Source of the DNA: Candidatus Nomurabacteria bacterium RIFCSPLOWO2_01_FULL_41_12
Lineage (GTDB): Bacteria; Patescibacteriota; Minisyncoccia; Phycocordibacterales; UBA9973
DNA: 40,600 nucleotides
Reading direction: 5' to 3'
Assembly (NCBI GenBank): GCA_001787035.1
Contig: MFUY01000002.1
Location: 7,355 to 47,954 of the forward strand
In this document: piece after piece, positions 1-40,600 of the stretch
How positions within the stretch are numbered: position 1 is the first letter of the stretch
Layout of the letters: each line of letters starts with the position of its first letter
The notes under the pieces: generated by a model
What the model was told of the DNA's origin: nothing
The model's input: only the letters and a program-made list of their open reading frames with translations
Databases searched by the model: none
Program-made: the position numbers and the translations under genes

Positions 1-164
1 GAGAGGTGTTTATGCTCTCTAGCCTGCCCTTACTTGCCATACCCTTTATTATATTTTGGCTTGTTTTGAATATTGCTCTTGTAGAGGGCGCAAAATATCT
101 GCTACGCGACAAGAAGCATCTCTTTACAAAAGAACATTATCTTAAGCTTTTCTCAATAATATAG
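1..164 (+). CDS. C-terminal fragment of a membrane protein gene cut by the window edge
   Basis: The frame starting at nt 3 is open from the window edge to TAG 162-164. It translates to EVFMLSSLPLLAIPFIIFWLVLNIALVEGAKYLLRDKKHLFTKEHYLKLFSII, hydrophobic then basic. It is not in the ORF track because no start lies in the window. Confidence 0.3.
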   Translation, partial: EVFMLSSLPLLAIPFIIFWLVLNIALVEGAKYLLRDKKHLFTKEHYLKLFSII

Positions 165-207
165 TGTGTGGCATTTATGGGCATTTTTTGGTATAAAGTA
201 AATACAT

Positions 208-279
208 GGTGCCTGTAGTTTAGTGGTAAAACTTCGGCTTGTGGAGCCGATATCGAGAGTTCAATTCTCTCCAGGCACC
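208..279 (+). tRNA. tRNA-His (anticodon GTG) with genome-encoded G-1
   Basis: Hand-folded cloverleaf. Acceptor GTGCCTG 209-215 pairs with CAGGCAC 272-278. D stem GTTT/AAAC. Anticodon stem TCGGC/GCCGA with loop TTGTGGA (GTG at 241-243). T arm GAGAG-TTCAATT-CTCTC. The extra G208 opposite C279 is the His identity element. CCA is not fully encoded. Confidence 0.85.
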
Positions 280-281
280 CA

Positions 282-674
282 TTAATTTTTGTGAATATCT
301 TCTTCTAAATGGGCTAGTTGCTTTTCCACTCTATTCAAAGTATCTTGGAGGTTTTTAATTTGAGTTTCTTCTGTTGCAACTTCTTCTTCCACTTTTTCAG
401 CCATTTTTTCTTCGCCAATCAAGCCGGAAATAATAAGCCGGCTCCCAATAAAAGCGGAGACAAATACTCCCGTGATAAGAAGTATTATGGTTCCTATAAT
501 TATTGAGGCCACAGAACTGACATTAATATCATCGGCCAAATGCCATATTCCGCGCCAAAATAATATTATTCCAATGCCCCCTATGAGCGCGTAAAGAATA
601 GGGTAGTGGCTTAGTTTACTCCTTACTCTGTCTTCCAACTTATCAAAAAATCGCTTTATCTTTTTCAACTTCAT
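282..674 (-). CDS. hypothetical small membrane protein with acidic coiled-coil-like C-terminus
   Basis: 130-aa ORF with two hydrophobic segments (PILYALIGGIGIILFW, IIIGTIILLITGVFVSAFIG) and an EEKMAEKVEEEV tail. TAA stop. No family recognised. Confidence 0.55.
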   Translation of the reverse strand: MKLKKIKRFFDKLEDRVRSKLSHYPILYALIGGIGIILFWRGIWHLADDINVSSVASIIIGTIILLITGVFVSAFIGSRLIISGLIGEEKMAEKVEEEVATEETQIKNLQDTLNRVEKQLAHLEEDIHKN

Positions 675-753
675 CCCAGTACTAAAATTTTAAATAATAA
701 TGTTTATCCTTATTTCCCGTAATCAAAATTAGGTGAAACCGTTACGGGACAAG
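675..753 (-). repeat. Family A leader element, copy A1 (abuts the ATG of the 282..674 gene)
   Basis: The reverse complement reads ACTTGTCCCGTAACGG...AAAATTTTAGTACTGGG followed by ATG. It shares the 5' box ACTTGTCCCGT and the 3' box AAAATTTTAGTACTGGGATG with copies at 4630, 27776 and 36197. Confidence 0.7.
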
Positions 754-790
754 TATTGCTTTATCATACACTAAGAGTAGAATTGTTTCC

Positions 791-1342
791 ATGCCTTGGG
801 ACGATAAAGAACTTATAGAGGTACTAAAAAATAATGGCGTCGTGGTAATGCCCACAGACACTTTATATGGAATTGTGGGTAGGGCGCAAAACCAGTCTGC
901 GGTAGAACGTATTTATAAAATACGAAAAAGAAACCCAGGAAAGCCTTGCATAATACTTATTGGAGACATAAATGAGTTAAAGAAATTTGGCATAATTCTA
1001 ACAGAAGCACAAAAAGATCAAATTAGAAGATATAGAGAACCCACAAGTTTTATTGTTGACTGCACTGATGAAAAATTTTCATATTTACATCGTGGCACAA
1101 AGACTTTAGCATTTCGCTTACCTACTTCAAAATCTCTAAGAAATTTTTTAATAAAAACCGGACCATTGATTGCGCCTTCCGCGAATATTGAGGGTTTGCT
1201 CCCGGCAAAGACTATTATTGAAGCACGCAATTACTTTGGCAGTCAAGTAGACCTATATATTGACGGCGGGGAAATTAGGAGTAAGGCTTCAAAAATTGAA
1301 AAATTGCATAAAGATGGCAAATTAAGTACAATTAGGGAATAA
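791..1342 (+). CDS. tsaC: L-threonylcarbamoyladenylate synthase (YrdC/TsaC family)
   Basis: 183 aa. YrdC-type motifs VVVMPTDTLYGIVGRA, KPCIILIG, LRLPT and PLIAPSAN. Confidence 0.8.
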   Translation: MPWDDKELIEVLKNNGVVVMPTDTLYGIVGRAQNQSAVERIYKIRKRNPGKPCIILIGDINELKKFGIILTEAQKDQIRRYREPTSFIVDCTDEKFSYLHRGTKTLAFRLPTSKSLRNFLIKTGPLIAPSANIEGLLPAKTIIEARNYFGSQVDLYIDGGEIRSKASKIEKLHKDGKLSTIRE

Positions 1343-1343
1343 T

Positions 1344-1874
1344 ATGATTCAAAACCACCTTTCATTTTTAAGATTACTTTTCGGTGAGAATGAAGAGCCG
1401 AGACGGAGGATATTCCGCAGTATCAAGGCCAAGGCTGATGCAAAAAGAACAGCAACAGAGCGGATTGCAGACTGGATGACTTCACGTTTTGGGAGCATAA
1501 CTTTTTTATCCCTAAATATACTGATGTTTATTTTATGGGTACTCATAAATACCAATCAAATACAGGGAATACCCCCCTTTGACCCTTTTCCTTTCAGTCT
1601 TCTTACCACCATTGTCTCTCTGGAAGCTATTATTCTTGCAATCTTCGTACTTATATCCCAAAATCGCAATTCAAAAGTAGATGACTTGCGGGAAGAAACT
1701 CACTTGCAAGTCAATCTTATTGCTGAAAAGGAAATTACTAAACTTATGAAAATGATGGCTATTCTTCTGGAAAAGCATGGGGTAGACTTGTCACAAGACC
1801 CCGAATTAAAAAAACTGCTCCGACCGATCAGTGAGGAAGAAATAGAAAAAAGATTGGAAAAAGAGATTCTGTAG
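1344..1874 (+). CDS. DUF1003 family membrane protein
   Basis: 176 aa. FGSITFLSLN..W...N, then FDPFPFSLLTTIVSLEAIILAIFVLISQNR is the typical DUF1003 core. Confidence 0.7.
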   Translation: MIQNHLSFLRLLFGENEEPRRRIFRSIKAKADAKRTATERIADWMTSRFGSITFLSLNILMFILWVLINTNQIQGIPPFDPFPFSLLTTIVSLEAIILAIFVLISQNRNSKVDDLREETHLQVNLIAEKEITKLMKMMAILLEKHGVDLSQDPELKKLLRPISEEEIEKRLEKEIL

Positions 1875-1875
1875 T

Positions 1876-2907
1876 ATGAAAATTCTAAAGAATTATGATT
1901 TGAAAAATTTAAATACTTTTGGTATACCCACCAAGGCCAAATTTTTTGTAGAAATTACGGGTGAAGGTGAACTAAATGAACTTTTTAAAGAGCCGTTATA
2001 TATAGGGCACGAAAAGCTTTTCTTAGGGGAAGGCAGCAATGTTTTATTTACCAAAGACTGGGGTGGCATAGTAGTCCTAAATAAAATAAAAGGCATAGAA
2101 ATTCTAGAAGAAGATTCCGAGAACATCCTAATAAAATCAATGAGCGGAGTAATCTGGCACGATTTAGTGTCTTTTGCGGTAGACCACGATTATTGGGGGA
2201 TTGAAAATTTGGCGCTTATCCCCGGTACAGTAGGGGCTGCGCCGATGCAAAACATCGGAGCTTACGGAGCGGAATTAAAAAATGTTCTCACTTTAGTTGA
2301 GGCTTATAATGTTAATACTGGAGAGAAGAGAATTTTCAGTAAAGAAGAGTGCATTTTTGGGTACAGAGACAGTATTTTTAAGAACTCGTTAAGAAATAAA
2401 TATTTCATATCTGCTATCACTTTAAGATTAAGCAAGACGGGAAAGCCCAACACGAGCTATAAAATTTTAAAAGAGCATTTGGAGAAAAATAAAATTGAAA
2501 TCAAAAACTCTAAAAACATAAGCGATGCTGTATCTGAAATCCGCCGGAGTAAGCTTCCCGACCCGAGGGTCATTGGAAATGCCGGAAGTTTTTTTAAGAA
2601 TGTCTTCGTGGATAAAGACAAGTTGGCAGAATTGCGCAGACTTTATCCAGCTATGCCATTTTTTGAAGAAGATGGTCTATCAAAAATTCCGTCTGCCTGG
2701 CTGATTGAACAATGTGGTCCTGCAAACGGGACAAGCTGGAAGGGATATAGAGTAGGCAATGTTGGAGTACATCATAAACAGGCGCTTGTTTTAGTCAATC
2801 ACGGAGACGGGCGGGGACAAGATATTAAAGATTTAGCTCTGCAAATCATTGCTTCAGTCAAAGAAAAATTTGGCTTAGAACTTGCCCCTGAAGTCAATTT
2901 GATTTAG
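1876..2907 (+). CDS. murB: UDP-N-acetylenolpyruvoylglucosamine reductase
   Basis: 343 aa. NLNTFGI, LGEGSNVLF, GAAPMQNIGAYG, GNAGSFFKN, PSAWLIEQCG. Confidence 0.9.
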   Translation: MKILKNYDLKNLNTFGIPTKAKFFVEITGEGELNELFKEPLYIGHEKLFLGEGSNVLFTKDWGGIVVLNKIKGIEILEEDSENILIKSMSGVIWHDLVSFAVDHDYWGIENLALIPGTVGAAPMQNIGAYGAELKNVLTLVEAYNVNTGEKRIFSKEECIFGYRDSIFKNSLRNKYFISAITLRLSKTGKPNTSYKILKEHLEKNKIEIKNSKNISDAVSEIRRSKLPDPRVIGNAGSFFKNVFVDKDKLAELRRLYPAMPFFEEDGLSKIPSAWLIEQCGPANGTSWKGYRVGNVGVHHKQALVLVNHGDGRGQDIKDLALQIIASVKEKFGLELAPEVNLI

Positions 2908-2955
2908 CAGCATTTCAGGTGTAGAATTAAAACATTAAAAATTAATCTAAAATTT

Positions 2956-3765
2956 ATGGAAATCCCACAAGAATATCAAAAGAATTTATATCGTGCAGTA
3001 CTTGCCTTTCTAATCGTCTTGTCGCTTCTGTTCGCAGTAAAGTTTTTCTCTGAGCTCCGCTCTTACGGAATGATGGGCAGCTCAAATGCCAATGTTATCA
3101 CTCTCTCCGGTCATGGAGAAGTGCAGGCAGTACCGGATATTGCCAATGTTTATTTCACTATTTCTAAAGATGCGAAAACAGTAAAAGAAGCACAGGAAGC
3201 TGTGGCGAAAATAGAAAAAGCCGCGCTTGATTTTTTGAAAGGAAAAGGGGTAGCTGATAAAGACATAAAAACCGAAAATGCCTCTTTCTATCCGAAGTAT
3301 GAATATAAATACGATACGAAAATGATGATGCCTTGCAACGAATATGGATGTCCTCCACGAGGAGGCAATAGTGTAATTGTCGGCTATACTGCGTCTGAGA
3401 GCGTTACGGTAAAGGTTCGCAATACTGATGATGCCGGAATTATTATGCAAGGCTTGGGTACAGTTGGCGTTTCTAATTTAAATGGCCCTAATTTTGCCAT
3501 AGATGATGAAGATGCATTAAAAGCTGAGGCTAGAAAAAAAGCGATTGATGATGCGAGAGTTAAAGCAAAAGTTTTAGCAAAAGATCTTGGAGTTAAATTA
3601 GGCAGGATTGCAAATTTCAGCGAGGGAGGCGGATATTTTCCTGTAATGTATGGCAAGGTTGCCGGGATGGGGGGTGATGCTGAAATTTCATCCGCTCCGG
3701 CCGAGATTCCCAAAGGAGAAAACACCATCAGCTCGGACGTGACAATAACTTACGAGATAAAGTAA
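2956..3765 (+). CDS. SIMPL (DUF541) domain secreted/periplasmic protein
   Basis: 269 aa. N-terminal membrane anchor, then GHGEVQAVPDIANVYFTI and an AKVLAKDLGVKLGRI SIMPL-type core. Confidence 0.75.
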   Translation: MEIPQEYQKNLYRAVLAFLIVLSLLFAVKFFSELRSYGMMGSSNANVITLSGHGEVQAVPDIANVYFTISKDAKTVKEAQEAVAKIEKAALDFLKGKGVADKDIKTENASFYPKYEYKYDTKMMMPCNEYGCPPRGGNSVIVGYTASESVTVKVRNTDDAGIIMQGLGTVGVSNLNGPNFAIDDEDALKAEARKKAIDDARVKAKVLAKDLGVKLGRIANFSEGGGYFPVMYGKVAGMGGDAEISSAPAEIPKGENTISSDVTITYEIK

Positions 3766-3794
3766 ACCCGCACACTAAATTTTAGTGTGCGGGT
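3766..3794 (+). terminator. hairpin directly abutting the stop codon (terminator-like)
   Basis: ACCCGCACACTAAA (3766-3779) pairs with TTTAGTGTGCGGGT (3781-3794), followed by AAATTTGATATTTT. The arms resemble the hairpin at 29050/29108. Confidence 0.55.
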
Positions 3795-3833
3795 AAATTT
3801 GATATTTTATAGAAAAAGAGTACTATTAAAACC

Positions 3834-4361
3834 ATGAAACAACTTGATCCAAAGGCAGTCTGGTTATTTTTTATTAGTTCTGTTTTACGTTTGTTTTGGT
3901 TACTCATACTTTTTAGTATTGTAGGTTCGGTAACCTTGATTGATTACCTTAGCAAAAACTTAAATAAGACTGGGGAGATTTCATTTACCTTTCTGAATTG
4001 GCTATGGATTATTATTCCTATTTTTCTTATTATTTGCTTTATTTTGGCAAAGCTTACCTATCATTATTATCGATATGAGATGTCAGAACTCGTGTTTAAA
4101 AAAGAGCACGGCATCATTTGGAAAAAATATGTTTCCATACCTTACGACAGGATTCAAAATGTCGATATTTATCGCGGAGTATTGGCGCGGCTTCTTGGTC
4201 TCTCTGATCTCCAAATTCAAACAGCAGGAGGCATAACTGCCGGTAGCTACGGAGCGTTTTCTGAAGGAAGACTAATAGGAGTATCAAAAGAAGAGGCTGA
4301 AAAATTAAGAGACGAGCTAATCCAAAAAGCCCGCAGTTCTCGTACTGGCCAAGGACTCTAA
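3834..4361 (+). CDS. membrane-flanked bacterial PH domain protein (bPH_2/DUF304, YdbS-like)
   Basis: 175 aa. Two N-terminal TM segments, then PYDRIQNVDIYRGVLARLLGLSDLQIQTAG. Confidence 0.7.
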   Translation: MKQLDPKAVWLFFISSVLRLFWLLILFSIVGSVTLIDYLSKNLNKTGEISFTFLNWLWIIIPIFLIICFILAKLTYHYYRYEMSELVFKKEHGIIWKKYVSIPYDRIQNVDIYRGVLARLLGLSDLQIQTAGGITAGSYGAFSEGRLIGVSKEEAEKLRDELIQKARSSRTGQGL

Positions 4362-4401
4362 TTTTTTAATTTGACTATTTGAGAGAAAAAGAGTAAAGTT
4401 G

Positions 4402-4426
4402 AAAGAGCCCTGAAGGGGGCTTTTTT
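4402..4426 (+). terminator. rho-independent terminator
   Basis: AAAGAGCCC - TGAAGG - GGGCTTTTT stem-loop followed by a T run, between the bPH gene and secE. Confidence 0.65.
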
Positions 4427-4431
4427 AAGAA

Positions 4432-4614
4432 ATGTCAAAGATTACCGAATATTTCAAAGATACAAAAATGGAGCTGAAACATGTAATTTGGCCCGGGAGG
4501 AGCCAGACTCTTTACTATACTTTAATTGTCATAGTTTTGTCAGTTTTAGTCGCGTATTATCTGGGTATTTTTGATTTTATTTTTTCCAAAGGTTTAGAAA
4601 AGTTATTACCATAA
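4432..4614 (+). CDS. secE: preprotein translocase subunit SecE
   Basis: 60 aa with a single TM. ELKHVIWPGRSQTLYYTLIVIVLSVLVAYYLGIFDFIF. Located immediately upstream of nusG. Confidence 0.8.
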   Translation: MSKITEYFKDTKMELKHVIWPGRSQTLYYTLIVIVLSVLVAYYLGIFDFIFSKGLEKLLP

Positions 4615-4629
4615 GCCTCAAGCCTATAC

Positions 4630-4702
4630 ACTTGTCCCGTACTAAATTTTTGATTACGAGGCATAACGATAAACATTAATAATTAAAATTTTAGTACTGG
4701 GA
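4630..4702 (+). repeat. Family A leader element, copy A2 (ends in the nusG ATG)
   Basis: ACTTGTCCCGTACTAAATTTTTGATTACG...AAAATTTTAGTACTGGGA. TCCC 4635-4638 pairs with GGGA 4699-4702, which includes the A of the ATG. Confidence 0.7.
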
Positions 4703-5244
4703 TGAAACAAGAAACAGAGGGGGCAAGAAATTGGTACGCAATACACACTTATGCCGGATATGAAAATGTCGTCTTGCGTAATTTGCGCCAGCGCATTGAC
4801 TCCCTAGGTATGAACGATAAAATTTTCAACGTTATTGTTCCGATTGAAAAAAAGATAAAAATAAAAGGAGGCAAGAGAGTGGAGGTGGAAGAAAAAATTT
4901 ATCCGGGTTATGTTTTGGTTGATATGATTGTGACGGATGATTCTTGGTATGTGGTGAGGAATACTCCGCGGGTCACCGGTTTCGTCGGCGCGGGAGTAAA
5001 CCCGGTGCCTCTTAAAAAAGAAGAAGTGGAGTATCTTTTCAAGAAGATGGATGCCGGCACAACTAAGCACAATATTGACATGGTTATCGGCGAGAGCATT
5101 CTGATTACCGATGGTCCGTTTAAAGAACTGGAAGGGAAAATTAATTCCATTGACCAAGAGCGTGGCAAAGTTAAAGTGCTTGTTTCAATGTTCGGTCGCG
5201 AGACCCCGGTCGAACTAGATTTCTTGCAAGTCAAGAAAATTTAA
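4702..5244 (+). CDS. nusG: transcription termination/antitermination factor NusG
   Basis: 180 aa. WYAIHTYAGYENVV, YPGYVLVDM and a KOW-type C-terminus ITDGPFKELEGKI. Confidence 0.9.
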   Translation: MKQETEGARNWYAIHTYAGYENVVLRNLRQRIDSLGMNDKIFNVIVPIEKKIKIKGGKRVEVEEKIYPGYVLVDMIVTDDSWYVVRNTPRVTGFVGAGVNPVPLKKEEVEYLFKKMDAGTTKHNIDMVIGESILITDGPFKELEGKINSIDQERGKVKVLVSMFGRETPVELDFLQVKKI

Positions 5245-5258
5245 GATAATGTATCAGA

Positions 5259-5302
5259 GTCGCGCTTAAAGGACGGTTGCGCGACATGATTTCGCAAAAT
5301 CA
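5259..5302 (+). repeat. Family B leader hairpin pair, copy B1 (abuts the rplK ATG)
   Basis: GTCGCGC (5259-5265) - 13 nt loop - GCGCGAC (5279-5285), then ATGATTTCGCAAAATCA. Near-identical copy at 31249-31294. Confidence 0.7.
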
Positions 5303-5728
5303 ATGGCTAAAAAAATAACCAAAAAAATAAAACTTCAAATTCAAGCTGCAAAGGCCACTCCGGCGCCGCCCTTGGGGCCTGCGCTCGGCCAAGCCGGCAT
5401 AAATATCGGAGATTTTGTCACCAAGTTCAACGCTGCCACAGCCAAAATGGCCGGGGATAAAGTCGGTGTTTCCATTACTGTTTATGAAGACAGGAGCTAT
5501 GATTTTATTGTGAAAACACCTCCAGTAACCGGGCTTATCTTAAAAGCCGCTGGGGTGGAGAAAGGTTCTGGTAAAAATGTTGCGACAAAAGCGGGTAAAA
5601 TCACTCGCGCACAAGCTTTAGAAATCGCAAATAAAAAAAGAGCGGATTTGAATGCCAAAGATGACGAAGGCGCAATACGCATTATCGCCGGCTCTGCTCG
5701 ATCTATGGGTATTGAAGTAGTGGATTAA
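5303..5728 (+). CDS. rplK: 50S ribosomal protein L11
   Basis: 141 aa. [26 protein letters not shown]. Follows nusG as usual. No rplA follows. Confidence 0.95.
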
Positions 5729-5736
5729 CGAAGCCT

Positions 5737-6462
5737 ATGTTAAGATACTCATATATGTCAAACATTAAACAATATTTTACGCAGAAAAATGTTCTCTTTA
5801 TTGTTATTTTCGCAGTTTTGGGGTTTATCGCTCTGCAAATTCCAGTGGCCCAATTGGAAGGGTCTAAAGTGAAGTTTATGGTCTATGACGCTTTCGCTCC
5901 TGTGGCCGGCGCTTTTATCGGTAGCTTGCCTGGCGTAGTGGCGGTCTTTTTAATGCAATTTGTAAATTTCTTGGTGCACGGAGCAGTTGTGGAAGATGCC
6001 GGAACAATTATTCGTTTTTTGCCGATGCTTTTCGCGGCATTATACTTCGCTCGGAAAGGAAAATCTAATCTAGTCGTTCCAGTACTTGCGATTATCGCTT
6101 TTATTGCTCATCCTATCGGCCAAACGGTTTGGTATTTTGCACTTTTCTGGACCATTCCAATTATTGCCTATTTTTTCCGTGACAGGTTTCTTTTGGCGCG
6201 GGCGCTTGGCGCCACCTTTACCGCCCACGCGGTCGGCGGCGCTTTATGGATCTGGGTTTTCAACCTGCCGGCGCCGGTTTGGGTCTCGCTTATACCGGTT
6301 GTGGCTCTAGAGCGCGGATTTTTTGCTCTTGGAATTGTTATTTCTTTTGTTCTTGTCAACAATCTTTTAGCTTTTCTCGAAAAGAAATATATCTTAAATC
6401 TCGGTTTTACTATTAACCAGGGATATCTCTTGGGCGCATTACGCCATGAATCGAAAGTCTAA
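5737..6462 (+). CDS. multi-pass membrane protein; possible vitamin/folate-type transporter component (context only)
   Basis: 241-aa ORF (alternative ATG at 5755) with about 6 hydrophobic segments. Its stop overlaps the next gene. Any function is inferred only from the adjacent folate genes. Confidence 0.5.
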   Translation: MLRYSYMSNIKQYFTQKNVLFIVIFAVLGFIALQIPVAQLEGSKVKFMVYDAFAPVAGAFIGSLPGVVAVFLMQFVNFLVHGAVVEDAGTIIRFLPMLFAALYFARKGKSNLVVPVLAIIAFIAHPIGQTVWYFALFWTIPIIAYFFRDRFLLARALGATFTAHAVGGALWIWVFNLPAPVWVSLIPVVALERGFFALGIVISFVLVNNLLAFLEKKYILNLGFTINQGYLLGALRHESKV

Positions 6463-6985
6463 GCCGCATAAAGTTATTTACACCGCTTATGTTGCAACTA
6501 GTATTGATGGACGCATAGCAGAGAGTCATCAGTCCGGCATAGACTGGACAAGCAAGGAAGACTGGAATTTTTTTCAGAAATCTCTTAATAAAATGGATGC
6601 CGTCATTGTGGGGCATAATACTTATAAAGTTTCCAAAGATCGCCTCAAACGGAGAAACACCATAGTTTTGACTTCAAAAATCAATAAGTTGAAAACACAA
6701 GACAAAATTGTTTTTTTTAATCCAAAGAACTCCAGCCTAGAAAAATTTCTTAGTAGTAAAGGATATAAAAATATAGCAGTGCTCGGTGGCGGTAAAGTGT
6801 ATGATTTTTGCCTTTCCAATAAAATGCTGGATGAGCTTTTTGTCACGATTGAACCGTATGTTTTCACAAATGGCGTGCCGATGTTCTCCGGGATTAGATT
6901 CAGAAAATATAAATTTTCCTTAGTTACAGTTAAAAGACTTAATAAAACAGGAACCCTTCTCTTAAAATATAAAAATGAAAATTAA
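6446..6985 (+). CDS. RibD C-terminal domain / dihydrofolate-reductase-like reductase family protein
   Basis: 179 aa. VATSIDGRIA, DAVIVGHNTY, VLGGGKVY, DELFVTIEPYVFTNG. Confidence 0.7.
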   Translation: MNRKSKPHKVIYTAYVATSIDGRIAESHQSGIDWTSKEDWNFFQKSLNKMDAVIVGHNTYKVSKDRLKRRNTIVLTSKINKLKTQDKIVFFNPKNSSLEKFLSSKGYKNIAVLGGGKVYDFCLSNKMLDELFVTIEPYVFTNGVPMFSGIRFRKYKFSLVTVKRLNKTGTLLLKYKNEN

Positions 6986-7736
6986 AACTATAAAAACCAG
7001 AATATTTCGCGAAAACGAAAACCTAATGGAGTTTATTTTAAAGTATCTCAAAAAAATTCCCAAAAAAAATCTTGAGCAATCTATCCTGGTTATAACCTCC
7101 AAGATAGTGGCTCTCTCCGAAGGGAGAACTAAAGAAATTGATAAATCAATTTCTCACGACAAAATGCGGGAAAAGATTATTAAAGCTGAAAGCGAATATA
7201 TGCTGCGGACTAAATACACCTGGCTGACCATCAAAGACGGGATGGTCATGGCTTCAGCCGGCATTGATGAATCCAATGCGGACAACAAGATAGTTTTATT
7301 ACCAAAAGATTCTTTCCAGGCCGCCCATTTAATTCGCAAGAAGTTAGTTAAAGAATATAAAGTAAAAAACTTAGGTATTCTAATTACGGACAGCAGGCTA
7401 CTGCCTCTGCGCGCAGGCATCGTCGGAGCCGCTGTCGGTTATGCTGGGTTTAAAGGTGTGCGAGATTATCGCGGAACTCCGGATATCTTCAGGAGAATTT
7501 TAAAATTATCCCGGACTGATGTGGCTGACGGCTTGGCTACCGCAGCCGTACTTTGCATGGGAGAAGGCAAAGAGCGGCAACCACTCGCCTTGATTACTAA
7601 CGCTCCGGTTGAATTCGTGGAAAAAGTCAACAAAAAAGAGCTCTACATCGACCCGCGCGAAGATTTGTATCAGCCTCTTTTTGCCAGGATAAAAAAAATA
7701 AAAAATATAAAATCAAAGAATTATTACAGGTTTTAA
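6975..7736 (+). CDS. CofE/FbiB-like gamma-glutamyl ligase (putative folate-metabolism gamma-glutamate ligase)
   Basis: 253 aa. ITSKIVALSEGR, ASAGIDESNA, ILITDSRLLPLRAGIVGAAVGYAGF. Confidence 0.7.
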   Translation: MKIKTIKTRIFRENENLMEFILKYLKKIPKKNLEQSILVITSKIVALSEGRTKEIDKSISHDKMREKIIKAESEYMLRTKYTWLTIKDGMVMASAGIDESNADNKIVLLPKDSFQAAHLIRKKLVKEYKVKNLGILITDSRLLPLRAGIVGAAVGYAGFKGVRDYRGTPDIFRRILKLSRTDVADGLATAAVLCMGEGKERQPLALITNAPVEFVEKVNKKELYIDPREDLYQPLFARIKKIKNIKSKNYYRF

Positions 7737-7765
7737 AAATTTTTGAGGTGTGATATATTAATCCT

Positions 7766-8095
7766 ATGGTTGATTTAAAAGAATTACAAAAGGAAGTGAT
7801 GAGGAATAAGCTGGAGAAGGGGTTTAACACAAAAAATCTTGCGCTGGATTTTTGTCGCGCACACGAAGAACTTTCTGAAGCTTTTTCTAAACACAACAGG
7901 AATCAGCCCGGAGTGGCGGAAGAATTTGCTGATGTAATGATATTTATCCTTGGTATGTGTGAGACAATGGACTTTGACCTGGAAAAAGAATTAAACAGAA
8001 AAATTGAAATTAATAAAAAAAGAAAATACAGAAAAGAAAAATCCCCAGAAGGTGAAGATGTATTTATTCGCATAAAAACTCCCGAGGACCCTTAG
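7766..8095 (+). CDS. MazG-like all-alpha nucleoside triphosphate pyrophosphohydrolase
   Basis: 109 aa. AHEELSEAF ... AEEFADVMIFILGMCE metal-binding E-x-x-E/E-x-x-D pattern. Confidence 0.7.
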   Translation: MVDLKELQKEVMRNKLEKGFNTKNLALDFCRAHEELSEAFSKHNRNQPGVAEEFADVMIFILGMCETMDFDLEKELNRKIEINKKRKYRKEKSPEGEDVFIRIKTPEDP

Positions 8096-8583
8096 ATTTT
8101 TTCGTAGATTGAAAAGGTATAGTTAAAAGGATTCCTTTCGTCTTTTTGGCGCTCTTCGTGGGAGATTTCGTTCCAAACTACCGGTATAATTTCCGGGAAA
8201 AAGGCGTCAGCATCTTTTTCTTCCGCTTCTGTGTGGGTTATATAAAGTCTGTCGGCAATAGACATAGTTTGCTTATATAATTCTCCTCCTCCGATTATAA
8301 AAATTTCCTCGTCAGTATTTTTAAATAATTCTAATGCCTCATTTATAGAATGGGTAATTTCCACTCCGTCTTTCTTATAATTTAAATCTCTAGTAATTAT
8401 TATATTTCTCCTGTTGGGCAATGGCCTCCCCAGAGACTCAAAAGTCTTGCGTCCCATGATGACCGCATGTCCGGATGTAGTTTCCCTGAAATGCTTCATG
8501 TCTTCAGGCATATGCCACAGGAGGGTATTGTTTTTGCCTAGTTCGTTATTTTTCCCGATAGCTGCGATAAGTGAAATGGTCAT
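8092..8583 (-). CDS. folA: dihydrofolate reductase
   Basis: 163 aa. ISLIAAIGKNNELGKNNTLLWHMPEDMKHFRETTSGHAVIMGRKTFESLGRPLPNRRNIIITR and IIGGGELY. The ATG overlaps the TGA of the upstream ThyA-like gene (ATGA). Confidence 0.9.
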   Translation of the reverse strand: MTISLIAAIGKNNELGKNNTLLWHMPEDMKHFRETTSGHAVIMGRKTFESLGRPLPNRRNIIITRDLNYKKDGVEITHSINEALELFKNTDEEIFIIGGGELYKQTMSIADRLYITHTEAEEKDADAFFPEIIPVVWNEISHEERQKDERNPFNYTFSIYEKI

Positions 8584-9413
8584 TTTATGATATTTAAGCC
8601 TTCAATCGGCTCTCCGGGCTTGTAATAAGGAGCGAATGCTTCATAAATCTCTTTTACCAGATTCTCATCCTTTTTTTTCGCCCGGTCAAAAATATCTGGG
8701 GGCATTACCGGGAAAATGTTTGGATGCGTGTTCACTCTTTTAATTAATTCTTTTGCTCCTTCATAATGCGTATCGTAAATATGCGCATTGGAAATAGTAT
8801 GGGTATAAACTCCAGGTTTCACTCCCAGTTTTTGCGCAACTATATACATGAGGAGGGTAAAGCCAAAAGTATCAAAAGGGCATCCTAGCATCATGTCATT
8901 TGACCTTATAATATTGTGCAAATGAAGCCTCCTACCGATGATATTTATGGTAAAGGCAAAAGGGCAAGGCACGTTCTTTTTCTCCGTTCCGCCAAACCCG
9001 TCATCGCCCGGGTCCCAGGTGACTATCACTCCCTGGCGAGAAGTCGGGTCTTTTGTAAGTAATTCTATCAGCTTGCCTAGCTGGTCTCTTTTGAAATGAT
9101 GTTTCCAGCGATATCCGTAGGCTGCGGTAATCGTACCGTCCGGCTCAATAAATTCATCCCACATTTTTGTATATTTTCGCAAAAACTCAGTATCTTTCTC
9201 GCCAGTTATAAACCAAACTTGCTCGGCAATGGGCGACTTTATAGGATTTTTCCTTAGCGTCAAAATAGGAAAACCATCTTTTTCTATATCAATTTGGAAA
9301 GTAATCCCGGGCAAGGCTTTTGTTTTATGGCCCGTTCTCTCGTTAAGCTCTTCTATTCCTTCAGACATTATTTTCTTAATAATGTTTTGATAGATTGTAT
9401 CAAAAGTGGTCAT
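8580..9413 (-). CDS. thymidylate synthase (ThyA) family enzyme with Asp at the Asn177 specificity position
   Basis: 277 aa counted from the ATG at 9413. The track ORF runs on to 9638, but the ThyA alignment begins at MTTFDTIYQ. Motifs: NERTGHKT, MWDEF, catalytic Cys in NVPCPFAF (codon 8964-8966), IRSNDMMLGCPFD (Asp codon 8871-8873), NAHIY. Confidence 0.85.
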   Translation of the reverse strand: MTTFDTIYQNIIKKIMSEGIEELNERTGHKTKALPGITFQIDIEKDGFPILTLRKNPIKSPIAEQVWFITGEKDTEFLRKYTKMWDEFIEPDGTITAAYGYRWKHHFKRDQLGKLIELLTKDPTSRQGVIVTWDPGDDGFGGTEKKNVPCPFAFTINIIGRRLHLHNIIRSNDMMLGCPFDTFGFTLLMYIVAQKLGVKPGVYTHTISNAHIYDTHYEGAKELIKRVNTHPNIFPVMPPDIFDRAKKKDENLVKEIYEAFAPYYKPGEPIEGLNIIK

Positions 9414-9438
9414 ATAGTAGAGTATACAATATAAACTT

Positions 9439-9927
9439 ATGGAAACAAGAAATATCAAATATCCGTATTTGCCGGAAAGCCGAACTATTTTATATGTTCC
9501 CGAGGAAAATAAATATATGTTTTCCGCCAAAGAAGTTGCACTCAGAGAATCTACTGATAAAAAGATTTCAACCGGAGTTGTAATTGTAAATGAGCAGGGC
9601 GAGATTTTGGTTAAGGCTGCAAACCAGTCCGCGCTCAAAAATCAATATCTTCTAGCTACCCATAAAAACTGGTGTATCAGAAAACTTTTTAAAATTCCTT
9701 CGGGGCAAAAATATTGGCTATGTCCCGGATGCGCTTCGCACAGGAATCATGGGGAATATAGGGCGATAAAGATGCTGGAAAAAAAATTTCCGAATAAAGT
9801 TGGCTCAAGTTTAGATTTATATTTGTGGGGGCATTGGTGGTGCTGCAAGCCTTGTTGGGATAAAATGATAGAGGTTGGAATCAGGAGTGTATATCTTCTG
9901 CAGGGGGCAGATAAACTTTTTAAATAA
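9439..9927 (+). CDS. cytidine/deoxycytidylate deaminase-fold zinc enzyme (dCMP deaminase-like)
   Basis: 162 aa. NHGEYRAI (H-x-E zinc/catalytic motif) and CKPCWDKM (PCxxC). Divergent from the ThyA-like gene across a 25-bp spacer. Confidence 0.65.
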   Translation: METRNIKYPYLPESRTILYVPEENKYMFSAKEVALRESTDKKISTGVVIVNEQGEILVKAANQSALKNQYLLATHKNWCIRKLFKIPSGQKYWLCPGCASHRNHGEYRAIKMLEKKFPNKVGSSLDLYLWGHWWCCKPCWDKMIEVGIRSVYLLQGADKLFK

Positions 9928-9928
9928 T

Positions 9929-10360
9929 ATGAAAAAGAAACTTTACATCGGTTGCGCTTTGACAAATATCCCAGTTGATAAAAGGAAAATTCTTCTAGAG
10001 ATGATTGTTAAAATAAAAAAGGAATTAAGTAATCATTTTGAAATTCTAGAGTTTTTAGGGGTTGATGATTTGGGGACCGATCGTCCTTTTTCTCCACGTG
10101 AAATTTATAATTTTGATATAAAAGAGTGTTTAATGAAAACGGATTATTTTTTAGCAATTTGTGATTATCCTGCACTTGGTCTTGGTTATGAGATAGCTAC
10201 AGCTGTGGAGAAAAGAGGAATTCCGGTTTTGGCTCTGGCTCATAAGGATTCTAAGGTTTCTAGATGTATTGTTGGTATTGATCATCCCAATTTTCATTTC
10301 ATGTATTATGATTCGGTGGAAGATATTATTGAAAAAACCTTTAAAACATTGACAAATTAA
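9929..10360 (+). CDS. nucleoside 2-deoxyribosyltransferase/DNPH1-like fold protein
   Basis: 143 aa from the ATG at 9929 (the track start 9875 overlaps the upstream gene). LYIGCAL... and PALGLGYEIATAVEKRGIPVLAL resemble the NDT-family core. Weak assignment. Confidence 0.4.
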   Translation: MKKKLYIGCALTNIPVDKRKILLEMIVKIKKELSNHFEILEFLGVDDLGTDRPFSPREIYNFDIKECLMKTDYFLAICDYPALGLGYEIATAVEKRGIPVLALAHKDSKVSRCIVGIDHPNFHFMYYDSVEDIIEKTFKTLTN

Positions 10361-10420
10361 CACGAAAATGCTATTCTTTTTATATCATTCTCATCTATTA
10401 CATATTGGGAGTGACCCATT

Positions 10421-11656
10421 ATGTACGCACATCATCAATCAGGACCAAAGAAATTTGGCCGTTCATCTTCTTTTAGAGCTAGACCCCGTTTAGGAGGCGG
10501 ACGGTTTTCTCGTTCAAAGAGCAATAGAAGGTCGCGTGGCGAGCACATAGATTTTTCGCGCTTTGTTAAAAAGAATGTTTATGTGGAAGAAAAGCCCTAT
10601 TTGTCCAAACACACCTTCGCAGATTTCTCCTTTAATCCTCAATTGCATAAAAACATAACTCGTGCCGGGTTCATCCATCCCCGGCCTATTCAAGACCAGG
10701 CGATACCGACGGTACTAAAAGGCTCGGACGTCTTTGGCATGGCCAATACTGGTACAGGCAAGACTGCGGCATTTTTACTTCCTTTAATTGAAAAAATCGC
10801 TAAGACCAGAGGCAAGAACATGAGAGAAAAGGTCTTGATAATGGCGCCAACTAGAGAGCTTGCGCTACAGATAGAGGAGGACTTTAAAAACCTCGCTTTT
10901 GGGTTCGGGATGTTTTCGGTCGCTTGTGTGGGAGGCCTACCTATCACCAAACAAATTAGAGAAATACAATTAGGTGTTTCGTTTATTATCGGCACACCAG
11001 GAAGATTGCGAGATTTGATAAATAGAAAGGTTCTTGATCTTTCTATTTGCCACTCTGTCGTGCTTGACGAAGCAGATAGAATGCTGGATATGGGTTTCCG
11101 GGACGACATGGTTTTTATCATCGGCAAAACTGCAAAAGAAAAGCAGACGCTTTTCTTTTCGGCGACGCTTTCCCCAGAAATTAGAAAATTAACGCAACTG
11201 TATCTAAAAGACCCAGTTTTTATTTCCGTAATTTCTGGTGAGACGTTAAAAAATATTGATCAAGATGTCGTTCGTACTAGAAGCAAAGAAGAAAAATTAA
11301 ACAAACTGCACGAAGTTTTGAAAAAAGATGGTTCCGATAAAGTGCTTATTTTTCGCGAGATGAAGCACAGCGTGGATTCTCTGGCGAAAGAATTGTCCCA
11401 TTTTGGTTTTAAAGTAGGCGCTATTCACGGCGACAAAAGAAGCCGTGAACGTATCCGCATACTGGATTCATTTAAAAAAGACAAGATTAATATTTTAATT
11501 GCCACCGACGTGGCCGCGCGCGGGCTTGATATTCCAGACGTAACGCACGTCATCAACTACGACGTGCCTCAAACCTACGATACCTACGTGCACCGTATCG
11601 GCCGCACCGGCCGTTCTGGCAAAAAAGGTACAGCCCTGACTTTCGTACCAGTATAG
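10421..11656 (+). CDS. DEAD-box ATP-dependent RNA helicase with RG/RS-rich N-terminal extension
   Basis: 411 aa. Q motif PRPIQ, Walker A ANTGTGKTAAF, PTRELA, VLDEADRMLDMGF, SAT, ARGLDI, HRIGRTGR. Confidence 0.9.
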   Translation: MYAHHQSGPKKFGRSSSFRARPRLGGGRFSRSKSNRRSRGEHIDFSRFVKKNVYVEEKPYLSKHTFADFSFNPQLHKNITRAGFIHPRPIQDQAIPTVLKGSDVFGMANTGTGKTAAFLLPLIEKIAKTRGKNMREKVLIMAPTRELALQIEEDFKNLAFGFGMFSVACVGGLPITKQIREIQLGVSFIIGTPGRLRDLINRKVLDLSICHSVVLDEADRMLDMGFRDDMVFIIGKTAKEKQTLFFSATLSPEIRKLTQLYLKDPVFISVISGETLKNIDQDVVRTRSKEEKLNKLHEVLKKDGSDKVLIFREMKHSVDSLAKELSHFGFKVGAIHGDKRSRERIRILDSFKKDKINILIATDVAARGLDIPDVTHVINYDVPQTYDTYVHRIGRTGRSGKKGTALTFVPV

Positions 11657-11676
11657 ATGTTATAATTAAAATACAT

Positions 11677-12567
11677 ATGCTTGAAGGAAATTTAGTTAAA
11701 ACTATCACTTCCGATGGCTTGGAGTTAGTCGGTTTTTGGGCCAACGCTAAAAGTGATATTGCTGTATTTCACTCTCACGGAACAGCCGGGGATTTCTACA
11801 CCCATAAATTTATAGAAGAAGAAGGAGAGAGATTGTCCCAAAAAGGTATTTCTTTTTTAACTGCCAACAATCGGGGGCATGATGTATATGCAGATATTAG
11901 AAAGCACAAAAACGGAAAGGTGAAATGGACCCAAATCGGTGGCGGGTTTGAAAAATTTGAAGATTGCCTTTTGGATATCGATGCTTGGGTTAAATTTTTA
12001 ATAAAAAATGGTGTCAAAAAAATTATTCTGCAAGGGCATAGTTTATCCCAAAAGATTTTATATTATCAGTATGCTAAGAAGAATCCAAAAGTAGTTGGAC
12101 AAATTCATTTATCACCGCAAAACGACGATGGCCTAATGTTCTTTTCTTTGGGTGCAAAGAAGTATAAAGAAATAAATAAAAAGATTAGAAAAATGATTAA
12201 AAACGGTAAGGCAAATGAGATACTTTCCAAAGATCTTTCTCCAGTCAGTTACACCACTTCGGCTCAGATGTACTCTGGTTATTTAACTGATTACGGAGTT
12301 GGAACTTTAACCCCTTATCATAATCCTAAATCAAAAAACTGGCAGATATTAGAGAAAACGAGAAACCCTCTTTTGGTTATTTTTGGTGGCAAAGATGCTT
12401 ACATTAAACCATCTCCAAAAATTGCGGCCAAACTTATAAGAGAAAAAGCAAAATTAGCCAAATCACTCGAGGTTAAAGTTATTAAAAGTGCTACCCATAG
12501 TTATATTGGCTATGAAAAAGAGTTGGTAAAAATTATTACCAATTGGATTAAAGAAAATTTTCTTTAG
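11677..12567 (+). CDS. alpha/beta-fold hydrolase
   Basis: 296 aa. Nucleophile elbow GHSLS, HG oxyanion region (FHSHGTAGD), C-terminal ATHSY. Confidence 0.65.
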   Translation: MLEGNLVKTITSDGLELVGFWANAKSDIAVFHSHGTAGDFYTHKFIEEEGERLSQKGISFLTANNRGHDVYADIRKHKNGKVKWTQIGGGFEKFEDCLLDIDAWVKFLIKNGVKKIILQGHSLSQKILYYQYAKKNPKVVGQIHLSPQNDDGLMFFSLGAKKYKEINKKIRKMIKNGKANEILSKDLSPVSYTTSAQMYSGYLTDYGVGTLTPYHNPKSKNWQILEKTRNPLLVIFGGKDAYIKPSPKIAAKLIREKAKLAKSLEVKVIKSATHSYIGYEKELVKIITNWIKENFL

Positions 12568-12572
12568 AGTTT

Positions 12573-12821
12573 TTATGCTTTTATCAAGCCAGCCTTAAGT
12601 AGAGTGGCATAGGCGCCCCGCTTTTTCATTGTGCGCATGCCTTGGACGGAGACTTCTATATTTACAAATTTGTTGATTTCAGGAATAAAAACCCTCTTCT
12701 TTTGAAGATTTAAGTATTTTCGGACTTTGCCGGTTGGATTGAATTTAGTGGCACGAGTCCTGTTGGAATACCCGCCACCTACAAGTGAACCCTTTTTTGT
12801 TATCGCGCATGTTTTCGCCAT
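12573..12821 (-). CDS. rpmB: 50S ribosomal protein L28
   Basis: 82 aa. MAKTCAITKKGSLVGGGYSNRTRATKFNP... Confidence 0.85.
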   Translation of the reverse strand: MAKTCAITKKGSLVGGGYSNRTRATKFNPTGKVRKYLNLQKKRVFIPEINKFVNIEVSVQGMRTMKKRGAYATLLKAGLIKA

Positions 12822-12849
12822 AGTTTTTTCATGCTATCATAGAATTTAT

Positions 12850-13470
12850 ATGGACGCAATGGATGCAGTTTTTTATATAGCCATACTAGTGATGTCTATA
12901 GTCATGCACGAAGTTTCGCACGGCTTTATGGCGGAATATTTCGGCGACAAGACGGCGCGCTATGCCGGCCGTCTGACACTCAACCCGCTCAAGCACTTGG
13001 ATTTATTCGGTTCGGTGCTTTTACCTGTACTTCTGGTTATATCAAATGCTCCTTTTTTGTTTGGTTGGGCGAAGCCGGTGCCGTATAATCCAGACAACTT
13101 AAGCAATAGGAAGTGGGGGACGATATGGGTTGCGGCGGCCGGAGTGCTCGCCAACTTTTCTATCGCATTTTTATTCGGGGTCATTATCCGTCTTAGTTCC
13201 GGGATGATCTTACCTGATGCTTTTTACTTTATAACATCCGTGATTGTTGTTATAAATCTTGCTCTAGGGATATTCAACTTAGTACCGATTCCGCCCTTAG
13301 ATGGTTCCAAAATACTTTTTTCCTTTTTACCCTTCTCTTTTTCCAAAGCAGTAATGTTTTTTGAGCAATACTCACTTGCTCTACTTCTTCTTTTTATTGT
13401 TTTCTTTGCTGATTATTTATCTCCGATACTGGCTTATCTTTTTACTCTTATCACCGGCCTTGCATTTTAG
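12850..13470 (+). CDS. site-2 protease family (M50) membrane metalloprotease
   Basis: 206 aa from the ATG at 12850 (the track start 12727 would overlap rpmB). HEVSHG zinc motif, multiple TM segments, NLVPIPPLDGSK. Confidence 0.75.
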   Translation: MDAMDAVFYIAILVMSIVMHEVSHGFMAEYFGDKTARYAGRLTLNPLKHLDLFGSVLLPVLLVISNAPFLFGWAKPVPYNPDNLSNRKWGTIWVAAAGVLANFSIAFLFGVIIRLSSGMILPDAFYFITSVIVVINLALGIFNLVPIPPLDGSKILFSFLPFSFSKAVMFFEQYSLALLLLFIVFFADYLSPILAYLFTLITGLAF

Positions 13471-13504
13471 CCTGTCCCGTATCAAGCTTACTTTGGTTCG
13501 GGGT

Positions 13505-13533
13505 TTGCAATTTCCTCTATGTTATAGTATATT
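13505..13533 (+). promoter_or_regulatory. sigma70-like promoter upstream of rpsL
   Basis: TTGCAA (13505-13510), 17-nt spacer, TATATT (13528-13533). Confidence 0.5.
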
Positions 13534-13540
13534 TTCACCT

Positions 13541-13564
13541 GAGTCTTCGGACTCTTTTGTTTTC
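13541..13564 (+). promoter_or_regulatory. 5'-leader hairpin plus U-tract in the rpsL leader
   Basis: GAGTC-TTCG-GACTC (13541-13554) followed by TTTTGTTTTC. The same promoter/hairpin/T-run layout occurs upstream of tuf and rpsS. Confidence 0.45.
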
Positions 13565-13578
13565 AATAGTCAAATTTG

Positions 13579-14004
13579 ATGCCAACAATTAATCAATTAA
13601 TAAAGAAAAACAGGGTTAAAGTCCACGCCAAGCACAAGACGGTGGCTTTGGCCAAGGGTTTCAATGTCTTGAAAAACAGGCCGGTCTTTTTTCCGGCGCC
13701 CTTCAAGCGCGGCGTCTGCGTGAAAGTTTCAACCACGACTCCCAAAAAGCCGAACTCTGCGTTGCGTAAAATCGCCAGAGTGCGCTTGACCAACGGCATG
13801 GAAGTCACAGCCTATATTCCGGGCGAAGGACACAACTTACAAGAACACTCAGTGGTTATGCTCCGAGGAGGACGTGTGAAGGACTTGATCGGAGTACGGT
13901 ATCACATTGTGCGTGGAGTGCTTGATACACAGGGTGTTGAAAAGAGGCGTCAAGCACGTTCTCTTTATGGAAATAAGAAGCCTAAAGAAACAAAAGCAAA
14001 ATAA
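13579..14004 (+). CDS. rpsL: 30S ribosomal protein S12
   Basis: [10 protein letters not shown]..., [21 protein letters not shown] at 13579 (the track begins at an upstream TTG). Confidence 0.95.
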
Positions 14005-14007
14005 TTT

Positions 14008-14478
14008 ATGCGAAGAAAAGTAAAAAATAGAAATATAGTTTCTCCTGACTTCGTTTACAACTCGGAGAAGTTGGAGAAATTTATCAATTACATTATGTGG
14101 TCCGGCAAAAAGGAAACTGCCCGGAAAGTGATGTATGCCACCTTTGATACAATAAAAGAAAAAACAGGTAATCCGAATCCACTGGAAGTTTTTGATCTGG
14201 CTTTGCGTAATGCCGGTCCTTCCACTGAAGTGCGCTCCAAGCGCATCGGAGGCGCGAACTATCAAGTACCGATAGAGGTGCGGGCGGAGAGAAAACTCGC
14301 TCTTGCTATGCGCTGGATCCGCGATGCTGCCCGGGGTGGCAAAGGCAGGCCGATGCATTTGAAACTCGCCGATGAATTAATTTCCGCTTCCAAGAACGAA
14401 GGCTCGGCCATCAAAAAGAAAGAAGATACACACAAAATGGCCGAAGCCAACAAGGCTTTCGCTCATTTCGCCTGGTAA
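14008..14478 (+). CDS. rpsG: 30S ribosomal protein S7
   Basis: 156 aa. GKKETARKV, VRSKRIGGANYQVPIEVR, ANKAFAHFAW. Confidence 0.95.
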   Translation: MRRKVKNRNIVSPDFVYNSEKLEKFINYIMWSGKKETARKVMYATFDTIKEKTGNPNPLEVFDLALRNAGPSTEVRSKRIGGANYQVPIEVRAERKLALAMRWIRDAARGGKGRPMHLKLADELISASKNEGSAIKKKEDTHKMAEANKAFAHFAW

Positions 14479-14487
14479 TCAAAATAT

Positions 14488-16635
14488 ATGGAACGGGATT
14501 ATCCTCTGGAAAAAGTCAGGAATATTGGAATTATTGCGCACATTGATGCGGGTAAGACGACCACGACCGAGCGCGTGCTTTTTTATACCGGTGTGTCGCA
14601 TAAAATCGGCGAAGTGCATGAAGGGGATACCACTACTGACTGGATGGAGCAGGAGCGGGAGCGCGGTATTACCATTACCTCTGCCGCGGTCACTTGTTTT
14701 TGGACTCCGACTTACGCAGGGACTGATAAAACTAAAAAACACCGCTTCAACATTATTGATACTCCTGGGCACATTGATTTTACCGTAGAAGTGAAGCGAT
14801 CTCTTCGTGTTTTAGACGGTGCTGTCGTCGTCTTTGACGGTGTGGCTGGAGTAGAGCCTCAGTCTGAAACAAATTGGCGTTATGCGGATGAAGCAAAGGT
14901 TCCCCGTATTTGTTTTATAAACAAACTGGACCGAACAGGCGCTTCTTTTGAGCATTCATATGAGACTATTTTAGACAGATTAAGTAAAAAAGCTGTGCGT
15001 GTGCAGATTCCTATCGGGCTCGAAGAAAAGTTTGAGGGGGTTGTTGATATTCTTCGTATGAAGGCCTATTACTTTGAAGGAGAAATGGGTAATCAGGTAA
15101 GGGAAGCAGAAATTCCGGAAAATTTAAAAGCTGATGCGGAAAAATATCATAGTGAACTGGTTGAGAAAATAGTTGAGACCGATGAAGTTATGATGACGGA
15201 ATATCTGGAAGGAATGATTCCTAATTTTGACACGCTGAAAAAAACTCTTCGCAAGGCGGTTATTGGGAATAATATTTTCCCGGTATTTGCTGGGAGCGCA
15301 TTAAAGAATAAAGGTATCCAGCTGGTCTTGGACGCCGTGGTGGACTATTTGCCCTCACCGCTTGATATTCCGCCTGTCTCCGGTATTGACCCAAATACGG
15401 AAGAGGTTATTACAAGAGGCGCTTCCGACGAAGAGCCTTTTTCCGCGCTTGCTTTCAAAGTCGCGACTGACCCTTTCGTCGGCCAGCTTATTTTCTTCCG
15501 CGTTTACGCCGGAACTTTATCCGCTGGTAGCTATGTCTACAATCCGCGCACGCGCAATAAAGAGCGCATTGGCCGAATTTTACGGATGCATGCCAATGAC
15601 AGGGAAGAAGTAAAAAAAGTTTTTGCCGGAGAAATAGCGGCTGCGGTAGGACTCAAGGATACCATCACGTCAGACACTATTTGTGATGAGGATAAGCCTA
15701 TCATTCTGGATCGCATTGTATTTCCTGAACCGGTTATTTCGCTTCGTATTGAGCCCAAGACAAAAGCCGACCAAGAAAAAATGGGCATGGCCCTTAATCG
15801 CCTGGCACAGGAGGACCCAACTTTTAAAGTTTCAACCGACCAAGAGACAGGCGAGACCATCATTGCCGGCATGGGAGAATTGCACTTGGAAATTATCGTA
15901 GATAGAATGAAGCGTGAGTTTACTGTGGAAGCGAATGTCGGCAAACCGCAAGTGGCTTATCGAGAAACAATCAATGGCACTAGTGAAGCTGAAGGAAAAT
16001 ATATCAAGCAGTCGGGCGGACGCGGAAACTACGGACATGTGAAGATAAAAGTGAAGCCGATGGAGGCGCTTAGCAAAGAAGAATTAGAAGATTTGCCGAA
16101 GAATACCAAGCGCTCTCCGGGTTTTGAATTTATAAATAGCATCAAAGGAGGAGTGATTCCGCAGGAATACATCGCGCCTTGCGAGAAAGGATTTAAAGAA
16201 GGGTTGGAACGCGGAATCGTGGCTGGGTTTAAAATGGTTAATGTTTCAGTAGAGCTTTGGGACGGGTCTTACCATGAAGTTGACTCTAATGAAATGGCTT
16301 TTAAAATCGCCGCGAGTATGGCAGTGCAGGATGCGTGCAAAAGGGCGAATCCAGTAATCCTAGAGCCGATGATGAAAGTGGAAGTTGTTACTCCGGATAA
16401 ATTCATGGGTGATGTAACGGGCAATCTCTCTTCCAAGCGGGCTCTGATTGAAGGGATGGAAGACCGCGGAATGAATAAAGTTATCCGCGCTATTGTGCCT
16501 CTTTCGGAGATGTTCGGCTACATGACCGGCTTGCGTTCCATGACCGAAGGCCGCGCCAGCTTTACTATGGAATTCTTCCGCTACGACATCGTGCCGAACA
16601 ATGTGGCTGAGACCATTATTGCAACTAGGAAATAG
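14488..16635 (+). CDS. fusA: translation elongation factor G
   Basis: 715 aa. [25 protein letters not shown], and the C-terminal [31 protein letters not shown]. Confidence 0.95.
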
Positions 16636-16669
16636 ATTTATGGGGGAAAATATGTGGTAGAATGGTTGA

Positions 16670-17209
16670 GTGACTACTCAATTTAAAAAATTTCTCATTG
16701 GGCTGTTTTCTTTAGTACTTGGAATCGCAACTTTCGTTGTCCTACTTTACTTTACTATACCTCGTAATGCGGGATTGGAGGGTATTGTTATTGCAATGAG
16801 TGATATAGGGTTATCTCTTGGTAGCATTTTTATTTATTACATTCTACTTATCCGAGTGTTCAGACAATTTGTCTTTGAGGATTTTATGGGTGCAGCTAAC
16901 CAAAATACACAAAGCTCTAATATACTTTTAGAAAATAAATTTAGTGTCCTGACGCTACTAGCCATTCTCTCGGTTTTTGTAAGCGGTCAATACGGTGTGA
17001 TTTTTTACGGGCTGGTTCCTGTTTTTGGCATTTTAAGCTTATTTAAGGACAGAAAAGCGGGGAAACTTTTAATTCTTACAATAGGAGCTGTATTTTTGAT
17101 ATTCACGTTTTATGAGCGTCAAACTGGATATCAAAAATGTCTTCAAGAAAAAATAGCTTATGAAAGTGACCCCAAAAATAATGCTGGCAGTTTTACTTGC
17201 GTCAATTGA
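16670..17209 (+). CDS. hypothetical multi-pass membrane protein
   Basis: 179-aa ORF with a GTG start and several hydrophobic segments. TGG-TAGAAT extended -10-like site at 16655-16663. No family recognised. It lies between fusA and the fusA 3'-end relic. Confidence 0.45.
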   Translation: MTTQFKKFLIGLFSLVLGIATFVVLLYFTIPRNAGLEGIVIAMSDIGLSLGSIFIYYILLIRVFRQFVFEDFMGAANQNTQSSNILLENKFSVLTLLAILSVFVSGQYGVIFYGLVPVFGILSLFKDRKAGKLLILTIGAVFLIFTFYERQTGYQKCLQEKIAYESDPKNNAGSFTCVN

Positions 17210-17232
17210 CTAACAAGAATCGTTCTTGCTAA

Positions 17233-17289
17233 TTTTATGATATAGTTCCTAATAATGTTGCCGAGACAATTATTGCCGCCAGAAAATAA
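17233..17289 (+). pseudogene. relic duplicate of the fusA 3' end ([18 protein letters not shown]-stop)
   Basis: 17236-17289 aligns codon for codon with fusA 16582-16635, with 40 of 54 nt identical. 11 differences are synonymous third positions, one is TAG vs TAA, and two fall in a single Thr-to-Ala codon. A TAA at 17230-17232 closes the frame upstream. Confidence 0.75.
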
Positions 17290-17965
17290 AAGAATTTTTC
17301 TATACCTGGCCTTGCCTTTAATTGTTCTGGCCCTCTATTTCGGCATAATTTATTTGTTTAGATATTTAGGGTTTCCTTCTCCGGAAGAAATAATTGCTTT
17401 CACTCAAAGATACTACGAAACCTACGGATACTCTGTGGTTTTAGTCGGCGCTATAGCGGAAGGTGCGCTCTTAATCAATTGGTATTTGCCGGGTTCTATC
17501 GTGGTGGCTTTGGGAGTTATCTTTGCCAAGCAAGCGGGACTGAATGTTTTCTTAATGTTAGGCTTGGTGATTCTGGGCTTTTTTCTGACTGCTCTCTTGA
17601 ACTATGCTTTAGGACGTTTTGGCTGGTATCATGTGTTTTTAAAATTAGGATTACAAATGCCGCTTGAAAAAATGCAGTCAAAAGTGGCGGACAAAGGTTT
17701 GAAGATATTATTTACCACTTATGTTCACCCTAACTTTGGAGCTTTAGCTGCTACTGCGGCCGGTATTTTACGCCTGCCTTTTTTTAAATTTTTTCTTTAT
17801 TCTTTAATTTCAATAACCATTTGGAATAGCTTATGGACTATTTTGTTTTATTATTTTGGTTCATTTCTTGTCCACTATGTAAACCTTCTCGTTATAGCAG
17901 GAGGGATATTCGTCTATTTTGTGCTGATGAAAAGCTTTAAAGAATCAAAAGTTAACATCCCCTAA
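17255..17965 (+). CDS. DedA/VTT-domain family membrane protein
   Basis: 236 aa. YGYSVVLVGAIAEGALLINWYLPGS and multiple TM segments. The 5' end overlaps the fusA relic in another frame. Confidence 0.75.
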   Translation: MLPRQLLPPENKRIFLYLALPLIVLALYFGIIYLFRYLGFPSPEEIIAFTQRYYETYGYSVVLVGAIAEGALLINWYLPGSIVVALGVIFAKQAGLNVFLMLGLVILGFFLTALLNYALGRFGWYHVFLKLGLQMPLEKMQSKVADKGLKILFTTYVHPNFGALAATAAGILRLPFFKFFLYSLISITIWNSLWTILFYYFGSFLVHYVNLLVIAGGIFVYFVLMKSFKESKVNIP

Positions 17966-18005
17966 GAGGTTTCTGTTTTCTGTTTTTTTTGATAGTATAC
18001 TAGCA

Positions 18006-19097
18006 ATGCTTCAGACCCCATTTTACAACCCGGAGAAATCTTATGAGGAAAATTTTCAAAAAGGCCCTTTTGGTGCCTTCGCGCAAGGCTTCGGCAACCC
18101 AAAGGGGGCTGATTCGGAAGTCATAAAAGATGAAGGCGAGCCCAAATATGATTTTCTTGGCTTCAAAGTAAACTCGCCTTTCGGTATTGCTGCCGGACCG
18201 CTTATAAATGGGAATTTTGTGCAGGCGGCACTCGATAAAGGTTTTGATATTGTCACTTATAAAACTGTCCGCACTAGAGAGTATCCATGTCATCCATGGC
18301 CGAATGTTTTGTCAGTGGAAGTGCCTGGAGACTTAACTTTAGAGAAGGCTGAAGAGGGAGTTGTGGCGAACGAAAATTATTCTGAACCGCTTTCCATTAC
18401 CAATTCTTTCGGCGTGCCCTCCTTTCCGCCTGAATTCTGGCAGGAAGATATAAAAAAAGTGGTAAAAAATTTACGCAAGGGGCAGATTCTCGTCGGCGCT
18501 TTCCAGAGAACAAAAAAAGAAATACCGGATGTGGAAGAATATATAAAAGATTTTGCCAGAGCAGCCAGACTAATGAAGGAAACTGGGGTGAATGTGATGG
18601 AAGTAAATTTCTCTTGTCCCAATGAAGGCACTGCAGAGCTTCTTTGTTATGACGTAGAGCGCAGCGCCGAAGTTTTGAAAGCGATCAAAGATGAAATTAA
18701 AAATATTCCTTTGATTGTAAAAATTTCTTATTTTAAAGACGAAGAATTGCTTCGCCATTTTGTAAAAAAGGTTGGTTCTTTAGTGCAAGGTGTTTCTGCT
18801 ATTAATACTATTTTTTCAAAAATAGTGGACGAGAAGGGAGGCGAAGCGCTTCCCGGACGGACGCATAGCGGAGTTTGCGGTCATGCCATAAAATGGGCAG
18901 GACTGGATATGGTGAAAAGATTAAAAAAGTTGCGTGAAGAGTTAGGATATTCATATACTATCATCGGCGTCGGGGGAGTGATGAATGCGAATGATTTTTT
19001 GGAGTACCGAAATGCCGGTGCAGACGTCGTGATGTCGGCGACCGGCGCGATGTGGAACCCGTATCTTGCAAGAGACATAAAAGAAAGGTTAAGATAA
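18006..19097 (+). CDS. pyrD: dihydroorotate dehydrogenase family protein
   Basis: 363 aa. FGIAAGPL, NFSCPN, GVGGV. Followed by pyrE and pyrF. Confidence 0.75.
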   Translation: MLQTPFYNPEKSYEENFQKGPFGAFAQGFGNPKGADSEVIKDEGEPKYDFLGFKVNSPFGIAAGPLINGNFVQAALDKGFDIVTYKTVRTREYPCHPWPNVLSVEVPGDLTLEKAEEGVVANENYSEPLSITNSFGVPSFPPEFWQEDIKKVVKNLRKGQILVGAFQRTKKEIPDVEEYIKDFARAARLMKETGVNVMEVNFSCPNEGTAELLCYDVERSAEVLKAIKDEIKNIPLIVKISYFKDEELLRHFVKKVGSLVQGVSAINTIFSKIVDEKGGEALPGRTHSGVCGHAIKWAGLDMVKRLKKLREELGYSYTIIGVGGVMNANDFLEYRNAGADVVMSATGAMWNPYLARDIKERLR

Positions 19098-19103
19098 AAT
19101 TAT

Positions 19104-19751
19104 ATGAATGAATCGAACCAAGAAGTTGTGGATATACTTAAGAAAACAAATGCAGTAGTTACCAATAGTCATTTCGTTTATGTTTCTGGGAAGCATGCTC
19201 CGGAATATGTTAACAAGGATTATGTTTATCCGCACACCGCACAAATTTCCCGGATTGCGGAAATAATTGCGGAAAAATACAAAGACCTACCAGTTGATGT
19301 CATAGTTGGACCATCTATCGGTGGTATTATACTTTCTCAATGGACGGCGCATCATCTATCGCTTTTGAAAGGTAAAGAAATTTTAAGTGTTTTTACAGAA
19401 AAGCAACCCAATAAAGATCAAATTTTTATGAGATATTACGGGCAATACGTAAAAGGCAGAAATGTTTTAGTTGTTGAAGATGTAGTAACTACAGGGGGCT
19501 CTGTGAAAAAAGTTATAAATAGTGTTCTGAAAGAAGGCGGTAAAGTTTTAGCCGCCTGCGCGATAGTAAACAAAGACCCCAAAAATATAAATCCGGATTT
19601 TATCGGTGTGCCTTTTGACTATTTGGCAATTATTGGTATGGATGTTTGGGATGAAAAAGATTGTCCGTTATGTAAAGAGGGTGTGCCAATAAATCTTCAG
19701 TTGGGATATGGTAACCAATTTTTGGAGCAACATAAAGATTATCCAAGATGA
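19104..19751 (+). CDS. pyrE: orotate phosphoribosyltransferase
   Basis: 215 aa. PRPP-binding loop VLVVEDVVTTGGS. The TGA stop overlaps the pyrF ATG. Confidence 0.8.
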   Translation: MNESNQEVVDILKKTNAVVTNSHFVYVSGKHAPEYVNKDYVYPHTAQISRIAEIIAEKYKDLPVDVIVGPSIGGIILSQWTAHHLSLLKGKEILSVFTEKQPNKDQIFMRYYGQYVKGRNVLVVEDVVTTGGSVKKVINSVLKEGGKVLAACAIVNKDPKNINPDFIGVPFDYLAIIGMDVWDEKDCPLCKEGVPINLQLGYGNQFLEQHKDYPR

Positions 19752-20563
19752 TAATTGATAAATACAACAAAAGAGCAAAAAAAATAAATTCGCTTCTTTG
19801 TGTAGGTTTGGATACTGACTTTTCTAAAATTCCCAAGCGTTTTTTGAGAAAAAAATTTCCTCAATTTGAATTTAATAAATGGATTATAGAAGAGACGCAC
19901 GAATTTGTCGTGGCTTATAAGCCAAATAGCGCATTTTATGAAGCGCGGGGTGATAAGGGAATGAAAGAATTAAAAATGACAATGGATTATTTGATTAAAA
20001 ATTATCCGGATGTTTTTACAATATTAGATGCCAAACGCGCAGACATTGGTAATACGAATAATGGCTATGTGTCGGCTATTTTTGACTGGCTTAATTTTGA
20101 TGCTGTAACTCTTCATCCATATTTAGGGAAAGAAGCATTAAAGCCGTTTCTAGACAGGAAAAATAAAGGTTGCATTATTCTTTGCCGGACTTCAAACAAA
20201 GGAGCCGAAGAGTTTCAGGATTTAGAGTTTTCGCAAGGACGGTCCTTGCGAAAACTTTGGCAGATTGTGGCGGAGAGAGTGAGTAAAAATTGGGATAAAA
20301 ATAAAAATTGCATGCTTGTCGTCGGTGCGACTTATCCAAAAGAAATGAAAAAAATCCGCGCGCTGGTCGGCGACATGACTTTTCTTGTGCCCGGTATCGG
20401 TGCGCAGGGTGGAGATTTGAAAGCTGTAATAAAAGCCGGCTTAAACAAAAAAGGCCTCGGTCTCATTATTAATTCTTCTCGGGGAATTATTTTTGCCAAA
20501 AATCCCAAAGAAGGGGCACAAAAACTTAGGGATGAAATTAGGACATATAAGAATATTTCCTAA
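19748..20563 (+). CDS. pyrF: orotidine 5'-phosphate decarboxylase (type 2)
   Basis: 271 aa. LCVGLDTD, ILDAKRADIGNT, LVPGIGAQGG. Confidence 0.85.
   Translation: MIIDKYNKRAKKINSLLCVGLDTDFSKIPKRFLRKKFPQFEFNKWIIEETHEFVVAYKPNSAFYEARGDKGMKELKMTMDYLIKNYPDVFTILDAKRADIGNTNNGYVSAIFDWLNFDAVTLHPYLGKEALKPFLDRKNKGCIILCRTSNKGAEEFQDLEFSQGRSLRKLWQIVAERVSKNWDKNKNCMLVVGATYPKEMKKIRALVGDMTFLVPGIGAQGGDLKAVIKAGLNKKGLGLIINSSRGIIFAKNPKEGAQKLRDEIRTYKNIS
20226..20256. repeat. Family D palindrome, copy D1, inside the pyrF coding sequence
   Basis: Perfect 31-nt palindrome AGTTTTCGCAAGGAC-G-GTCCTTGCGAAAACT, encoding FSQGRSLRKL. The core AAGGAC-S-GTCCTT recurs at 21908, 26121/26145, 27333 and 39978/40004. Confidence 0.7.
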
Positions 20564-20564
20564 T

Positions 20565-20592
20565 TTGACAACATTTTTTAATCTGCTAATAT
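20565..20592 (+). promoter_or_regulatory. near-consensus sigma70-like promoter upstream of tuf
   Basis: TTGACA (20565-20570), 16-nt spacer, TAATAT (20587-20592). Confidence 0.55.
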
Positions 20593-20598
20593 AACAAT

Positions 20599-20625
20599 AA
20601 CTGCACTTTTGGCAGTTTTTGTTTG
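20599..20625 (+). promoter_or_regulatory. 5'-leader hairpin plus U-tract in the tuf leader
   Basis: AACTGC-ACTTTTG-GCAGTT followed by TTTTGTTTG. Confidence 0.4.
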
Positions 20626-20709
20626 CCCAATTATTAATAATATCGTTAGTAATTAAGCCTTAGCAGCTATTCCTGTATGTTAAGTCTTAACTATTAGCAC
20701 AATAAATAT

Positions 20710-21903
20710 ATGGCAGAAGAATTTAAAAGAGACAGGCCGCACATAAATGTCGGCACCATTGGTCACGTTGACCATGGTAAGACTACCTTAACAGCTTCCA
20801 TCCTGCATGTTTTGAATATGGCCGGAAAGCAGGTTAGGCTTCGAGGTGTTGATCAGATCGACAATGCTCCGGAAGAAAAAGCTCGAGGAATTACTATTAA
20901 TATTTCTCACAACGAGTATTCAACCGATGCCCGCCACTATGCGCACATCGATGCTCCAGGACACGCGGACTATATTAAAAACATGATTACCGGCGCAGCT
21001 CAGATGGACGGCGCTATCCTTGTGGTTGCGGCTACTGACGGCGCGATGCCTCAAACTCGCGAACACGTTTTGCTTGCTAAGCAAGTCGGCGTGCCTAAAA
21101 TGATTGTTTTCTTAAACAAGTGCGACATGGTTGACGATAAAGACATGATTGACCTGGTGGAAGAAGAAATTCGCGAGCTCCTAACCAAACAAGGTTTTGA
21201 CGGCGCTGGCGCTCCGGTTATTCGCGGTTCAGCCCTTAAAGCTCTTGAATCAAAGTCCGTTGACGATGAATGGGCGAAAAAAATTCTTGAACTCGTCAAT
21301 GCTCTAGATACCTATATTCCAATCCCAGAGAGAGACATTTCCAAGCCTTTTCTTATGCCGGTTGAAGACATCTTCTCTATTGAAGGACGAGGAACAGTTG
21401 TGACCGGAAAAATTGAAAGAGGGGTAGTGAAAGTCGGCGAAGATGTGGAAATTGTCTGAATTAAACCTACCCAAAAATCAACGGTTACCGGTATTGAAAT
21501 GTTCAATAAAAATCTACAAGAAGGTATGGCTGGAGACAACGCCGGTATTCTGCTTCGGGGCTTAAAGAAAGAAGACATTACCCGTGGGCAAGTTCTTTGC
21601 AAACCGGGCACAACTACTCCACACGACAACTTTACCGCTGAAATATATGTTTTAAAAAAAGAAGAAGGCGGACGTCACACTCCTTTCTTTAAAGGCTATA
21701 AGCCCCAGTTTTATATCCGAACGACGGATGTCACAGGTGATGTAGCTCTTGCTGAAGGGACAGAAATGGTTATGCCTGGAGATACGGTAAAGATTACAGT
21801 TAAATTAGTCACTCCGGTTGCATTAGAGGAAGCGCAGAGATTTGCTATTCGTGAAGGAGGCAAGACTGTCGGCGCAGGGGTGGTTACAAAGATTCTTGGT
21901 TAA
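20710..21903 (+). CDS. tuf: translation elongation factor Tu, one reading frame interrupted by a single in-frame TGA (21457-21459)
   Basis: Track ORFs 20710..21459 and 21499..21903 are in the same frame. Read through, the junction gives GEDVEIV-[TGA][15 protein letters not shown], which matches the conserved EF-Tu [33 protein letters not shown] and NKCD are present. Confidence 0.85.
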
Positions 21904-21907
21904 AATC

Positions 21908-21942
21908 AAGAACGGTCCTTAGGGAAGTTGAGACCGTCCTTT
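21908..21942. repeat. Family D composite hairpin, copy D2 (tuf-rpsJ spacer)
   Basis: AAGAACGGTCCTT-AGGGAAGTTG-AGACCGTCCTTT. Same layout as 39978-40018. Confidence 0.65.
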
Positions 21943-21951
21943 AAAAGCACA

Positions 21952-22416
21952 ATGACAACAACAGAGACAAAAACAAAAAAGCCTAAAATGCTCAAAACTC
22001 CGGCAGTTAAAGTTGCCAAAATACCTAAATTAAAAGTCTCTAAAATTAGTCTTAAAAAAGGTAAATCTTCGCCTTCTCTACGGGCAGGTCGTCCAACTTC
22101 CGGGGATGGCAAAGTAGTGCTTCGCATACGTGTGCGAGCGTATGAAAATAAAATTCTTGATAGCTCAGTCAAGCAGATTATGGATACTGCTGTCCGTTAC
22201 GATGCAGTCATCGTCGGGCCGGTGCCTCTGCCTACTGAAATTAAGAAATACACGGTTAATCGTTCCCCTTTTATTTACAAAAATACGCGGGAGCAATTTG
22301 AGATTCGAGTGCATAAAAGATTAATTGATATTGTAAATCCAAACGCAAAAACCATCGAGGCTCTGACTAATTTATCGCTTCCTTCGGGGGTAGATATTGA
22401 CGTCAAGATGTTATGA
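21952..22416 (+). CDS. rpsJ: 30S ribosomal protein S10 with Lys-rich N-terminal extension
   Basis: First ATG in frame at 21952. The core LRIRVRAYENKILDSSVKQIMDTAVRYDAVIVGPVPLPT is S10. It is preceded by about 55 Lys/Thr/Pro-rich residues. The TGA stop overlaps the rplC ATG. Confidence 0.85.
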   Translation: MTTTETKTKKPKMLKTPAVKVAKIPKLKVSKISLKKGKSSPSLRAGRPTSGDGKVVLRIRVRAYENKILDSSVKQIMDTAVRYDAVIVGPVPLPTEIKKYTVNRSPFIYKNTREQFEIRVHKRLIDIVNPNAKTIEALTNLSLPSGVDIDVKML

Positions 22417-22967
22417 AATTTATTTTAGGAACAAAAGAAAACATGACGGAGTATTTCGAGGAAGATGGAAAAGTAATTCCAGTTACTTCGCTCTATGCTG
22501 GTCCGGTGACAGTAAGTCGGATTTTTCGGAAAGAAAAAGATGGCTATAATGCCGTCCAAGTAGATTTTGCTTCAAAGAAAAAAGAATTTAGGCTTAAGCC
22601 AGAAGATACGATAGACCTCAAAGAGGGAGACACTATTGACGTTTCAGTTTTTGCTCCGGGCGACAATCTTATTGTTTCAAGCGTATCCAAAGGTAAAGGT
22701 TTCCAAGGCGTGGTCAAGCGCCATGGGTTCTCTGGCGGCCCGCGCACCCACGGTCAGAAACATTCGGAAAGAGAGGCAGGCTCAATCGGCGGAGGACTTC
22801 GAACTCATGTTCCTCGCGGCATGAGAATGGCGGGCAGGATGGGGGGAGATAGAATAACCCAGAAAAATTTAAAAGTTGTTTTTGTAGATAAAGAAAATAA
22901 TATAATGCTGGTGAAGGGAGCGATAGCCGGAAAGCGCGGGAGCTTGGTTGAGATTGTAAGCAGATAG
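22413..22967 (+). CDS. rplC: 50S ribosomal protein L3
   Basis: 184 aa. ILGTKENMTEYF, GKGFQGVVKRHGFSGGPRTHG. Confidence 0.9.
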   Translation: MKFILGTKENMTEYFEEDGKVIPVTSLYAGPVTVSRIFRKEKDGYNAVQVDFASKKKEFRLKPEDTIDLKEGDTIDVSVFAPGDNLIVSSVSKGKGFQGVVKRHGFSGGPRTHGQKHSEREAGSIGGGLRTHVPRGMRMAGRMGGDRITQKNLKVVFVDKENNIMLVKGAIAGKRGSLVEIVSR

Positions 22968-22989
22968 TAGTAAATAGTTAGTAAGAATT

Positions 22990-23661
22990 ATGGAAGCAAA
23001 AATACAAGCAAAAATTTATGACCAAAAAGGTGTCTCGGCGGGGGCAGTATTTCTTCCAGCGAAAGTTTTTGCCGCTAAGTGGAGGAGCGACCTAGTGCAT
23101 CAAGTTGTGGAAGGAATGCGCAGCAATAAGCGCGCAGGCACAGCTGATACTAAGGACAGGGGAGAAGTCCGCGGTGGAGGCAGAAAGCCCTGGAAACAAA
23201 AGGGGACAGGGCGGGCACGTCACGGGTCTTCCAGGAGCCCTATCTGGGTGGGCGGAGGCGTAACCCACGGCCCGCTGGCGGAGAAAAATTATAAAAGAAA
23301 AATCTCAAAAAAAATGCGGGCGCAGGCGCTTTTCTCCGTTTTGTCTAGAAAATTAAAAGACGGGGAGATTATTTTTATAGATTCTCTTGTAATGTCTGGG
23401 ATCAGCACTAAAAACGGAGTAGAAGTGATAAAAAATTTAGCCAAAGCTATAGGAGCCAAAAATATTACAACTGCAAAGAAACCCAAAATGCTCATGGCTC
23501 TGTATGAACGTAATGTTAAAACAGAAAAGAGCTTCAGAAATATATCGGCACTTGAGATAGTTTTTCTAAAAAATCTAAATCCTCTTGATGTATTAAATTA
23601 CCAATACCTTTTAATAGAAAATCCGGTCGAGAGCGTAAAATTTTTAGAATCTCGTGGCTAG
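22990..23661 (+). CDS. rplD: 50S ribosomal protein L4
   Basis: 223 aa. RGGGRKPWKQKGTGRARHGSSRSPIWVGGGVTHGP. Confidence 0.9.
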   Translation: MEAKIQAKIYDQKGVSAGAVFLPAKVFAAKWRSDLVHQVVEGMRSNKRAGTADTKDRGEVRGGGRKPWKQKGTGRARHGSSRSPIWVGGGVTHGPLAEKNYKRKISKKMRAQALFSVLSRKLKDGEIIFIDSLVMSGISTKNGVEVIKNLAKAIGAKNITTAKKPKMLMALYERNVKTEKSFRNISALEIVFLKNLNPLDVLNYQYLLIENPVESVKFLESRG

Positions 23662-23780
23662 TGAAACTTTTTAAAATATGCTTTTTCCGGTACGGATTTT
23701 CCGAAGCTTGAAAAATCCTGAAATTCTCGGCTCGTCAGCCTCGAAACCCCTCCAAAAGCATATTTTAAAAAGTTTCACTA
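23659..23780. repeat. 122-bp element with perfect 27-bp terminal inverted repeats (rplD-rplW spacer)
   Basis: TAGTGAAACTTTTTAAAATATGCTTTT (23659-23685) is the exact reverse complement of 23754-23780. The 68-nt core contains an internal GGATTTT/AAAATCC hairpin. The left arm includes the rplD TAG stop. Confidence 0.8.
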
Positions 23781-23787
23781 AAACAAA

Positions 23788-24057
23788 ATGACAAAAATAA
23801 TTAAAAACCCAAGAGTGACCGAAAAAGCCTCATTTGCGCAAGAGCAAAATGTTTACTCTTTTGATGTTGTTTCAGGGGCGAATAAGACAGAAATAAAAAA
23901 GGCTATTTTTGCGCTCTATAAAGTGCATCCGGTAAAAGTGAATGTTTTACCTATACCAAGGAAAAATATTATGTCCAAAGGACGTTTGGGAGTCAAAGGC
24001 GGAGGCCGAAAGGCGTTGGTGTATTTAAAGGTAGGTGATAAAATAGAATTTATTTAA
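23788..24057 (+). CDS. rplW: 50S ribosomal protein L23
   Basis: 89 aa. PRVTEKASFAQEQNVYSFDV, NKTEIKKAI. Confidence 0.9.
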   Translation: MTKIIKNPRVTEKASFAQEQNVYSFDVVSGANKTEIKKAIFALYKVHPVKVNVLPIPRKNIMSKGRLGVKGGGRKALVYLKVGDKIEFI

Positions 24058-24058
24058 A

Positions 24059-24898
24059 ATGAAAAGCTACAAACCGACAAGTAAATCAAGACGTCAGATG
24101 ACTAATGTATCATACAGGGGTGTTTTGACAGCGACCGCTCCCACTAAGTCTTTGACTTATGGTTTCAAGAGATCAGTAGGGCGTAACAGCCAAGGCAGGA
24201 TTACCATGAGACATAAAGGCGGAGGGCATAAGCGTCTTTTCCGGGATGTTGACTTTGTTTATAATAAAAAAGAAATTCCCGCGAAGATTAAATCTGTGGA
24301 ATACGACCCGAACCGTTCGGCCTTCATTGGCTTAGCTGTCTATAAAGATGGAGAAAAAAGATATGTCGTATTGCCGAAAGGAGTAAAAATGGGGGATTCT
24401 TTTATCGTATCCGAAAAGGCGCCCCTCTCGGCGGGAAATCGTTTGCCACTTCGTAATATTCCGGTTGGAACTTTTGTTTACAATATTGAAATCAAACCTA
24501 GGGGCGGTGCTAAGATCGGTCGCTCAGCGGGAATTTTTGCCCAAGTGGTGGCGAATGCCGACGGATATACGAACATCAAAATGCCTTCAACGGAAATCAG
24601 AAAAATAAATGAAGAGTGTTGGGCCTCTATAGGCGCGGTTTCAAACGAAGAGCATCATCTGGAGAATTACGGTAAAGCGGGGCGTAGCCGTTGGAAAGGA
24701 ATACGCCCGACGGTTCGCGGCACAGCAATGAACCCAGTAGACCATCCATACGGAGGCGGAGAGGGCAGACAAGGGCGCGGAACCAAACGCCCGAAAACAA
24801 TGTGGGGCAAGGTTACCGGCGGGCGCAAAACCCGCGGTCCGAAGAAATACTCAAATGTGTTTATCGTGTCTAGGCGCAAGACTGGGAAGAATAAATAA
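24059..24898 (+). CDS. rplB: 50S ribosomal protein L2
   Basis: 279 aa. RHKGGGHKR, GTAMNPVDHPYGGGEG. Confidence 0.95.
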   Translation: MKSYKPTSKSRRQMTNVSYRGVLTATAPTKSLTYGFKRSVGRNSQGRITMRHKGGGHKRLFRDVDFVYNKKEIPAKIKSVEYDPNRSAFIGLAVYKDGEKRYVVLPKGVKMGDSFIVSEKAPLSAGNRLPLRNIPVGTFVYNIEIKPRGGAKIGRSAGIFAQVVANADGYTNIKMPSTEIRKINEECWASIGAVSNEEHHLENYGKAGRSRWKGIRPTVRGTAMNPVDHPYGGGEGRQGRGTKRPKTMWGKVTGGRKTRGPKKYSNVFIVSRRKTGKNK

Positions 24899-24927
24899 AA
24901 AAATCCTCCACTATGGAGGATTTTTTT
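24899..24927 (+). terminator. strong rho-independent terminator immediately after rplB, inside the S10 cluster
   Basis: AAAAATCCTCCA-CTA-TGGAGGATTTTT (12-bp stem) with a T7 run. The A run upstream makes it potentially bidirectional. Confidence 0.75.
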
Positions 24928-25016
24928 ATTAACAACCATAACTTGCGTTATTTTGTGTAGATTATAGACTTTATAATGGAATCATACATAAACTTTGTTC
25001 TCTCACCCCAGATATT

Positions 25017-25301
25017 TTGGGGTAAATCGTAACGTTGTCGTTTCGGAGGGGGTCAATGCACCACGTGTCAAGGCGTCGTCGTCGCCAGGCGAGGAGAGTT
25101 ATCATCGCCGTGGCTATGTTGTTCATTGTACGTCGGGCGAAGGAGGCCCGTGTTACGCGTCGCAAACGACGCTAGTCTGGTGCATCCACCCTCTAGCTGG
25201 CTCCCCGCCGGCCCCTCAACATCGCTGGCTCCCGCCAGTCCCACCCCGCCCCGGCCTTCGACGCCTGTCGAATGCTGGGGCACTCTTATTTTTACCCCCA
25301 A
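25017..25301. other. GC-rich insert 1 between rplB and rpsS; candidate structured RNA or foreign DNA remnant
   Basis: 151 of 240 nt are G+C in 25021-25260, and 47 of 60 in 25201-25260. The flanking line 24941-25000 has 16 of 60. Complementary segments: 25046-50/25189-93, 25056-62/25179-85, 25134-38/25146-50, 25157-62/25167-72, and possibly 25017-26/25291-301. TATAAT at 24972-24977 lies upstream. Strand undetermined. Confidence 0.5.
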
Positions 25302-25328
25302 CGGCTCAAATACCAGTATTTGAGCCGT
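25301..25328. other. perfect 12-bp hairpin at the right edge of GC-rich insert 1
   Basis: ACGGCTCAAATA-CCAG-TATTTGAGCCGT. No U-tract on either strand. Confidence 0.6.
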
Positions 25329-25342
25329 TCGCTGACTTTCAT

Positions 25343-25370
25343 TTGACATTTTAGCCATATTTGTTAGTAT
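25343..25370 (+). promoter_or_regulatory. near-consensus sigma70-like promoter re-initiating at rpsS
   Basis: TTGACA (25343-25348), 16-nt spacer, TAGTAT (25365-25370). Followed by leader hairpin GGCTC-AATTGA-GAGCC (25379-25394) and GTTTTGTTTG. Confidence 0.55.
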
Positions 25371-25423
25371 GTTTTTAAGGCTCAATTGAGAGCCGTTTTG
25401 TTTGCTTAAGAGAAAACATAAGA

Positions 25424-25771
25424 ATGACAAGATCAATCAAAAAAGGCATATATGTGGATGAAAAACTCTTAAAAAAGATTGAGGGCAAAAACCCGCTTTC
25501 CACTCCGGTCGTCAAGACCTGGAAAAGGGCCTGCGTTATATCCCCAGAGATGCTTGGTTTTACCTTCGGCGTGCATAATGGTAAGACGCACATAGATGTT
25601 TTAGTTACGGAAGACATGGTTGGGCACCGATTGGGAGAATTTTCTCCGACTAAGAAATTTATTAAGCACGGAGGAAAGATGCAGAAAGAGCTTGAGCAAA
25701 AGAAAAAAGAAGCCGAGATAACAGCCGCTAAAGGAGCGACTGCCGCCACAGCTGATGCGAAGAAAACATAA
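25424..25771 (+). CDS. rpsS: 30S ribosomal protein S19 with Lys/Ala-rich C-terminal tail
   Basis: 115 aa. RSIKKGIYVD, GFTFGVHNGKTHIDVLVTEDMVGHRLGEFSPT. Confidence 0.95.
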   Translation: MTRSIKKGIYVDEKLLKKIEGKNPLSTPVVKTWKRACVISPEMLGFTFGVHNGKTHIDVLVTEDMVGHRLGEFSPTKKFIKHGGKMQKELEQKKKEAEITAAKGATAATADAKKT

Positions 25772-25773
25772 TT

Positions 25774-26169
25774 ATGAAAGCATTTTTAAAAAATTACAGA
25801 CAGTCTCCGAGGAAAGTTCGTCTAGTTGCCGGACTGATCAGGGGGAAAAGTGTAGGACAGGCCGTAGCGGAGCTTGATTTTTTAGCGAAGCGCGCCGGAT
25901 TACCGATAAAAAAGCTTTTACTTTCTGCGGTTTCTAATGCGAAACAAAACGGAATAGAAATGGCTAATTTATATATCAAAGAACTGCGAGTAGACAAAGG
26001 CATAACCATGAAAAGGATGATGCCCGCGGCCATGGGTACCGGACACAGGATAAATAAGCGCACCAGCCATCTGAATATCCTTTTAGGAGAAAAAGTTGTT
26101 AAAGTTGCAAAGTCTAATAAAAGAACGGTCTCGAGTTCTAAAAAAAGGACCGTCCCTGAGAAAAAATAA
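25774..26169 (+). CDS. rplV: 50S ribosomal protein L22 with basic C-terminal extension
   Basis: 131 aa. YRQSPRKVRLVAGLIRGKSV, GHRINKRTSH. The tail KSNKRTVSSSKKRTVPEKK is encoded by a Family D composite element. Confidence 0.95.
   Translation: MKAFLKNYRQSPRKVRLVAGLIRGKSVGQAVAELDFLAKRAGLPIKKLLLSAVSNAKQNGIEMANLYIKELRVDKGITMKRMMPAAMGTGHRINKRTSHLNILLGEKVVKVAKSNKRTVSSSKKRTVPEKK
26121..26157. repeat. Family D composite element, copy D3, inside the rplV 3' coding region
   Basis: AAGAACGGTCTC-GAGTTCTAAAAA-AAGGACCGTCCCT. Both arms are read as K-R-T-V. Confidence 0.6.
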
Positions 26170-26170
26170 T

Positions 26171-26896
26171 ATGAGCAAAATAGTCCATCCATATGCGCAT
26201 AGGTTGATAATACTCCGAGACTGGAAGTCCCGCTGGTTTGCCGATCCGAAGAAATACGTTTCTTACCTGAAGGGAGATGTTCTGATACGCCAATATTTAG
26301 AAAAAAAACTGCGCGGAATGTATATTTCCACCATTGAAATCGAAAGAAGCAGAAAAGCAACTCGGTTCATCATCCGAACTTCCCGTCCCGGCCTTATCAT
26401 AGGCAGGAGTGGTGAGGGAGCCACTAAGCTGAAGGCTGATATTTTGAAGAAAATGGATAATTTGAAACTTCCAAGACCGGAAGATTTTAAATTGGAAATT
26501 GTTGAAGTAGGGAATCCGGAAGCTGATGCCGCTATCGTCGCTTATATGATTGCCGAAGGGTTGGAGAAAAGATTGCCTTATCGCCGGGTTATTAAAACGA
26601 TTATTGAAAAAGTCATGACGACACGCGGAGTAGAAGGCGCCAGAGTGGTTCTCTCCGGCCGTCTTGGCGGAGCTGATATTGCCCGCACAGAAGAGCTCAA
26701 GCGGGGCAGTATTCCGCTGCAGAGTTTCCGCGCGGATATAGATTTCAAGCGTGAGCGCGCGACCTTGTCTTACGGCGTGGTCGGGATAAAAGTCTGGATT
26801 TACCGCGGTAAAATTTTTGCTGATAAAAGACCTGCCCGTAGTGGTTTTAGTACATCTGATGCAGGCGGAAGAGAAAATAAGATAAAAACTGATTAA
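26171..26896 (+). CDS. rpsC: 30S ribosomal protein S3
   Basis: 241 aa from the ATG at 26171 (the track start 26096 overlaps rplV). MSKIVHPYAHRL, GRLGGADIARTE. Confidence 0.95.
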   Translation: MSKIVHPYAHRLIILRDWKSRWFADPKKYVSYLKGDVLIRQYLEKKLRGMYISTIEIERSRKATRFIIRTSRPGLIIGRSGEGATKLKADILKKMDNLKLPRPEDFKLEIVEVGNPEADAAIVAYMIAEGLEKRLPYRRVIKTIIEKVMTTRGVEGARVVLSGRLGGADIARTEELKRGSIPLQSFRADIDFKRERATLSYGVVGIKVWIYRGKIFADKRPARSGFSTSDAGGRENKIKTD

Positions 26897-26900
26897 TTTT

Positions 26901-27329
26901 ATGTTAGTACCAAAAAAAGTAAAATTTAGAAAATGGCAAACCAAGCGCACCAATCCAAAGATGGTGTCGCCAGACACCCGGGGTACGAAGTTGTCTTTTG
27001 GTTCCTACGGTCTTAAGTCTGAGACTCAAGCGCGTGTCAAATCAACCCAAATCGAATCCGCCCGCAAGGTAATATCCCGCACTCTCACTAAAGCCGGAAA
27101 ATACTGGATTCGTATTTTCCCCGACCGCCCCTATACTTCCAAACCCCCAGAAATGGGCATGGGAAAAGGGAAAGGCGACCCACAGGGATATTGTTTTGAT
27201 GTTTTTCCGGGACGCATTATTTTTGAAGTGGACGGCGTGGATGAGGCTATTGCCCATGAAGCATTACGAAAAGCGGGCACCAAGCTTCCGCTTAAAGTAA
27301 GAATTATTGGGAGAACTCATAAGCAATAA
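26901..27329 (+). CDS. rplP: 50S ribosomal protein L16
   Basis: 142 aa. MLVPKKVKFRKWQ, MGKGKG. Confidence 0.95.
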   Translation: MLVPKKVKFRKWQTKRTNPKMVSPDTRGTKLSFGSYGLKSETQARVKSTQIESARKVISRTLTKAGKYWIRIFPDRPYTSKPPEMGMGKGKGDPQGYCFDVFPGRIIFEVDGVDEAIAHEALRKAGTKLPLKVRIIGRTHKQ

Positions 27330-27332
27330 TAC

Positions 27333-27345
27333 AAGGACCGTCCTT
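27333..27345. repeat. Family D palindrome, copy D4 (rplP-rpmC spacer)
   Basis: AAGGAC-C-GTCCTT, perfect. Confidence 0.6.
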
Positions 27346-27352
27346 AAAAAAC

Positions 27353-27547
27353 ATGAAAACAAAGAAAGACAATTTAAAAGGAATGAAAAAGGATGAGCTC
27401 AAGAAAAAGCTTGTTGTCCTGGAAGAGAATGTGCGAGTTATTAGATTTAAGGCGGAAGGTTCAAAATCAAAGAATGTAAAAGAGTCGGCAACTTTAAGAA
27501 AAGAAATTGCTCGAATATTAACAGAGATAAATAACAAAAAGAAATGA
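27353..27547 (+). CDS. rpmC: 50S ribosomal protein L29
   Basis: 64 aa. [20 protein letters not shown]. The TGA stop overlaps the rpsQ ATG. Confidence 0.9.
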
Positions 27548-27771
27548 ATAAAGGTAATATCTTAAAAGGAGTGGTTGTTTCGGACAAGATGGATAAGACC
27601 GTGATTGTAACAGTGTCGCGATTTATCAAGCATCCGCTTTACGGCAAATTTTATAAAGTAAATAAGAAATACAAAGCGCATGACCAGGAAAATAAATATA
27701 AAATCGGAGATAAGGTAGAAATAGTTGAAACCAGGCCGATTTCAAAAGACAAAAGATTTAAAGTGGTATAA
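27544..27771 (+). CDS. rpsQ: 30S ribosomal protein S17
   Basis: 75 aa. [45 protein letters not shown]. Confidence 0.95.
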
Positions 27772-27775
27772 TTAT

Positions 27776-27847
27776 ACTTGTCCCGTTGCAAATTCAACGA
27801 ATGGGACATAAAGGATAAAAATTATTAATTAAAATTTGCAACTGGGA
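27776..27847 (+). repeat. Family A leader element, copy A3 (ends in the rplN ATG; classical S10|spc boundary)
   Basis: ACTTGTCCCGTTGCAAATT...AATTTGCAACTGGGA. GTTGCAAATT 27785-27794 pairs perfectly with AATTTGCAAC 27833-27842, and TCCC pairs with GGGA 27844-27847. It carries three compensatory pair changes relative to A2 and A4. Confidence 0.75.
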
Positions 27848-28218
27848 TGATACAAAACGAAAGTTTAGTTAAAATAACAGATAACGCTGGAGGCACCGTG
27901 GGTAAAGTGTTCAAGATTTTAGGCTCTTCAAAAAAAAGATACGCGACTTTGGGCGAATTGGTTATTATTTCTGTGAAAGTAGCTTCTCCACGAAAAGGGG
28001 TAAAGAAGAAAGACGTGCATCAGGCAGTCGTCGTACGCACCAGAAGCGCCTACAGAAGGAAGGATGGATCTTATATTCGTTTTGACGATAATGCTGTAGT
28101 GCTCTTGGAAAAAGGCAAGCTTGACCCGAAAGCCGGGCGCGTCTTCGGTCCGATACCGAGAGAGCTTGCTGAAAAGGGATTTCAAAAAATAATTTCGCTG
28201 GCGCAGGAAGTAATTTAA
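27847..28218 (+). CDS. rplN: 50S ribosomal protein L14
   Basis: 123 aa. MIQNESLVKITDNAGG. Confidence 0.95.
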   Translation: MIQNESLVKITDNAGGTVGKVFKILGSSKKRYATLGELVIISVKVASPRKGVKKKDVHQAVVVRTRSAYRRKDGSYIRFDDNAVVLLEKGKLDPKAGRVFGPIPRELAEKGFQKIISLAQEVI

Positions 28219-28236
28219 AAAAGTTTCTTAAAATAT

Positions 28237-28455
28237 ATGAAATTAAAAAAGGGAGACAACATAATAATCATAACAGGCAAGGATAAAGGTAAAAAAGGCA
28301 AGATTGTCCGTGTTTTGGTGCGAGAGAATAAAGTTATTGTTGAAGGGGCAAATATGAGCAAAAAGCATCAGCGTCCCAGAAAGTCTGGCGAAAAGGGGAG
28401 GATGATAGATATGGCTATGCCGATACACGCTTCAAATGTTAAAAAAGCAGAATAA
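28237..28455 (+). CDS. rplX: 50S ribosomal protein L24 (short form)
   Basis: 72 aa. MKLKKGDNIIIITGKDKGKKGKI KOW motif. Confidence 0.9.
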   Translation: MKLKKGDNIIIITGKDKGKKGKIVRVLVRENKVIVEGANMSKKHQRPRKSGEKGRMIDMAMPIHASNVKKAE

Positions 28456-28464
28456 ATAGTTAAT

Positions 28465-29049
28465 ATGAAACATTTAACCGTAAAAGAAAAAGAAGTGCAA
28501 GCCTTTGAGAAAATGAAAAACTCTACTGTGGCGTTAAGCTCGGAGTTTCATTATAAAAATGCCATGGCTTCGCCGAAGATGGAGAAGATTGTTTTGAACA
28601 CAGGCACTGGGACAGCCATCAAGAAAGATAAAAATAAAAATGATGCTATCGGAGAACGTTTAGCCAAAATTACCGGGCAGAGGCCGGTTCTAAAAGGCGC
28701 CAAGCAGTCCATTGCGTCTTTTAAAGTCCGCCAGGGCGACCCTATCGGCATCGTTGTGACATTGAGGGGCAAGAGGATGTATGCTTTCCTAGAAAAACTT
28801 ATAAATGTCGCCATCCCCCGCACCAAAGATTTCCGTGGTATTGCCCGCACGGCAGTGGATACTATCGGCAACCTCACCATTGGCATCAAAGAACACACTA
28901 TTTTTCCGGAAACAGCTGATGAAGATATCCGCGACGTTTTCGGCATGTCTATTACTCTGGTTTCCACAGCTAAAAATAAAAAAGAAGGTACAGCTTTCTT
29001 TGAACTCCTGGGTGTCCCTTTCAAGAAGGAAGAAGAGAAAAAGAAATAA
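28465..29049 (+). CDS. rplE: 50S ribosomal protein L5
   Basis: 194 aa. PKMEKIVLNTGTG, ITGQRPV, FRGI, GIKEHTIFPE. Confidence 0.95.
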   Translation: MKHLTVKEKEVQAFEKMKNSTVALSSEFHYKNAMASPKMEKIVLNTGTGTAIKKDKNKNDAIGERLAKITGQRPVLKGAKQSIASFKVRQGDPIGIVVTLRGKRMYAFLEKLINVAIPRTKDFRGIARTAVDTIGNLTIGIKEHTIFPETADEDIRDVFGMSITLVSTAKNKKEGTAFFELLGVPFKKEEEKKK

Positions 29050-29121
29050 ACCCGAACACTTATATGTATAACGCAACTTCGTTGCGCACTTTTGGCGCAT
29101 TATGCAAATAAGTGTGTGGGT
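29050..29121 (+). other. long-loop hairpin abutting the rplE stop
   Basis: ACCCGAACACTTAT (29050-29063) pairs with ATAAGTGTGTGGGT (29108-29121), 12 of 14 complementary. Internal CGCAAC-TTC-GTTGCG. The arms resemble the 3766-3794 terminator hairpin. Confidence 0.5.
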
Positions 29122-29194
29122 AAAGTTATCCACAGTTTTTATTGATATATGAATATATAGGTCTACTATTAAGGATGGAGTCTGTACATCAGTG

Positions 29195-29550
29195 TGAGTA
29201 GATTCCCGTGCACTGCCCACGTATCGGCAGAAGAAAGCAAAGAGGATCCTCACATGACGAATCGTCTGGCGCCCAACTGGGCGCAGATCAGCGGCAAGCA
29301 GATCTTCTTCAAGCATCCGTTCGGCGTCGGCAACACCAACAAGGAGGCGCAGGGCGGCACGTAGGCGAAGAAGCCAAGCGCGCCGCGGCATCAGGGGTTT
29401 CATCGCAAGGTGAGTAGGTCTTCGGGACCATGGCTCACTAGGGACGGGAAGGGACGGCGCACACAACATCGTGCTCCTTCCCCCCGTCCTTCTCTATTTC
29501 TACCTTGACTATTCCGCGCTTATTTGCTAGGCTCAAGGGGCCTAGCAATA
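29195..29550 (+). other. GC-rich insert 2 between rplE and rpsN: leader, SD plus 36-codon ORF, and hairpin-rich 3' part
   Basis: 146 of 240 nt are G+C in 29221-29460. Possible promoter TTGATA-16-TACTAT at 29142-29169. Hairpins at 29410-29438, 29441-29489 (GGGACGGGAAGGG / CCTTCCCCCCGTCC, then TTCTCTATTTCT) and 29524-29548 (TTGCTAGGC-TCAAGGG-GCCTAGCAA). 8-nt direct repeat GTGAGTAG at 29194 and 29410. Confidence 0.55.
29254..29364 (+). CDS. candidate 36-aa small protein MTNRLAPNWAQISGKQIFFKHPFGVGNTNKEAQGGT (no family recognised)
   Basis: ATG preceded by AAAGAGGA, whose GGA ends 7 nt upstream. 33 of 36 codons end in G or C, unlike the A/T-ending usage of neighbouring genes. TAG stop at 29362-29364. 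Too short for the ORF track. Confidence 0.4.
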   Translation: MTNRLAPNWAQISGKQIFFKHPFGVGNTNKEAQGGT

Positions 29551-29589
29551 GATCGATCTGTATTTCTCCTTAAGGTCTTTAGTAGTTTT

Positions 29590-29618
29590 TTGAAGAACTT
29601 TAAGAAAAAATATACGAT
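29590..29618 (+). promoter_or_regulatory. possible promoter re-initiating at rpsN
   Basis: TTGAAG (29590-29595), 17-nt spacer, TACGAT (29613-29618). Weak call. Confidence 0.3.
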
Positions 29619-29662
29619 ATCATCTATAAAAATAGGCGATATTTACTAGTTAATTTTTTTTG

Positions 29663-29848
29663 ATGGCAAAAACATCAGTAAAAGCGAGAGCTTCAAAGAA
29701 ACCCAAATTCAGCACCCGGGCCAAGAACCGATGTTTTCGCTGTGGCCGAGGCAATGCTTTTATGAGAGATTTCGGCATTTGCCGTATTTGTTTCAGAGAG
29801 TTGGCAAATGAAGGAATGTTACCGGGTGTTCGTAAATCAAGCTGGTAG
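29663..29848 (+). CDS. rpsN: 30S ribosomal protein S14, zinc-binding type Z
   Basis: 61 aa from the ATG at 29663. CFRCGR...CRICFRE double CxxC, C-terminal LPGVRKSSW. Confidence 0.95.
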
Positions 29849-29852
29849 TTAA

Positions 29853-29890
29853 CAGGTGTTGGACACCCGAATTCGGGTGTCCAACACCTG
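29853..29890. repeat. Family C hairpin, copy C1: perfect 38-nt palindrome (rpsN-rpsH spacer)
   Basis: CAGGTGTTGGACACCCGAA|TTCGGGTGTCCAACACCTG. Followed by the tandem CACCTGAAG x2. No U-tract. Confidence 0.8.
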
Positions 29891-29910
29891 AAGCACCTGA
29901 AGCATAAAAA

Positions 29911-30297
29911 ATGGATTCAATTGCAAACATGTTAATAGTAATGAAGAATGGAGGTGAAGCCGGCAAAGAGTCCGTACTCTTACCGTATTCTAAAATGAAG
30001 AATGCTATTTTGGAATGTCTGCAGAAGGAAGGTTATGTAAATTCTGTCTCCAAGAAAGTCAAAAAAGATCAGCCGGTACTGGAAGTAGGTCTGATTTATA
30101 TGGAAGAAAAGCCAAAAATCGCAGAAGTTGAAAGGATTTCCAAACAGTCCAGGCGTGTCTATTTTAAAATGAAAGATATTCATAGAGTTAGAAACGGAGC
30201 AGGACTGCTCGTGCTTTCCACACCGAAAGGCATTTTATCCGGTAAAGAAGCGCGCAAAGAACAAGTCGGAGGTGAAGCGTTATTCAGAATTTGGTAA
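29911..30297 (+). CDS. rpsH: 30S ribosomal protein S8
   Basis: 128 aa. DSIANMLIVMKNG, GGEALFRIW. Confidence 0.95.
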   Translation: MDSIANMLIVMKNGGEAGKESVLLPYSKMKNAILECLQKEGYVNSVSKKVKKDQPVLEVGLIYMEEKPKIAEVERISKQSRRVYFKMKDIHRVRNGAGLLVLSTPKGILSGKEARKEQVGGEALFRIW

Positions 30298-30301
30298 ATT
30301 T

Positions 30302-30835
30302 ATGAGTAGAATAGGCAAACAAGAAATAGTTATACCAGGGGGAGTGAAAGTCACACAGAGTGGTCCTACTCTTACTGTTGTCGGTCCTAAAGGTACACTA
30401 ACTAAAAATTTCAGAGATGATATTACTATCACTATTGCCGGCAATGCCATAAATTTAAATATCAAGAGAAATGACAAATTCTCCAAATCTCTCTGGGGCA
30501 CTTATGCTTCACATATCAAGAATATGATTGCCGGAGTACAAACGCCGTATCAGAAGAAATTAATCCTAGAAGGCGTGGGGTTCAAGTCCGAAGTCAAGGG
30601 CAAAACTCTTAATTTTGCCCTAGGGTTTTCCCATCCGGTCATTGTGGAAATTCCGGACACCATTACCGCTACTGCCGATAAAAATAATATTACGATTACC
30701 GGGATTGATAAGGAATTAGTTGGAAGTTTTACCGCTGCCATCCGTGCCTTAAAGAAACCGGAGCCTTACAAGGGCAAAGGGATGCGTTATGAGGGCGAGG
30801 TTATCAGGCGCAAGCAAGGCAAGAAGACAGTTTAA
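30302..30835 (+). CDS. rplF: 50S ribosomal protein L6
   Basis: 177 aa from the ATG at 30302. MSRIGKQEIVIPGGVKV, YKGKGMRYEGE. Confidence 0.95.
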   Translation: MSRIGKQEIVIPGGVKVTQSGPTLTVVGPKGTLTKNFRDDITITIAGNAINLNIKRNDKFSKSLWGTYASHIKNMIAGVQTPYQKKLILEGVGFKSEVKGKTLNFALGFSHPVIVEIPDTITATADKNNITITGIDKELVGSFTAAIRALKKPEPYKGKGMRYEGEVIRRKQGKKTV

Positions 30836-30888
30836 ATACAGGTGTTAAATACAGGTGTTGGACACCCGGGTTCAGGTGTCCAACACCT
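30834..30888. repeat. Family C hairpin, copy C2 (rplF-rplR spacer) with tandem 13-mer
   Basis: AAATACAGGTGTT x2, then AGGTGTTGGACACC (30853-30866) pairing with GGTGTCCAACACCT (30875-30888). Same arms as C1. Confidence 0.8.
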
Positions 30889-30902
30889 AGAGAATAAAAA
30901 TC

Positions 30903-31244
30903 ATGCAAAAGAAAAACAACAAAAGAATAAGGCTGAAGAAGAGAATCAGAGTAAAAATCAAAGGTACTGAAACGCGCCCGCGTCTGACTGTTTTTCGTTC
31001 AAATAAATTTATCTATGCGCAAATTATCAATGACTTGGCGGGGAAAACTTTAGTGCAGGCAAGTGACGTGAAAGTGACCAAAGGAACGAAGACAGAGAGA
31101 GCCAAGGAAGTAGGCCGCCTGATAGGCGCTCTTTGTCTGAAAATAAAAATTAGCAAAGTTGTTTTTGATCGCAACGGATTTAAGTATACCGGAAGGATAA
31201 AGACAGTAGCAGATGAAGCCAGGGCTTCAGGTCTTCAATTTTAA
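30903..31244 (+). CDS. rplR: 50S ribosomal protein L18
   Basis: 113 aa. RPRLTVFRSNKFIYAQI, FDRNGFKYTGRIK. Confidence 0.95.
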   Translation: MQKKNNKRIRLKKRIRVKIKGTETRPRLTVFRSNKFIYAQIINDLAGKTLVQASDVKVTKGTKTERAKEVGRLIGALCLKIKISKVVFDRNGFKYTGRIKTVADEARASGLQF

Positions 31245-31248
31245 TAGC

Positions 31249-31294
31249 GTCGCGCTTTAATGGACGATTGCGCGACATGATTTCGTAAAATCAT
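31249..31294 (+). repeat. Family B leader hairpin pair, copy B2 (abuts the rpsE ATG)
   Basis: GTCGCGC (31249-31255) - 14 nt loop - GCGCGAC (31270-31276), then ATGATTTCGTAAAATCAT. Confidence 0.7.
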
Positions 31295-31885
31295 ATGGAA
31301 AAGACAAAAGAAAAAAAGAATAATAATCGCAGAGGATCCTCTTTCGGACGAGCAAAGCCGGAGTTTGACCAGAAGATTTTAAATATTCGCCGCGTGACCA
31401 GGGTTGTCGCTGGCGGACGCCGGTTTTCCTTTAGCGTCGCTTTGGTGGCCGGGGATAAAAAGGGGTCTGTTGGTTTAGGCTTGGGAAAAGCGGGAGATAC
31501 GGCACTCGCGATAAATAAAGCAGTACGCAATGCCAAGAAAAATATGATAAGGTTAAAGTTGACAAAGACAATGTCTATTCCCCACGAGCTTTCTGCTAAG
31601 TTTTCAAGCTCACGAATTATTCTTTTGCCGAACAAGGGTCGCGGGCTGGTAGCTGGCTCGGTTATTCGCGATATAATAAAACTCTCCGGGATGAAGGATA
31701 TTACTGGGAAAATCGTGTCTAATAGCAAGAATAAATTAAACAATGCCAAAGCAGTCATGGAGGCTCTCTCTGTTATTTCTTCAAAATATGCAAAACCAGT
31801 AGTGGAAAACATTACCATAGTCCCGGTAGAAGTTCCTATCCCCGCAACATTTATTAAAGATGTAAAAGAGGAACCCCAGCAGTAG
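31295..31885 (+). CDS. rpsE: 30S ribosomal protein S5
   Basis: 196 aa. INRVTKVV-like RRVTRVVAGGRRFSFSVALVAGD, GLGLGKAGD. Confidence 0.95.
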   Translation: MEKTKEKKNNNRRGSSFGRAKPEFDQKILNIRRVTRVVAGGRRFSFSVALVAGDKKGSVGLGLGKAGDTALAINKAVRNAKKNMIRLKLTKTMSIPHELSAKFSSSRIILLPNKGRGLVAGSVIRDIIKLSGMKDITGKIVSNSKNKLNNAKAVMEALSVISSKYAKPVVENITIVPVEVPIPATFIKDVKEEPQQ

Positions 31886-31943
31886 AGCGAAGCTCACTAC
31901 GGGGCAAGAAAAAATAAATAAATAAAATTTCTGTAAAAAATAT

Positions 31944-32246
31944 ATGCAAATACATAATTTAAAAAGAACTCATAAAAATAAAAAAGATCGGCTGGTGGGC
32001 CGTGGTGGGAAGCACGCCAAGACTTCTGGCCGCGGAGGCAAGGGCCAAACGGCTCGCGCCGGTAACAAGCGCCGTCCGGAACTTCGTGATATCATTAAGA
32101 AATTGCCGAAGAATCGCGGGTACAGATTTAAGTCTGTTCGCAGGGCATTGGTTCTTTCAAAAGAGAAGCTTGCCTCTCCAGGTGAAAAGTTTTCGGATAT
32201 TCGCAAGCGCCTCGGAATAAAGGGCAAGAAGATAAAGATTAGATAA
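31944..32246 (+). CDS. rplO: 50S ribosomal protein L15 (short form)
   Basis: 100 aa. VGRGGKHAKTSGRGGKGQTARAG. It directly follows rpsE with no L30 gene between. Confidence 0.85.
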   Translation: MQIHNLKRTHKNKKDRLVGRGGKHAKTSGRGGKGQTARAGNKRRPELRDIIKKLPKNRGYRFKSVRRALVLSKEKLASPGEKFSDIRKRLGIKGKKIKIR

Positions 32247-32247
32247 A

Positions 32248-33519
32248 ATGTTGAATTTTTGGAACAAAATGAAATTAGTCTGGACGGATACTTCACTACG
32301 AAAAAGGGTATTCTTCGTGCTTTTTATATTGATATTGTTCAGACTGCTTTCGGCTATTCCTATTCCCGGCATCGATACATTGCAACTCAATCGATTTCTC
32401 TCTAACAATCAATTTTTCGGTATTTTAAATATATTCTCCGGAGGCGGGCTTTCCAACCTTTCCATTATAATGCTCGGTGTCGGTCCGTATATTACTAGCT
32501 CGATTATTATGCAGCTTTTGACCATTATGGTTCCGGCTTTAAAGAAAATTTACCACGAAGAAGGTGAGGCTGGCAGAAAGAGGTTTACCCAATACTCCAG
32601 ACTGCTTACTGTGCCTTTGGCCGGTCTTCAAGGCTTCGCTCTTTTGGCTATTTTAGAAAGCCAGAATATTTTAGTTAATCTGACGGCTTTTGACAGAGTG
32701 ACGAATTTAATTATTGTGGTTGCTGGGTCAATCTTGCTAATGTGGCTGGGCGAGCTTGTGTCCGAATTCGGCATCGGGAACGGCGTGTCGCTCATAATTT
32801 TTGCCGGTATTGTGGCGACTTTGCCTTCACAGGTCAGCCAGCTTGCCTTCACTTTTGATGTTTCTCAAGTTCCGCTTTATTTGATGTTTATGGTCGTGGG
32901 CGTCTTGGTCATTGCCGGCATTGTCCTTGTGACTGAAGCCGAACGCCCGATTCCCGTCACTTATGCCAAGCGTGTCAGGGGGATGAAAATGTACGGCGGC
33001 GGTTCCACTTATCTGCCGCTCCGGGTCAACCAAGCCGGAGTGATTCCGATAATTTTCGCTCTTTCCATCCTGCTTTTCCCGCAAATGATCGGCACTTTTT
33101 TGTCGCGCTTTGATAATGTGATAATTGCGAAAATTTCCAGCCTGCTTATTTCATTTACACAAACCTCAGTGCTTTATGCAATACTCTACTTTATTTTGGT
33201 ATTTCTTTTTACTTATTTTTATACGGCAGTCACTTTTGACCCCGAGGCGCTCTCCACCAACTTGCAAAAAAACGGTGCTTTTATTCCCGGTATCCGCCCG
33301 GGCGCGTCAACTTCCGACTATATTTCTAAAGTCTTGAGCCGTATCACGCTTCTCGGCGCTGTCTTTCTGGGCTTTATCGCTGTATTGCCTCTCATTATGC
33401 AATTTGCCACCGGGATAGCTGCTTTGGCGCTCGGTGGCACTTCAATCTTGATCGTCGTCTCTGTCGTCTTAGACCTGATGAAAAAAGTGGATTCGCAAAT
33501 CTCCATGCGAGAGTATTAA
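32248..33519 (+). CDS. secY: preprotein translocase subunit SecY
   Basis: 423 aa. IPIPGID, FSGGGLSNLSIIMLGVGPYITSSIIMQLL, RVNQAGVIPIIFA. Confidence 0.95.
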   Translation: MLNFWNKMKLVWTDTSLRKRVFFVLFILILFRLLSAIPIPGIDTLQLNRFLSNNQFFGILNIFSGGGLSNLSIIMLGVGPYITSSIIMQLLTIMVPALKKIYHEEGEAGRKRFTQYSRLLTVPLAGLQGFALLAILESQNILVNLTAFDRVTNLIIVVAGSILLMWLGELVSEFGIGNGVSLIIFAGIVATLPSQVSQLAFTFDVSQVPLYLMFMVVGVLVIAGIVLVTEAERPIPVTYAKRVRGMKMYGGGSTYLPLRVNQAGVIPIIFALSILLFPQMIGTFLSRFDNVIIAKISSLLISFTQTSVLYAILYFILVFLFTYFYTAVTFDPEALSTNLQKNGAFIPGIRPGASTSDYISKVLSRITLLGAVFLGFIAVLPLIMQFATGIAALALGGTSILIVVSVVLDLMKKVDSQISMREY

Positions 33520-33551
33520 AACTACTAGGCAAGACCTAGTCGAAAAAGATT

Positions 33552-34067
33552 ATGTCAAAAAAAGAAAAAATAGAAATAATAATGACAGGGGGAACAATAG
33601 ATTCCTCGTGGAATGGTATTAAAGATACAGCCATTGTAAATGCTCATTCCATAATCCCTGGTTATTTCAAGAAATTAATTATTTATCCGGAAATTAAATT
33701 TACTGAAATTTGTATGAAGGATAGCAGGGAAATAAACCAGGAAGATATTAAAAATATCTTGAAAAAAATTGAAAAAAGTAAAGCAAATAAAGTTCTTATA
33801 ACGCATGGTACATATACTATGCCTGATACAGCAAAATTTCTTGAAGCCAATTTAAAAAGAAAAGATCAAACTATTGTTTTCACAGGTTCCATGGTTCCCC
33901 TAGAAGGTGTTTATCCCACTGACGCAGGTTTTAATCTTGGTTTTGCCATTTCTAAAGTTCAAGAGCTTAAACCAGGGTTTTATATATGTATGAATGGTGA
34001 AACTTTTAGTCCTCAAGAAGTAGTAAAGAATTTAGGCGAAGGGAAGTTCTATTCCATATTTAGATAA
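33552..34067 (+). CDS. asparaginase N-terminal-domain protein (short form)
   Basis: 171 aa. IIMTGGTIDS and LITHGTYTMPDTA match the asparaginase/GatD-type N-domain motifs. Confidence 0.6.
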   Translation: MSKKEKIEIIMTGGTIDSSWNGIKDTAIVNAHSIIPGYFKKLIIYPEIKFTEICMKDSREINQEDIKNILKKIEKSKANKVLITHGTYTMPDTAKFLEANLKRKDQTIVFTGSMVPLEGVYPTDAGFNLGFAISKVQELKPGFYICMNGETFSPQEVVKNLGEGKFYSIFR

Positions 34068-34093
34068 GTTAGGAAATTATTTCCCAAGGAAAG

Positions 34094-34936
34094 ATGAAAA
34101 CCCCGGAATATCCAATTAAGAGAATAGAAAAATCTCCTCTTAAAAAAGTTGAACAAGCGCCTAATGTGCCTATTATTGATATTATTCGTCACGGGGACAC
34201 AGATTATAAACAAGGGCGGGGTGATGACTATAAAAGGGCGCAACTCAATACTAGTTTTCCTGGTTTCAAGTTAGATAGCGAGCATTTGGATTTAACGCGT
34301 GGGGGGATAATAACGATGAAGGAAGCGGCCCTTCAGCTAGTAAATATAATAGATAGAGCAAATGAAGTAGTTTTGATAATTAGTTCACCATCTCAGCGTG
34401 CGCATTCATCGGCATTAGTTGTGGAAAAGGAATTAAGAGATAACGGCATAAATATTTTAAATGGCACAGGGGAATTTAAATTCGCCGGGGCGTTAGATGA
34501 AGCCAGTTCACGATTAGATAAATTGCGTGATAAATATTATAGCAAAGAAGGCAATCCTAAAACTGACGAGGGCCACGTTGATATTAGAGACAAACGTCAT
34601 GAGGTTGAAGCCTTAGCTTTCCAACGATTTTTACGACATATGAATAATATTTATAAATGGCTGAAACCAGAAACCCTAGAAAAGATAAAAGGAAAAAGGT
34701 TAAGAATTGTATGTTTCACTCACGGCGAAATTACAGGTCATTTTATCCCTGAAGCTTTTCATTTCACAGCTGAAGGAGGCCATCAAAAAAGAAGTCAAAT
34801 TTTAGAAATTTTGCCTAAGTCTCAACTTATAGCAGGCAAAAAGATTACCACTAATGTAAAATTATATCCAACTAGAGAAAGGGACTCTGGAAAAGATGGA
34901 CAAATAACAAGAGGTTTTAAGCCGAAGAATAGCTAG
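34094..34936 (+). CDS. histidine phosphatase (phosphoglycerate mutase-like) family protein
   Basis: 280 aa. IIRHGDTDY (RHG motif), SSPSQRAHSSA, FTHGEI. Confidence 0.65.
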   Translation: MKTPEYPIKRIEKSPLKKVEQAPNVPIIDIIRHGDTDYKQGRGDDYKRAQLNTSFPGFKLDSEHLDLTRGGIITMKEAALQLVNIIDRANEVVLIISSPSQRAHSSALVVEKELRDNGINILNGTGEFKFAGALDEASSRLDKLRDKYYSKEGNPKTDEGHVDIRDKRHEVEALAFQRFLRHMNNIYKWLKPETLEKIKGKRLRIVCFTHGEITGHFIPEAFHFTAEGGHQKRSQILEILPKSQLIAGKKITTNVKLYPTRERDSGKDGQITRGFKPKNS

Positions 34937-35534
34937 GTGTATTTTTGTACCCCTCAATTGCTTTTAAGATATCTTTGGTAACTTTCGAGATAGATTGATT
35001 GCCGTTGATTGTTTTGAGCTTTTTTAGGCTTTTAAAATACTTTACGGTTTTGCCGACTTGGTCTTTATGCCATTTTATGCGAGTAACAATAAGCTTTTTT
35101 GTATCAAATACTTTATAGATTGCTTTCATATTTCCGACTTTGCGCAAGAGAGAGCGTTTATACACTTCTTTGTCTGAGAGAGTAATGTATAAAGCTAAAA
35201 AATCCTGATTTTGTGAGTAAAGAATTTTTTTTACAAGCTGGCCTTCCGGCTTGAGCCTAGGAGTACCCAGAAAGAGCAGGTCTTTGTTTTTTGGCTTGTT
35301 TTTTATTTCTCTAATTAAGAATCTTTGTAGCAAAACAGTCGGTAAAGGTTTGCCTTTTCCCGTGGTTCTCCTAGCCCAGTCGCCATTTTTACTTTTTTCT
35401 TTTAGGAGCTTGCGTGAATATACACCGGACTCAACAAATTTTAACGCATATTTCTTTTTTAGAATGTTGGCTTGGGTTTCTTTGCCGGAAGCTATCATTC
35501 CGAGAAGCACTATGTTAAATCCAAGTTTTTTCAT
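34917..35534 (-). CDS. adenylate kinase-like nucleoside monophosphate kinase paralog
   Basis: 205 aa. P-loop LLGMIASGKETQ, and LGTPRLKPEGQ corresponding to the DGFPR..Q region. Opposite strand to the surrounding cluster. Confidence 0.6.
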   Translation of the reverse strand: MKKLGFNIVLLGMIASGKETQANILKKKYALKFVESGVYSRKLLKEKSKNGDWARRTTGKGKPLPTVLLQRFLIREIKNKPKNKDLLFLGTPRLKPEGQLVKKILYSQNQDFLALYITLSDKEVYKRSLLRKVGNMKAIYKVFDTKKLIVTRIKWHKDQVGKTVKYFKSLKKLKTINGNQSISKVTKDILKAIEGYKNTPSYSSA

Positions 35535-35597
35535 AATAAAGCCATTCTATTACAAAATCCTTGATTATTCAAGCTAAATTTTGTATTGTTTAGATAT

Positions 35598-36194
35598 ATG
35601 CCAAATGAAAATAGTCAGACTTTCGTATTTTTTGGAATAGTGGGCTCCGGCAAAGGGACACAGGTGAAATTGCTGATGGATTTTTTAAAGACTCGTGACG
35701 GACGGGAGATAGTTTATGCTTACCCAGGTAATGAGTACAGGAAACTTATAGAGTCCGGTAGCTATACTGGTTCTTTGGTAAAAGGTCCTGTTTCTCGTGG
35801 TGAACTTCTTCCCGGTTTTTTAACTGACGCTATTGTTACAAATATTCTCATTTTATCTTTGACTCCAGAGAAACATTTGATTGCCGATGGATACCCTCGC
35901 GCAGTAGCCCAATCTATGAGCTTTGAAAAAATGATGGAGTTTTATAAACGGAAAGACATAAAGATTATTTATATTGAAGTAAAAAAAGAGGAAGGAATAA
36001 AGAGAAATCTTTTACGTGGTCGGCATGATGATACAGGAGAAGGTCTTGCCAAAAGATTTGATGAATATGTAAACAATGTAGTGCCAGCGATGAATTATTT
36101 TAAAGATAAAGAAAATTATAAGATTTATCCTATCAATGGCGAGCAATCAGTAGAAAATGTGCATAAAGATATTATCGAAGCTCTGGGGTTTTAG
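35598..36194 (+). CDS. adk: adenylate kinase
   Basis: 198 aa from the ATG at 35598. FFGIVGSGKGTQ, DGYPRAVAQ, RGRHDD. Canonical position before map. Confidence 0.8.
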   Translation: MPNENSQTFVFFGIVGSGKGTQVKLLMDFLKTRDGREIVYAYPGNEYRKLIESGSYTGSLVKGPVSRGELLPGFLTDAIVTNILILSLTPEKHLIADGYPRAVAQSMSFEKMMEFYKRKDIKIIYIEVKKEEGIKRNLLRGRHDDTGEGLAKRFDEYVNNVVPAMNYFKDKENYKIYPINGEQSVENVHKDIIEALGF

Positions 36195-36196
36195 CC

Positions 36197-36270
36197 ACTT
36201 GTCCCGTACTAAATTTTTGATTAAGATAAATGACCACTCTTAGTAACAATTTAAAATTTTAGTACTGGGA
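36197..36270 (+). repeat. Family A leader element, copy A4 (ends in the map ATG)
   Basis: ACTTGTCCCGTACTAAATTTTTGATTAAG...AAAATTTTAGTACTGGGA. Both boxes are identical to copy A2. Confidence 0.7.
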
Positions 36271-37052
36271 TGATAATTATTAAAACACCAGAAGAAATAG
36301 AAATACTGCGAAAAGGGGGCAGGCATCTGGCGGCTGTGCTTCATAAAGTAAAAGAGAAAATAAAACCAGGAATTTCCACGAAAGATTTGGATGATTATGC
36401 ATTTAAGTTAATTAATGAAATGGGCGACTCTCCCGCATTTTTGAATTATCGTCCAGCCGGCGCGAAAGTTCCTTTTCCTGCAAGTCTTTGTGTGTCTGTC
36501 AATGATGAAGTAGTGCACGGCATTCCAAACAAGGAAAGAATATTAAAAGAGGGTGACATTGTCGCGCTTGATTTAGGACTTAAGCATAAAGGGCTTTTTA
36601 CCGACATGGCATTTACGGTACCAGTAGGGAAAGTGAGTTCTAGCGCTCTTAAATTAATGGAGGTGACAGAGAAGGCACTGCAAGTGGGCATCAATGCGGC
36701 GCAAGCCGGCAATACGGTAGGGGACATCGGCCATGCCGTTGAGAGTTTTGTGCGTGCCCAAAAAAACAGCCAGCAGTACGGTATTGTAGAAGTTCTCTCG
36801 GGGCACGGAGTCGGACGCGCAATACATGAAGACCCCTATATACCCAACTTTGGGAAAAAAGGGAAAGGAGAAAAGTTAGTTCCGGGCATGGTCATTGCGC
36901 TCGAGCCGATGATAAATAACGGCACAAAAAATGTGACTTTGGACGATGACGGCTACACTTTCCGCACAGCTGACAGCAAAAACAGCGCGCATTTTGAGCA
37001 TACAATTTTGATTACCGAAAATGGGCCGGAAATTTTGACCAAAACTTTTTAA
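36270..37052 (+). CDS. map: type I methionine aminopeptidase
   Basis: 260 aa. VVHGIP, DIVALDLG, FTDMAFT, GHGVGRAIHE, ALEPM, FEHTILIT. Confidence 0.95.
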   Translation: MIIIKTPEEIEILRKGGRHLAAVLHKVKEKIKPGISTKDLDDYAFKLINEMGDSPAFLNYRPAGAKVPFPASLCVSVNDEVVHGIPNKERILKEGDIVALDLGLKHKGLFTDMAFTVPVGKVSSSALKLMEVTEKALQVGINAAQAGNTVGDIGHAVESFVRAQKNSQQYGIVEVLSGHGVGRAIHEDPYIPNFGKKGKGEKLVPGMVIALEPMINNGTKNVTLDDDGYTFRTADSKNSAHFEHTILITENGPEILTKTF

Positions 37053-37094
37053 AAAAATTTTAGCTTTTGTTTGTTTTGTTATATACTTATATCC

Positions 37095-39866
37095 ATGGAA
37101 CAGCCATTTTTTAAGGAAATGCCGAAGTTTAAGACTCCAGAAGAGGAGCTTGATTATTTGCGTGCTCATGTGGCTCGTCGCGAAGAGGAGCTTATTAAGA
37201 TTGGGCATATTGAACATGCGGGAGACAATGCGGCGCGGGACGTGGTGGGAGCATATAAGGAAGTGCCCGCGGAGGAGATATTGCACGAAAGTCATCTTTT
37301 AAATAAAAAGGAAACGGAAGGCATAGTTTTGGCGCTTAAGCCGGAATCCCACGATAATACAATGGAAGAACTTTTAGGTATTGTCATAACCAAAGGAGTT
37401 AAAAATGCGCTCTCGGTGGTAGAGGCTATGAATAACCCGCATATTGAAGATGATTTCCATAGGATTTTAATTCAGTACTTAAAAGCAGGCCAAGCGAACA
37501 TCCCCTTCAAAGAAGGTACTCCCATGCACAAGTCTCTCAATATGACGCTCTTTGAGATAACTCTTCCACCGCCCACCGATGAGGCTGATAAATCAAAGGG
37601 TTTCAAGGAATTTATCGGAGCGATGGAGCAGTTTTATGCCGGCATGCAATCCATTTCTTCGGATAAAAAAAATACAAAAGAAATTTATTTCACATTAGAA
37701 GTGGCTCTTGGTAATCAAAATGATGAGGTGGTTGTCTATGCGGGAGTTCCCAATAAGCATATTTCTCTTTTTGAGAAACAGATTTTGGCATTTTATCATA
37801 ATGCGAAAATCCGCGAGGTGACGGATGATTATAATATTTTTAATATGGACGGAGGGTCCACCGGAGCTTATGCGGTGCTCTCCGAGCGCGGAGTAATGCC
37901 AATCAAGACTTATGACAATATCGAGCATGATCCAATGAATACGATTCTCAATGTATTTTCCAAACTGCAGACTAAGGGTGAGGGCGCAGCGATCCAGCTC
38001 GTGGTAGCGCCCGCCGGCGAAAAATTTATCAATGAATTTCACATGATCTTGGATGATGTGAAAGACGGTATGTCTGTCAAACATGCGGCGGATAATTTTT
38101 ATAAATTTAACCGCGCATTTTTAGACGCAGGCAAGGAATTAATTTTTGGCAAAAAGAAAAAGGAGCCGGAGGGAAAAAATCCTGAAAAATACATGAAAGG
38201 CAGACGCGCGGTGGATGAAGGAGCAGCGGAAAAAATAGGCAATAAAATAAAAAGTAGTATTATGAAAGCCAATATCCGTGTTATTACATCAGGCGCGACG
38301 AAAGAGCGCGCAGAGGCTATTCTAAAAGAAATAGAATCTTCTTTCAACCAATTTTCCGAAGCGGCCAGCAACTCTTTTGTCTTTGAAGAAGCTCACGGAA
38401 GCTCTCTGAAGCAGCTTTTTCATGATTTTTCTTATCGTGCTTTTTCAACTGACAGGATTATACCGCTTAATTTAAAGGAGCTTGCTTCAGTCTTTCACTT
38501 TCCGGTCGGCATCGGCAGTCAGCCACAGTTGAAGGAGGCTAAAGCCGGTATTGCTCCAGCACCACTTGAGATGGGGCAAGAGGGGATAATCTTAGGAGTA
38601 AATAGTTACCGGGGCAAAGATACTGAAATCCACATGGCGCGTGAAGACCGCATGAGGCATTTCTATGTGATAGGTCAGACGGGAACAGGCAAAACAAATA
38701 TCATGCTCAATATGATTACGCAGGATATAATCTCCGGCGACGGTTGTTGTTATATAGACCCTCACGGCACTGATATACAGACCATCTTATCCCGTATTCC
38801 AAAAGAACGTATTGATGACGTTATTTATTTTGATCCAGCCTACACATCTCGCCCAATGGGGTTAAACATGCTTGAGTATGACACTAAATATCCGGAGCAG
38901 AAAACTTTCGTGGTAAACGAGATGATGGGAATTTTTAATAAACTTTTTGATATGAAAGTGGGAGGCGGGGCGATGTTTGAACAATACTTCAGGAATAGCG
39001 CATTTCTGGTGATGGAAGATCCGGAGTCCGGCTCCACCTTGCTTGAGATTACCAGGGTCTTGGGCGACAAAGAATTTCGAGACATGAAACTTGCCAAGTG
39101 TAAGAACCCTATCATTAAACAATTTTGGGTTTCTGCCGAGCAGACGACGGGGGATCAGTCTCTAGCGAACTTCGTGCCATATATTTCTTCTAAATTTGAT
39201 AATTTTATCAGCAACGACATTATGCGTCCGGTAGTGCTCCAGCAGAATTCTGTCTTTAACTTCCGAAAGATTATGGACGAGAAGAAAATTCTCTTGGTCA
39301 ATCTTTCCAAGGGCCGGCTGGGAGATATCAACGCGAACTTAATCGGTCTCGTCTTGGTGGGTAAAATCCAAATGGCGGCGCTTTCCCGAGTGGATATGTT
39401 TGGCAAGCCGATGAATGATTTTTATCTTTACATTGATGAGTTTCAAAATGTCACTACCGACTCCATCGCTTCTATTTTATCAGAGGCTAGAAAATACAGA
39501 TTATCGCTCAACATCGCGCATCAATACATCACTCAATTGGAGGAGAATATTAAAAATGCTGTCTTTGGAAATGTCGGATCAATGGCGGTCTTTCGCGTCG
39601 GCACTGAAGACGCGACATTTCTTGAACCAAAATTTAAAGAAAAATTTACAGCGCATGATATTACAAAACTAGATAATTACAATGCCTATGTGAGCATGCT
39701 TGTAAAAGGCCAGCCAACTAAACCTTTTAATCTGCATACTTTGGCTCCGGAGAAAGGCAATCCTGACATTGTGGATAGTCTAAAAGAACTTTCTTATGTC
39801 AAATACGGCCGCGACCGAGAAGAAGTGGAAGCTGAAATCATGGCGAGGTATACGTCTATGGAATAA
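37095..39866 (+). CDS. large soluble P-loop NTPase of the TraD/VirD4/VirB4-HerA (T4SS-type) superfamily with an unassigned ~500-aa N-terminal region
   Basis: 923 aa from the ATG at 37095. Walker A GQTGTGKT (38673-38696). Walker B-like FYLYIDEFQN (about 39420-39449). YIDPHG, ARKYRLSLNIAHQY. No TM segment seen. Confidence 0.6.
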   Translation: MEQPFFKEMPKFKTPEEELDYLRAHVARREEELIKIGHIEHAGDNAARDVVGAYKEVPAEEILHESHLLNKKETEGIVLALKPESHDNTMEELLGIVITKGVKNALSVVEAMNNPHIEDDFHRILIQYLKAGQANIPFKEGTPMHKSLNMTLFEITLPPPTDEADKSKGFKEFIGAMEQFYAGMQSISSDKKNTKEIYFTLEVALGNQNDEVVVYAGVPNKHISLFEKQILAFYHNAKIREVTDDYNIFNMDGGSTGAYAVLSERGVMPIKTYDNIEHDPMNTILNVFSKLQTKGEGAAIQLVVAPAGEKFINEFHMILDDVKDGMSVKHAADNFYKFNRAFLDAGKELIFGKKKKEPEGKNPEKYMKGRRAVDEGAAEKIGNKIKSSIMKANIRVITSGATKERAEAILKEIESSFNQFSEAASNSFVFEEAHGSSLKQLFHDFSYRAFSTDRIIPLNLKELASVFHFPVGIGSQPQLKEAKAGIAPAPLEMGQEGIILGVNSYRGKDTEIHMAREDRMRHFYVIGQTGTGKTNIMLNMITQDIISGDGCCYIDPHGTDIQTILSRIPKERIDDVIYFDPAYTSRPMGLNMLEYDTKYPEQKTFVVNEMMGIFNKLFDMKVGGGAMFEQYFRNSAFLVMEDPESGSTLLEITRVLGDKEFRDMKLAKCKNPIIKQFWVSAEQTTGDQSLANFVPYISSKFDNFISNDIMRPVVLQQNSVFNFRKIMDEKKILLVNLSKGRLGDINANLIGLVLVGKIQMAALSRVDMFGKPMNDFYLYIDEFQNVTTDSIASILSEARKYRLSLNIAHQYITQLEENIKNAVFGNVGSMAVFRVGTEDATFLEPKFKEKFTAHDITKLDNYNAYVSMLVKGQPTKPFNLHTLAPEKGNPDIVDSLKELSYVKYGRDREEVEAEIMARYTSME

Positions 39867-39942
39867 ATTTTGGTTATCCCCACTTATTTTCCTTTAAAGA
39901 AAAGGCTATTTTTGATATAATTAAGGTGTCCTAAAATACAAA

Positions 39943-40600
39943 ATGATACCAAAAAATTTTAGGAAAAAATTTCTTACAAGGACGGTCCTTGGGGAAACTT
40001 CTTTAAGGACCGTCCTTAGACTACTTGGACTTTTAGTCTTAGCTTTTTTGGTTTTTTCTCCGGTAGCGGTAGGGGCGGTTTCGGATGTGCAGTTCAGCAT
40101 TCCCTTCTCCAAATTCAATCCCTACCTCTCTAAACTAAAAGATATAAAGAATGAAATAGTTTCCTCTATTACTTCCGCCACCTCCCAAACAGCCAACATC
40201 TTAGACACCTTCACCGACAATCTCCGAGATGCCTGGAGAGCTTATGTTAATCCTCTGCCTCCTCTCCCGACCAAAGTCCCGACCCGGGTCGGGGCCATCA
40301 TCACCGTCTCTGCCCCTCCCCCAGTCATCTCTGACCAGGCTCTACTGAACGCTCTCTCTATTCTCTTCAATAACAAAGAGATAGCTTCCAGATTCAGAGG
40401 CTCTCCTGGATTACCAGGTCCGGAAGGTAAAGAAGGTCCTCCTGGACCCAAGGGAGAGACAGGCTCCTCCCTCGGCCGTAGCCCTATGGGCGAGGCCTCC
40501 GTCACCTACATACCCTCCAATCCTTCCACTAACTTCGGAGGAGCTTCCATCTTCTCTGTTACAGACTTATCTTCCAATAAATTAATCACCGAGACAGCTA
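39943..40600 (+). CDS. secreted/anchored protein with collagen-like G-X-Y repeats, 3'-truncated by the window end
   Basis: ATG at 39943 and open to nt 40600, so it is absent from the ORF track. MIPKNFRKKF..., TM segment LLGLLVLAFLVFSPVAVGAV, and eight G-X-Y triplets GSPGLPGPEGKEGPPGPKGETGSS at 40399-40470. The minus-strand track ORF 40242..40505 is its antisense shadow. Confidence 0.7.
   Translation, partial: MIPKNFRKKFLTRTVLGETSLRTVLRLLGLLVLAFLVFSPVAVGAVSDVQFSIPFSKFNPYLSKLKDIKNEIVSSITSATSQTANILDTFTDNLRDAWRAYVNPLPPLPTKVPTRVGAIITVSAPPPVISDQALLNALSILFNNKEIASRFRGSPGLPGPEGKEGPPGPKGETGSSLGRSPMGEASVTYIPSNPSTNFGGASIFSVTDLSSNKLITETA
39978..40018. repeat. Family D composite element, copy D5, inside the 5' coding region of the collagen-like gene
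   Basis: AAGGACGGTCCTT-GGGGAAACTTCTTT-AAGGACCGTCCTT. The two arms are exact reverse complements and are read as T-R-T-V-L and L-R-T-V-L. Confidence 0.7.

What the first reader, a model, noticed from the sequence alone, without database searches (positions are those of the whole stretch)
5737..10360. Compact folate/pyrimidine-nucleotide module suggesting a non-canonical dTMP or modified-pyrimidine route
Eight consecutive small genes: a multi-pass membrane protein, a RibD_C/DHFR-like reductase, a CofE-like gamma-glutamyl ligase, a MazG-like NTP pyrophosphatase, folA, the Asp-variant ThyA homolog, a zinc deaminase of the CDA/dCMP-deaminase fold (HGE plus PCxxC), and an NDT/DNPH1-like protein.

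Read together (inference), they could run dCTP to dCMP (MazG-like, as DCTPP1 and T4 gp56 do), then dCMP to 5-methyl-dCMP (Asp-variant TS, with folA recycling DHF), then 5-methyl-dCMP to dTMP (deaminase). The membrane protein and the ligase would salvage and polyglutamylate folate.

Alternatively the set could supply 5-modified cytosine nucleotides for DNA modification, as in phages.

Either option would be unusual for a cellular genome.
Basis: inference. Interest (0 to 1): 0.6.

Follow-up and report, generated by a model that had tools for sequence, protein, structure and literature searches.

The report
Thymidylate made through 5-methyl-dCMP
A tiny groundwater bacterium (Nomurabacteria, CPR) has as its only thymidylate synthase a version whose active site matches phage enzymes that methylate dCMP, always paired with a deaminase. 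It therefore probably makes its DNA thymine by methylating cytosine nucleotides and then deaminating them, a route so far shown only in phages.

Summary
All eight genes are present at the stated coordinates and their family labels hold.

**Conserved core.** Only part of the cluster is conserved:
- A ThyA homologue with Asn177->Asp and His147->Pro.
- folA, translationally coupled to it through an ATGA overlap.
- A divergently transcribed zinc deaminase.
- Usually a MazG-like pyrophosphatase.

The membrane protein, RibD_C-like reductase, FolC2/CofE-like ligase and DNPH1-like glycosidase are variable passengers.

**Genome context.**
- This Asp-type enzyme is the only ThyA or ThyX gene in the 0.67-Mb genome.
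- The same holds in 50 of 50 related genomes tested.
- Thymidine kinase is almost always missing and Tmk is present.
- Two species of the same genus carry a canonical Asn-type ThyA or a ThyX instead.

**Links to known enzymes.**
- The best phage matches are the Xp12 group, where this enzyme makes 5-methyl-dCMP and a neighbouring deaminase yields thymidine nucleotides.
- A deaminase-Tmk fusion lies next to the Asp-type enzyme in one sublineage.

**Reading.** Most likely (about 0.6) the route is dCMP -> 5-methyl-dCMP -> dTMP.

**Cautions.**
- Wholesale 5mC DNA is unlikely, because cytosine-5 DNA methyltransferases are as common here (28%) as in relatives (26%).
- dut is present.
- The same deaminase family also occurs in ThyX genomes.

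This scan has already flagged the same module in at least seven other CPR genomes. I found no paper describing it in cells.

The parts
5737..6462 (+). Multi-pass membrane protein. It may be an ECF-type S component with unknown substrate. The true start is probably the Met at 5755.
   Evidence: At least 5 hydrophobic spans. There are 1644 homologues, all Patescibacteria and mostly 235 aa, and one UniRef name begins 'ECF tran...'. It lies near the Asp-type TS in only 1 of 80 loci. It recurs beside TS and reductase genes in L108 (60% identity) and L146 (41%).
6446..6985 (+). RibD_C/DHFR-like reductase, probably a second DHFR-type enzyme.
   Evidence: RibD_C 54 bits and DHFR_1 41 bits. In more distant lineages this family sits directly downstream of the TS in place of folA: L091, L092, L137-L139, L148.
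6975..7736 (+). CofE-like gamma-glutamyl ligase, likely a FolC2-type folylpolyglutamate synthase.
   Evidence: F420_ligase 126 bits. TIGR04132 scores 195 bits, below its 350-bit cut-off. The Chlamydia CofE homologue CT611 complements E. coli folC (PMC1971073). Present in 18 of 80 loci.
7766..8095 (+). MazG-like all-alpha NTP pyrophosphohydrolase. The substrate (dCTP, dUTP or 5-methyl-dCTP) is not resolved.
   Evidence: Pfam MazG-like 25.5 bits against a 27-bit cut-off, and PRA-PH 15.8 bits. PDB 4qgp matches at 9e-5, with weak hits to DCTPP1 and MazZ. Present in 53 of 80 loci. It is also kept beside a canonical Asn-type TS in same-genus genome G121. A PRA-PH-TS(Asp) fusion exists, P0181.
8092..8583 (-). 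folA (dihydrofolate reductase), translationally coupled to the TS gene.
   Evidence: DHFR_1 208 bits. ATGA stop/start overlap. A reductase lies directly downstream of the TS in 73 of 80 loci.
8580..9413 (-). Asp177/Pro147 thymidylate-synthase homologue, predicted dCMP C5-methyltransferase. It is the only ThyA or ThyX gene in the genome.
   Evidence: PF00303 185 bits. Residue table. Sole TS and no ThyX. 38% identical to the phage Xp12 enzyme. The Asp-type clade separates from the Asn-type with 0.993 support.
9439..9927 (+). Zinc deaminase of the dCMP-deaminase fold, predicted to convert 5-methyl-dCMP to dTMP. It is the only CDA-fold gene in the genome.
   Evidence: PF00383 38 bits. It is the only match in the genome. 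The model has pLDDT 90. Its best fold matches are the PBCV-1 dCMP/dCTP deaminase, human DCTD and T4 Cd, at E about 1e-4 and TM about 0.5. It is adjacent in 77 of 80 loci. It is fused to Tmk in a sublineage.
9929..10360 (+). DNPH1/MilB-like nucleotide N-glycosidase, an accessory gene. Possibly a pool-sanitising enzyme for a pyrimidine dNMP.
   Evidence: The model (pLDDT 90) matches DNPH1 at TM 0.71-0.77 and MilB at 0.74-0.75. Tyr6, Asp72 and Glu88 are invariant. Present in 17 of 80 loci. It shares one ORF with the deaminase in L091.

Best explanation
The conserved core (deaminase, Asp177 TS homologue, folA, usually MazG-like) is this bacterium's housekeeping thymidylate pathway, run in the order known from phage Xp12.

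**Proposed steps**
1. RNR makes cytosine deoxynucleotides. dCMP is supplied, possibly by the MazG-like pyrophosphatase acting on dCTP.
2. The Asp177/Pro147 TS homologue transfers and reduces the one-carbon unit of 5,10-methylene-THF onto C5 of dCMP. This gives 5-methyl-dCMP and dihydrofolate.
3. FolA, and perhaps the RibD_C-like reductase, regenerates THF. SHMT reloads it.
4. The adjacent zinc deaminase converts 5-methyl-dCMP to dTMP.
5. Tmk phosphorylates dTMP.

**Accessory genes**
- The FolC2-like ligase and the membrane protein would keep salvaged folate in the cell.
- The DNPH1-like glycosidase would clear an unwanted pyrimidine dNMP, such as dUMP or surplus 5-methyl-dCMP.

**Shown here:** gene content, active-site residues, synteny, phyletic pattern and fusions.

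**Inferred:** all substrate specificities and the roles of the accessory genes.
For: **(1) The active site matches cytosine-specific enzymes.**
- Asn177->Asp and His147->Pro are the two positions that best separate cytosine-modifying TS homologues from canonical ones (PMC8670742).
- Asp marks cytosine-using members of the family: T4 CH, MilA, BcmA (PMC5175136).
- Ser167 and Arg126 are kept, which points to a deoxyribo substrate.

**(2) The Asp is fixed across the family.**
- It is invariant in 120 of 120 close homologues, 82 of 82 loci and 12 of 12 phylum-level loci.
- The Asp-type sequences are separated from the Asn-type by a split with 0.993 support.

**(3) The best phage relatives use this route.**
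- They are the Xp12 group, at 37-41% identity.
- Their locus reads pyrophosphatase or HAD hydrolase, TS, dCMP deaminase, DHFR.
- The Xp12 TS and 5 of 7 metavirome Asp-type TS made 5-methyl-dC when expressed. Their neighbouring deaminases supply thymidine nucleotides (bioRxiv 10.1101/2024.12.05.627091).

**(4) The ATGA coupling to folA**, conserved in 73 of 80 loci, fits a DHF-producing methyl transfer. It does not fit a hydroxymethylase.

**(5) This is the only thymidylate synthase.**
- It is the sole ThyA-family gene, with no ThyX and no TK in this genome.
- In 50 related Asp-type genomes there is one TS each, ThyX in 0, TK in 1 and Tmk in 48.

**(6) One genus holds three mutually exclusive solutions.**
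- This genome has the Asp-type TS plus this deaminase.
- G121 has an Asn-type TS plus a canonical HAE dCMP deaminase at the same rplK-to-helicase site.
- G148 has ThyX.

**(7) Fusions link the steps.**
- A deaminase-Tmk fusion (14 clusters) lies beside the Asp-type TS, DHFR and SHMT. This joins two consecutive steps only if the deaminase product is dTMP.
- Deaminase-TS(Asp) and PRA-PH-TS(Asp) fusions also exist.
- Tmk lies within about 1-5 kb of the TS in about 19 of 50 genomes.

**(8) Co-occurrence.** In the phylum sample of 301 genomes, all 11 genomes with this deaminase family carry the Asp-type TS and none has ThyX.
Against: - No enzyme was assayed. Every specificity rests on analogy.
- A canonical dut is present, so dUMP is made and would have no consumer.
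- The same deaminase family, with identical conserved residues, occurs in three ThyX-only genomes: G110, G048 and G011. It can therefore probably deaminate plain dCMP and is not tied to the Asp-type TS.
- The deaminase shows no sequence similarity to the Xp12 deaminase beyond the zinc motif.
- Its fold matches are modest (TM about 0.5) and barely separate dCMP deaminases from TadA.
- Two of 14 Asp-type genomes in the phylum sample show no CDA-fold deaminase. Both are only about 85% complete.
- A DCD/dUTPase-family gene lies between the TS and DHFR in the fusion lineage. If it is a dUTPase, that fits a dUMP route.
Confidence: 0.6

Rival explanations
1. Canonical order despite the Asp. The deaminase is an ordinary dCMP deaminase that makes dUMP. 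The Asp-type enzyme still methylates dUMP to dTMP, so this is a normal comEB-thyA-folA cluster with a divergent ThyA.
For: - The same deaminase family serves ThyX-only genomes, where it must supply dUMP.
- dut is present.
- dCMP-deaminase-plus-TS clusters with Asn-type enzymes also occur in the class.
- A DCD/dUTPase-family gene sits beside the TS in L135 and L136.
Against: - Asp177 and Pro147 are fixed across a large clade. In mutagenesis and in every natural enzyme tested, Asp at this site goes with cytosine substrates.
- A deaminase-Tmk fusion would join non-consecutive steps.
- Nothing else explains why the Asp-type TS is always beside a deaminase. The 17 Asn-type loci examined had no member of this deaminase family nearby.
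Confidence: 0.15
2. Phage-like use. 5-methyl-dCMP is phosphorylated to 5-methyl-dCTP and built into the chromosome, replacing cytosine partly or wholly. The deaminase makes dTTP from 5-methyl-dCTP, as the phage enzyme mSCD-B5 does.
For: - The gene set (NTP pyrophosphatase, Asp-type TS, deaminase, DHFR) is the one found in phages whose DNA is fully 5mC.
- The characterised phage deaminase is triphosphate-specific.
- The top fold match is a dCMP/dCTP deaminase.
Against: - Intact cytosine-5 DNA methyltransferases are as frequent in Asp-type genomes (14 of 50) as in the class at large (39 of 151). This makes no sense if cytosine were already replaced.
- Tmk is retained, often adjacent to or fused with the deaminase, which points to dTMP and not dTTP as the product.
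- Congeneric species use a canonical ThyA or ThyX at the same site.
- In E. coli, the T4 dNMP kinase was co-expressed to bring 5-methyl-dC into DNA.
Confidence: 0.12
3. A hydroxymethylase/glycosidase pair like MilA/MilB or BcmA/BcmB. It would make free 5-hydroxymethylcytosine for a small molecule or a cofactor precursor.
For: An Asp-type TS homologue and a MilB-like N-glycosidase fold lie in one cluster.
Against: - The ribose-preference residues of MilA and BcmA (Ala176, Lys133) are absent. This protein has Ser and Arg, as the deoxyribo-specific enzymes do.
- Coupling to DHFR implies reductive methylation.
- The glycosidase is present in only 17 of 80 loci.
- The cell would be left with no thymidylate source.
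Confidence: 0.03

Closest known systems
Xanthomonas phage Xp12-type module: TS-homologue deoxycytidylate C5-methyltransferase plus neighbouring deaminase and DHFR (Kuo et al. 1982; Wang and Ehrlich 1982; bioRxiv 10.1101/2024.12.05.627091)
   Same: - Asp177 and Pro147 active site, 38% identity.
- The same neighbours: NTP pyrophosphatase or hydrolase, deaminase, DHFR.
- The same logic of obtaining thymidine nucleotides by deaminating 5-methyl-dC nucleotides.
   Different: - It is chromosomal and housekeeping in a cellular lineage, between rplK and a DEAD-box helicase.
- It is the sole thymidylate source.
- The deaminase is unrelated in sequence beyond the zinc motif.
- Linkage and fusion to Tmk suggest action on the monophosphate, whereas mSCD-B5 needs the triphosphate.
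- The DNA is probably not 5mC-substituted.
Canonical bacterial ThyA-FolA (EC 2.1.1.45) with ComEB/DCTD-type dCMP deaminase
   Same: - The same fold. Cys146, Arg166, Ser167, Asp169, Tyr94, His207 and Tyr209 are kept, and the length is similar.
- thyA-folA operon coupling.
- The same net stoichiometry from dCMP to dTMP.
   Different: - Asn177->Asp, His147->Pro, Trp83->Phe, Arg127->Gln, Asp205->Asn.
- Only about 35-40% identity to the solved ThyA structures.
- The proposed order of methylation and deamination is reversed.
T4 gp42 dCMP hydroxymethylase
   Same: A TS-family enzyme with Asp at the base-reading position, acting on dCMP.
   Different: - gp42 yields THF and a hydroxymethyl product and needs no DHFR.
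- It is not among the 60 best solved-structure matches, which are all thymidylate synthases.
- The DHFR coupling here argues for methyl transfer.
Human DNPH1 (5-hydroxymethyl-dUMP N-hydrolase) and MilB/BcmB CMP N-glycosidases
   Same: The last gene has this fold (TM 0.71-0.77) and the Tyr/Asp/Glu catalytic residues. These enzymes act on pyrimidine nucleoside monophosphates (5-hydroxymethyl-dUMP for DNPH1, CMP/hmCMP for MilB).
   Different: - The DNPH1 phosphate loop GSIRGG is replaced by GCALTN. A paralogue with the canonical loop exists in other genomes.
- The substrate is unknown.
- The gene is accessory, present in 17 of 80 loci.
Chlamydia FolC2 (CT611), a CofE-family folylpolyglutamate synthase
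   Same: A CofE-family ligase in an organism with no sign of F420, lying among folate and thymidylate genes. TIGR04132 is the best-scoring model. CT611 complements folC.
   Different: It scores 195 bits against a 350-bit cut-off, so it is not a curated member. Activity is untested.

Membership tests
Xp12-type dCMP C5-methyltransferase (TS homologue, EC 2.1.1.54) | Thymidylate-synthase fold with the catalytic Cys146 | tested here: met
   PF00303 185 bits. VPCP motif, Cys150 of the protein.
Xp12-type dCMP C5-methyltransferase (TS homologue, EC 2.1.1.54) | Asp at the Asn177 base-reading position, and a non-His residue at 147 | tested here: met
   GCPFD and PCP. The Xp12 enzyme has the same pair. 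These are the two top discriminating positions in PMC8670742.
Xp12-type dCMP C5-methyltransferase (TS homologue, EC 2.1.1.54) | Deoxyribose preference residues (Ser167, Arg126') | tested here: met
   RSND and SRQ motifs. The rule comes from PMC5175136.
Xp12-type dCMP C5-methyltransferase (TS homologue, EC 2.1.1.54) | Products are 5-methyl-dCMP and dihydrofolate | not testable with these tools
   Indirect only: ATGA coupling to folA and a reductase downstream in 73 of 80 loci.
Xp12-type dCMP C5-methyltransferase (TS homologue, EC 2.1.1.54) | Serves a genome in which 5mC replaces C | tested here: not met
   The context is chromosomal. Cytosine-5 DNA methyltransferases are found in 14 of 50 Asp-type genomes against 39 of 151 in the class. 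This evidence is indirect.
Canonical thymidylate synthase ThyA (EC 2.1.1.45) | Asn177 and His147 reading the uracil O4/N3 edge | tested here: not met
   Asp and Pro occupy these positions. The protein falls outside the Asn-type clade, with 0.993 support for the split. It scores 120.6 bits on TIGR03284 (cut-off 108), but is below the cut-offs of the other NCBIfam equivalogs.
MilA/BcmA CMP hydroxymethylase | Ala in place of Ser167 and Lys in place of Arg126' | tested here: not met
   Ser and Arg are present.
dCMP deaminase (DCTD/ComEB/T4 Cd, CDA fold) | H-x-E and C-x-x-C zinc site on the CDA fold | tested here: met
   H104, E106, C136 and C139 are invariant. PF00383 38 bits. Fold matches 7fh4, 2w4l and 1vq2.
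dCMP deaminase (DCTD/ComEB/T4 Cd, CDA fold) | Clear sequence or structure separation from TadA and guanine deaminases | tested here: inconclusive
   No phmmer match in the PDB. Foldseek TM is about 0.5 for both dCMP deaminases and TadA.
5mC-selective nucleotide deaminase (mSCD type) | Encoded next to an Asp177 TS homologue | tested here: met
   77 of 80 loci. 8 of 9 phylum-level genomes have both on the same contig.
5mC-selective nucleotide deaminase (mSCD type) | Preference for 5-methyl-dC nucleotides over dC nucleotides | not testable with these tools
   Orthologues with the same conserved residues in ThyX-only genomes argue against strict selectivity.
DNPH1/MilB-type nucleotide N-glycosidase (NDT fold) | NDT fold with the catalytic Tyr, Asp and Glu | tested here: met
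   TM 0.71-0.77 to DNPH1 and 0.74-0.75 to MilB. Y6, D72 and E88 are invariant.
DNPH1/MilB-type nucleotide N-glycosidase (NDT fold) | DNPH1 phosphate-binding loop (GSIRGG) | tested here: not met
   The loop reads GCALTN here. The canonical loop is present in paralogues in L031 and L042.
MazG-like all-alpha NTP pyrophosphohydrolase | Pfam family membership and EExxE/EExxD metal motifs | tested here: inconclusive
   25.5 bits against a 27-bit cut-off. The HEELSE and AEEFAD motifs are present in the sequence. 4qgp matches at E 9e-5.
FolC2 / TIGR04132 folate gamma-glutamate ligase | Score above the curated cut-off | tested here: not met
   194.6 bits against a 350-bit cut-off. It is still the best model, ahead of CofE at 127 bits.

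The most novel reading that the evidence does not exclude
These Patescibacteria put 5-methylcytosine into their chromosome from the nucleotide pool, through 5-methyl-dCTP and without a DNA methyltransferase, at a substantial or complete level. They would then be the first cells known with a phage-style substituted genome.
Probability: 0.1. Interest if true: 0.92.

Novelty: new variant of a known kind. Interest (0 to 1): 0.65.

Why it matters
- **A third cellular route to thymidylate.** Thymidylate synthesis from dUMP by ThyA or ThyX is treated as universal in cells. If the route here holds, hundreds of Patescibacteria species make their thymine from cytosine nucleotides by methylating first and deaminating second. 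Automatic annotation hides this by calling the enzyme 'thymidylate synthase'. About 375 GTDB species representatives carried a relative of this enzyme in one scan.
- **Metabolic models change.** It alters reconstructions of these reduced genomes. It explains why the deaminase is inseparable from the synthase. It also raises the question of how dUMP and 5-methyl-dCMP pools are kept out of DNA; the DNPH1-like and MazG-like genes are candidates.
- **New enzymes.** It offers cellular sources of dCMP methylases and possibly 5mC-tolerant deaminases, which are of current interest for methylation sequencing.
- **Easy to test.** The claim can be checked directly with two cloned genes in an E. coli thyA deletion strain.

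Tried and rejected
- **Promoters and terminators.** The scan gave no more sites than shuffled sequence.
- **Deaminase sequence searches.** phmmer against the PDB found nothing. BLASTP against the Xp12 deaminase found only the zinc motif.
- **Distinguishing deaminase subtypes.** I looked for residues separating deaminases of Asp-type-TS genomes from those of ThyX genomes and found none. I therefore dropped the idea that this deaminase family is specific for 5-methyl-dCMP.
- **A correction to my own reading.** My first reading was that Asn-type loci have no deaminase nearby. A profile search showed that some carry canonical HAE-type dCMP deaminases, including same-genus G121. What co-varies with the TS type is the deaminase type.
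- **MilA/MilB-type pathway.** Rejected on the ribose-specificity residues.
- **T4-type hydroxymethylase.** Judged unlikely because of the DHFR coupling.
- **MazG-like gene.** Pfam, NCBIfam and PDB searches could not assign a substrate.
- **Membrane protein.** Neither Pfam nor NCBIfam matched at E up to 1.

Full report
**What is there**

The window lies on contig C2 of a 666-kb, 31-contig genome that is 91% complete. Earlier notes and close homologues place it in Nomurabacteria/Paceibacteria, within the CPR.

Eight tightly packed genes sit between nusG-rplK (4702-5728) and a DEAD-box helicase (10421-11656):

| Gene | Coordinates | Evidence |
|---|---|---|
| Multi-pass membrane protein | 5737-6462 + | Hydrophobic spans |
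| RibD_C/DHFR-like reductase | 6446-6985 + | |
| CofE-family ligase | 6975-7736 + | Best model TIGR04132, 'putative folate metabolism gamma-glutamate ligase', 195 bits, below its cut-off |
| MazG-like protein | 7766-8095 + | Pfam 25.5 bits against a 27-bit cut-off, EExxE/EExxD motifs, PDB 4qgp at 9e-5 |
| folA | 8092-8583 - | 208 bits |
| ThyA homologue | 8580-9413 - | 185 bits |
| Zinc deaminase | 9439-9927 + | PF00383 38 bits |
| DNPH1/MilB-like protein | 9929-10360 + | No Pfam hit. Model pLDDT 90.4. TM 0.71-0.77 to DNPH1 and 0.74-0.75 to MilB. Tyr, Asp and Glu invariant |

- Each gene is single-copy in the genome.
- The TS stop overlaps the folA start as ATGA.
- The TS and deaminase start codons are 25 nt apart, back to back.

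**The Asp variant is real and fixed**

Aligned to solved ThyA structures, the protein keeps Arg21, Glu58, Trp80, Tyr94, Arg126, Cys146, Arg166, Ser167, Asp169, His207 and Tyr209. It differs at five positions: Asn177->Asp, His147->Pro, Trp83->Phe, Arg127->Gln and Asp205->Asn.

- All 120 close homologues carry the Asp.
- So do all 82 genome loci of the first set and all 12 loci from other classes of the phylum.
- Among the 150 best 50%-identity cluster representatives, about 130 are Asp-type and mostly have Pro147.
- In a tree, one split with 0.993 support separates the Asp-type from the Asn/His-type sequences. The only exception is one independent His147/Asp177 protein (L108) inside the canonical clade.

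**What is known about such enzymes**

- Positions 177 and 147 are the two sites that best separate TS homologues on cytosine-modified contigs from those on unmodified contigs. Mutating Asn177 to Asp switches TS from dUMP to dCMP (PMC8670742).
- Asp at this site is shared by the cytosine-using members T4 CH, MilA and BcmA. Ser167 and Arg126' mark deoxyribose preference (PMC5175136). Both are present here, which excludes a MilA-like CMP enzyme.
- The best phage matches of this protein are the Xp12 group, at 37-41% identity.
- In Xp12 and ZQG1 the locus reads hydrolase or NTP pyrophosphatase, TS, dCMP deaminase, DHFR.
- A 2024 preprint (10.1101/2024.12.05.627091) reports three relevant results:
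  - The Xp12 TS and 5 of 7 metavirome Asp-type TS made 5-methyl-dC when expressed.
  - 70% of deaminases on modified contigs lie beside a TS, against 6% on unmodified ones.
  - The neighbouring deaminase provides thymidine nucleotides by deaminating 5-methyl-dC nucleotides. The one characterised enzyme needs the triphosphate.
- The route 'dCMP -> 5-methyl-dCMP -> thymidylate' was described for Xp12-infected cells in 1982 (references listed).

**Neighbourhood conservation**

A scan of species-representative genomes found 375 stretches encoding a relative. The best 80 are all Patescibacteria. Around the Asp-type TS in those 80 loci:

| Neighbour | Loci (of 80) |
|---|---|
| Deaminase, divergently adjacent | 77 (the other three stop at a contig end) |
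| Reductase directly downstream of the TS | 73 |
| MazG-like | 53 |
| CofE-like | 18 |
| DNPH1-like | 17 |
| RibD_C-like | 11 |
| Membrane protein | 1 |

In more distant lineages a RibD_C/DHFR-like protein takes the place of folA directly behind the TS. The RibD_C-like gene in this window is therefore probably a second DHFR-type reductase.

The conserved unit is deaminase, TS and reductase, plus the pyrophosphatase in Nomurabacteria. The rest sits in a variable stretch next to rplK.

**Genome context**

This genome:
- One TS-family gene, no ThyX, no thymidine kinase, and one CDA-fold deaminase.
- RNR and SHMT are present.
- A dut-nudix-tmk operon lies on contig C16, and its Dut has the canonical motifs.

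The 50 related Asp-type genomes tested:

| Gene | Genomes |
|---|---|
| TS-family gene | exactly one each |
| ThyX | 0 of 50 |
| TK | 1 of 50 |
| Tmk | 48 of 50, within about 1-5 kb of the TS in about 19 |

**A natural swap inside one genus**

- G121 has, at the same rplK-to-helicase site, the MazG-like gene (72% identity), folA (58%), a canonical Asn/His-type ThyA and a canonical HAE-type dCMP deaminase (PF00383 76 bits). It has no ThyX.
- G148 has ThyX and no ThyA.
- Each genome therefore holds exactly one of three solutions. This argues that the Asp-type TS plus its deaminase is this organism's thymidylate source.

**Fusions**

- In one sublineage the deaminase is fused to thymidylate kinase. 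L084 encodes a 427-aa example, and there are 14 clusters from independent sources.
- On two longer contigs this fusion sits back to back with an Asp-type TS, next to DHFR and SHMT.
- The fusion joins consecutive steps only if the deaminase product is dTMP.
- Deaminase-TS(Asp) and PRA-PH-TS(Asp) fusions exist among the cluster representatives.
- A deaminase-DNPH1-like fusion occurs in L091.

**Co-occurrence**

- In a 301-genome phylum sample, 14 genomes carry the Asp-type TS. Eleven of those have this deaminase family at E <= 1e-20.
- All 11 genomes with the deaminase family have the Asp-type TS. None of the nine checked has ThyX.
- Of the three remaining Asp-type genomes, one has a more distant CDA-fold deaminase elsewhere. 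The other two, both about 85% complete, show none.

**Evidence that cuts the other way**

- In the class sample, three ThyX-only genomes (G110, G048, G011) carry orthologues of this deaminase with every conserved residue unchanged. The family can presumably deaminate plain dCMP and is not dedicated to 5-methyl-dCMP.
- dut is present, so dUMP is formed and would be a dead end unless something removes it. The DNPH1-like glycosidase is a candidate (inference).
- In the fusion lineage, a DCD/dUTPase-family gene that lacks the dCTP-deaminase catalytic Glu lies between the TS and DHFR. It could be a dUTPase or a dCTPase.
- The deaminase's fold matches are led by the PBCV-1 dCMP/dCTP deaminase, human DCTD and T4 Cd. 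TM is only about 0.5, and TadA follows closely.

**Is the DNA 5mC-substituted?**

- Intact cytosine-5 DNA methyltransferases occur in 14 of 50 Asp-type genomes and in 39 of 151 genomes of the class sample. That is 28% against 26%, so there is no depletion.
- This result, the Tmk linkage and the congeneric swaps all argue against wholesale replacement of cytosine.
- They do not exclude some incorporation from the nucleotide pool.

**Verdict**

| Reading | Odds |
|---|---|
| Xp12-type thymidylate route recruited as the housekeeping pathway of a CPR lineage | about 0.6 |
| Canonical reaction order despite the Asp | about 0.15 |
| Phage-like 5mC incorporation into DNA | about 0.12 |
| MilA-like hydroxymethylase | about 0.03 |

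The folate-salvage reading of the first three genes is plausible. A FolC2-type ligase has been shown to replace FolC in Chlamydia (PMC1971073), and the membrane protein recurs beside TS and reductase genes in L108 and L146. That reading is still an inference.

**Novelty**

- I found no paper linking Patescibacteria or the CPR with a dCMP-type thymidylate synthase.
- This scan has already reached the same reading on at least seven other CPR genomes, in Falkowbacteria, Uhrbacteria and Paceibacteria.
- It is a new variant of a known kind: a phage pathway serving as a cellular housekeeping route.

Noticed in passing
L090 (G121:C8:50000-60000) and L116 (G148:C4:57685-61248), compared with window 5737-10360: Three species of one genus each use a different thymidylate solution. 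This genome has an Asp-type TS with its deaminase. G121 has a canonical Asn-type ThyA with an HAE dCMP deaminase at the same rplK-to-helicase site. G148 has ThyX only. The stretch after rplK behaves as a hot spot for exchanging thymidylate genes.
   Followed up: partly
L108 (G039:C5:1-9500), TS ORF 3671-4507 (-): A TS homologue inside the canonical clade has His147 together with Asp177 (VAPCH ... GVPFD). This looks like an independent Asn->Asp change. It lies next to a RibD_C-like reductase and a membrane protein 60% identical to the one in this window.
   Followed up: partly
L122 4471-5901, L123 2939-4387, L124 4937-6412, L127 576-1979: Other Paceibacteria encode long TS-like proteins of 467-491 aa. 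They have Asn at position 177 but Ile, Leu or Met at 147. L122-L124 also lack the usual GxPF motif. In L123 and L124 the neighbouring HAE deaminase is about 290 aa. Their function is unknown.
   Followed up: no
L135 2455-3096 (-) and L136 3-611 (-): A DCD/dUTPase-family protein (PF22769, 110 bits) sits between the Asp-type TS and DHFR. It has Pro where dCTP deaminase has its catalytic Glu (GQLLIPIRN, aligned from my recollection of the E. coli Dcd sequence). It is therefore probably a pyrophosphatase (dUTPase or dCTPase) and not a deaminase.
   Followed up: partly
L084 1339-2619 (-); L135 4001-5263 (+); L136 1517-2650 (+): A deaminase-thymidylate kinase fusion protein of 377-435 aa is conserved in 14 clusters of a Patescibacteria sublineage. 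It is annotated only as 'dTMP kinase' or 'hypothetical'.
   Followed up: yes
L091 2638-3609 (+): The deaminase and a DNPH1/NDT-like domain lie in one 324-aa ORF (PF00383 30 bits, PF05014 20 bits). Earlier notes of this scan describe similar fusions in Uhrbacteria.
   Followed up: partly
window 9414-9438: Only 25 nt (ATAGTAGAGTATACAATATAAACTT) separate the divergent start codons of the TS and the deaminase. Both promoters must therefore lie inside the neighbouring coding sequence, or the genes are transcribed from further away.
   Followed up: no
G000:C16:24364-26000 (L002 1492-3128): A dut, Nudix hydrolase and tmk operon lies next to argS on another contig. This is the second deoxypyrimidine locus of the genome.
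   Followed up: partly
G413:C5:98811-99724 (L142 2-786): Two tandem copies of the deaminase gene lie beside the Asp-type TS in one genome of another class. One copy lies in a 357-aa open frame.
   Followed up: no
P0166 (432 aa cluster representative): An Asp-type TS has an N-terminal HNH endonuclease domain (PF13392, 35 bits). It may be a homing-endonuclease fusion of phage origin.
   Followed up: no

Follow-up and report, generated by a model that had tools for sequence, protein, structure and literature searches.

The window analyzed here is a stretch of 40,600 nucleotides from a genome of Candidatus Nomurabacteria, ultra-small bacteria of the CPR (Patescibacteria). On its minus strand, at 8580..9413, it contains a gene of the thymidylate synthase (TS) family that carries the annotation "thymidylate synthase" and that we predict to encode a dCMP C5-methyltransferase of the type found in phage Xp12. 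The open reading frame begins with an ATG at 9413 and ends in a TGA stop (8582-8580), giving a protein of 277 aa. A Pfam search assigns this protein to PF00303 (E=1.3e-54), and its AF2 model (pLDDT 83; TM 0.7-0.8 against solved TSs) adopts the TS fold, with the catalytic loop (residues 141-151) modelled at pLDDT <50, so that no pocket-level inference is drawn from the model. The NCBIfam thymidylate-synthase equivalog TIGR03284 is matched with a score of 120.6 (cut-off 108.35), and the scores of the seven other TS models (five PRK01827 models, TIGR03283 and PRK13821) are far below cut-off. An in-frame TGA in the tuf gene was what led us to consider UGA read-through of the TS stop; read-through was rejected, since the homologues terminate at one and the same residue, whether the codon is TAA (50), TAG (13) or TGA (16).

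On the same strand, folA (8092..8583; DHFR, 163 aa; PF00186 E=6.6e-62 and NCBIfam DHFR models) starts within the TS stop. The folA ATG (8583-8581) and the TS TGA share an ATGA at 8580..8583, the overlap that the original prediction for this locus had described. Convergent with folA, with a 3' overlap of 4 nt, is a plus-strand gene (7766..8095) for a MazG-like all-alpha NTP pyrophosphatase of 109 aa. It matches Pfam MazG-like with 25.5 bits, slightly below the cut-off, PHROG 3301 pyrophosphatase (2e-14) and PDB 4qgp (9e-5), together with a weak match to DCTPP1. Divergent from the TS gene and only 25 bp from its start lies a gene of the dCMP-deaminase family (9439..9927, plus strand, 162 aa; PF00383 E=1.5e-9), in which the zinc motifs H104-x-E106 and C136-x2-C139 are invariant. 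The best matches of its AF2 model are human dCMP deaminase and the dCMP/dCTP deaminase of PBCV-1, both modest (TM about 0.5); model and sequence show the fold and the zinc motifs, from which a preference for 5-methylcytosine (5mC) cannot be read. The plus strand carries three more genes of this neighborhood. An ORF of 143 aa (9929..10360) starts 2 nt past the deaminase stop and, with no Pfam match, is weakly similar to the dNMP N-glycosidase Rcl/DNPH1 (PDB 2khz, E=0.011, conserved GYE motif). A CofE-like "putative folate metabolism gamma-glutamate ligase" is found at 6975..7736 (PF01996 1.6e-36; TIGR04132 1.7e-57, under its cut-off), and a second DHFR-like protein, of the RibD_C family, at 6446..6985 (PF01872 2.5e-14; PF00186 2.4e-10). 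A promoter and terminator scan of the cluster gave counts at chance level, and the Rfam and tRNA scans of the window retrieved only a tRNA-His at 209-280.

The TS-family locus is kept across 80 CPR species of several classes, and the counts of neighbors given here rest on these 80 species-level loci, with flanks of about 14 kb. A DHFR gene is present in 74 of them and directly downstream of the TS gene in 53, the two genes mostly overlapping or separated by at most 12 nt (an overlap of -4 in nine loci, of -1 in five and a gap of up to 12 nt in most others). The deaminase-family gene is likewise found in 74/80 loci, the MazG-like gene in 41/80 and the family of the 143-aa ORF in 14/80, usually just past the deaminase; SHMT adjoins the cluster in 25 loci and the CofE-like gene occurs in 11. 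Both in the window and in the relatives, the cluster is flanked by nusG-rplK and by rpsL-rpsG-fusA-tuf. An origin as a prophage or genomic island was rejected on the basis of these flanks and of the conservation of the cluster in 80 species. In the window and the 80 flanks, tblastn with the verified ThyA of E. coli and ThyX of T. maritima found one TS only and no second thyA or thyX. A literature search for cellular Asp-type TSs, CPR thyX or dCMP methylases outside phages returned nothing relevant.

The original prediction had placed an Asp on the column of E. coli Asn177, the pyrimidine-specificity position. In the phmmer alignment with five solved TSs, the query segment RSNDMMLGCPFD aligns with RSADxFLGVPFN, which puts Asp181 (codon 8871..8873, minus strand like all those that follow) on this column, and MAFFT multiple alignments that include the verified E. 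coli ThyA keep it there. The same alignments bear out the other residues named at that time, i.e., the retained catalytic Cys (Cys150, E. coli Cys146; codon 8964..8966), Pro in place of His147 (Pro151; 8961..8963) and Gln in place of the second Arg of the DSRR motif, here TSRQ (Gln127 for Arg127; 9033..9035). Two further changes are an Asn three residues ahead of the catalytic Cys (Cys-3, the 143 column; Asn147, codon 8973..8975), where canonical TSs have Leu and hydroxymethylases Asp or Glu, and Phe88 in place of Trp83 (9150..9152). All the catalytic, phosphate and ribose residues of ThyA (Arg21, Glu58, Tyr94, Arg126, Cys146, Arg166, Ser167, Asp169, His207 and Tyr209 in E. coli numbering) are found in the query, which besides the Cys retains Arg26, Glu64, Tyr99, Arg126, Arg170, Ser171, Asp173, His211 and Tyr213. 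Past the Tyr209 column the C-terminal tail has 64 residues in the query, 55 in E. coli ThyA, 61 in the Xp12 TS and 28 in the dCMP hydroxymethylase (dCH) of T4.

Of 120 homologues with an identity of 71% or more, 117 carry the Asp on the 177 column (the motif used for the search had no match in the remaining three). The Asp is also found in all 80 CPR loci and is thus neither a chance substitution nor a sequencing error. In an alignment of 38 close homologues the Asp181 column is invariant, as is Asn147 at Cys-3 throughout the clade. Four co-varying positions (177 N>D, 143 L>N, 147 H>P and 83 W>F) split 130 Asp-type from 18 Asn-type representatives of the family. The Asn-type sequences keep Leu143 (18/18), Trp83 (17/18) and His147 (16/18), and position 147 is among the three best discriminators of the two types. 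In MetaGPA, positions 177 and 147 were the best two discriminators of cytosine-modified phage contigs (PMC8670742), and the mutations N177D and N229D are described as switching TS towards dCMP (PMC8670742), in agreement with what the original prediction had stated about these mutants.

The closest characterized relative is the TS of phage Xp12. BLASTP aligns it with the query over 252 residues at 38% identity and 192 bits, against 27% identity for E. coli ThyA (106 bits) and 20% for T4 dCH (33 bits). Xp12 and its relatives are also the best phage matches. The query and the Xp12 TS have in common all four signature residues (Phe83, Asn143, Pro147 and Asp177), the KNVPCP and AYGYRW..HF.RDQL blocks and the long C-terminal tail; at 147 the signature of this type allows a hydrophobic residue as well as Pro. 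They differ at the 127 column, which is Arg in Xp12 and Gln (as in the query) or His in the CPR clade. The likeness extends to the genomic neighborhood. The Xp12 TS lies near a dCMP-deaminase-family gene and a DHFR (in the row TS-deaminase-DHFR), and in relatives of Xp12 a MazG-like pyrophosphatase adjoins the TS, as in the CPR locus. However, gene order and strand are different, SHMT and the folate-glutamylation genes are additional in CPR, and Xp12 is viral, with all its C replaced by 5mC, whereas the CPR gene is a core-chromosomal gene in a lineage of cells.

A preprint reports the formation of 5mdC in E. coli by the Xp12 TS and by five out of seven Asp-type TSs from metaviromes; the deaminases encoded beside these TSs are said to prefer 5mC and were proposed to yield dTTP (bioRxiv 10.1101/2024.12.05.627091). 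This preprint is the functional precedent for dCMP methylation by Asp-type enzymes and is limited to the Xp12 TS and these five homologues. In the metaviromic modules (bioRxiv 10.1101/2024.12.05.627091; PMC8670742) the Asp-type TS lies <3 kb from a PF00383 deaminase and a PRA-PH/MazG-like gene, and the TS, deaminase and MazG-like genes of the window, spanning 7766-9927, fall within the same distance of about 3 kb. The route proposed for the modules, in which dT nucleotides come from the deamination of 5-methyl-dC nucleotides, is the one we propose here for CPR. These modules have been described for viruses only, while the CPR genes are not virally encoded and have a core-chromosomal context (nusG, rplK, rpsL, rpsG, fusA, tuf).

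The nearest non-CPR relatives of the TS are on phage contigs that encode an Asp-type TS followed by a deaminase. The deaminase of the window is homologous to the one adjoining a phage Asp-type TS (30% identity, E=6.5e-10), and deaminase-TS and MazG-TS fusions exist. Judging from these sequences, TS and deaminase appear to be inherited as a pair. Sequences of the TS family were grouped with a neighbor-joining tree, distance-based, rooted with T4 and without support values, which was used for grouping only. Direct comparison of the window deaminase with that of Xp12 detected no sequence similarity, and the CPR deaminases form a separate, CPR-restricted clade. The metaviromic deaminase mSCD-B5 acts on triphosphates and ssDNA. 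Many CPR/Patescibacteria have this TS gene as the "thyA" of their core genome, and at the same time it is part of a known phage-type module, two points that go beyond the original prediction.

Taking these data together, we consider it probable (roughly 60%) that the gene encodes a folate-dependent dCMP C5-methyltransferase of the phage Xp12 type that releases dihydrofolate. At the level of sequence, the four-position signature and the closeness to the Xp12 TS support the dCMP-directed methylase that had been predicted, and every computational test that was run agrees with it. The preference expressed at the same time for methylation over hydroxymethylation is likewise favored, because Asn is found at Cys-3, the tail is retained, DHFR is coupled to the TS in most loci, SHMT is adjacent in 25/80 and the Xp12 row also includes a DHFR; the linkage to folA, from which that argument had started, turns out to be conserved.

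In the reaction that we propose, Cys150 would attack C6 of dCMP and Asp181 would read and protonate the N3/4-NH2 edge of cytosine, at the place where Asn177 of ThyA reads uracil. The methylene of 5,10-CH2-THF would be transferred to C5, and closure of the site by the retained C-terminal tail would allow hydride transfer from the folate, giving 5-methyl-dCMP and dihydrofolate. The latter would be recycled by the translationally coupled FolA, and the SHMT adjacent in many relatives could recharge the folate. The MazG-like pyrophosphatase probably turns dCTP (or 5-methyl-dCTP) into the monophosphate, and the divergent enzyme of the dCMP-deaminase family would produce thymidine nucleotides by deaminating those of 5-methyl-dC. 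In this pathway methylation would come first and deamination second, with dUMP bypassed. Human cells have a pair of enzymes, the all-alpha MazG-type pyrophosphatase DCTPP1 and DCTD, that together can convert 5-methyl-dCTP into dTMP. The window resembles this pair in two weak respects, the DCTPP1 match of the MazG-like protein and the deaminase model, for which DCTD is the closest structure. The human pair differs in that it serves to sanitize the nucleotide pool and receives nothing from a dCMP methylase.

The presence of a deaminase, DHFR and SHMT fits the normal pathway dCMP>dUMP>dTMP equally well, and it is the active-site signature alone that discriminates. The gene might then be an ordinary TS that methylates dUMP despite its Asp, with the deaminase supplying dUMP, FolA recycling dihydrofolate and the odd residues reflecting lineage drift or compensated changes. 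The production of dTMP is a necessity for any cell, and we have counted this against the dCMP methylase. The fold and catalytic residues are indeed canonical except at 177, 147, 143 and 83, the neighbors are those of the classical thymidylate cycle, the TIGR03284 cut-off is passed, the gene is taken for thyA in publications on CPR, and the window and the 80 flanks contain no other TS. The canonical ThyA proteins (E. coli, L. casei and their N177D/N229D mutants) have in common with the query the fold, the nucleophile, Glu58, Tyr94, Arg166 and Ser167 (the last two phosphate-binding), the tail and a DHFR as partner. Where ThyA has Asn177, His147, Leu143, Trp83 and Arg127, however, the query has Asp, Pro, Asn, Phe and Gln. 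The change from Asn to Asp alone has been reported to switch TS towards dCMP (PMC8670742). In the CPR proteins this Asp is invariant and accompanied by three co-varying active-site changes, all of them common to the Xp12 TS, itself a reported dCMP methylase, while Leu143 is found in every one of the 18 Asn-type representatives, His147 in 16 and Trp83 in 17. The nearest relatives are, moreover, phage pairs of Asp-type TS and deaminase. An ordinary TS is thus unlikely, although still to be taken seriously.

It is distinctly improbable that the enzyme is a dCMP methylase whose main role is to put 5mC into the DNA of the cell itself through the nucleotide pool, with C partly or wholly replaced as in Xp12 and thymidylate as a secondary outcome. 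With its candidate dCTPase of the MazG-like kind, its Asp-type TS and its DHFR, the module does correspond to the kit with which phages replace C by 5mC. Yet the deaminase, a neighbor of the TS in 74/80 loci, would drain the pool of 5-methyl-dC nucleotides towards dT, the clustering with SHMT and DHFR fits a bulk demand for thymidylate, and no cellular organism is known to put 5mC into its DNA through the nucleotide pool.

A dCMP hydroxymethylase similar to T4 gp42, giving 5-hydroxymethyl-dCMP and tetrahydrofolate, is very improbable, and we have rejected it on the published signatures. Like the query, gp42 has an Asp at the specificity position in an RSND context (the verified T4 sequence reads RSND...FRND, as had been stated in the original prediction), and its substrate is dCMP, as predicted here. 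Many members of the clade also have a Ser two residues ahead of the catalytic Tyr, where the query has Ala97; this Ser is present in Xp12 too, so that the Ser/Thr feature alone does not discriminate hydroxymethylases. The published signature of these enzymes is an Asp/Glu three residues ahead of the catalytic Cys, which activates the substrate water, and the absence of a C-terminal tail; the query has Asn147 and 64 tail residues instead. Asp145 is the Cys-3 residue of T4 dCH, and its mutant D145N is inactive according to published work, whereas Asn is invariant at this position in the CPR clade. Furthermore, the 147 column is Thr and the 83 column Val in gp42, which has no tail, releases tetrahydrofolate and is only 20% identical to the query. 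An enzyme that releases tetrahydrofolate needs no tight coupling to DHFR, and the Xp12 TS, with the same S-x-Y and KNVPC motifs, has been reported to make 5mdC (bioRxiv 10.1101/2024.12.05.627091).

Least probable of all is a gene outside core metabolism, whether carried as cargo by a phage or prophage or encoding a CMP-directed enzyme of secondary metabolism (MilA/BcmA-like). In favor of this, phage contigs carry the closest non-CPR relatives, and the DNPH1/NDT-like ORF past the deaminase is a faint echo of the MilA-MilB pair. Against it, the cluster sits between nusG-rplK and rpsL-rpsG-fusA-tuf in the window and the relatives, and 80 CPR species from several classes have kept it. A CMP-specific enzyme was rejected because the published ribose determinants of MilA/BcmA (Ala at TS Ser167 and Lys at TS Arg126) are absent, Ser171 and Arg126 of the query indicating a deoxyribo substrate.

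If the CPR gene is a dCMP methylase of the Xp12 type, the consequences would reach well beyond a single enzyme. All cells are taken to make thymidylate from dUMP, with ThyA or ThyX, and the sequence of methylation followed by deamination has so far been proposed for 5mC phages only. More tentatively, and with less than even confidence, we suggest that a large part of CPR (at least Paceibacteria and ABY1) may have no dUMP-dependent TS and may make all its thymidylate by a uracil-free route, from dCTP/dCMP through 5-methyl-dCMP to dTMP/dTTP. A large bacterial radiation would then produce thymidylate through 5-methyl-dCMP, a third cellular way that would share its ancestry with the phage kit for 5mC-DNA and from which 5mC could leak into DNA with no DNA methyltransferase involved. 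Methylation of dCMP by the CPR enzyme would by itself mean that "thyA" is mis-annotated in thousands of genomes. It would also be a cellular source of 5-methyl-dC nucleotides, with a bearing on DNA modification and restriction evasion. The dCMP methylases added in this way would be of biotechnological interest, and so, possibly, would deaminases selective for 5mC. For the CPR themselves, the metabolic reconstructions of their nucleotide and folate exchange with hosts would need revision, and the gene would be an evolutionary link between the DNA-modification kits of phages and cellular core metabolism.

The TS-family gene is a 277-aa ORF on the reverse strand (9413..8583, stop TGA at 8582-8580; Pfam Thymidylat_synt, E=1.3e-54), followed by folA (8583-8092, reverse strand, ATG at 8583-8581; DHFR, E=6.6e-62). 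As originally predicted, stop and start share the tetranucleotide ATGA. An identical protein is recorded for Candidatus Nomurabacteria bacterium RIFCSPLOWO2_01_FULL_41_12, which places the window in a CPR/Patescibacteria genome. The claim of an Asp at the position of Asn177 of E. coli ThyA (whose numbering we use for alignment columns) also held. With phmmer, the stretch RSNDMMLGCPFD aligns to RSADxFLGVPFN of solved thymidylate synthases, and MAFFT alignments, made with an E. coli ThyA sequence that matches PDB 1AOB exactly, give the same column. Asp181 (codon 8873-8871, reverse strand) falls on Asn177 and Cys150 (codon 8966-8964, reverse strand) on the catalytic Cys146, while Pro151 replaces His147 and Gln127 replaces Arg127, the second Arg of DSRR, again as proposed. 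Arg21, Glu58, Tyr94, Arg126, Arg166, Ser167, Asp169, His207 and Tyr209 (E. coli numbering) are kept. The same Asp, in an RSND...D arrangement, is indeed present in T4 dCMP hydroxymethylase (T4 dCH; sequence verified against PDB 1B49). The predicted structure of the TS has low confidence for the catalytic loop.

The PFD motif appears in 117 of 120 close homologues (>=71% identity), that is, in all that matched the search motif, the other three giving no match to it. Scanning one genome per GTDB species provided 80 CPR loci with the gene, titled Nomurabacteria, Paceibacterota, Taylor-, Harrison-, Lipton-, Uhr-, Falkow-, Kuenen- and Kerfeldbacteria. Asp177 and Phe83 are found in 80/80, column 127 is always His or Gln, and column 147 is Pro except for Leu in two. 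Many MAG titles (L012, L014, L027, L063, L065 and other loci) read "uncultured Candidatus Saccharibacteria" or "Gammaproteobacteria", including OZ246400.1, a complete chromosome of 931 kb. With a TS that shares 57-83% identity with the Nomurabacteria protein and lies in the same gene context, these genomes appear to be of the Paceibacteria type and to have been mislabelled automatically.

A search of 1.84 billion representative proteins was used to align the best 150 hits, of which ~125 were Asp-type and 18 Asn-type at column 177, the rest being fragments without this column. Ranked by divergence between the two groups, the top columns were 177, 143 (Leu to Asn), 147 (His to Pro) and 83 (Trp to Phe), in this order, all four in the active site; the Asp co-varies family-wide with the other three. 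Columns 177 and 147 also came out of MetaGPA, an independent study, as the two that best distinguish phage contigs with modified cytosine from those without (PMC8670742). A rough NJ tree groups the Asn-type sequences with E. coli and puts the CPR sequences in a second group, nested among Asp-type ones.

The best phage matches of the query are Xanthomonas phage Xp12 and relatives, along with Rhodobacter and Achromobacter phages. In Xp12 DNA every cytosine is replaced by 5-methylcytosine. Its TS shares Phe83, Asn143, Pro147, Asp177 and the KNVPCP block with the query, and BLASTP identity is 38% (192 bits), against 27% (106 bits) for E. coli ThyA and 20% (33 bits) for T4 dCH. The query is homologous to a reported dCMP methylase: in a preprint, the Xp12 TS and five out of seven metaviromic Asp-type TSs are reported to make 5-methyl-dC in E. 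coli (bioRxiv 10.1101/2024.12.05.627091). According to the same preprint, 70% of the deaminase genes on cytosine-modified contigs lie <=3 kb from a TS, and such TS-neighbour deaminases prefer 5mC and probably supply dTTP from 5-methyl-dCTP. The gene row in Xp12 is HAD hydrolase, TS, dCMP deaminase and DHFR. Fusions are also found among the Asp-type TS representatives, with a dCMP deaminase (P0135, L001 8001-9302, on a phage-like contig and adjoining a DCD/dUTPase gene), PRA-PH/MazG (P0181) or HNH (P0166), and one Asp-type protein has an unassigned 190-aa N-terminal extension (P0122, L002 8001-9401).

Outside the CPR, the closest relatives of this TS clade are on two phage contigs (L090 8001-9292 and L091 8001-9899) that carry terminase, HNH, helicase, DNA polymerase A and an Acb2/Tad1-like gene. 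A dCMP-deaminase-family gene comes directly after the TS in L090 and one gene further in L091. The window deaminase (9439-9927, forward strand) is part of a PF00383 clade restricted to the CPR, in which the zinc motifs H-x-E and C-x2-C are invariant and an extra CPGC is conserved. Human dCMP deaminase and the PBCV-1 dCMP/dCTP deaminase are the best structural matches of its AF2 model (pLDDT 85), at a TM of only ~0.5; a PDB sequence search gave no match, and similarity to the Xp12 deaminase was not detectable. It is homologous to the L090 deaminase (30% identity, E=6.5e-10; profile E=1.4e-13), and in the rough NJ tree the sister group of the CPR clade includes the L090 TS, for which reason TS and deaminase look co-inherited as a pair.

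The complete cluster consists of a RibD_C/DHFR-like gene (6446-6985), a CofE-like folate gamma-glutamate ligase (6975-7736), a MazG-like pyrophosphatase (7766-8095), all three on the forward strand, then folA, the TS, the deaminase and an Rcl/DNPH1-like ORF (9929-10360, forward strand). The RibD_C-family gene, a second DHFR-like gene, overlaps the start of the CofE-like "putative folate metabolism gamma-glutamate ligase" (6446-7736). These two genes, folA and the TS make up a small folate island in a genome that is believed not to synthesise folate. The convergent folA and MazG-like genes overlap by 4 nt at their 3' ends (8092-8095). The TS and deaminase start codons, on opposite strands, are 25 bp apart (9414-9438), so both promoters must lie within neighbouring coding sequence; a consensus promoter scan of the cluster was uninformative. 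The 143-aa Rcl/DNPH1-like ORF begins 2 nt past the deaminase stop, is found at 14/80 CPR loci and weakly matches 2'-deoxynucleoside 5'-phosphate N-hydrolases (best E=0.011, GYE catalytic motif included); its product may remove aberrant dNMPs from the nucleotide pool.

Across the 80 loci the flanks contain DHFR in 74, the deaminase in 74, MazG in 41 and SHMT in 25. DHFR is directly downstream of the TS in 53, with the ATGA overlap in nine, a 1-nt overlap in five and a gap of <=12 nt in most others. A second ThyA or ThyX (the latter searched with a sequence-verified probe) was not found in the window or in the flanks of these loci. The gene context fits the dCMP-methylase reading and also its main rival, a functional ThyA that acts on dUMP and has unusual residues. 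The two readings are told apart by the active-site signature alone, and we regard an ordinary ThyA as rather unlikely.

That the genes are foreign cargo deserves little weight: the module is conserved in the core genome, with the gene content of the phage 5mC module, and the cluster is flanked by nusG-rplK on one side and rpsL-rpsG-fusA-pyrDEF-tuf-rpsJ on the other. Between fusA and tuf, inside this ribosomal-protein region, pyrD, pyrE and pyrF-like genes (DHO_dh, phosphoribosyltransferase, OMP decarboxylase; 18006-20563, forward strand) cover late de novo pyrimidine steps. The EF-Tu gene (20710-21903, forward strand) is split by a single in-frame TGA at 21457-21459, exactly where E. coli EF-Tu has a conserved Gly (EIVGIK versus EIV*IK). 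An assembly error (GGA>TGA), a polymorphism or local recoding could explain this; as the other window genes are intact, UGA=Gly throughout the genome is unlikely.

Hydroxymethylation also has little weight. The hydroxymethylase signature proposed in the T4 dCH ternary-complex paper combines Asp/Glu at position -3 from the catalytic Cys (the D145N mutant is inactive), Ser/Thr at -2 from the catalytic Tyr and the lack of a C-terminal tail. The query has an invariant Asn147 and an Ala97 at these positions and 64 residues after Tyr209 (E. coli 55, Xp12 61, T4 28); Asp at Cys-3 occurs in only two Asp-type representatives, both near the T4 branch. For MilA-type CMP preference, Ser167 has to be replaced by Ala and Arg126 by Lys; the query has Ser171 and Arg126. 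With both signatures failing, the reaction predicted from sequence is reductive methylation of dCMP.

We give a probability of roughly 60% to the query being part of a dCMP-methylase pathway. In it, the TS would methylate dCMP and release dihydrofolate, to be taken up by the coupled FolA; the deaminase would turn 5-methyl-dC nucleotides into dT nucleotides, and the MazG-like pyrophosphatase would supply or recycle the monophosphate. 5mC-containing DNA as the end purpose of the methylation seems improbable.

Database records name the query protein thymidylate synthase, and CPR papers handle the gene as ordinary thyA. The query clears the NCBIfam TIGR03284 "thymidylate synthase" equivalog cut-off (120.6 versus 108.35), so annotation pipelines will go on naming the Asp-type clade in this way. 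Asp-type TSs as dCMP methylases, paired with 5mC-selective deaminases, are already known from phages (PMC8670742; bioRxiv 10.1101/2024.12.05.627091), but our literature search found no paper describing one as "thyA" on the chromosome of a cellular lineage. What is new here is therefore the location of a known enzyme type and module in cellular core metabolism.

What the first reader, a model, noticed from the sequence alone, without database searches (positions are those of the whole stretch)
21457..21459. Single in-frame TGA at an invariant glycine codon of tuf
The two tuf ORFs in the track are one frame. GAA ATT GTC TGA ATT AAA reads VEIV-stop-IK, where EF-Tu universally has VEIVG(I/L)K. A one-base change, GGA to TGA, explains it.

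Everything else in tuf is intact, including a strong promoter, and no second tuf is in the window.

Options:
(a) A sequencing or consensus error.
(b) A real nonsense allele tolerated through another tuf copy.
(c) Site-specific UGA read-through or decoding as Gly.

Option (c) is intriguing because UGA=Gly is exactly the reassignment used by the related SR1/Absconditabacteria and Gracilibacteria lineages (code 25, established). However, this window otherwise uses TGA as a stop (thyA-like, pyrE, rpsJ, rpmC, the 16670 ORF) and shows no other in-frame TGA. I see no SECIS-like hairpin downstream.
Basis: partly seen in the sequence, partly recalled or inferred. Interest (0 to 1): 0.6.

Follow-up and report, generated by a model that had tools for sequence, protein, structure and literature searches.

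The report
Lone stop codon in tuf: assembly-private base
The stop codon inside the only EF-Tu gene is a one-base difference seen in this assembly alone (seven near-identical public assemblies read the normal glycine codon), so it is most likely a base error or a dead-end variant, not a change in the genetic code.

Summary
TGA lies in frame at window 21457-21459, at the invariant Gly250 codon of the genome's only tuf, and the rest of the gene is intact.

The recoding idea (UGA read as Gly, or read-through) fails every test I could run:
- Seven near-identical public assemblies of the same population (98.9-99.97% identical) read GGA. Position 21457 is the only site in the 7.2-kb comparison where the window differs from all of them.
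- All 29 relatives aligned have GGT, GGA or GGG.
- The genome encodes RF2 with the SPF motif.
- No tRNA with anticodon UCA, no SelA and no SECIS-like element was found.
- TGA ends 16 of 142 genes exactly at the conserved C-terminus.
- No other in-frame TGA occurs in 113,412 aligned conserved residues.

The same assembly has two more single-base nonsense codons, both TAA, in essential single-copy genes: frr (AAA elsewhere) and grpE (TAT elsewhere). Code 25 cannot explain TAA.

Isolated single-assembly variants in this population look close to unselected (12 non-synonymous, 9 synonymous, 3 intergenic, 3 nonsense). Another assembly carries its own nonsense codon in rplD.

Most likely this is a consensus or base error, or a rare non-viable allele picked up by the assembler. 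Interest is low.

The parts
20710..21903 (+). tuf (EF-Tu), 397 codons plus TAA stop; one frame, interrupted once
   Evidence: TIGR00485 687 bits; PDB EF-Tu E about 1e-187
21457..21459 (+). in-frame TGA at codon 250. The T at 21457 is private to this assembly; all other assemblies read GGA (Gly).
20565..20592 (+). sigma-70-like promoter upstream of tuf: TTGACA, 16 nt, TAATAT, with TG
   Evidence: a consensus match only
20710..21456 (+). N-terminal fragment under table 11 (249 aa: GTPase domain and the start of domain 2)
   Evidence: this exact fragment is not in the public protein collection
21460..21903 (+). codons 251-397 downstream of the stop; the same protein sequence as the intact copies in the seven near-identical assemblies, and base-for-base identical to six of them, so no decay

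Best explanation
The TGA is a single G-to-T difference that exists only in this assembly. The organism's real tuf reads GGA (Gly250) and is translated by the standard code. The T is most likely a base or consensus error of this scaffolded metagenome-assembled genome, or a rare non-viable variant that the assembler happened to follow. It is one of a handful of scattered, apparently unselected single-base differences in the assembly. At least two others also create stop codons (TAA) in essential single-copy genes, frr and grpE.

Shown: the site is private, the other assemblies carry the intact allele, the termination machinery is standard, and TGA is used as a terminator.

Inferred: that the cause is an error rather than a real minor allele. 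Reads could not be inspected.
For: 1. The exact 397-aa EF-Tu with Gly250 is in the public collection, and the truncated fragments are not. Seven public contigs from seven samples encode it under table 11: ENA ERZ27254861, ERZ28563625, ERZ4903137, ERZ27254865, ERZ4903072, NCBI GCA_001785285.1 and JGI 3300025317. The six first fetched are 98.9-99.97% identical to window 17710-24903, and all seven have G at 21457. In that 7.2-kb comparison 21457 is the only site where the window differs from every compared assembly. Over 21 kb the only other isolated private site is a synonymous one at 15322.
2. 38 relatives, 22 of them in the same genus, have one intact tuf each. All 29 aligned have a GGN Gly codon at this position.
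3. Standard termination: RF2 (best NCBIfam hit TIGR00020, 354.9 bits, SPF motif) and RF1 (PAT motif) are both present. TGA is the stop exactly at the conserved C-terminus in 16 of 142 orthologue pairs and ends 94 of 675 long ORFs.
4. None of the 34 tRNAs has anticodon UCA. A 100%-complete genome of the same genus has tRNA-Trp CCA and no UCA.
5. Census against that congener: 376 alignments and 113,412 residues show no other mid-gene TGA. They do show two mid-gene TAA codons, in frr (C3:10184) and grpE (C5:30121). Other assemblies read AAA and TAT there.
6. Isolated single-assembly variants over 61.6 kb: 12 non-synonymous, 9 synonymous, 3 intergenic, 3 nonsense. This is close to unselected. This genome has 5, a number similar to other assemblies, and ERZ4903137 has its own nonsense codon in rplD.
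Against: The frr TAA allele of this genome is also carried by an independent JGI contig (3300025317, starting 39 nt upstream). At least one of the assembly's nonsense alleles is therefore reproducible and may be a real segregating variant.

Two or three nonsense codons among about six private sites is more than the roughly 5% expected for random substitutions. The sites were found by looking for stops, and the numbers are too small to test this.
Confidence: 0.85

Rival explanations
1. It is a real nonsense allele present in the sampled population. It could be a minor, recent or dead-end lineage, or one genome copy of a polyploid cell, which the assembler followed instead of the GGA allele. The truncated product would be non-functional, and cells would rely on intact copies elsewhere in the population or in the same cell.
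For: The frr TAA allele of this assembly recurs in an independent JGI 3300025317 contig. Other assemblies of the same population carry their own single-assembly nonsense codons, for example rplD GAA to TAA in ERZ4903137. Codons 251-397 downstream of the stop match the intact alleles, as expected for a very young mutation.
Against: tuf is single-copy and essential, and no second tuf was found. The T at 21457 is absent from all seven other assemblies, including JGI 3300025317, the sample that shares the frr allele. Three essential genes broken in one 666-kb genome cannot describe a viable clone.
Confidence: 0.12
2. UGA at this site is decoded as glycine, either genome-wide as in genetic code 25 or by site-specific read-through, so full-length EF-Tu is made from this sequence.
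For: The stop sits exactly at an invariant Gly column. UGA is read as Gly in Absconditabacteria and Gracilibacteria, which are also CPR lineages (PMC8629427). The rest of the gene is intact.
Against: RF2 with the SPF motif is present. No tRNA-UCA was found here or in a complete congener. TGA terminates 16 of 142 genes at conserved ends. There is no other in-frame TGA in 113,412 conserved residues. Near-identical assemblies read GGA. The other in-frame stops of the assembly are TAA. The stop is followed by A (UGA-A), which from general knowledge is not a leaky context. No downstream structure was found.
Confidence: 0.02
3. The UGA encodes selenocysteine.
For: None beyond the presence of an in-frame UGA.
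Against: The column is Gly, never Cys or Sec, in all 29 relatives aligned. No SelA, no tRNA-Sec, and no SECIS-like fold or Rfam hit were found.
Confidence: 0.005

Closest known systems
Single-base consensus errors or rare variants in metagenome-assembled genomes that yield 'internal stop' pseudogene calls
   Same: One substitution, private to one assembly, in an otherwise perfect essential gene. Sibling assemblies are intact. Other scattered private substitutions, including further nonsense codons, occur in the same assembly.
   Different: One of the sister nonsense alleles (frr) is reproduced in an independent assembly. This hints that some of these variants exist in reads and are not pure assembler artefacts.
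Genetic code 25 (UGA = Gly) of Absconditabacteria/SR1 and Gracilibacteria
   Same: An in-frame UGA at a conserved glycine column, in a CPR bacterium.
   Different: Here RF2 is present, no tRNA-Gly(UCA) was found, TGA is a regular terminator, and this is the only in-frame TGA. PMC8629427 uses these same criteria to decide that UGA is a stop.
Programmed UGA recoding (selenocysteine insertion or stop-codon read-through)
   Same: A single in-frame UGA in an otherwise intact gene.
   Different: No SECIS, no Sec machinery, no conservation of the UGA in any relative or sibling assembly, and no downstream structure.

Membership tests
EF-Tu (TIGR00485, tuf) | Full-length match above the curated cut-off, with GTP_EFTU, D2 and D3 domains | tested here: met
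   687.3 bits against a cut-off of 522.4 when TGA is read as Gly. PF00009, PF03144 and PF03143 are recorded for the identical public protein.
Genetic code 25 (UGA = Gly) | A tRNA-Gly with anticodon UCA | tested here: not met
   None of the 34 tRNAs has anticodon UCA (the genome is 91% complete and tRNA-Trp is also unassembled). The 100%-complete congener G007 has tRNA-Trp CCA and no UCA.
Genetic code 25 (UGA = Gly) | Loss of release factor 2 | tested here: not met
   prfB at G000:C14:1932-2819 has the SPF motif and its best hit is TIGR00020 at 354.9 bits. That is just under the 370 cut-off because the N-terminus is short.
Genetic code 25 (UGA = Gly) | Many in-frame UGA codons at conserved Gly columns across genes | tested here: not met
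   Only the tuf site was found in 376 alignments covering 113,412 residues against a congener.
Genetic code 25 (UGA = Gly) | UGA not used as a terminator | tested here: not met
   TGA is the stop at 16 of 142 conserved C-termini and ends 94 of 675 long ORFs.
Selenoprotein recoding | A SECIS hairpin downstream of the UGA, plus SelA, SelB and tRNA-Sec | tested here: not met
   The fold is no better than shuffles (z = +1.0). No Rfam hit, no SelA and no tRNA-Sec were found. SelB was not searched separately.
Decaying pseudogene | Further defects or relaxed constraint in the gene | tested here: not met
   Apart from 21457 the gene matches the intact alleles of the sibling assemblies.

The most novel reading that the evidence does not exclude
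The tuf TGA, like the frr TAA that recurs in an independent JGI contig, is a real nonsense allele segregating in a natural Nomurabacteria population. Under this reading, carriers of nonsense alleles in essential translation genes persist through polyploid heterozygosity or unusually high stop-codon read-through.
Probability: 0.05. Interest if true: 0.6.

Novelty: not a real feature. Interest (0 to 1): 0.08.

Why it matters
Mainly as a caution. A lone in-frame UGA at a glycine column in a CPR genome looks like code 25, but here it is a base private to one assembly.

Anyone using this species-representative genome should expect tuf, frr and grpE to be called as pseudogenes for this reason. That could distort marker-gene sets, completeness estimates and genetic-code predictors.

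If the nonsense alleles proved real in reads, they would raise a small population-genetic question about deleterious load or ploidy in CPR bacteria.

Tried and rejected
- Exact-pattern scans for either allele (K at the site) in metagenome contigs and genome contigs returned nothing, not even the GGA allele known to exist there. Records near the window's genome are left out of those scans, so the result is uninformative.
- The first stop census with all ORFs of the congener was swamped by conserved antisense and off-frame ORFs. It was redone with non-overlapping longest ORFs.
- Three apparent frameshifts (C7, C24, C17) turned out to be N-runs in the scaffolds.
- I looked for the RF2 programmed-frameshift site CUU UGA C as extra evidence that UGA is a stop. 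There is none; this RF2 is a short form with its own start.
- I tested whether nonsense is enriched among private sites. With 5-6 sites that were found by looking for stops, no conclusion is possible.
It was then located on C11 through PF02518 and not pursued.

Full report
**Observation.** The window reads GAA ATT GTC TGA ATT AAA at 21448-21465. The table-11 ORFs 20710-21459 (249 aa) and 21499-21903 (134 aa) share one frame. Read through with TGA as Gly, 20710-21903 gives a 397-residue protein, P0001. It scores 687 bits on TIGR00485 EF-Tu (cut-off 522) and aligns end to end with solved EF-Tu structures, with residue 250 falling on the Gly of VEIVG(I/L). A TTGACA-16-TAATAT site with TG lies at 20565-20592.

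**Genome context.** The window is G000:C2:7355-47954 of a 666-kb, 31-contig, 91%-complete assembly at about 40% GC, with many short N-runs typical of a scaffolded metagenome bin. Earlier notes of this scan name it Nomurabacteria, a CPR lineage; I did not test that name. tblastn finds only one tuf in the genome.

**Is UGA a sense codon here? No.**
- Two class-I release factors are present. C14:1932-2819 carries the SPF motif and hits TIGR00020 (prfB) best, at 354.9 bits against 226 for RF1. This is slightly under the curated cut-off because its N-terminus is short. C17 carries PAT and hits RF1.
- ARAGORN finds 34 tRNAs, none with anticodon UCA and no tRNA-Sec. tRNA-Trp is also missing from this incomplete bin, so I checked a 100%-complete genome of the same genus, G007. 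It has 37 tRNAs with Trp-CCA and no UCA.
- Among orthologue pairs whose alignment reaches the last residue of the G007 protein, the next codon in G000 is TAA in 98, TAG in 28 and TGA in 16. These include rpsJ just downstream of tuf.
- 94 of 675 long ORFs end in TGA.
- No SelA was found. There is no Rfam hit around the site, and the 100 nt around the stop fold no better than shuffles (z = +1.0).
- PMC8629427 uses these same criteria, a tRNA-UCA and the presence or absence of RF2, to decide whether UGA is reassigned.

**Relatives.** In 38 relatives, 22 of them from the same genus, tuf is a single intact gene with no internal stop. Only G000 shows '1 TGA'. In all 29 loci aligned, the codon is GGT, GGA or GGG.

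**Same population, other assemblies.**
- The exact 397-aa protein with Gly250 is in the public collection, and the two truncated fragments are not.
- Seven public contigs from seven samples encode it under table 11: ENA ERZ27254861, ERZ28563625 (an ANAN16 scaffold), ERZ4903137, ERZ27254865, ERZ4903072, NCBI GCA_001785285.1 and JGI 3300025317.
- The six first fetched are 98.9-99.97% identical to window 17710-24903, and all read GTC GGA ATT. All seven have G at 21457.
- Position 21457 is the only site in that 7.2-kb stretch where the window differs from every compared assembly.
- Over 21.2 kb (window 10725-31942), the sites private to the window are a tight cluster of 18 differences at 12540-12621 (a strain-variable patch), one synonymous CTG/TTG site in fusA at 15322, and 21457.

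**Is the assembly otherwise clean? No.**
- I compared the non-overlapping long ORFs of G007 (about 636 kb fetched) with G000 by tblastn: 376 alignments and 113,412 residues. Stops near gene starts and in spurious frames were discounted. Three mid-gene stops in well-conserved context remain:
  - tuf, TGA;
  - grpE, TAA at C5:30121 (GVEYI*GQMN);
  - frr, TAA at C3:10184 (KDVEA*EKEGKI).
- The three apparent frameshifts are N-runs.
- I fetched near-identical contigs through neighbouring genes. They show full-length frr (183 aa) and grpE (211 aa) elsewhere, with AAA (Lys) in seven assemblies and TAT (Tyr) in six at the two sites. In several comparisons the stop-creating base is the only difference over about 5 kb.
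- There is one exception. A JGI 3300025317 contig that starts 39 nt upstream of the frr site carries the same TAA. The upstream contig of that sample ends in a different strain haplotype. That allele therefore seems to exist in reads of at least one further data set, at a spot where strains differ.

**How unusual are private sites?**
- Over 61.6 kb covered by G000 plus at least four other samples, isolated single-assembly variants number 27: 12 non-synonymous, 9 synonymous, 3 intergenic and 3 nonsense.
- G000 has five: the tuf TGA, the grpE TAA, V/F at C17:32176, R/L at C7:10743 and the synonymous fusA site. ERZ4903137 has eight, including its own nonsense in rplD (GAA to TAA at window 23617, codon 210 of 224; its L4 product is 209 instead of 223 aa).
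- Single-assembly variants in this population are thus close to unselected and are not peculiar to G000. That is what errors or very rare deleterious variants look like.
- The share of nonsense among G000's private sites is high. The sites were found by looking for stops, and the counts are too small to test this.

**Conclusion.** The organism's tuf reads GGA. The TGA is a base private to this assembly. Recoding is excluded as far as sequence analysis can go:
- the termination machinery is standard;
- TGA works as a terminator;
- there is no decoding tRNA;
- the UGA is not conserved in siblings or relatives;
- the two other in-frame stops of the same assembly are TAA.

A tolerated nonsense allele backed by a second tuf is not supported either, because no second tuf was found. 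What I cannot decide without reads is whether the T is a consensus error or a real but non-fixed allele. The frr case keeps the real-allele reading alive at about 10%.

**Comparison with known systems.** This resembles the familiar 'internal stop' artefacts of draft metagenome bins. It is not a member of the code-25 group: four defining features were tested and none was met. It is not a selenoprotein. It is not a decaying pseudogene, because there are no further defects. Novelty: not a real biological feature. Interest is low, apart from the caution for users of this representative genome.

Noticed in passing
G000:C3:10182-10184 (minus strand; outside the window): frr (ribosome recycling factor) has an in-frame TAA at codon 141 of 183. 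Seven near-identical assemblies read AAA (Lys). One JGI 3300025317 contig that starts 39 nt upstream carries the same TAA.
   Followed up: yes
G000:C5:30121-30123 (minus strand; outside the window): grpE has an in-frame TAA at codon 130 of 211. Six near-identical assemblies read TAT (Tyr).
   Followed up: yes
window 23617 (rplD, 22990-23661): Another public assembly of the same population (ENA ERZ4903137) has its own nonsense codon here (GAA to TAA, codon 210 of 224), which shortens L4 to 209 aa. The window itself is intact.
   Followed up: partly
window 12540-12621: A tight cluster of 18 differences between the window and all near-identical assemblies within about 80 nt, at the 3' end of the hydrolase-like ORF 11677-12567 and just downstream. 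It looks like a strain-variable or recombined patch.
   Followed up: no
G000:C14:1932-2819: RF2 is a short form (294 aa, with little of the usual N-terminal domain), has its own promoter-like TGcTATAAT, and lacks the CUU UGA C programmed frameshift site.
   Followed up: partly
G000:C29:3706-3780 and C31:2673-2747; also in congener G007: tRNA-Ile genes with anticodon UAU (ARAGORN 'tat'), two copies in G000. This hints at AUA decoding without a lysidine tRNA.
   Followed up: no
G000:C11:about 510-2490 (minus strand): A histidine-kinase locus reads as a TM sensor, a 92-aa piece and a kinase core in one frame, separated by TAA and by TAA-TAA. I did not check sibling assemblies.
   Followed up: partly
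G000:C7:6895-6909, C24:20758-20778, C17:5654-5673: Short N-runs inside genes shift the frame and mimic frameshifts. The window itself begins right after such a run (C2:7315-7354).
   Followed up: yes

What the first reader, a model, noticed from the sequence alone, without database searches (positions are those of the whole stretch)
24899..25423. GC-rich module splits rplB from rpsS, bracketed by its own terminator and a near-consensus promoter
rplB and rpsS are normally adjacent and co-transcribed in the S10 operon (established). Here they are 525 bp apart.

Seen in sequence, in order:
- A 12-bp-stem, T7-run terminator right after the rplB stop (24899-24927).
- A perfect TATAAT at 24972-24977.
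- A block where I count 151 of 240 G+C (25021-25260), with 47 of 60 in 25201-25260. The flanking line 24941-25000 has 16 of 60.
- Nested complementary segments: GAGGG 25046-50 with CCCTC 25189-93; ATGCACC 25056-62 with GGTGCAT 25179-85; CGGGC/GCCCG 25134-50; GCGTCG/CGACGC 25157-72.
- A possible closing helix, TTGGGGTAAA 25017-26 with TTTACCCCCAA 25291-301.
- A perfect 12-bp hairpin at 25301-28.
- A TTGACA-16-TAGTAT promoter (25343-70) that restarts transcription for rpsS.

No frame has an SD or the codon skew seen in insert 2. I therefore lean towards a structured RNA gene or a decayed foreign insert with an out-reading promoter. I recognise no Rfam-type signature.
Basis: partly seen in the sequence, partly recalled or inferred. 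Interest (0 to 1): 0.8.

Follow-up and report, generated by a model that had tools for sequence, protein, structure and literature searches.

The report
Orphan mini-gene in variable ribosomal-operon gap
The GC-rich block between rplB and rpsS is real and species-specific, and it most likely is a tiny stand-alone gene for a 39-residue arginine-rich peptide sitting at an old, fast-changing break in the ribosomal-protein cluster of Nomurabacteria, not a recognisable structured-RNA gene.

Summary
The block is the most GC-rich 240 nt of the window. It is not an assembly chimera: at least 10 independent assemblies carry the identical 525-bp spacer.

- The rplB|rpsS split is lineage-wide. Nomurabacteria-like relatives have spacers of 59 to 5274 bp.
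- The "out-reading" rpsS promoter and its leader hairpin are conserved in about 20 relatives, so they are ancestral and not part of the insert.

GGAGG at 25045-49 lies 6 nt before ATG 25056. It opens a 39-codon ORF (MHHVSRRRRRQARRVIIAVAMLFIVRRAKEARVTRRKRR).

Sister species carry weakly or non-homologous units of the same build at the same site: a promoter, a strong SD, a tiny basic ORF and a GC hairpin with a TATTTTTA tail. These are enriched over shuffles.

No Rfam family, protein homologue or phage/plasmid match was found. Best reading: an orphan small-protein gene cassette. A non-coding RNA or a decaying remnant is not excluded. Interest is moderate.

The parts
24059..24898 (+). rplB (uL2), last gene of the upstream transcription unit
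   Evidence: ORF. Pfam Ribosomal_L2_N/C on the identical gene.
24899..24927 (.). Bidirectional intrinsic terminator after rplB. The core stem is TCCTCCA/TGGAGGA, flanked by an A5 run and a T7 run.
   Evidence: The Rfam hits (Phe_leader and similar families) match only this generic terminator.
24943..24977 (+). Candidate promoter of the mini-gene. It has a -35-like TTGCGT (24943-48), TATAGA (24963-68, 14-nt spacer) and a perfect TATAAT (24972-77, 23-nt spacer). The spacing is non-canonical.
   Evidence: TTGCnTTATTTT is shared with the cassette promoters of L093 and L016, which have a 16-nt spacer. One search did not flag it.
25005..25023 (+). 5'UTR hairpin ACCCCAGA/TTTGGGGT
   Evidence: MFE folds.
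25045..25053 (+). Shine-Dalgarno GGAGGGGGT, 6 nt upstream of the start codon
25056..25175 (+). Small ORF of 39 codons plus TAG: MHHVSRRRRRQARRVIIAVAMLFIVRRAKEARVTRRKRR. It has 16 K/R and 1 E, with an 11-residue hydrophobic core.
   Evidence: No homologue found. No Pfam, NCBIfam or PHROG match.
25178..25194 (+). Anti-SD/anti-start segment (TGGTGCAT..ACCCTCT). It pairs with AGGGGGT at 25047-53 and with ATGCACCA at 25056-63.
   Evidence: P(unpaired) is about 0 for four of the five SD bases (0.52 at 25046) and for the AUG. Not above the shuffled-3'UTR control and not seen in relatives.
25196..25239 (+). C-rich 3'UTR with two similar hairpins, GCTGGC-N5-GCCGGC and GCTGGC-N4-GCCAGT. They look like an internal duplication. 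ATCGCTGGCTCCC is shared with the L019 terminator arm.
25248..25294 (+). Terminator-like hairpin (25248-81, 8+6 bp) followed by the ACTCT-TATTTTTA tail. Relatives' cassettes end with the same syntax, CCCC-N5-TATTTTTA.
   Evidence: It does not satisfy the strict terminator rule, because the U-run starts 5 nt or more after the stem.
25301..25328 (.). Perfect palindrome ACGGCTCAAATAC-CA-GTATTTGAGCCGT, with no U-run on either side. Function unknown. Its arms resemble the rpsS leader hairpin.
   Evidence: Absent from relatives.
25343..25370 (+). rpsS promoter TTGACA-16-TAGTAT with TG upstream of the -10. It is ancestral and not part of the insert.
   Evidence: Conserved in about 20 relatives.
25379..25404 (+). 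rpsS leader hairpin GGCTCAATTGAGAGCC plus a U-rich run. It is conserved at sequence level in relatives as AAGCTCG-N4-CGAGCTTTTT.
   Evidence: RNAalifold gave no consensus structure.
25424..25771 (+). rpsS (uS19), first gene of the downstream unit

Best explanation
**Setting.** In the Nomurabacteria-like clade the ribosomal-protein cluster is cut into separate transcription units. rplB ends with a terminator, and rpsS has its own conserved promoter and leader. The DNA between them is a permissive, rapidly turning-over slot.

**What this genome holds.** In Candidatus Nomurabacteria bacterium RIFCSPLOWO2_01_FULL_41_12 the slot holds one roughly 330-bp unit built like a stand-alone mini-gene:
- a -10 box (24972-77)
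- a structured 5'UTR
- a strong SD (25045-53) and ATG (25056)
- a 39-codon ORF for a very basic Arg-rich peptide with a short hydrophobic core
- a C-rich structured 3'UTR
- a terminator-like hairpin with a U-rich tail (25248-94)

**Inferred mechanism.**
- The unit is transcribed on its own as an mRNA of about 310 nt.
- Once the 3'UTR is made, 25178-94 pairs with the SD and AUG. Ribosomes would then load mainly during transcription, or after the RNA is remodelled, which would keep output of a potentially harmful polycationic peptide low.
- The peptide most likely acts by binding RNA or ribosomes, less likely membranes.
- Transcription of rpsS onward restarts at the ancestral promoter, independently of the unit.

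**Shown versus inferred.** Shown: the anatomy, the lineage-wide split, promoter conservation, the same build in sister species, and the lack of homologues. Inferred: transcription, translation, the regulatory role of the SD pairing, and the peptide's function.
For: - **Not an artefact.** The identical 525-bp spacer is present in at least 10 independent ENA, JGI and Logan assemblies.
- **Source genome.** It is named.
- **Lineage-wide split with variable content.**
- **Conservation.** Only the rpsS promoter and leader are conserved.
- **SD and ORF.** GGAGG-6 nt-ATG and the 39-codon ORF.
- **Same build in relatives.** Relatives L013-L016, L019, L024, L092, L093 and L099 carry, at the same site and in the same orientation, one to three units. 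Each has a promoter-like box, GGAGG/AAGGAGG, a 19-101-codon ORF (most of them basic), a GC hairpin and a TATTTTTA tail.
- **Enrichment.** In 19 spacers there are 20 SD-led sense ORFs, 10 of them strongly basic. Dinucleotide shuffles give 5.9±2.4 and 1.06±1.0 (maxima 16 and 6 in 300 shuffles). The antisense strand gives 10 and 3.
- **Codon-position GC.** Pooled over the relatives' ORFs it is 0.56/0.46/0.65, a coding-like pattern. GC3 is above that of host genes, which show 0.51/0.37/0.44.
- **Marginal orthology with L093, L019 and L014.** Core alignment z-scores are 3.3, 5.4 and 2.7. Shared motifs are TTGCnTTATTTT, GGGGGT..ATG.CACCAC (M-x-H-H), an in-frame AAGGAGGCC (A/T-K-E-A) and a TCCCACCCCG..GGCCT.CGA terminator.
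- **SD/AUG pairing.** The SD and AUG pair with the post-stop segment in the MFE and ensemble folds.
- **A second unit in this genome.** A unit of the same build lies at the rplE|rpsN junction. Its ORF has GC3 of 0.92.
Against: - The window's own ORF shows no codon-position GC periodicity (0.62/0.53/0.62).
- It has no homologue among 5.8 billion or 1.84 billion proteins.
- An SD-led basic ORF in one 525-bp GC-rich spacer is only mildly unlikely by chance: about 0.07 expected, scaled.
- The promoter lacks a correctly spaced -35 and was not flagged. Compared with L016 and L093, the ancestral spacer appears shortened by 2-3 nt. The unit may therefore be transcriptionally weakened.
- The terminator's U-run is set off from the stem and fails the strict rule.
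- The SD-3'UTR pairing is not above a shuffled-3'UTR control, since any C-rich tail pairs with a G-rich SD. It is also absent in relatives.
- All available copies are identical, so neither purifying selection on the ORF nor covariation can be measured.
- No expression data are available.
Confidence: 0.5

Rival explanations
1. It is a non-coding structured RNA (sRNA) gene. The GC-rich hairpins are the functional product and the 39-codon ORF is incidental.
For: - The fold is strongly more stable than shuffles (z = -6.1).
- It is the most GC-rich block in a 41% GC window, which is the classic signature used to find structured RNAs in AT-rich genomes.
- The ORF has no codon periodicity.
- Its own -10 box and a terminator-like end bracket about 310 nt.
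Against: - No Rfam family matches at permissive thresholds in the window or at gathering thresholds in 10 relatives' loci.
- No homologue of the block exists in 160 related loci, so there is no conservation or covariation.
- Much of the z-score comes from generic terminator-type hairpins.
- A canonical SD-ATG lies at the right distance, and the same SD-ORF build recurs in sister species.
Confidence: 0.2
2. It is non-functional. It is a decaying remnant of a once-functional cassette, or of captured foreign or duplicated DNA, tolerated in a permissive gap between a terminator and a promoter.
For: - The slot turns over very fast. Sister species with 85-91% identical RplB share almost nothing there.
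- The promoter spacing looks damaged relative to L016 and L093.
- The 3'UTR contains an internal duplication of a terminator arm.
- The ORF is shorter than the putative L093 and L014 counterparts (39 versus 54 codons) and lacks their GC3 bias.
- It is an orphan in every frame tested.
Against: - An intact SD, ATG, open frame and terminator-like end are all retained together.
- The sequence is identical in 13 contigs from different samples and years.
- The enrichment of SD-led basic ORFs across the clade argues that units of this type are maintained, not random debris.
Confidence: 0.2
3. It is a type I toxin-antitoxin-like module. A small toxic peptide is encoded by an mRNA kept translationally silent by a 5'-3' long-distance pairing that hides the SD.
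For: - The SD and AUG are sequestered by the segment just after the stop codon, as in the hok or aapA1 mRNAs (from my own knowledge).
- The ORF is small and has a hydrophobic stretch flanked by arginines.
- The module stands alone between terminators.
Against: - The hydrophobic stretch is only 11 residues, too short for a membrane span.
- No antisense promoter was found in the block.
- The pairing is not above the shuffled control and is absent in the relatives' units.
- The relatives' peptides have no hydrophobic core at all.
- There are no paralogues in the window and no Pfam, NCBIfam or PHROG match. PADLOC was not searched.
Confidence: 0.05
4. It is an assembly chimera, or a fragment of a protein-coding gene from a high-GC organism.
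For: - The GC jump is sharp.
- Three contigs (L001, L007, L011) end inside the block.
- Long open frames exist on both strands.
Against: - The junctions are identical in at least 10 independent assemblies made with different assemblers and from different samples.
- The three longest frames (96 aa antisense, 119 aa sense, 46 aa sense) have no homologue other than the identical sequence itself.
- There is no high-GC3 frame.
- There is no phage or plasmid DNA match.
- There is no remnant of the DgkA-like gene found at this site in other relatives.
Confidence: 0.02

Closest known systems
Lineage-specific small-protein genes (sORFs) with their own promoter and terminator in bacterial intergenic regions
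   Same: Stand-alone unit with a promoter box, strong SD, an ORF under 50 codons and a terminator hairpin. It was missed by gene callers, which instead called a 96-aa antisense ORF.
   Different: It sits inside the ribosomal-protein cluster at a clade-wide operon break. It is much more GC-rich than the host. Its counterparts in sister species are almost unrecognisable in sequence.
Very small, highly basic ribosome-associated proteins (bL34, bL36, bS21, bS22, bTHX, eL41)
   Same: Size of 20-55 aa, extreme Arg/Lys content, and a location among ribosomal-protein genes. The resemblance is from my own knowledge of those proteins.
   Different: No sequence match to any Pfam or NCBIfam model. True ribosomal proteins are conserved, whereas these change completely between species with 85-91% identical RplB. 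The window's peptide also has a hydrophobic core.
Type I toxin mRNAs with SD sequestration by a 5'-3' long-distance interaction (hok/sok, aapA1/IsoA1)
   Same: Predicted pairing of the SD and AUG with a segment directly downstream of the stop codon. The ORF is small.
   Different: No transmembrane-length hydrophobic segment, no antisense RNA promoter, no paralogues, and the pairing is not conserved in relatives.
GC-rich intergenic islands that mark structured non-coding RNAs in AT-rich genomes
   Same: A long intergenic region that is more GC-rich than its surroundings and folds well.
   Different: No Rfam match and no homologues to support a conserved structure. It contains an SD-led ORF.

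Membership tests
Any Rfam 15 RNA family | Covariance-model score at or above the family's gathering threshold | tested here: not met
   In one search (E up to 10) the best hit is Phe_leader at 31.6 bits against a threshold of 55, and it matches only the rplB terminator. One search finds only a tRNA-His in the whole window. One search finds nothing in 10 relatives' loci.
Conserved structured RNA gene (generic) | Homologues in related genomes with helices kept through compensatory changes | tested here: not met
   No blastn hit of 24929-25340 in 160 related loci. All 13 known copies are identical. Only marginal similarity to L093 and L019. No covariation can be measured.
Protein-coding small ORF | SD at 5-10 nt from a start codon, and an open frame | tested here: met
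   GGAGG at 25045-49, ATG at 25056, 39 codons to TAG at 25173-75.
Protein-coding small ORF | Evidence of selection on the reading frame, from homologues, periodicity or dN/dS | tested here: inconclusive
   - The window ORF has no periodicity and no homologues.
- The class as a whole is enriched over shuffles and shows pooled coding-like GC1/2/3.
- M-x-H-H and K-E-A are in frame in three cassettes, but BLASTP gives E = 0.078.
Intrinsic (rho-independent) terminator, after rplB | GC-containing stem-loop immediately followed by a U-run | tested here: met
   24899-24927, with a T7 run.
Intrinsic terminator, at the end of the mini-gene | U-run starting within 0-2 nt of the stem | tested here: not met
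   The stem is 25248-81 and the TATTTTTA tail is 25287-94, five nt away. One search did not flag it. The same offset syntax recurs in relatives, so some 3'-end function is still plausible.
Sigma-70-type promoter (rpsS) | -35 and -10 hexamers with a 16-18 nt spacer, conserved in relatives | tested here: met
   TTGACA-16-TAGTAT matches 10 of 12 positions and has TG upstream of the -10. It aligns in about 20 relatives.
Sigma-70-type promoter (mini-gene) | -35 and -10 hexamers with a 16-18 nt spacer | tested here: not met
   TATAAT is perfect, but the nearest -35-like hexamers are 23 or 12 nt away. One search reported nothing there.
Type I toxin-antitoxin | Hydrophobic peptide long enough to span a membrane (about 18-20 residues) | tested here: not met
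   The hydrophobic run VIIAVAMLFIV is 11 residues.
Type I toxin-antitoxin | Overlapping or adjacent antisense RNA gene | tested here: not met
   No - strand promoter-like site in 24899-25423. Expression was not testable.
Amino-acid attenuation leader peptide | Run of regulatory codons followed by alternative terminator and antiterminator structures that control the downstream genes without an intervening promoter | tested here: not met
   Five consecutive Arg codons are present, but rpsS has its own conserved promoter downstream of the hairpins. The Phe_leader hit is only the rplB terminator.
Known small ribosomal proteins | Match to the Pfam or NCBIfam model of the family | tested here: not met
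   No match for the window peptide or for 9 relatives' peptides.
Integron-type gene cassette | attC recombination site and a nearby integron integrase | not tested
   A recurring hairpin with a 'CCCC-N5-TATTTTTA' tail ends many units. No integrase was looked for, and no recombination junctions could be examined.

The most novel reading that the evidence does not exclude
The junctions of the ribosomal-protein cluster in Nomurabacteria (rplB|rpsS and rplE|rpsN) are dedicated slots for a rapidly diversifying class of self-contained cassettes. Each cassette has a promoter, a strong SD, an Arg/Lys-rich micro-ORF and a characteristic hairpin with a TATTTTTA end. Their products would be clade-specific accessory peptides. 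They could bind the reduced CPR ribosome or rRNA, or they could be polycationic effectors used against hosts or competitors. Either way they would turn over by duplication, recombination and possibly capture of higher-GC DNA.
Probability: 0.15. Interest if true: 0.7.

Novelty: new variant of a known kind. Interest (0 to 1): 0.4.

Why it matters
**If the mini-gene reading is right.** Automated annotation of CPR genomes would be missing a class of tiny, very basic proteins. They are encoded in the most highly expressed part of the genome and change completely between sister species. That bears on two questions: how these reduced-genome episymbionts tune or decorate their ribosomes, and how new genes arise in minimal genomes.

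**Correction to a tempting inference.** A 525-bp gap between rplB and rpsS is not an "insertion into the S10 operon" in this lineage. The operon was already split, and rpsS has a conserved promoter and leader.

**If the block is only debris.** The finding is then ordinary: a permissive gap between a terminator and a promoter.

Tried and rejected
- **Rfam.** Searched at permissive E-values on 24700-25600 and at gathering scores on the whole window and on 10 relatives. Only generic terminator look-alikes appeared.
- **ARAGORN for tmRNA and tRNA.** Only tRNA-His at 209-280.
- **Protein homology.** The antisense 96-aa ORF returned only itself. The sense 46-aa and 39-aa peptides returned nothing (1.84 billion representatives). 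The sense 119-aa frame returned nothing. One search failed because the query was under 40 aa.
- **Protein family libraries.** Pfam, NCBIfam and PHROGs on the window peptide and on relatives' peptides gave nothing.
- **Mobile-element DNA.** blastn against phages and plasmids gave no match.
- **Repeats inside the window.** Insert 1 against insert 2 and against the rest of the window gave only self-palindromes.
- **Relic of a DgkA-like gene.** Such a gene occupies this site in other relatives, but tblastn found nothing here.
- **Fragment of a high-GC gene.** No frame has high GC3.
- **SD sequestration as a shared mechanism.** It is absent in relatives and not above the shuffled control.
- **Covariation of the rpsS leader hairpin.** RNAalifold gave no consensus structure on the MAFFT alignment.
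- **Closer relatives carrying the same block.** The closest species found (RpsS 84-92%, RplB 87-91%) already have different content.
- **Literature.** Two full-text searches found nothing on such cassettes in CPR.
Full report
**1.

- rplB ends at 24898 and rpsS starts at 25424, so the gap is 525 bp.
- The most GC-rich 240-nt stretch of the 40.6-kb window starts at 25044. All windows with at least 151/240 G+C lie in this block. The window mean is 41%.
- The region folds more stably than dinucleotide shuffles: z = -6.1 on the + strand and -4.1 on the - strand.

**2. It is not an assembly artefact**

- Exact-protein look-ups with RplB and RpsS returned contigs from independent ENA (megahit), JGI and Logan assemblies of different samples.
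- Ten contigs span, or partly span, the spacer. All are 100% identical to the window over the stretches they cover.
- The antisense 96-aa ORF that gene callers place on the block exists as a single sequence on 13 contigs. NCBI names it a hypothetical protein of Candidatus Nomurabacteria bacterium RIFCSPLOWO2_01_FULL_41_12.
- The price of this identity is that there is no variation from which to measure covariation or selection.

**3. The split is old and clade-wide**

- I collected 80 GTDB species representatives and 80 metagenome loci with relatives of RplB and RpsS.
- In Nomurabacteria-like genomes (RplB about 65-91% identical) the rplB-rpsS spacer ranges from 59 to 5274 bp.
- In more distant Parcubacteria and in non-CPR bacteria it is the usual 2-40 bp.
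- Larger spacers hold assorted genes, often including a DgkA-like membrane protein just upstream of rpsS.
- All-against-all blastn of the spacers shows that only the last 60-100 bp before rpsS are shared. That stretch is the TTGAC(A/T)-N16-17-TAnTAT promoter with a TG-extended -10, followed by a short hairpin and U-run (AAGCTCG-N4-CGAGCTTTTT).
- The window's TTGACA-16-TAGTAT (25343-70) and GGCTCAATTGAGAGCC hairpin (25379-94) are this ancestral rpsS promoter and leader. They are not an "out-reading promoter" brought in by an insert.

**4. The GC-rich core is unique to this species**

- blastn of 24929-25340 against all 160 related loci gave no hit at E ≤ 1. There were no phage or plasmid matches.
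- Rfam gave nothing beyond generic terminator look-alikes at the rplB terminator.
- The three longest frames have no homologue: antisense 96 aa, sense 119 aa and sense 46 aa. The 39-aa peptide has none among 1.84 billion cluster representatives.
- No frame has the high GC3 expected of a fragment of a high-GC gene. There is no relic of the DgkA-like gene.

**5. The block contains an SD-led small ORF**

GGAGG at 25045-49 (extended as GGAGGGGGT) lies 6 nt before ATG 25056.
- The ORF runs for 39 codons to TAG at 25173-75 and encodes MHHVSRRRRRQARRVIIAVAMLFIVRRAKEARVTRRKRR. It has 16 K/R and one acidic residue, with an 11-residue hydrophobic core.
In the MFE and ensemble folds of 24985-25295, AGGGGGT (25047-53) and ATGCACCA (25056-63) pair with TGGTGCAT..ACCCTCT (25178-94), directly after the stop codon. 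Most of the SD (four of its five bases) and the whole AUG are predicted to be paired.
- Downstream of that segment come:
  - two similar C-rich hairpins (25196-25239)
  - a 14-bp interrupted hairpin (25248-81) followed by ACTCT-TATTTTTA
  - a perfect palindrome (25301-28)
  - the rpsS promoter
- The proposed "closing helix" 25017-26/25291-301 is not in the MFE fold. Its 3' arm overlaps the probable transcript end.

**6. Sister species carry units of the same build at the same site**

- Reading the spacers of the closest relatives shows one to three + strand units each. The relatives are L013-L016, L019, L024, L092, L093 and L099, with RplB 85-91% identical.
- Each unit consists of a promoter-like box, GGAGG/AAGGAGG, a 19-101-codon ORF (most of them very basic), a GC-rich hairpin and a "CCCC-N5-TATTTTTA" tail. 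Example peptides are MSRQKLRKLRRDSLRKPVRR, MRFRLGRRRRRREGRRGCY and MGHHYTPAERAELRRKAENEKALRAKKRMGKKK.
- Across 19 spacers (8.2 kb) there are 20 SD-led sense ORFs of at least 19 codons, and 10 of them have net charge of at least +0.15 per residue.
  - Dinucleotide shuffles give 5.9±2.4 and 1.06±1.0, with maxima of 16 and 6 in 300 shuffles.
  - The antisense strand gives 10 and 3.
- Pooled GC by codon position in these ORFs is 0.56/0.46/0.65. Host genes in the window show 0.51/0.37/0.44. The pattern is coding-like with raised GC3, which reaches 0.85 in L093.
- The window's unit is weakly similar to those of L093, L019 and L014, with core alignment z-scores of 3.3, 5.4 and 2.7. Shared pieces are:
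  - TTGCnTTATTTT
  - GGGGGT..ATG.CACCAC (M-x-H-H)
  - an in-frame AAGGAGGCC (A/T-K-E-A)
  - a TCCCACCCCG..GGCCT.CGA terminator arm
- At protein level this similarity is not significant (E = 0.078).
- A second unit of the same build lies in this window at the rplE|rpsN junction (29050-29662). It has its own promoter, an SD and a 36-codon ORF with GC3 of 0.92. A conserved rpsN promoter and leader follow it.

**7. Caveats on the mini-gene reading for this particular block**

- The window's ORF has no GC periodicity (0.62/0.53/0.62).
- Taken alone, an SD-led basic ORF in a 525-bp GC-rich spacer has an expected chance count of about 0.07, scaled.
- The perfect TATAAT has no properly spaced -35, and the scan did not flag a promoter. 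Relative to L016 and L093, the TTGCnT-N16-TATAAT arrangement seems shortened here.
- The terminator's U-run is offset from the stem.
- The SD-3'UTR pairing is not above a shuffled-3'UTR control (0.62 versus 0.49±0.12). It is also absent in the relatives' units. It may therefore be a by-product of a C-rich tail next to a G-rich SD.
- A non-coding RNA and a decaying cassette both remain credible.

**8. Verdict**

- The block is real, species-specific and strongly folding.
- It is best read as an orphan small-protein gene cassette in a clade-wide, fast-evolving slot between two ribosomal-protein transcription units (confidence about 0.5).
- The rivals are a non-coding RNA (0.2), non-functional debris (0.2), a type I toxin-like module (0.05) and a chimera or gene fragment (0.02).
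- It belongs to no known RNA or protein family.
- The interest lies less in this block than in the pattern across the clade: operon junctions populated by GC-rich, SD-led micro-ORFs for polycationic peptides that turn over between sister species.

Noticed in passing
window 29050-29662: A second GC-rich intergenic unit lies between rplE and rpsN and has the same build as the finding. It has a TTGATA-16-TACTAT promoter, an SD (AAGAGGA), a 36-codon ORF at 29255-29365 (MTNRLAPNWAQISGKQIFFKHPFGVGNTNKEAQGGT, GC3 0.92), GC hairpins and a 'CTCTATTTCTACC' tail. A TTGACT-17-TAGGCT promoter for rpsN follows. In relatives this junction is also variable, at 156-1238 bp.
   Followed up: partly
window 25343-25404, and L012-L036 and L092-L099 upstream of rpsS: The rpsS promoter and a short hairpin with a U-run that starts a few nt after the -10 are conserved in about 20 Nomurabacteria-like genomes. 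The hairpin could be a 5' stabiliser, an attenuator or a protein-binding leader. RNAalifold found no consensus structure on the automatic alignment.
   Followed up: partly
window about 29506-29662, and the L013-L016 rplE-rpsN spacers: A leader of about 120 nt between the rpsN promoter and the rpsN start shares conserved blocks across relatives (GGAATAGGT..GATCTGTnTTTCTCCTTAAGG...CTTTAAGAAAA..ACGATATCA.CTATAAA). It may be an unrecognised ribosomal-protein leader.
   Followed up: no
L003 (ena:ERZ4903137:k141_261649), matching window 23188-29771: This is a hybrid contig. It is only 72-75% identical to the window upstream of rplB and carries 143 mismatches between 24066 and 24580. After that it is identical except for one base. 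The cause is either recombination or an assembly join inside rplB between two co-occurring species.
   Followed up: partly
window 25231-25252, - strand: The only canonical G-quadruplex motif (four runs of three or more G, with loops of 1-7 nt) on either strand of the whole 40.6-kb window is GGGGCGGGGTGGGACTGGCGGG. It lies on the template strand inside the GC-rich block.
   Followed up: no
L030, L034, L036, L039-L042, L054 and L095, just upstream of rpsS: A DgkA-like membrane-protein gene of about 130 aa (...NTAIEIDIDLTSP.YHPYARDTKDVAAGAVL...) sits immediately upstream of rpsS in many relatives. It may be the older occupant of this junction.
   Followed up: partly
L097 100-245: A palindromic, MITE-like element has terminal inverted repeats (CCCGTAGTGAATTTTAGCGA...TCGCTAAAATCTACTACGGG). 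It is flanked by a duplicated GGTTTGAC at the rpsS -35 region.
   Followed up: no
L015 6840-7873 and L092 1-668: L015 carries three tandem cassettes. Cassettes 1 and 3, and the L092 cassette, share a promoter block of about 45 nt (CACACCCAGAnCTTGCTTTATATATATATTTCTTTTAA) and the 'CCCCCATCACTATTTTTA' tail. Their ORFs are unrelated, which suggests constant ends with variable payload.
   Followed up: partly
L001, L007 and L011 (contig ends at window about 25252, 25168 and 25308): Three independent contigs stop inside the GC-rich block. Possible causes are a coverage drop at high-GC hairpins or strain-level heterogeneity at this locus.
   Followed up: no
window 39944-40600: An ORF running off the end of the window starts with a hydrophobic N-terminus and contains a collagen-like G-x-y run (GSPGLPGPEGKEGPPGPKGETG). 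This accounts for the GC-rich patch at 40200-40550.
   Followed up: no

What the first reader, a model, noticed from the sequence alone, without database searches (positions are those of the whole stretch)
27776..27847. Family A: conserved ~72-79-nt leader whose 5' box base-pairs with the start-codon region, with three compensatory pair changes between copies
Four copies end exactly at the ATG of a gene:
- 675-753, minus strand (membrane ORF).
- 4630-4702 (nusG).
- 27776-27847 (rplN, the classical S10|spc boundary).
- 36197-36270 (map).
A partial 5' box CTGTCCCGTA lies at 13472, upstream of rpsL.

All copies share ACTTGTCCCGT at the 5' end and ...ACTGGGATG at the 3' end. The 5' arm TCCC-GTACTAAATTTT pairs with AAAATTTTAGTAC-T-GGGA, so the helix includes the A of the AUG and the place where an SD would sit.

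In the rplN copy the 5' arm is GTTGCAAA instead of GTACTAAA, and the 3' arm is TTTGCAAC instead of TTTAGTAC. The three pairs change A-T to T-A, C-G to G-C and T-A to C-G. These are fully compensatory changes, which is the classical evidence for a selected secondary structure.

Copies A1 and A3 and the rpsL site also offer a competing proximal partner for the 5' box: TCCCGTAA...TTACGGGA in A1, GTCCC...GGGAC in A3. This suggests alternative folds.

Possible roles are a translational operator, an RNase III-type processing site defining sub-operons, or a mobile promoter-leader cassette.
Basis: partly seen in the sequence, partly recalled or inferred. Interest (0 to 1): 0.7.

Follow-up and report, generated by a model that had tools for sequence, protein, structure and literature searches.

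The report
Start-codon-clamping leader hairpin of Nomurabacteria
A roughly 75-base RNA hairpin that begins where the transcript (or the previous gene) ends and closes onto the AUG of the next gene is conserved in front of many housekeeping genes in at least 73 species of tiny groundwater bacteria that do not use the usual ribosome-binding site, so it is probably part of an undescribed way of controlling where and when translation starts.

Summary
Four copies (754-672 minus strand, 4630-4704, 27776-27849, 36197-36272) run from ACTTGTCCCGT to ACTGGGATG, and each ATG is a true gene start (130-aa ORF, nusG, rplN, map). All end in ATG, in front of 77 unrelated gene families. RNAalifold finds the same helix. 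Ten different, perfectly complementary arm variants exist. The closed form is the MFE in 113 of 118 copies (about -18 kcal/mol).

The lineage shows no Shine-Dalgarno signal and mostly leaderless promoters. The same -10 spacing places the transcription start at the element's first base. Subclasses fit their context. Promoter-proximal copies carry a proximal alternative partner for the 5' box. Operon-internal copies carry a 10-codon uORF that stops 7 nt before the main AUG. In ftsA copies ybeY is read into the loop.

Best reading (inferred, about 0.45): a start-codon clamp that must be actively opened. Rivals are RNase III processing and a ribosome-docking helix. It is absent from Rfam 15 and from the searchable literature. 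It is not a transposon.

The parts
672..754 (-). Copy A1: an 83-nt leader from A754 to the ATG (674-672) of a 130-aa membrane-like ORF. It lies in a divergent promoter region shared with the Sua5/YrdC gene at 791.
   Evidence: Sequence. CM hit of 65 bits, E = 3.7e-11. Pfam for the neighbours.
733..742 (-). 10-nt insertion ACGGTTTCAC in the 5' arm of A1. It forms a mini-hairpin GGU-UUC-ACC that branches off the main helix.
   Evidence: The same insertion occurs with compensatory stems in L028 (GAC/GUC), L084 (GGC/GCC) and L100 (GC/GC).
716..723 (-). Proximal alternative partner of A1: TTACGGGA, complementary to the 5' box TCCCGTAA.
   Evidence: The MFE of A1 uses this pairing (-13 kcal/mol).
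763..768 (-). Candidate -10 hexamer TATGAT, 8 nt upstream of the first base of A1.
   Evidence: The position is consistent with the family-wide -10 peak just upstream of the element. This is inferred, not mapped.
4630..4704 (+). Copy A2: a 75-nt leader between secE (stop codon 4612-4614) and the nusG ATG (4702-4704). The 5' box is 4630-4640 and the 3' arm is 4685-4702.
   Evidence: (-20.4 kcal/mol, z = -4.96), (96 bits).
4655..4663 (+). Proximal alternative partner of A2: TACGAGGCA, with one mismatch to the 5' box.
   Evidence: The class feature is quantified.
27776..27849 (+). Copy A3 (the finding itself): a 74-nt leader between rpsQ (stop codon 27769-27771) and the rplN ATG (27847-27849). 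The 5' arm is GTTGCAAATT (27785-27794) and the 3' arm is AAATTTGCAACTGGGA (27832-27847).
   Evidence: (-17.4 kcal/mol, z = -3.5), (68 bits). The three compensatory pairs relative to the other copies are seen.
27795..27807 (+). Proximal alternative partner of A3: CAAC (27795-27798) pairs with GUUG, and GGGAC (27803-27807) pairs with GUCCC.
   Evidence: Sequence. The same arrangement occurs in related copies L031, L047, L081, L099 and L107.
27764..27772 (+). Extended -10 box TGgTATAAT. It overlaps the rpsQ stop codon and ends 3 nt before the element, so the predicted transcription start lies within ACTTG.
   Evidence: Sequence. L031 has the same TATAATTAT|ACTTG arrangement at its rplN|rplX junction. 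This is inferred.
36197..36272 (+). Copy A4: a 76-nt intercistronic version between adk (stop codon 36192-36194, 2 nt before the element) and the map ATG (36270-36272). The 3' arm is 36253-36270.
   Evidence: (-19.5 kcal/mol, z = -4.2), (81 bits).
36230..36262 (+). uORF in the loop of A4: ATG ACC ACT CTT AGT AAC AAT TTA AAA TTT TAG (MTTLSNNLKF*). Its stop codon lies in the 3' arm, 7 nt before the map ATG.
   Evidence: The same 10-codon frame is present in 26 copies ending in TAG, plus 2 ending in TAA. The other two frames are closed.
13471..13506 (+). Related module, not a full copy: the 5'-box-like CCTGTCCCGTA follows directly after the M50 peptidase stop codon. It pairs with a proximal TTCGGGG. 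There is no distal arm.

Best explanation
Family A is a cis-acting structured mRNA segment of Nomurabacteria-type Patescibacteria. It is a 5' leader when a promoter sits just upstream, and an intercistronic spacer otherwise.

**Shown.** Its first base coincides with the predicted transcription start, or lies 1-4 nt after the previous stop codon. Its 5' box (UUGUCCCGUA...) pairs with the last bases before the start codon and with the A and U of the AUG itself. The resulting helix has about 22 bp, made of 5 bp, a bulged U, 8 bp, a U-U mismatch and about 9 A-U-rich bp.

**Inferred.** At about -18 kcal/mol the closed helix is too stable for spontaneous initiation. The host has no Shine-Dalgarno pairing and normally starts translation on leaderless mRNAs. 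So the downstream gene is translated only when the clamp is actively opened, and each architectural class carries its own opener:
1. In operon-internal copies, ribosomes finishing the upstream ORF arrive at the foot of the helix (stop codon 1-4 nt before the element) or read into it (stop codon inside the 5' arm or the loop).
2. In the uORF class, a 10-codon uORF starts at an accessible AUG in the apical loop. It is read through the 3' arm and stops 7 nt before the main AUG. This melts the clamp and delivers a terminating ribosome for re-initiation.
3. In promoter-proximal copies, the 5' box can switch to a proximal partner (UACGGGRCA). This frees an A/U-rich leader while keeping a 5'-terminal hairpin.

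The net effect would be translational coupling or gating of many housekeeping genes. When translation stops, the mRNA would fall into a compact, protected, silent state.
For: **Structure**
- The helix is predicted independently by RNAalifold.
- 92.5% of cells are paired, and the covariation score is 0.088 against 0.011-0.030 for slid controls. No shuffle out of 500 reaches it.
- Helix 2 has 902 Watson-Crick pairs out of 912 cells and 10 different complementary arm variants.
- The U6-A(AUG) pair is in the MFE in 113 of 118 copies, with mean probability 0.95.

**Link to the start codon**
- 110 of 110 Patescibacteria matches to a pattern that ends at the A are followed by TG.
- 97 of 102 complete downstream ORFs have at least 70 aa.

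**Transcription start at the 5' end**
- TAnnnT peaks 6 nt before A1. 17 of 22 copies with a spacer over 40 nt have it within 4-9 nt, against a 13.5% background.
- The lineage's leaderless genes show the same 6-nt spacing before the ATG (114 against about 22 for TAnnnT; 57 against about 1.5 for TGnTAnnnT).

**No SD use**
- SD-like motifs occur in 5.7% of upstream regions against 7-8% background.
- rplA is missing after rplK. PMC9297842 links loss of uL1 in Parcubacteria to loss of the anti-SD.

**Classes and context**
- The uORF frame is open in 31 of 39 copies, against 0 and 5 for the other frames. When the ATG is lost, a new in-frame ATG is found. Arm variants keep a stop codon (TAG to TAA).
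- The uORF AUG region is 74% unpaired, against 21% for the main AUG region.
- The uORF class sits next to an upstream stop codon in 24 of 26 copies, against 25 of 44 for the proximal-partner class (p = 0.002). It has an upstream -10 box in 4 of 26, against 22 of 44 (p = 0.005).
- The proximal hairpin has 9 bp and about -11 kcal/mol, and forms in 44 of 44 copies of that class.

**Upstream ORFs read into the element**
- In eight ftsA copies the upstream gene reads through the 5' arm; checked in L083, it is ybeY (HGMLHLKG motif), which stops in the loop.
- In all, 12 copies have the upstream stop codon inside the element.
Against: - No transcript or translation data exist, so every functional step is inferred.
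- The element precedes essential and highly expressed genes (L14, S5, L15, L24, S14, SecY, NusG, aaRS). That is odd for a purely inhibitory clamp.
- The proximal-partner state is about 6 kcal/mol less stable than the closed state. It can act only kinetically or with help.
- With the stop codon 1-4 nt before the element, the first base pair lies 5-9 nt beyond the stop. A terminating ribosome may only abut the helix rather than open it.
- The near-invariance of the basal sequence and of the bulged U is not required by simple occlusion, and hints at a trans-acting reader. Part of that invariance was imposed by the search pattern.
- The G-U (5) to A-C (2) ratio among non-Watson-Crick cells is too small to prove strand specificity on its own.
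- 49 of 118 copies carry neither the strict TACGGG partner nor an ATG uORF.
Confidence: 0.45

Rival explanations
1. The hairpin is a processing site for a double-strand-specific endonuclease (RNase III). Cleavage would cut polycistronic or leadered transcripts, remove the 5' arm, and leave an mRNA with a short unstructured 5' end next to the AUG. Ribosomes adapted to leaderless mRNAs could then use it. The hairpin halves would stabilise the products.
For: - The canonical helix has about 22 bp with a conserved bulge and one internal mismatch. This is the size and style of RNase III substrates.
- rnc and rnj are retained in at least 90% of CPR genomes (PMC12641178).
- The element precedes essential genes, so constitutive unmasking by cleavage would reconcile a very stable clamp with high expression.
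- Other long perfect intercistronic hairpins occur in the same ribosomal-protein cluster.
- The lineage is dominated by leaderless starts.
Against: - In the ftsA copies (eight species), ybeY is read through the 5' arm and stops in the loop. A double-strand cut would produce non-stop ybeY mRNA.
- The conserved loop uORF and the proximal partner would have no role.
- One subclass, which includes the rplN copy, has only about 15 bp.
- There is no cleavage data.
Confidence: 0.2
2. The hairpin is a positive ribosome-recruitment structure that stands in for the missing SD-antiSD helix. After the 5 basal pairs open, the 8-bp helix 2 ends 4 nt upstream of the AUG, about where an SD duplex would lie. 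It could dock in the platform cleft. Alternatively, it could let a ribosome sitting at the 5' foot (loaded at the 5' end, or terminating at the upstream stop codon) transfer across the helix base to the AUG, as in a shunt.
For: - The geometry is fixed in all copies: the 5' end or the upstream stop codon lies 1-4 nt before one foot, and the AUG sits at the other foot.
- The basal sequence and the bulged U are almost invariant even in divergent copies found by the covariance model, while the middle of the helix covaries freely.
- The lineage shows no SD signal.
- PMC9297842 notes that h26, which contacts the SD helix, stays conserved in Parcubacteria that lack the anti-SD.
- The element precedes highly expressed genes.
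Against: - This is entirely structural speculation, and no precedent exists in bacteria.
- The AUG itself is paired.
- It does not explain the uORF class or the proximal partner.
- The invariance of the boxes is partly an artefact of the exact-match search pattern.
Confidence: 0.13
3. The conserved basal helix with its bulged U is the operator of a trans-acting RNA-binding protein or small RNA. This factor would co-regulate a large regulon of growth genes by locking or unlocking the clamp.
For: - The invariant sequence together with the conserved bulge is typical of protein operators placed at start codons.
- Dozens of unrelated housekeeping genes share the same element.
- The proximal-partner class has two alternative folds that a factor could bias.
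Against: - No candidate factor was identified, and no co-occurring gene was tested.
- No separate copy of an anti-box sequence was seen in the window.
- The invariance could also come from the three-way pairing constraint (distal arm, proximal partner, AUG) and from the search pattern.
Confidence: 0.1
4. The element is mainly an mRNA stabiliser. A stem beginning 4 nt from the 5' end would block the 5'-to-3' exonuclease RNase J. Pairing with the AUG would be incidental.
For: - The predicted transcription start is at A1, and the helix starts at nt 5-6.
- RNase J is the conserved 5' exonuclease of CPR (PMC12641178).
- The proximal partner keeps a 5'-terminal hairpin even when the distal arm is unpaired.
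Against: - It does not explain why the 3' arm ends at the AUG in 110 of 110 copies.
- It does not explain why more than half of the copies are operon-internal, with no nearby 5' end.
Confidence: 0.07
5. The element acts at the DNA level. It would be a promoter or transcription-factor site, or a miniature inverted-repeat transposable element (Correia/REP-like) that happens to lie upstream of genes.
For: - It has an inverted-repeat architecture and multiple copies per genome.
- 22 of 114 loops contain a -10-like hexamer. 18 of these are TATAAT, and 13 have TGn upstream.
- The junction occupied within the ribosomal-protein cluster differs between species (rpsQ|rplN here, rplN|rplX in L031).
Against: - The arms covary within one genome, which a protein site would not allow.
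- The orientation and the end at the ATG are strict.
- The reverse strand scores about 30 bits, against 55-101 bits for the forward strand.
- Copies sit at orthologous genes across species (ftsA 8 times, pilC-like 4 times, nusG, map, lepA 3 times each).
- No flanking target duplication is visible in the flanks.
- None occurs in IMG/VR apart from one chance match.
Confidence: 0.03

Closest known systems
RBS/start-codon-sequestering hairpins that give translational coupling (MS2 coat-replicase; sequential translation in E. coli ribosomal-protein operons; hok mRNA 5'-3' fold-back). Basis: own knowledge.
   Same: A long-range helix hides the initiation region of a downstream cistron. Ribosomes translating upstream sequence, or an alternative fold, expose it. 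Co-transcriptional alternative pairing matters.
   Different: - Those structures are gene-specific and idiosyncratic.
- Family A is one sequence-conserved, portable module reused before dozens of unrelated genes in at least 73 species.
- It starts at the transcript's 5' end or the previous stop codon and ends exactly on the AUG.
- Its host has no SD to hide.
Phage T7 intercistronic RNase III processing hairpins, and RNase III-activated leaders (lambda N, E. coli adhE). Basis: own knowledge.
   Same: These are repeated hairpins of about 60-70 nt, similar in sequence, with a bulge or internal loop. They lie between cistrons, and cleavage can unmask a start region.
   Different: - T7 sites do not include the AUG.
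- They contain no uORF or proximal alternative partner.
- Cleavage was not tested here, and it conflicts with the ybeY-ftsA copies.
Leader uORF coupling devices (natural leader-peptide reinitiation; the synthetic 'bicistronic design' of Mutalik et al. 2013). Basis: own knowledge.
   Same: This applies to the uORF class. A short ORF is read through the structured start region of the real gene and stops next to its AUG. Expression therefore depends on uORF translation rather than on local structure.
   Different: - There is no SD inside the uORF.
- The uORF sits in the loop of a conserved hairpin whose other arm lies upstream.
- Only about a quarter of the copies have it.
Correia/NEMIS, REP/BIME and other miniature inverted-repeat elements. 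Basis: own knowledge.
   Same: These are short inverted-repeat modules in many intergenic copies, co-transcribed with genes. Some carry promoter hexamers, and some are cut by RNase III.
   Different: Family A has a fixed orientation, ends on the ATG, is conserved at orthologous genes across species, shows arm covariation, and has no target-site duplication.
Ribosomal shunt of cauliflower mosaic virus 35S RNA. Basis: own knowledge.
   Same: A short ORF stops a few nucleotides before the foot of a stable stem, and initiation resumes at the other foot.
   Different: - The shunt is a eukaryotic scanning mechanism, and nothing comparable has been demonstrated in bacteria.
- The resemblance here is one of geometry only.

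Membership tests
Any Rfam 15 family | Match to a curated covariance model at or near its gathering score. | tested here: not met
   The gathering-threshold scan of the whole window found only tRNA-His. Permissive E-value scans of A2 and A4 gave only spurious miRNA-like hairpin hits, at 13-20 bits against thresholds of 63-96 bits.
RNase III processing hairpin (T7 type) | A continuous or near-continuous dsRNA of about two helical turns (about 20 bp or more). | tested here: inconclusive
   Canonical copies have 5 + 8 + 9 bp with one bulge and one mismatch. The rplN-type subclass has only about 15 bp.
RNase III processing hairpin (T7 type) | Specific cleavage in the stem by RNase III. | not testable with these tools
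   It needs in vitro cleavage assays or 5'-P end mapping. One indirect argument against it is that the ybeY ORF runs through the 5' arm in the ftsA copies.
Intrinsic (Rho-independent) terminator | A G+C-rich stem directly followed by a U tract. | tested here: not met
   In every copy the stem is followed by the G of the AUG and then coding sequence. The stem is A/U-rich apart from its 4 basal pairs.
Miniature inverted-repeat transposable element (Correia/REP-like) | Terminal inverted repeats with a flanking target-site duplication, and insertion polymorphism with no fixed relation to gene starts. | tested here: not met
   The flanks show no direct repeat. 110 of 110 copies end in ATG in the gene's orientation. 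Orthologous positions are conserved across species.
Leader-peptide transcription attenuator / riboswitch | A terminator/antiterminator alternative, or a conserved ligand-binding core, placed upstream of functionally related genes. | tested here: not met
   There is no terminator. The architecture is a simple hairpin. Downstream genes fall into 77 unrelated clusters.
Start-codon/RBS-sequestering translational coupling structure | The start codon is base-paired in the thermodynamically favoured fold, and the pairing is supported by covariation. | tested here: met
   The U6-A(AUG) pair is in the MFE of 113 of 118 copies, with probability 0.95. RNAalifold and the pair counts support the helix.
Start-codon/RBS-sequestering translational coupling structure | Expression of the downstream cistron depends on translation of upstream sequence. 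| not testable with these tools
   Only positional evidence is available. The upstream stop codon lies 0-12 nt before the element in 62 of 118 copies (1-4 nt in 47) and inside it in 12. The uORF ends 7 nt before the AUG.
Integron attC site | R''/R' core sites (RYYYAAC ... GTTRRRY) flanking gene cassettes. | tested here: not met
   The ends are ACTTGTCCCGT and ACTGGGATG. The flanking genes are syntenic core genes such as rpsQ-rplN and secE-nusG.

The most novel reading that the evidence does not exclude
This lineage has lost the SD-antiSD interaction and relies on leaderless mRNAs. In it, the hairpin could be the initiation signal itself. One version is a cis-encoded surrogate of the SD helix. 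The other is a shunt device that hands a ribosome from the transcript's 5' end, or from the upstream stop codon at one foot of the helix, directly to the AUG at the other foot. Either version would be a third, structure-based mode of bacterial start-site selection, alongside SD-led and leaderless initiation.
Probability: 0.15. Interest if true: 0.95.

Novelty: new variant of a known kind. Interest (0 to 1): 0.8.

Why it matters
Patescibacteria (CPR) make up a large share of bacterial diversity, yet almost nothing is known about how they express their genes. Part of the Parcubacteria lack the anti-SD (PMC9297842), and how their ribosomes find internal start codons is an open question.

This element is a concrete, widespread and strongly conserved RNA signal sitting exactly on start codons of core genes in such a lineage. 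Its subclasses follow clear architectural rules:
- a proximal alternative partner,
- a loop uORF,
- an upstream ORF that reads into the element.

That makes the question testable by reporter assays, toeprinting, RNase III assays and 5'-end mapping of existing groundwater metatranscriptomes.

It also has practical uses:
- It marks true start codons and probable transcription starts in MAG annotation. Public gene calls here miss secE and call a spurious antisense ORF across the element.
- It provides a ready covariance model for a new RNA family.

Tried and rejected
- **Promoter-only reading.** TTGTCC as a -35 box has no -10 box at 17 bp. The loop -10-like box occurs in only 22 of 114 copies. 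Neither explains the arm covariation.
- **Leaderless start from a -10 box in the 3' arm.** TTTAGT or TAGTAC fits the consensus poorly and changes in the covarying copies.
- **5'-terminal UUG uORF (nt 3-5) through the 5' arm.** This frame is no more open than another frame (32 against 37 of 42), so it is unsupported. One variant, L061:5124, does begin with AUG.
- **G-U against A-C counts as proof of the RNA strand.** There are too few cases, 5 against 2.
- **16S rRNA 3' tail of the lineage.** No 16S 3' end is present in the 0.9 Mb held, and the Tsurumaki supplements are not held. Absence of the anti-SD therefore rests on the missing SD signal, the missing rplA and PMC9297842.
- **Phage carriage.** IMG/VR gave one chance match inside a coding region.
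- **Literature.** Searches for the motif strings, and for CPR/Patescibacteria/Parcubacteria combined with SD, leaderless or RNA motif, found no description.
Full report

The four copies are in the window as described:
- A1: 754..672 on the minus strand.
- A2: 4630-4704.
- A3: 27776-27849.
- A4: 36197-36272.

Each runs from ACTTGTCCCGT to ACTGGGATG. Pfam confirms the genes: SecE|NusG, S17|L14 and Adk|Map(M24). A1 precedes a 130-aa ORF that diverges from a Sua5/YrdC gene. L14 starts MIQ and aligns from profile position 1, so the ATG is the true start.

Single-sequence folds give -20.4, -17.4 and -19.5 kcal/mol for A2-A4, with z = -5.0, -3.5 and -4.2. A1 folds differently because a 10-nt insertion sits in its 5' arm. 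The rplN copy carries GTTGCAAA/TTTGCAAC against GTACTAAA/TTTAGTAC, which is three compensatory pairs.

A covariance model built later finds only these four copies in the 40.6 kb (65-96 bits, E = 1e-11 to 1e-17). The box at 13471 (CCTGTCCCGT) exists, but it pairs only with a proximal TTCGGGG and has no distal arm. The real rpsL start is the ATG at 13580.

**2. Relatives elsewhere**

I scanned one genome per GTDB species with ACTTGTCCCGT-N(35-65)-TTNNNNACTGGGA. This pattern stops at the A and does not require an ATG.
- Six loci come from unrelated phyla and are chance matches: none is followed by TG, and they were left out of the covariance-model search.
- The other 108 loci come from Candidatus Nomurabacteria, Paceibacterota or other 'Patescibacteria' MAGs. 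Some TPA records are labelled Saccharibacteria.
- These loci represent 73 different assemblies, that is 73 species-level genomes.
- In these loci 110 of 110 matches are followed by TG, giving ATG.
- 97 of 102 complete downstream ORFs have at least 70 aa.
- The downstream proteins fall into 77 clusters. By N-terminal sequence (own reading; not run against Pfam) they include FtsA (8 copies), a PilC-like protein (4), LepA, NusG, Map, RibE, S5, S14, L15, L24, S9, L21, SecY, GyrB, AtpA, DnaJ, GrpE, several aaRS, Obg, MreB, RodA, SMC, RecR and UvrC.

Orthologous genes carry the element in different species, so the copies are inherited rather than recently inserted. The junction occupied inside the ribosomal-protein cluster does differ between species. 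It is rpsQ|rplN here and rplN|rplX in L031, with the same TATAATTAT|ACTTG upstream context.

IMG/VR contains only one chance match, inside a coding region. The window's own NusG gene recurs in aquifer metagenomes, including a Rifle sample.

**3. Structure**

On an alignment of 113 copies, RNAalifold independently predicts the 13 basal pairs. These include G5-U and U6-A with the U and A of the AUG.

For the full 22-pair helix:
- 92.5% of cells are standard pairs.
- The covariation score is 0.088, against 0.039 ± 0.004 in shuffles (0 of 500 reach it) and 0.011-0.030 when the 3' partners are slid by 1-3 columns.
- Compensatory changes concentrate at three consecutive pairs: A12-U (6 UA), C13-G (10 GC, 7 UA, 3 AU, 4 UG) and U14-A (5 GC, 3 CG, 1 AU).

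Leaving out four insertion-bearing copies, helix 2 has 902 Watson-Crick, 5 G-U, 2 A-C and 3 other cells out of 912. Ten different, perfectly complementary arm pairs exist. Variants occur between orthologous positions. For example, SerRS and HPF leaders carry GTAGTAAA/TTTACTAC in one species and GTACTAAA/TTTAGTAC in another. The double changes therefore look independent.

The 10-nt insertion of A1 recurs in L028, L084 and L100. It forms a mini-hairpin with its own compensatory stems: GGU/ACC, GAC/GUC, GGC/GCC.

Caveat: the outer boxes are invariant in this alignment because the search pattern fixed them. The covariance model found about 11 further copies in 739 kb of the same loci. They show some variation:
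- ACCUG instead of ACUUG.
- UCCU, giving a U-G pair.
- Copies without the bulge.
- A CCCC/GGGG version.
- Two short versions.

Even so, UCCCGU...GGGAUG is largely kept, and nearly all of these copies abut an ATG.

Forward-strand scores (55-101 bits) far exceed reverse-strand scores (about 30 bits). Together with the strict orientation toward the gene, this places the structure on the mRNA strand.

**4. The host's translation and transcription signals**

In 775 ORF starts from the window and the loci, SD-like motifs (GGAG, GAGG, AGGA) occur at -18..-3 in 5.7%. This is below the 7-8% seen further upstream.

The window has rplK but no rplA after it. Paceibacteria generally lack uL1 (PMC12641178). 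Tsurumaki et al. report that the anti-SD motif is missing in about half of Parcubacteria, largely the uL1-less group (PMC9297842).

In the 690 genes without the element, TAnnnT peaks sharply 6 nt before the ATG (114 against about 22). TGnTAnnnT peaks even more sharply (57 against about 1.5). Promoter-proximal genes are therefore mostly leaderless.

The same 6-nt spacing appears before the first A of ACTTG (18 copies). Of the 22 copies with more than 40 nt of upstream spacer, 17 have TAnnnT within 4-9 nt, against a 13.5% background. Some have full TTGACA-17-TAAGAT-6-A promoters (L092, L074, L082).

Inference: where the element heads a transcription unit, transcription starts at its first base. 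In operon-internal copies the upstream stop codon, mostly TAA, lies 1-4 nt before the element in 47 cases and within 12 nt in 62. In 12 copies the stop codon lies inside the element.

**5. Architectural classes**

- **(a) Proximal-partner class** (44 copies with TACGGG). UUGUCCCGUA pairs with UACGGGRCA about 13 nt downstream, giving 9 bp at about -11 kcal/mol. This hairpin forms in 44 of 44 copies when only the first 45 nt are folded. The open state totals -12.7 kcal/mol, against -18.6 for the closed state.
- **(b) uORF class** (26 copies ending in TAG, plus 2 ending in TAA).
  - An ATG in the apical loop opens a 10-codon frame (consensus MTTIINNLKF).
  - Its stop codon lies in the 3' arm, 7 nt before the main AUG.
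  - This frame is open in 31 of 39 copies, against 0 and 5 for the other two frames.
  - Copies that lost the ATG have another in-frame ATG.
  - One copy with a 1-nt insertion reads on to a UGA that overlaps the main AUG.
  - Arm covariation turns TAG into TAA but never removes the stop codon in this class.
  - The uORF AUG region is 74% unpaired, against 21% for the main AUG region.
- **(c) ftsA class** (8 species). The upstream gene reads through the 5' arm; checked in L083, it is ybeY (HGMLHLKG motif), which stops at a UGA in the loop. That UGA also forms part of a TGATATAAT box.

The classes track their context:

| Feature | uORF class | Proximal-partner class | p |
|---|---|---|---|
| Directly after an upstream stop codon | 24 of 26 | 25 of 44 | 0.002 |
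| Upstream -10 box | 4 of 26 | 22 of 44 | 0.005 |

49 of 118 copies meet neither strict definition. By eye, many look like degenerate forms of (a) or (b). Only 22 of 114 loops hold a -10-like hexamer.

**6. Mechanism**

Shown: a conserved RNA helix encloses the start codon. It begins at the predicted transcript start or at the previous stop codon. It is the dominant fold (MFE in 113 of 118 copies, P = 0.95).

Inferred: a clamp of -18 kcal/mol cannot be opened spontaneously often enough to express essential genes. Each class carries a built-in opener:
- upstream ribosomes arriving at or entering the 5' arm,
- a loop uORF read through the 3' arm, with termination 7 nt from the AUG,
- a proximal partner that can hold the 5' box while keeping a 5'-terminal hairpin. 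This last point is useful against RNase J, which CPR retain.

I rate this gating/coupling model at about 0.45.

Rivals:
- **RNase III processing, about 0.2.** It explains how a stable clamp can precede essential genes, and the helix has the right size. However, it would truncate ybeY in class (c), and it gives no role to the uORF or the proximal partner.
- **Ribosome-docking or shunt helix, about 0.13.** It explains the fixed geometry, and possibly the sequence invariance, in an SD-less lineage. It has no precedent.
- **Protein or sRNA operator, about 0.1.**
- **A pure 5' stabiliser, about 0.07.**
- **A DNA-level or mobile element, about 0.03.**

**7. Comparison with known systems**

No Rfam 15 family matches, either at gathering thresholds or in permissive scans. 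Literature searches found no description. They covered the motif strings and CPR, Patescibacteria or Parcubacteria combined with SD, leaderless or RNA-motif terms.

In function it most resembles start-site-sequestering coupling structures (MS2, ribosomal-protein operons, hok) and, for the uORF class, leader-ORF coupling. In form it resembles the T7 intercistronic RNase III hairpins.

It differs from all of them in three ways:
- It is one conserved, portable module reused genome-wide.
- It is anchored at the transcript start or previous stop codon on one side, and exactly on the AUG on the other.
- Its host lineage has no SD usage.

I therefore class it as a new variant of a known kind. There is a minority chance (about 0.15) that it represents a genuinely new, structure-based initiation mode.

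**8. Limits**

- There are no expression data.
- The alignment is biased toward invariant boxes.
- Copy number per genome is unknown, because the scan was truncated and loci are 8-kb blocks.
- The 16S 3' end of this lineage could not be retrieved.
- Energies are computed at 37 °C, while these organisms live in cold groundwater, where the clamp would be even more stable.

Noticed in passing
window 23659-23780: A perfect 27-bp inverted repeat. Its 5' arm starts with the TAG stop codon of rplD (L4, 22990-23661), and its 3' arm ends 7 nt before the ATG of rplW (L23, 23788). It encloses a 68-nt structured loop. The MFE is -45 kcal/mol (z = -9.5). This is another hairpin that bridges a stop codon and the next start codon. 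It is not in Rfam.
   Followed up: partly
window 29853-29890 and 30852-30888: Two nearly identical G+C-rich hairpins with 17-bp stems (CAGGTGTTGGACACCC...GGGTGTCCAACACCTG) and no U tract. They lie in the S14|S8 and L6|L18 spacers, 4-17 nt after the stop codon and 14-20 nt before the next ATG.
   Followed up: partly
window 5266-5326 and 31257-31317: A 61-nt repeat, 79% identical (TTAAAGGACGGTTGCGCGACATGATTTCGCAAAATCA), directly upstream of the rplK and rpsE start codons. It contains a GCGCGAC hairpin. It is probably a second leader family.
   Followed up: no
window 20234, 26144, 27333, 39977, 40005 and 21932: The palindrome AAGGAC-N-GTCCTT recurs, several times about 8-10 nt upstream of start codons (for example before rpmC at 27353). 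The 1-nt centre makes an RNA hairpin unlikely, so it may be a protein-binding DNA site.
   Followed up: no
window-wide and loci L002-L114; example window 16655-16672: The lineage shows no Shine-Dalgarno signal. It has a sharp extended -10 box (TGnTAnnnT) exactly 6 nt before start codons. Most promoter-proximal genes are therefore leaderless, for example TGgTAGAAT-GGTTGA-GTG at 16655-16672.
   Followed up: yes
window 5303-6462: rplK (L11) is not followed by rplA (L1). The next ORF (5737-6462, 241 aa) has no Pfam match. This fits the uL1-less Paceibacteria described in the literature.
   Followed up: partly
window 13471-13582: After the M50 peptidase stop codon, a 5'-box-like CCTGTCCCGTA forms a hairpin with a proximal TTCGGGG. 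A TGTTATAGT box (about 13520-13528) and a UUCG-capped hairpin follow. The true rpsL start is the ATG at 13580 (MPTINQL), not the TTG at 13576.
   Followed up: partly
window 31869-31917 (minus strand); L032:6358-6406; L070:4912-4966: Short hairpins of about 45 nt share the CTTG(T/C)CCCGTAGT... 5' box but lack the long loop. The window copy and the L032 copy are not followed by an ATG. The scores are weak (18-35 bits).
   Followed up: partly
L083:4652-4993 (and the other ftsA loci L024, L033, L041, L072, L073, L097, L105): In L083, the last 11 codons of ybeY (...KYLSRTKFLIK*) are encoded by the element's 5' box, 5' arm and loop. The nucleotide-level invariance of the box therefore persists inside a coding region. 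The matching upstream DNA in the other ftsA loci suggests the same.
   Followed up: partly
L115-L118 (public assemblies of the window's secE-nusG region): Public gene calls miss the 60-aa secE and instead call a spurious 35-39-aa ORF on the opposite strand across the element.
   Followed up: no
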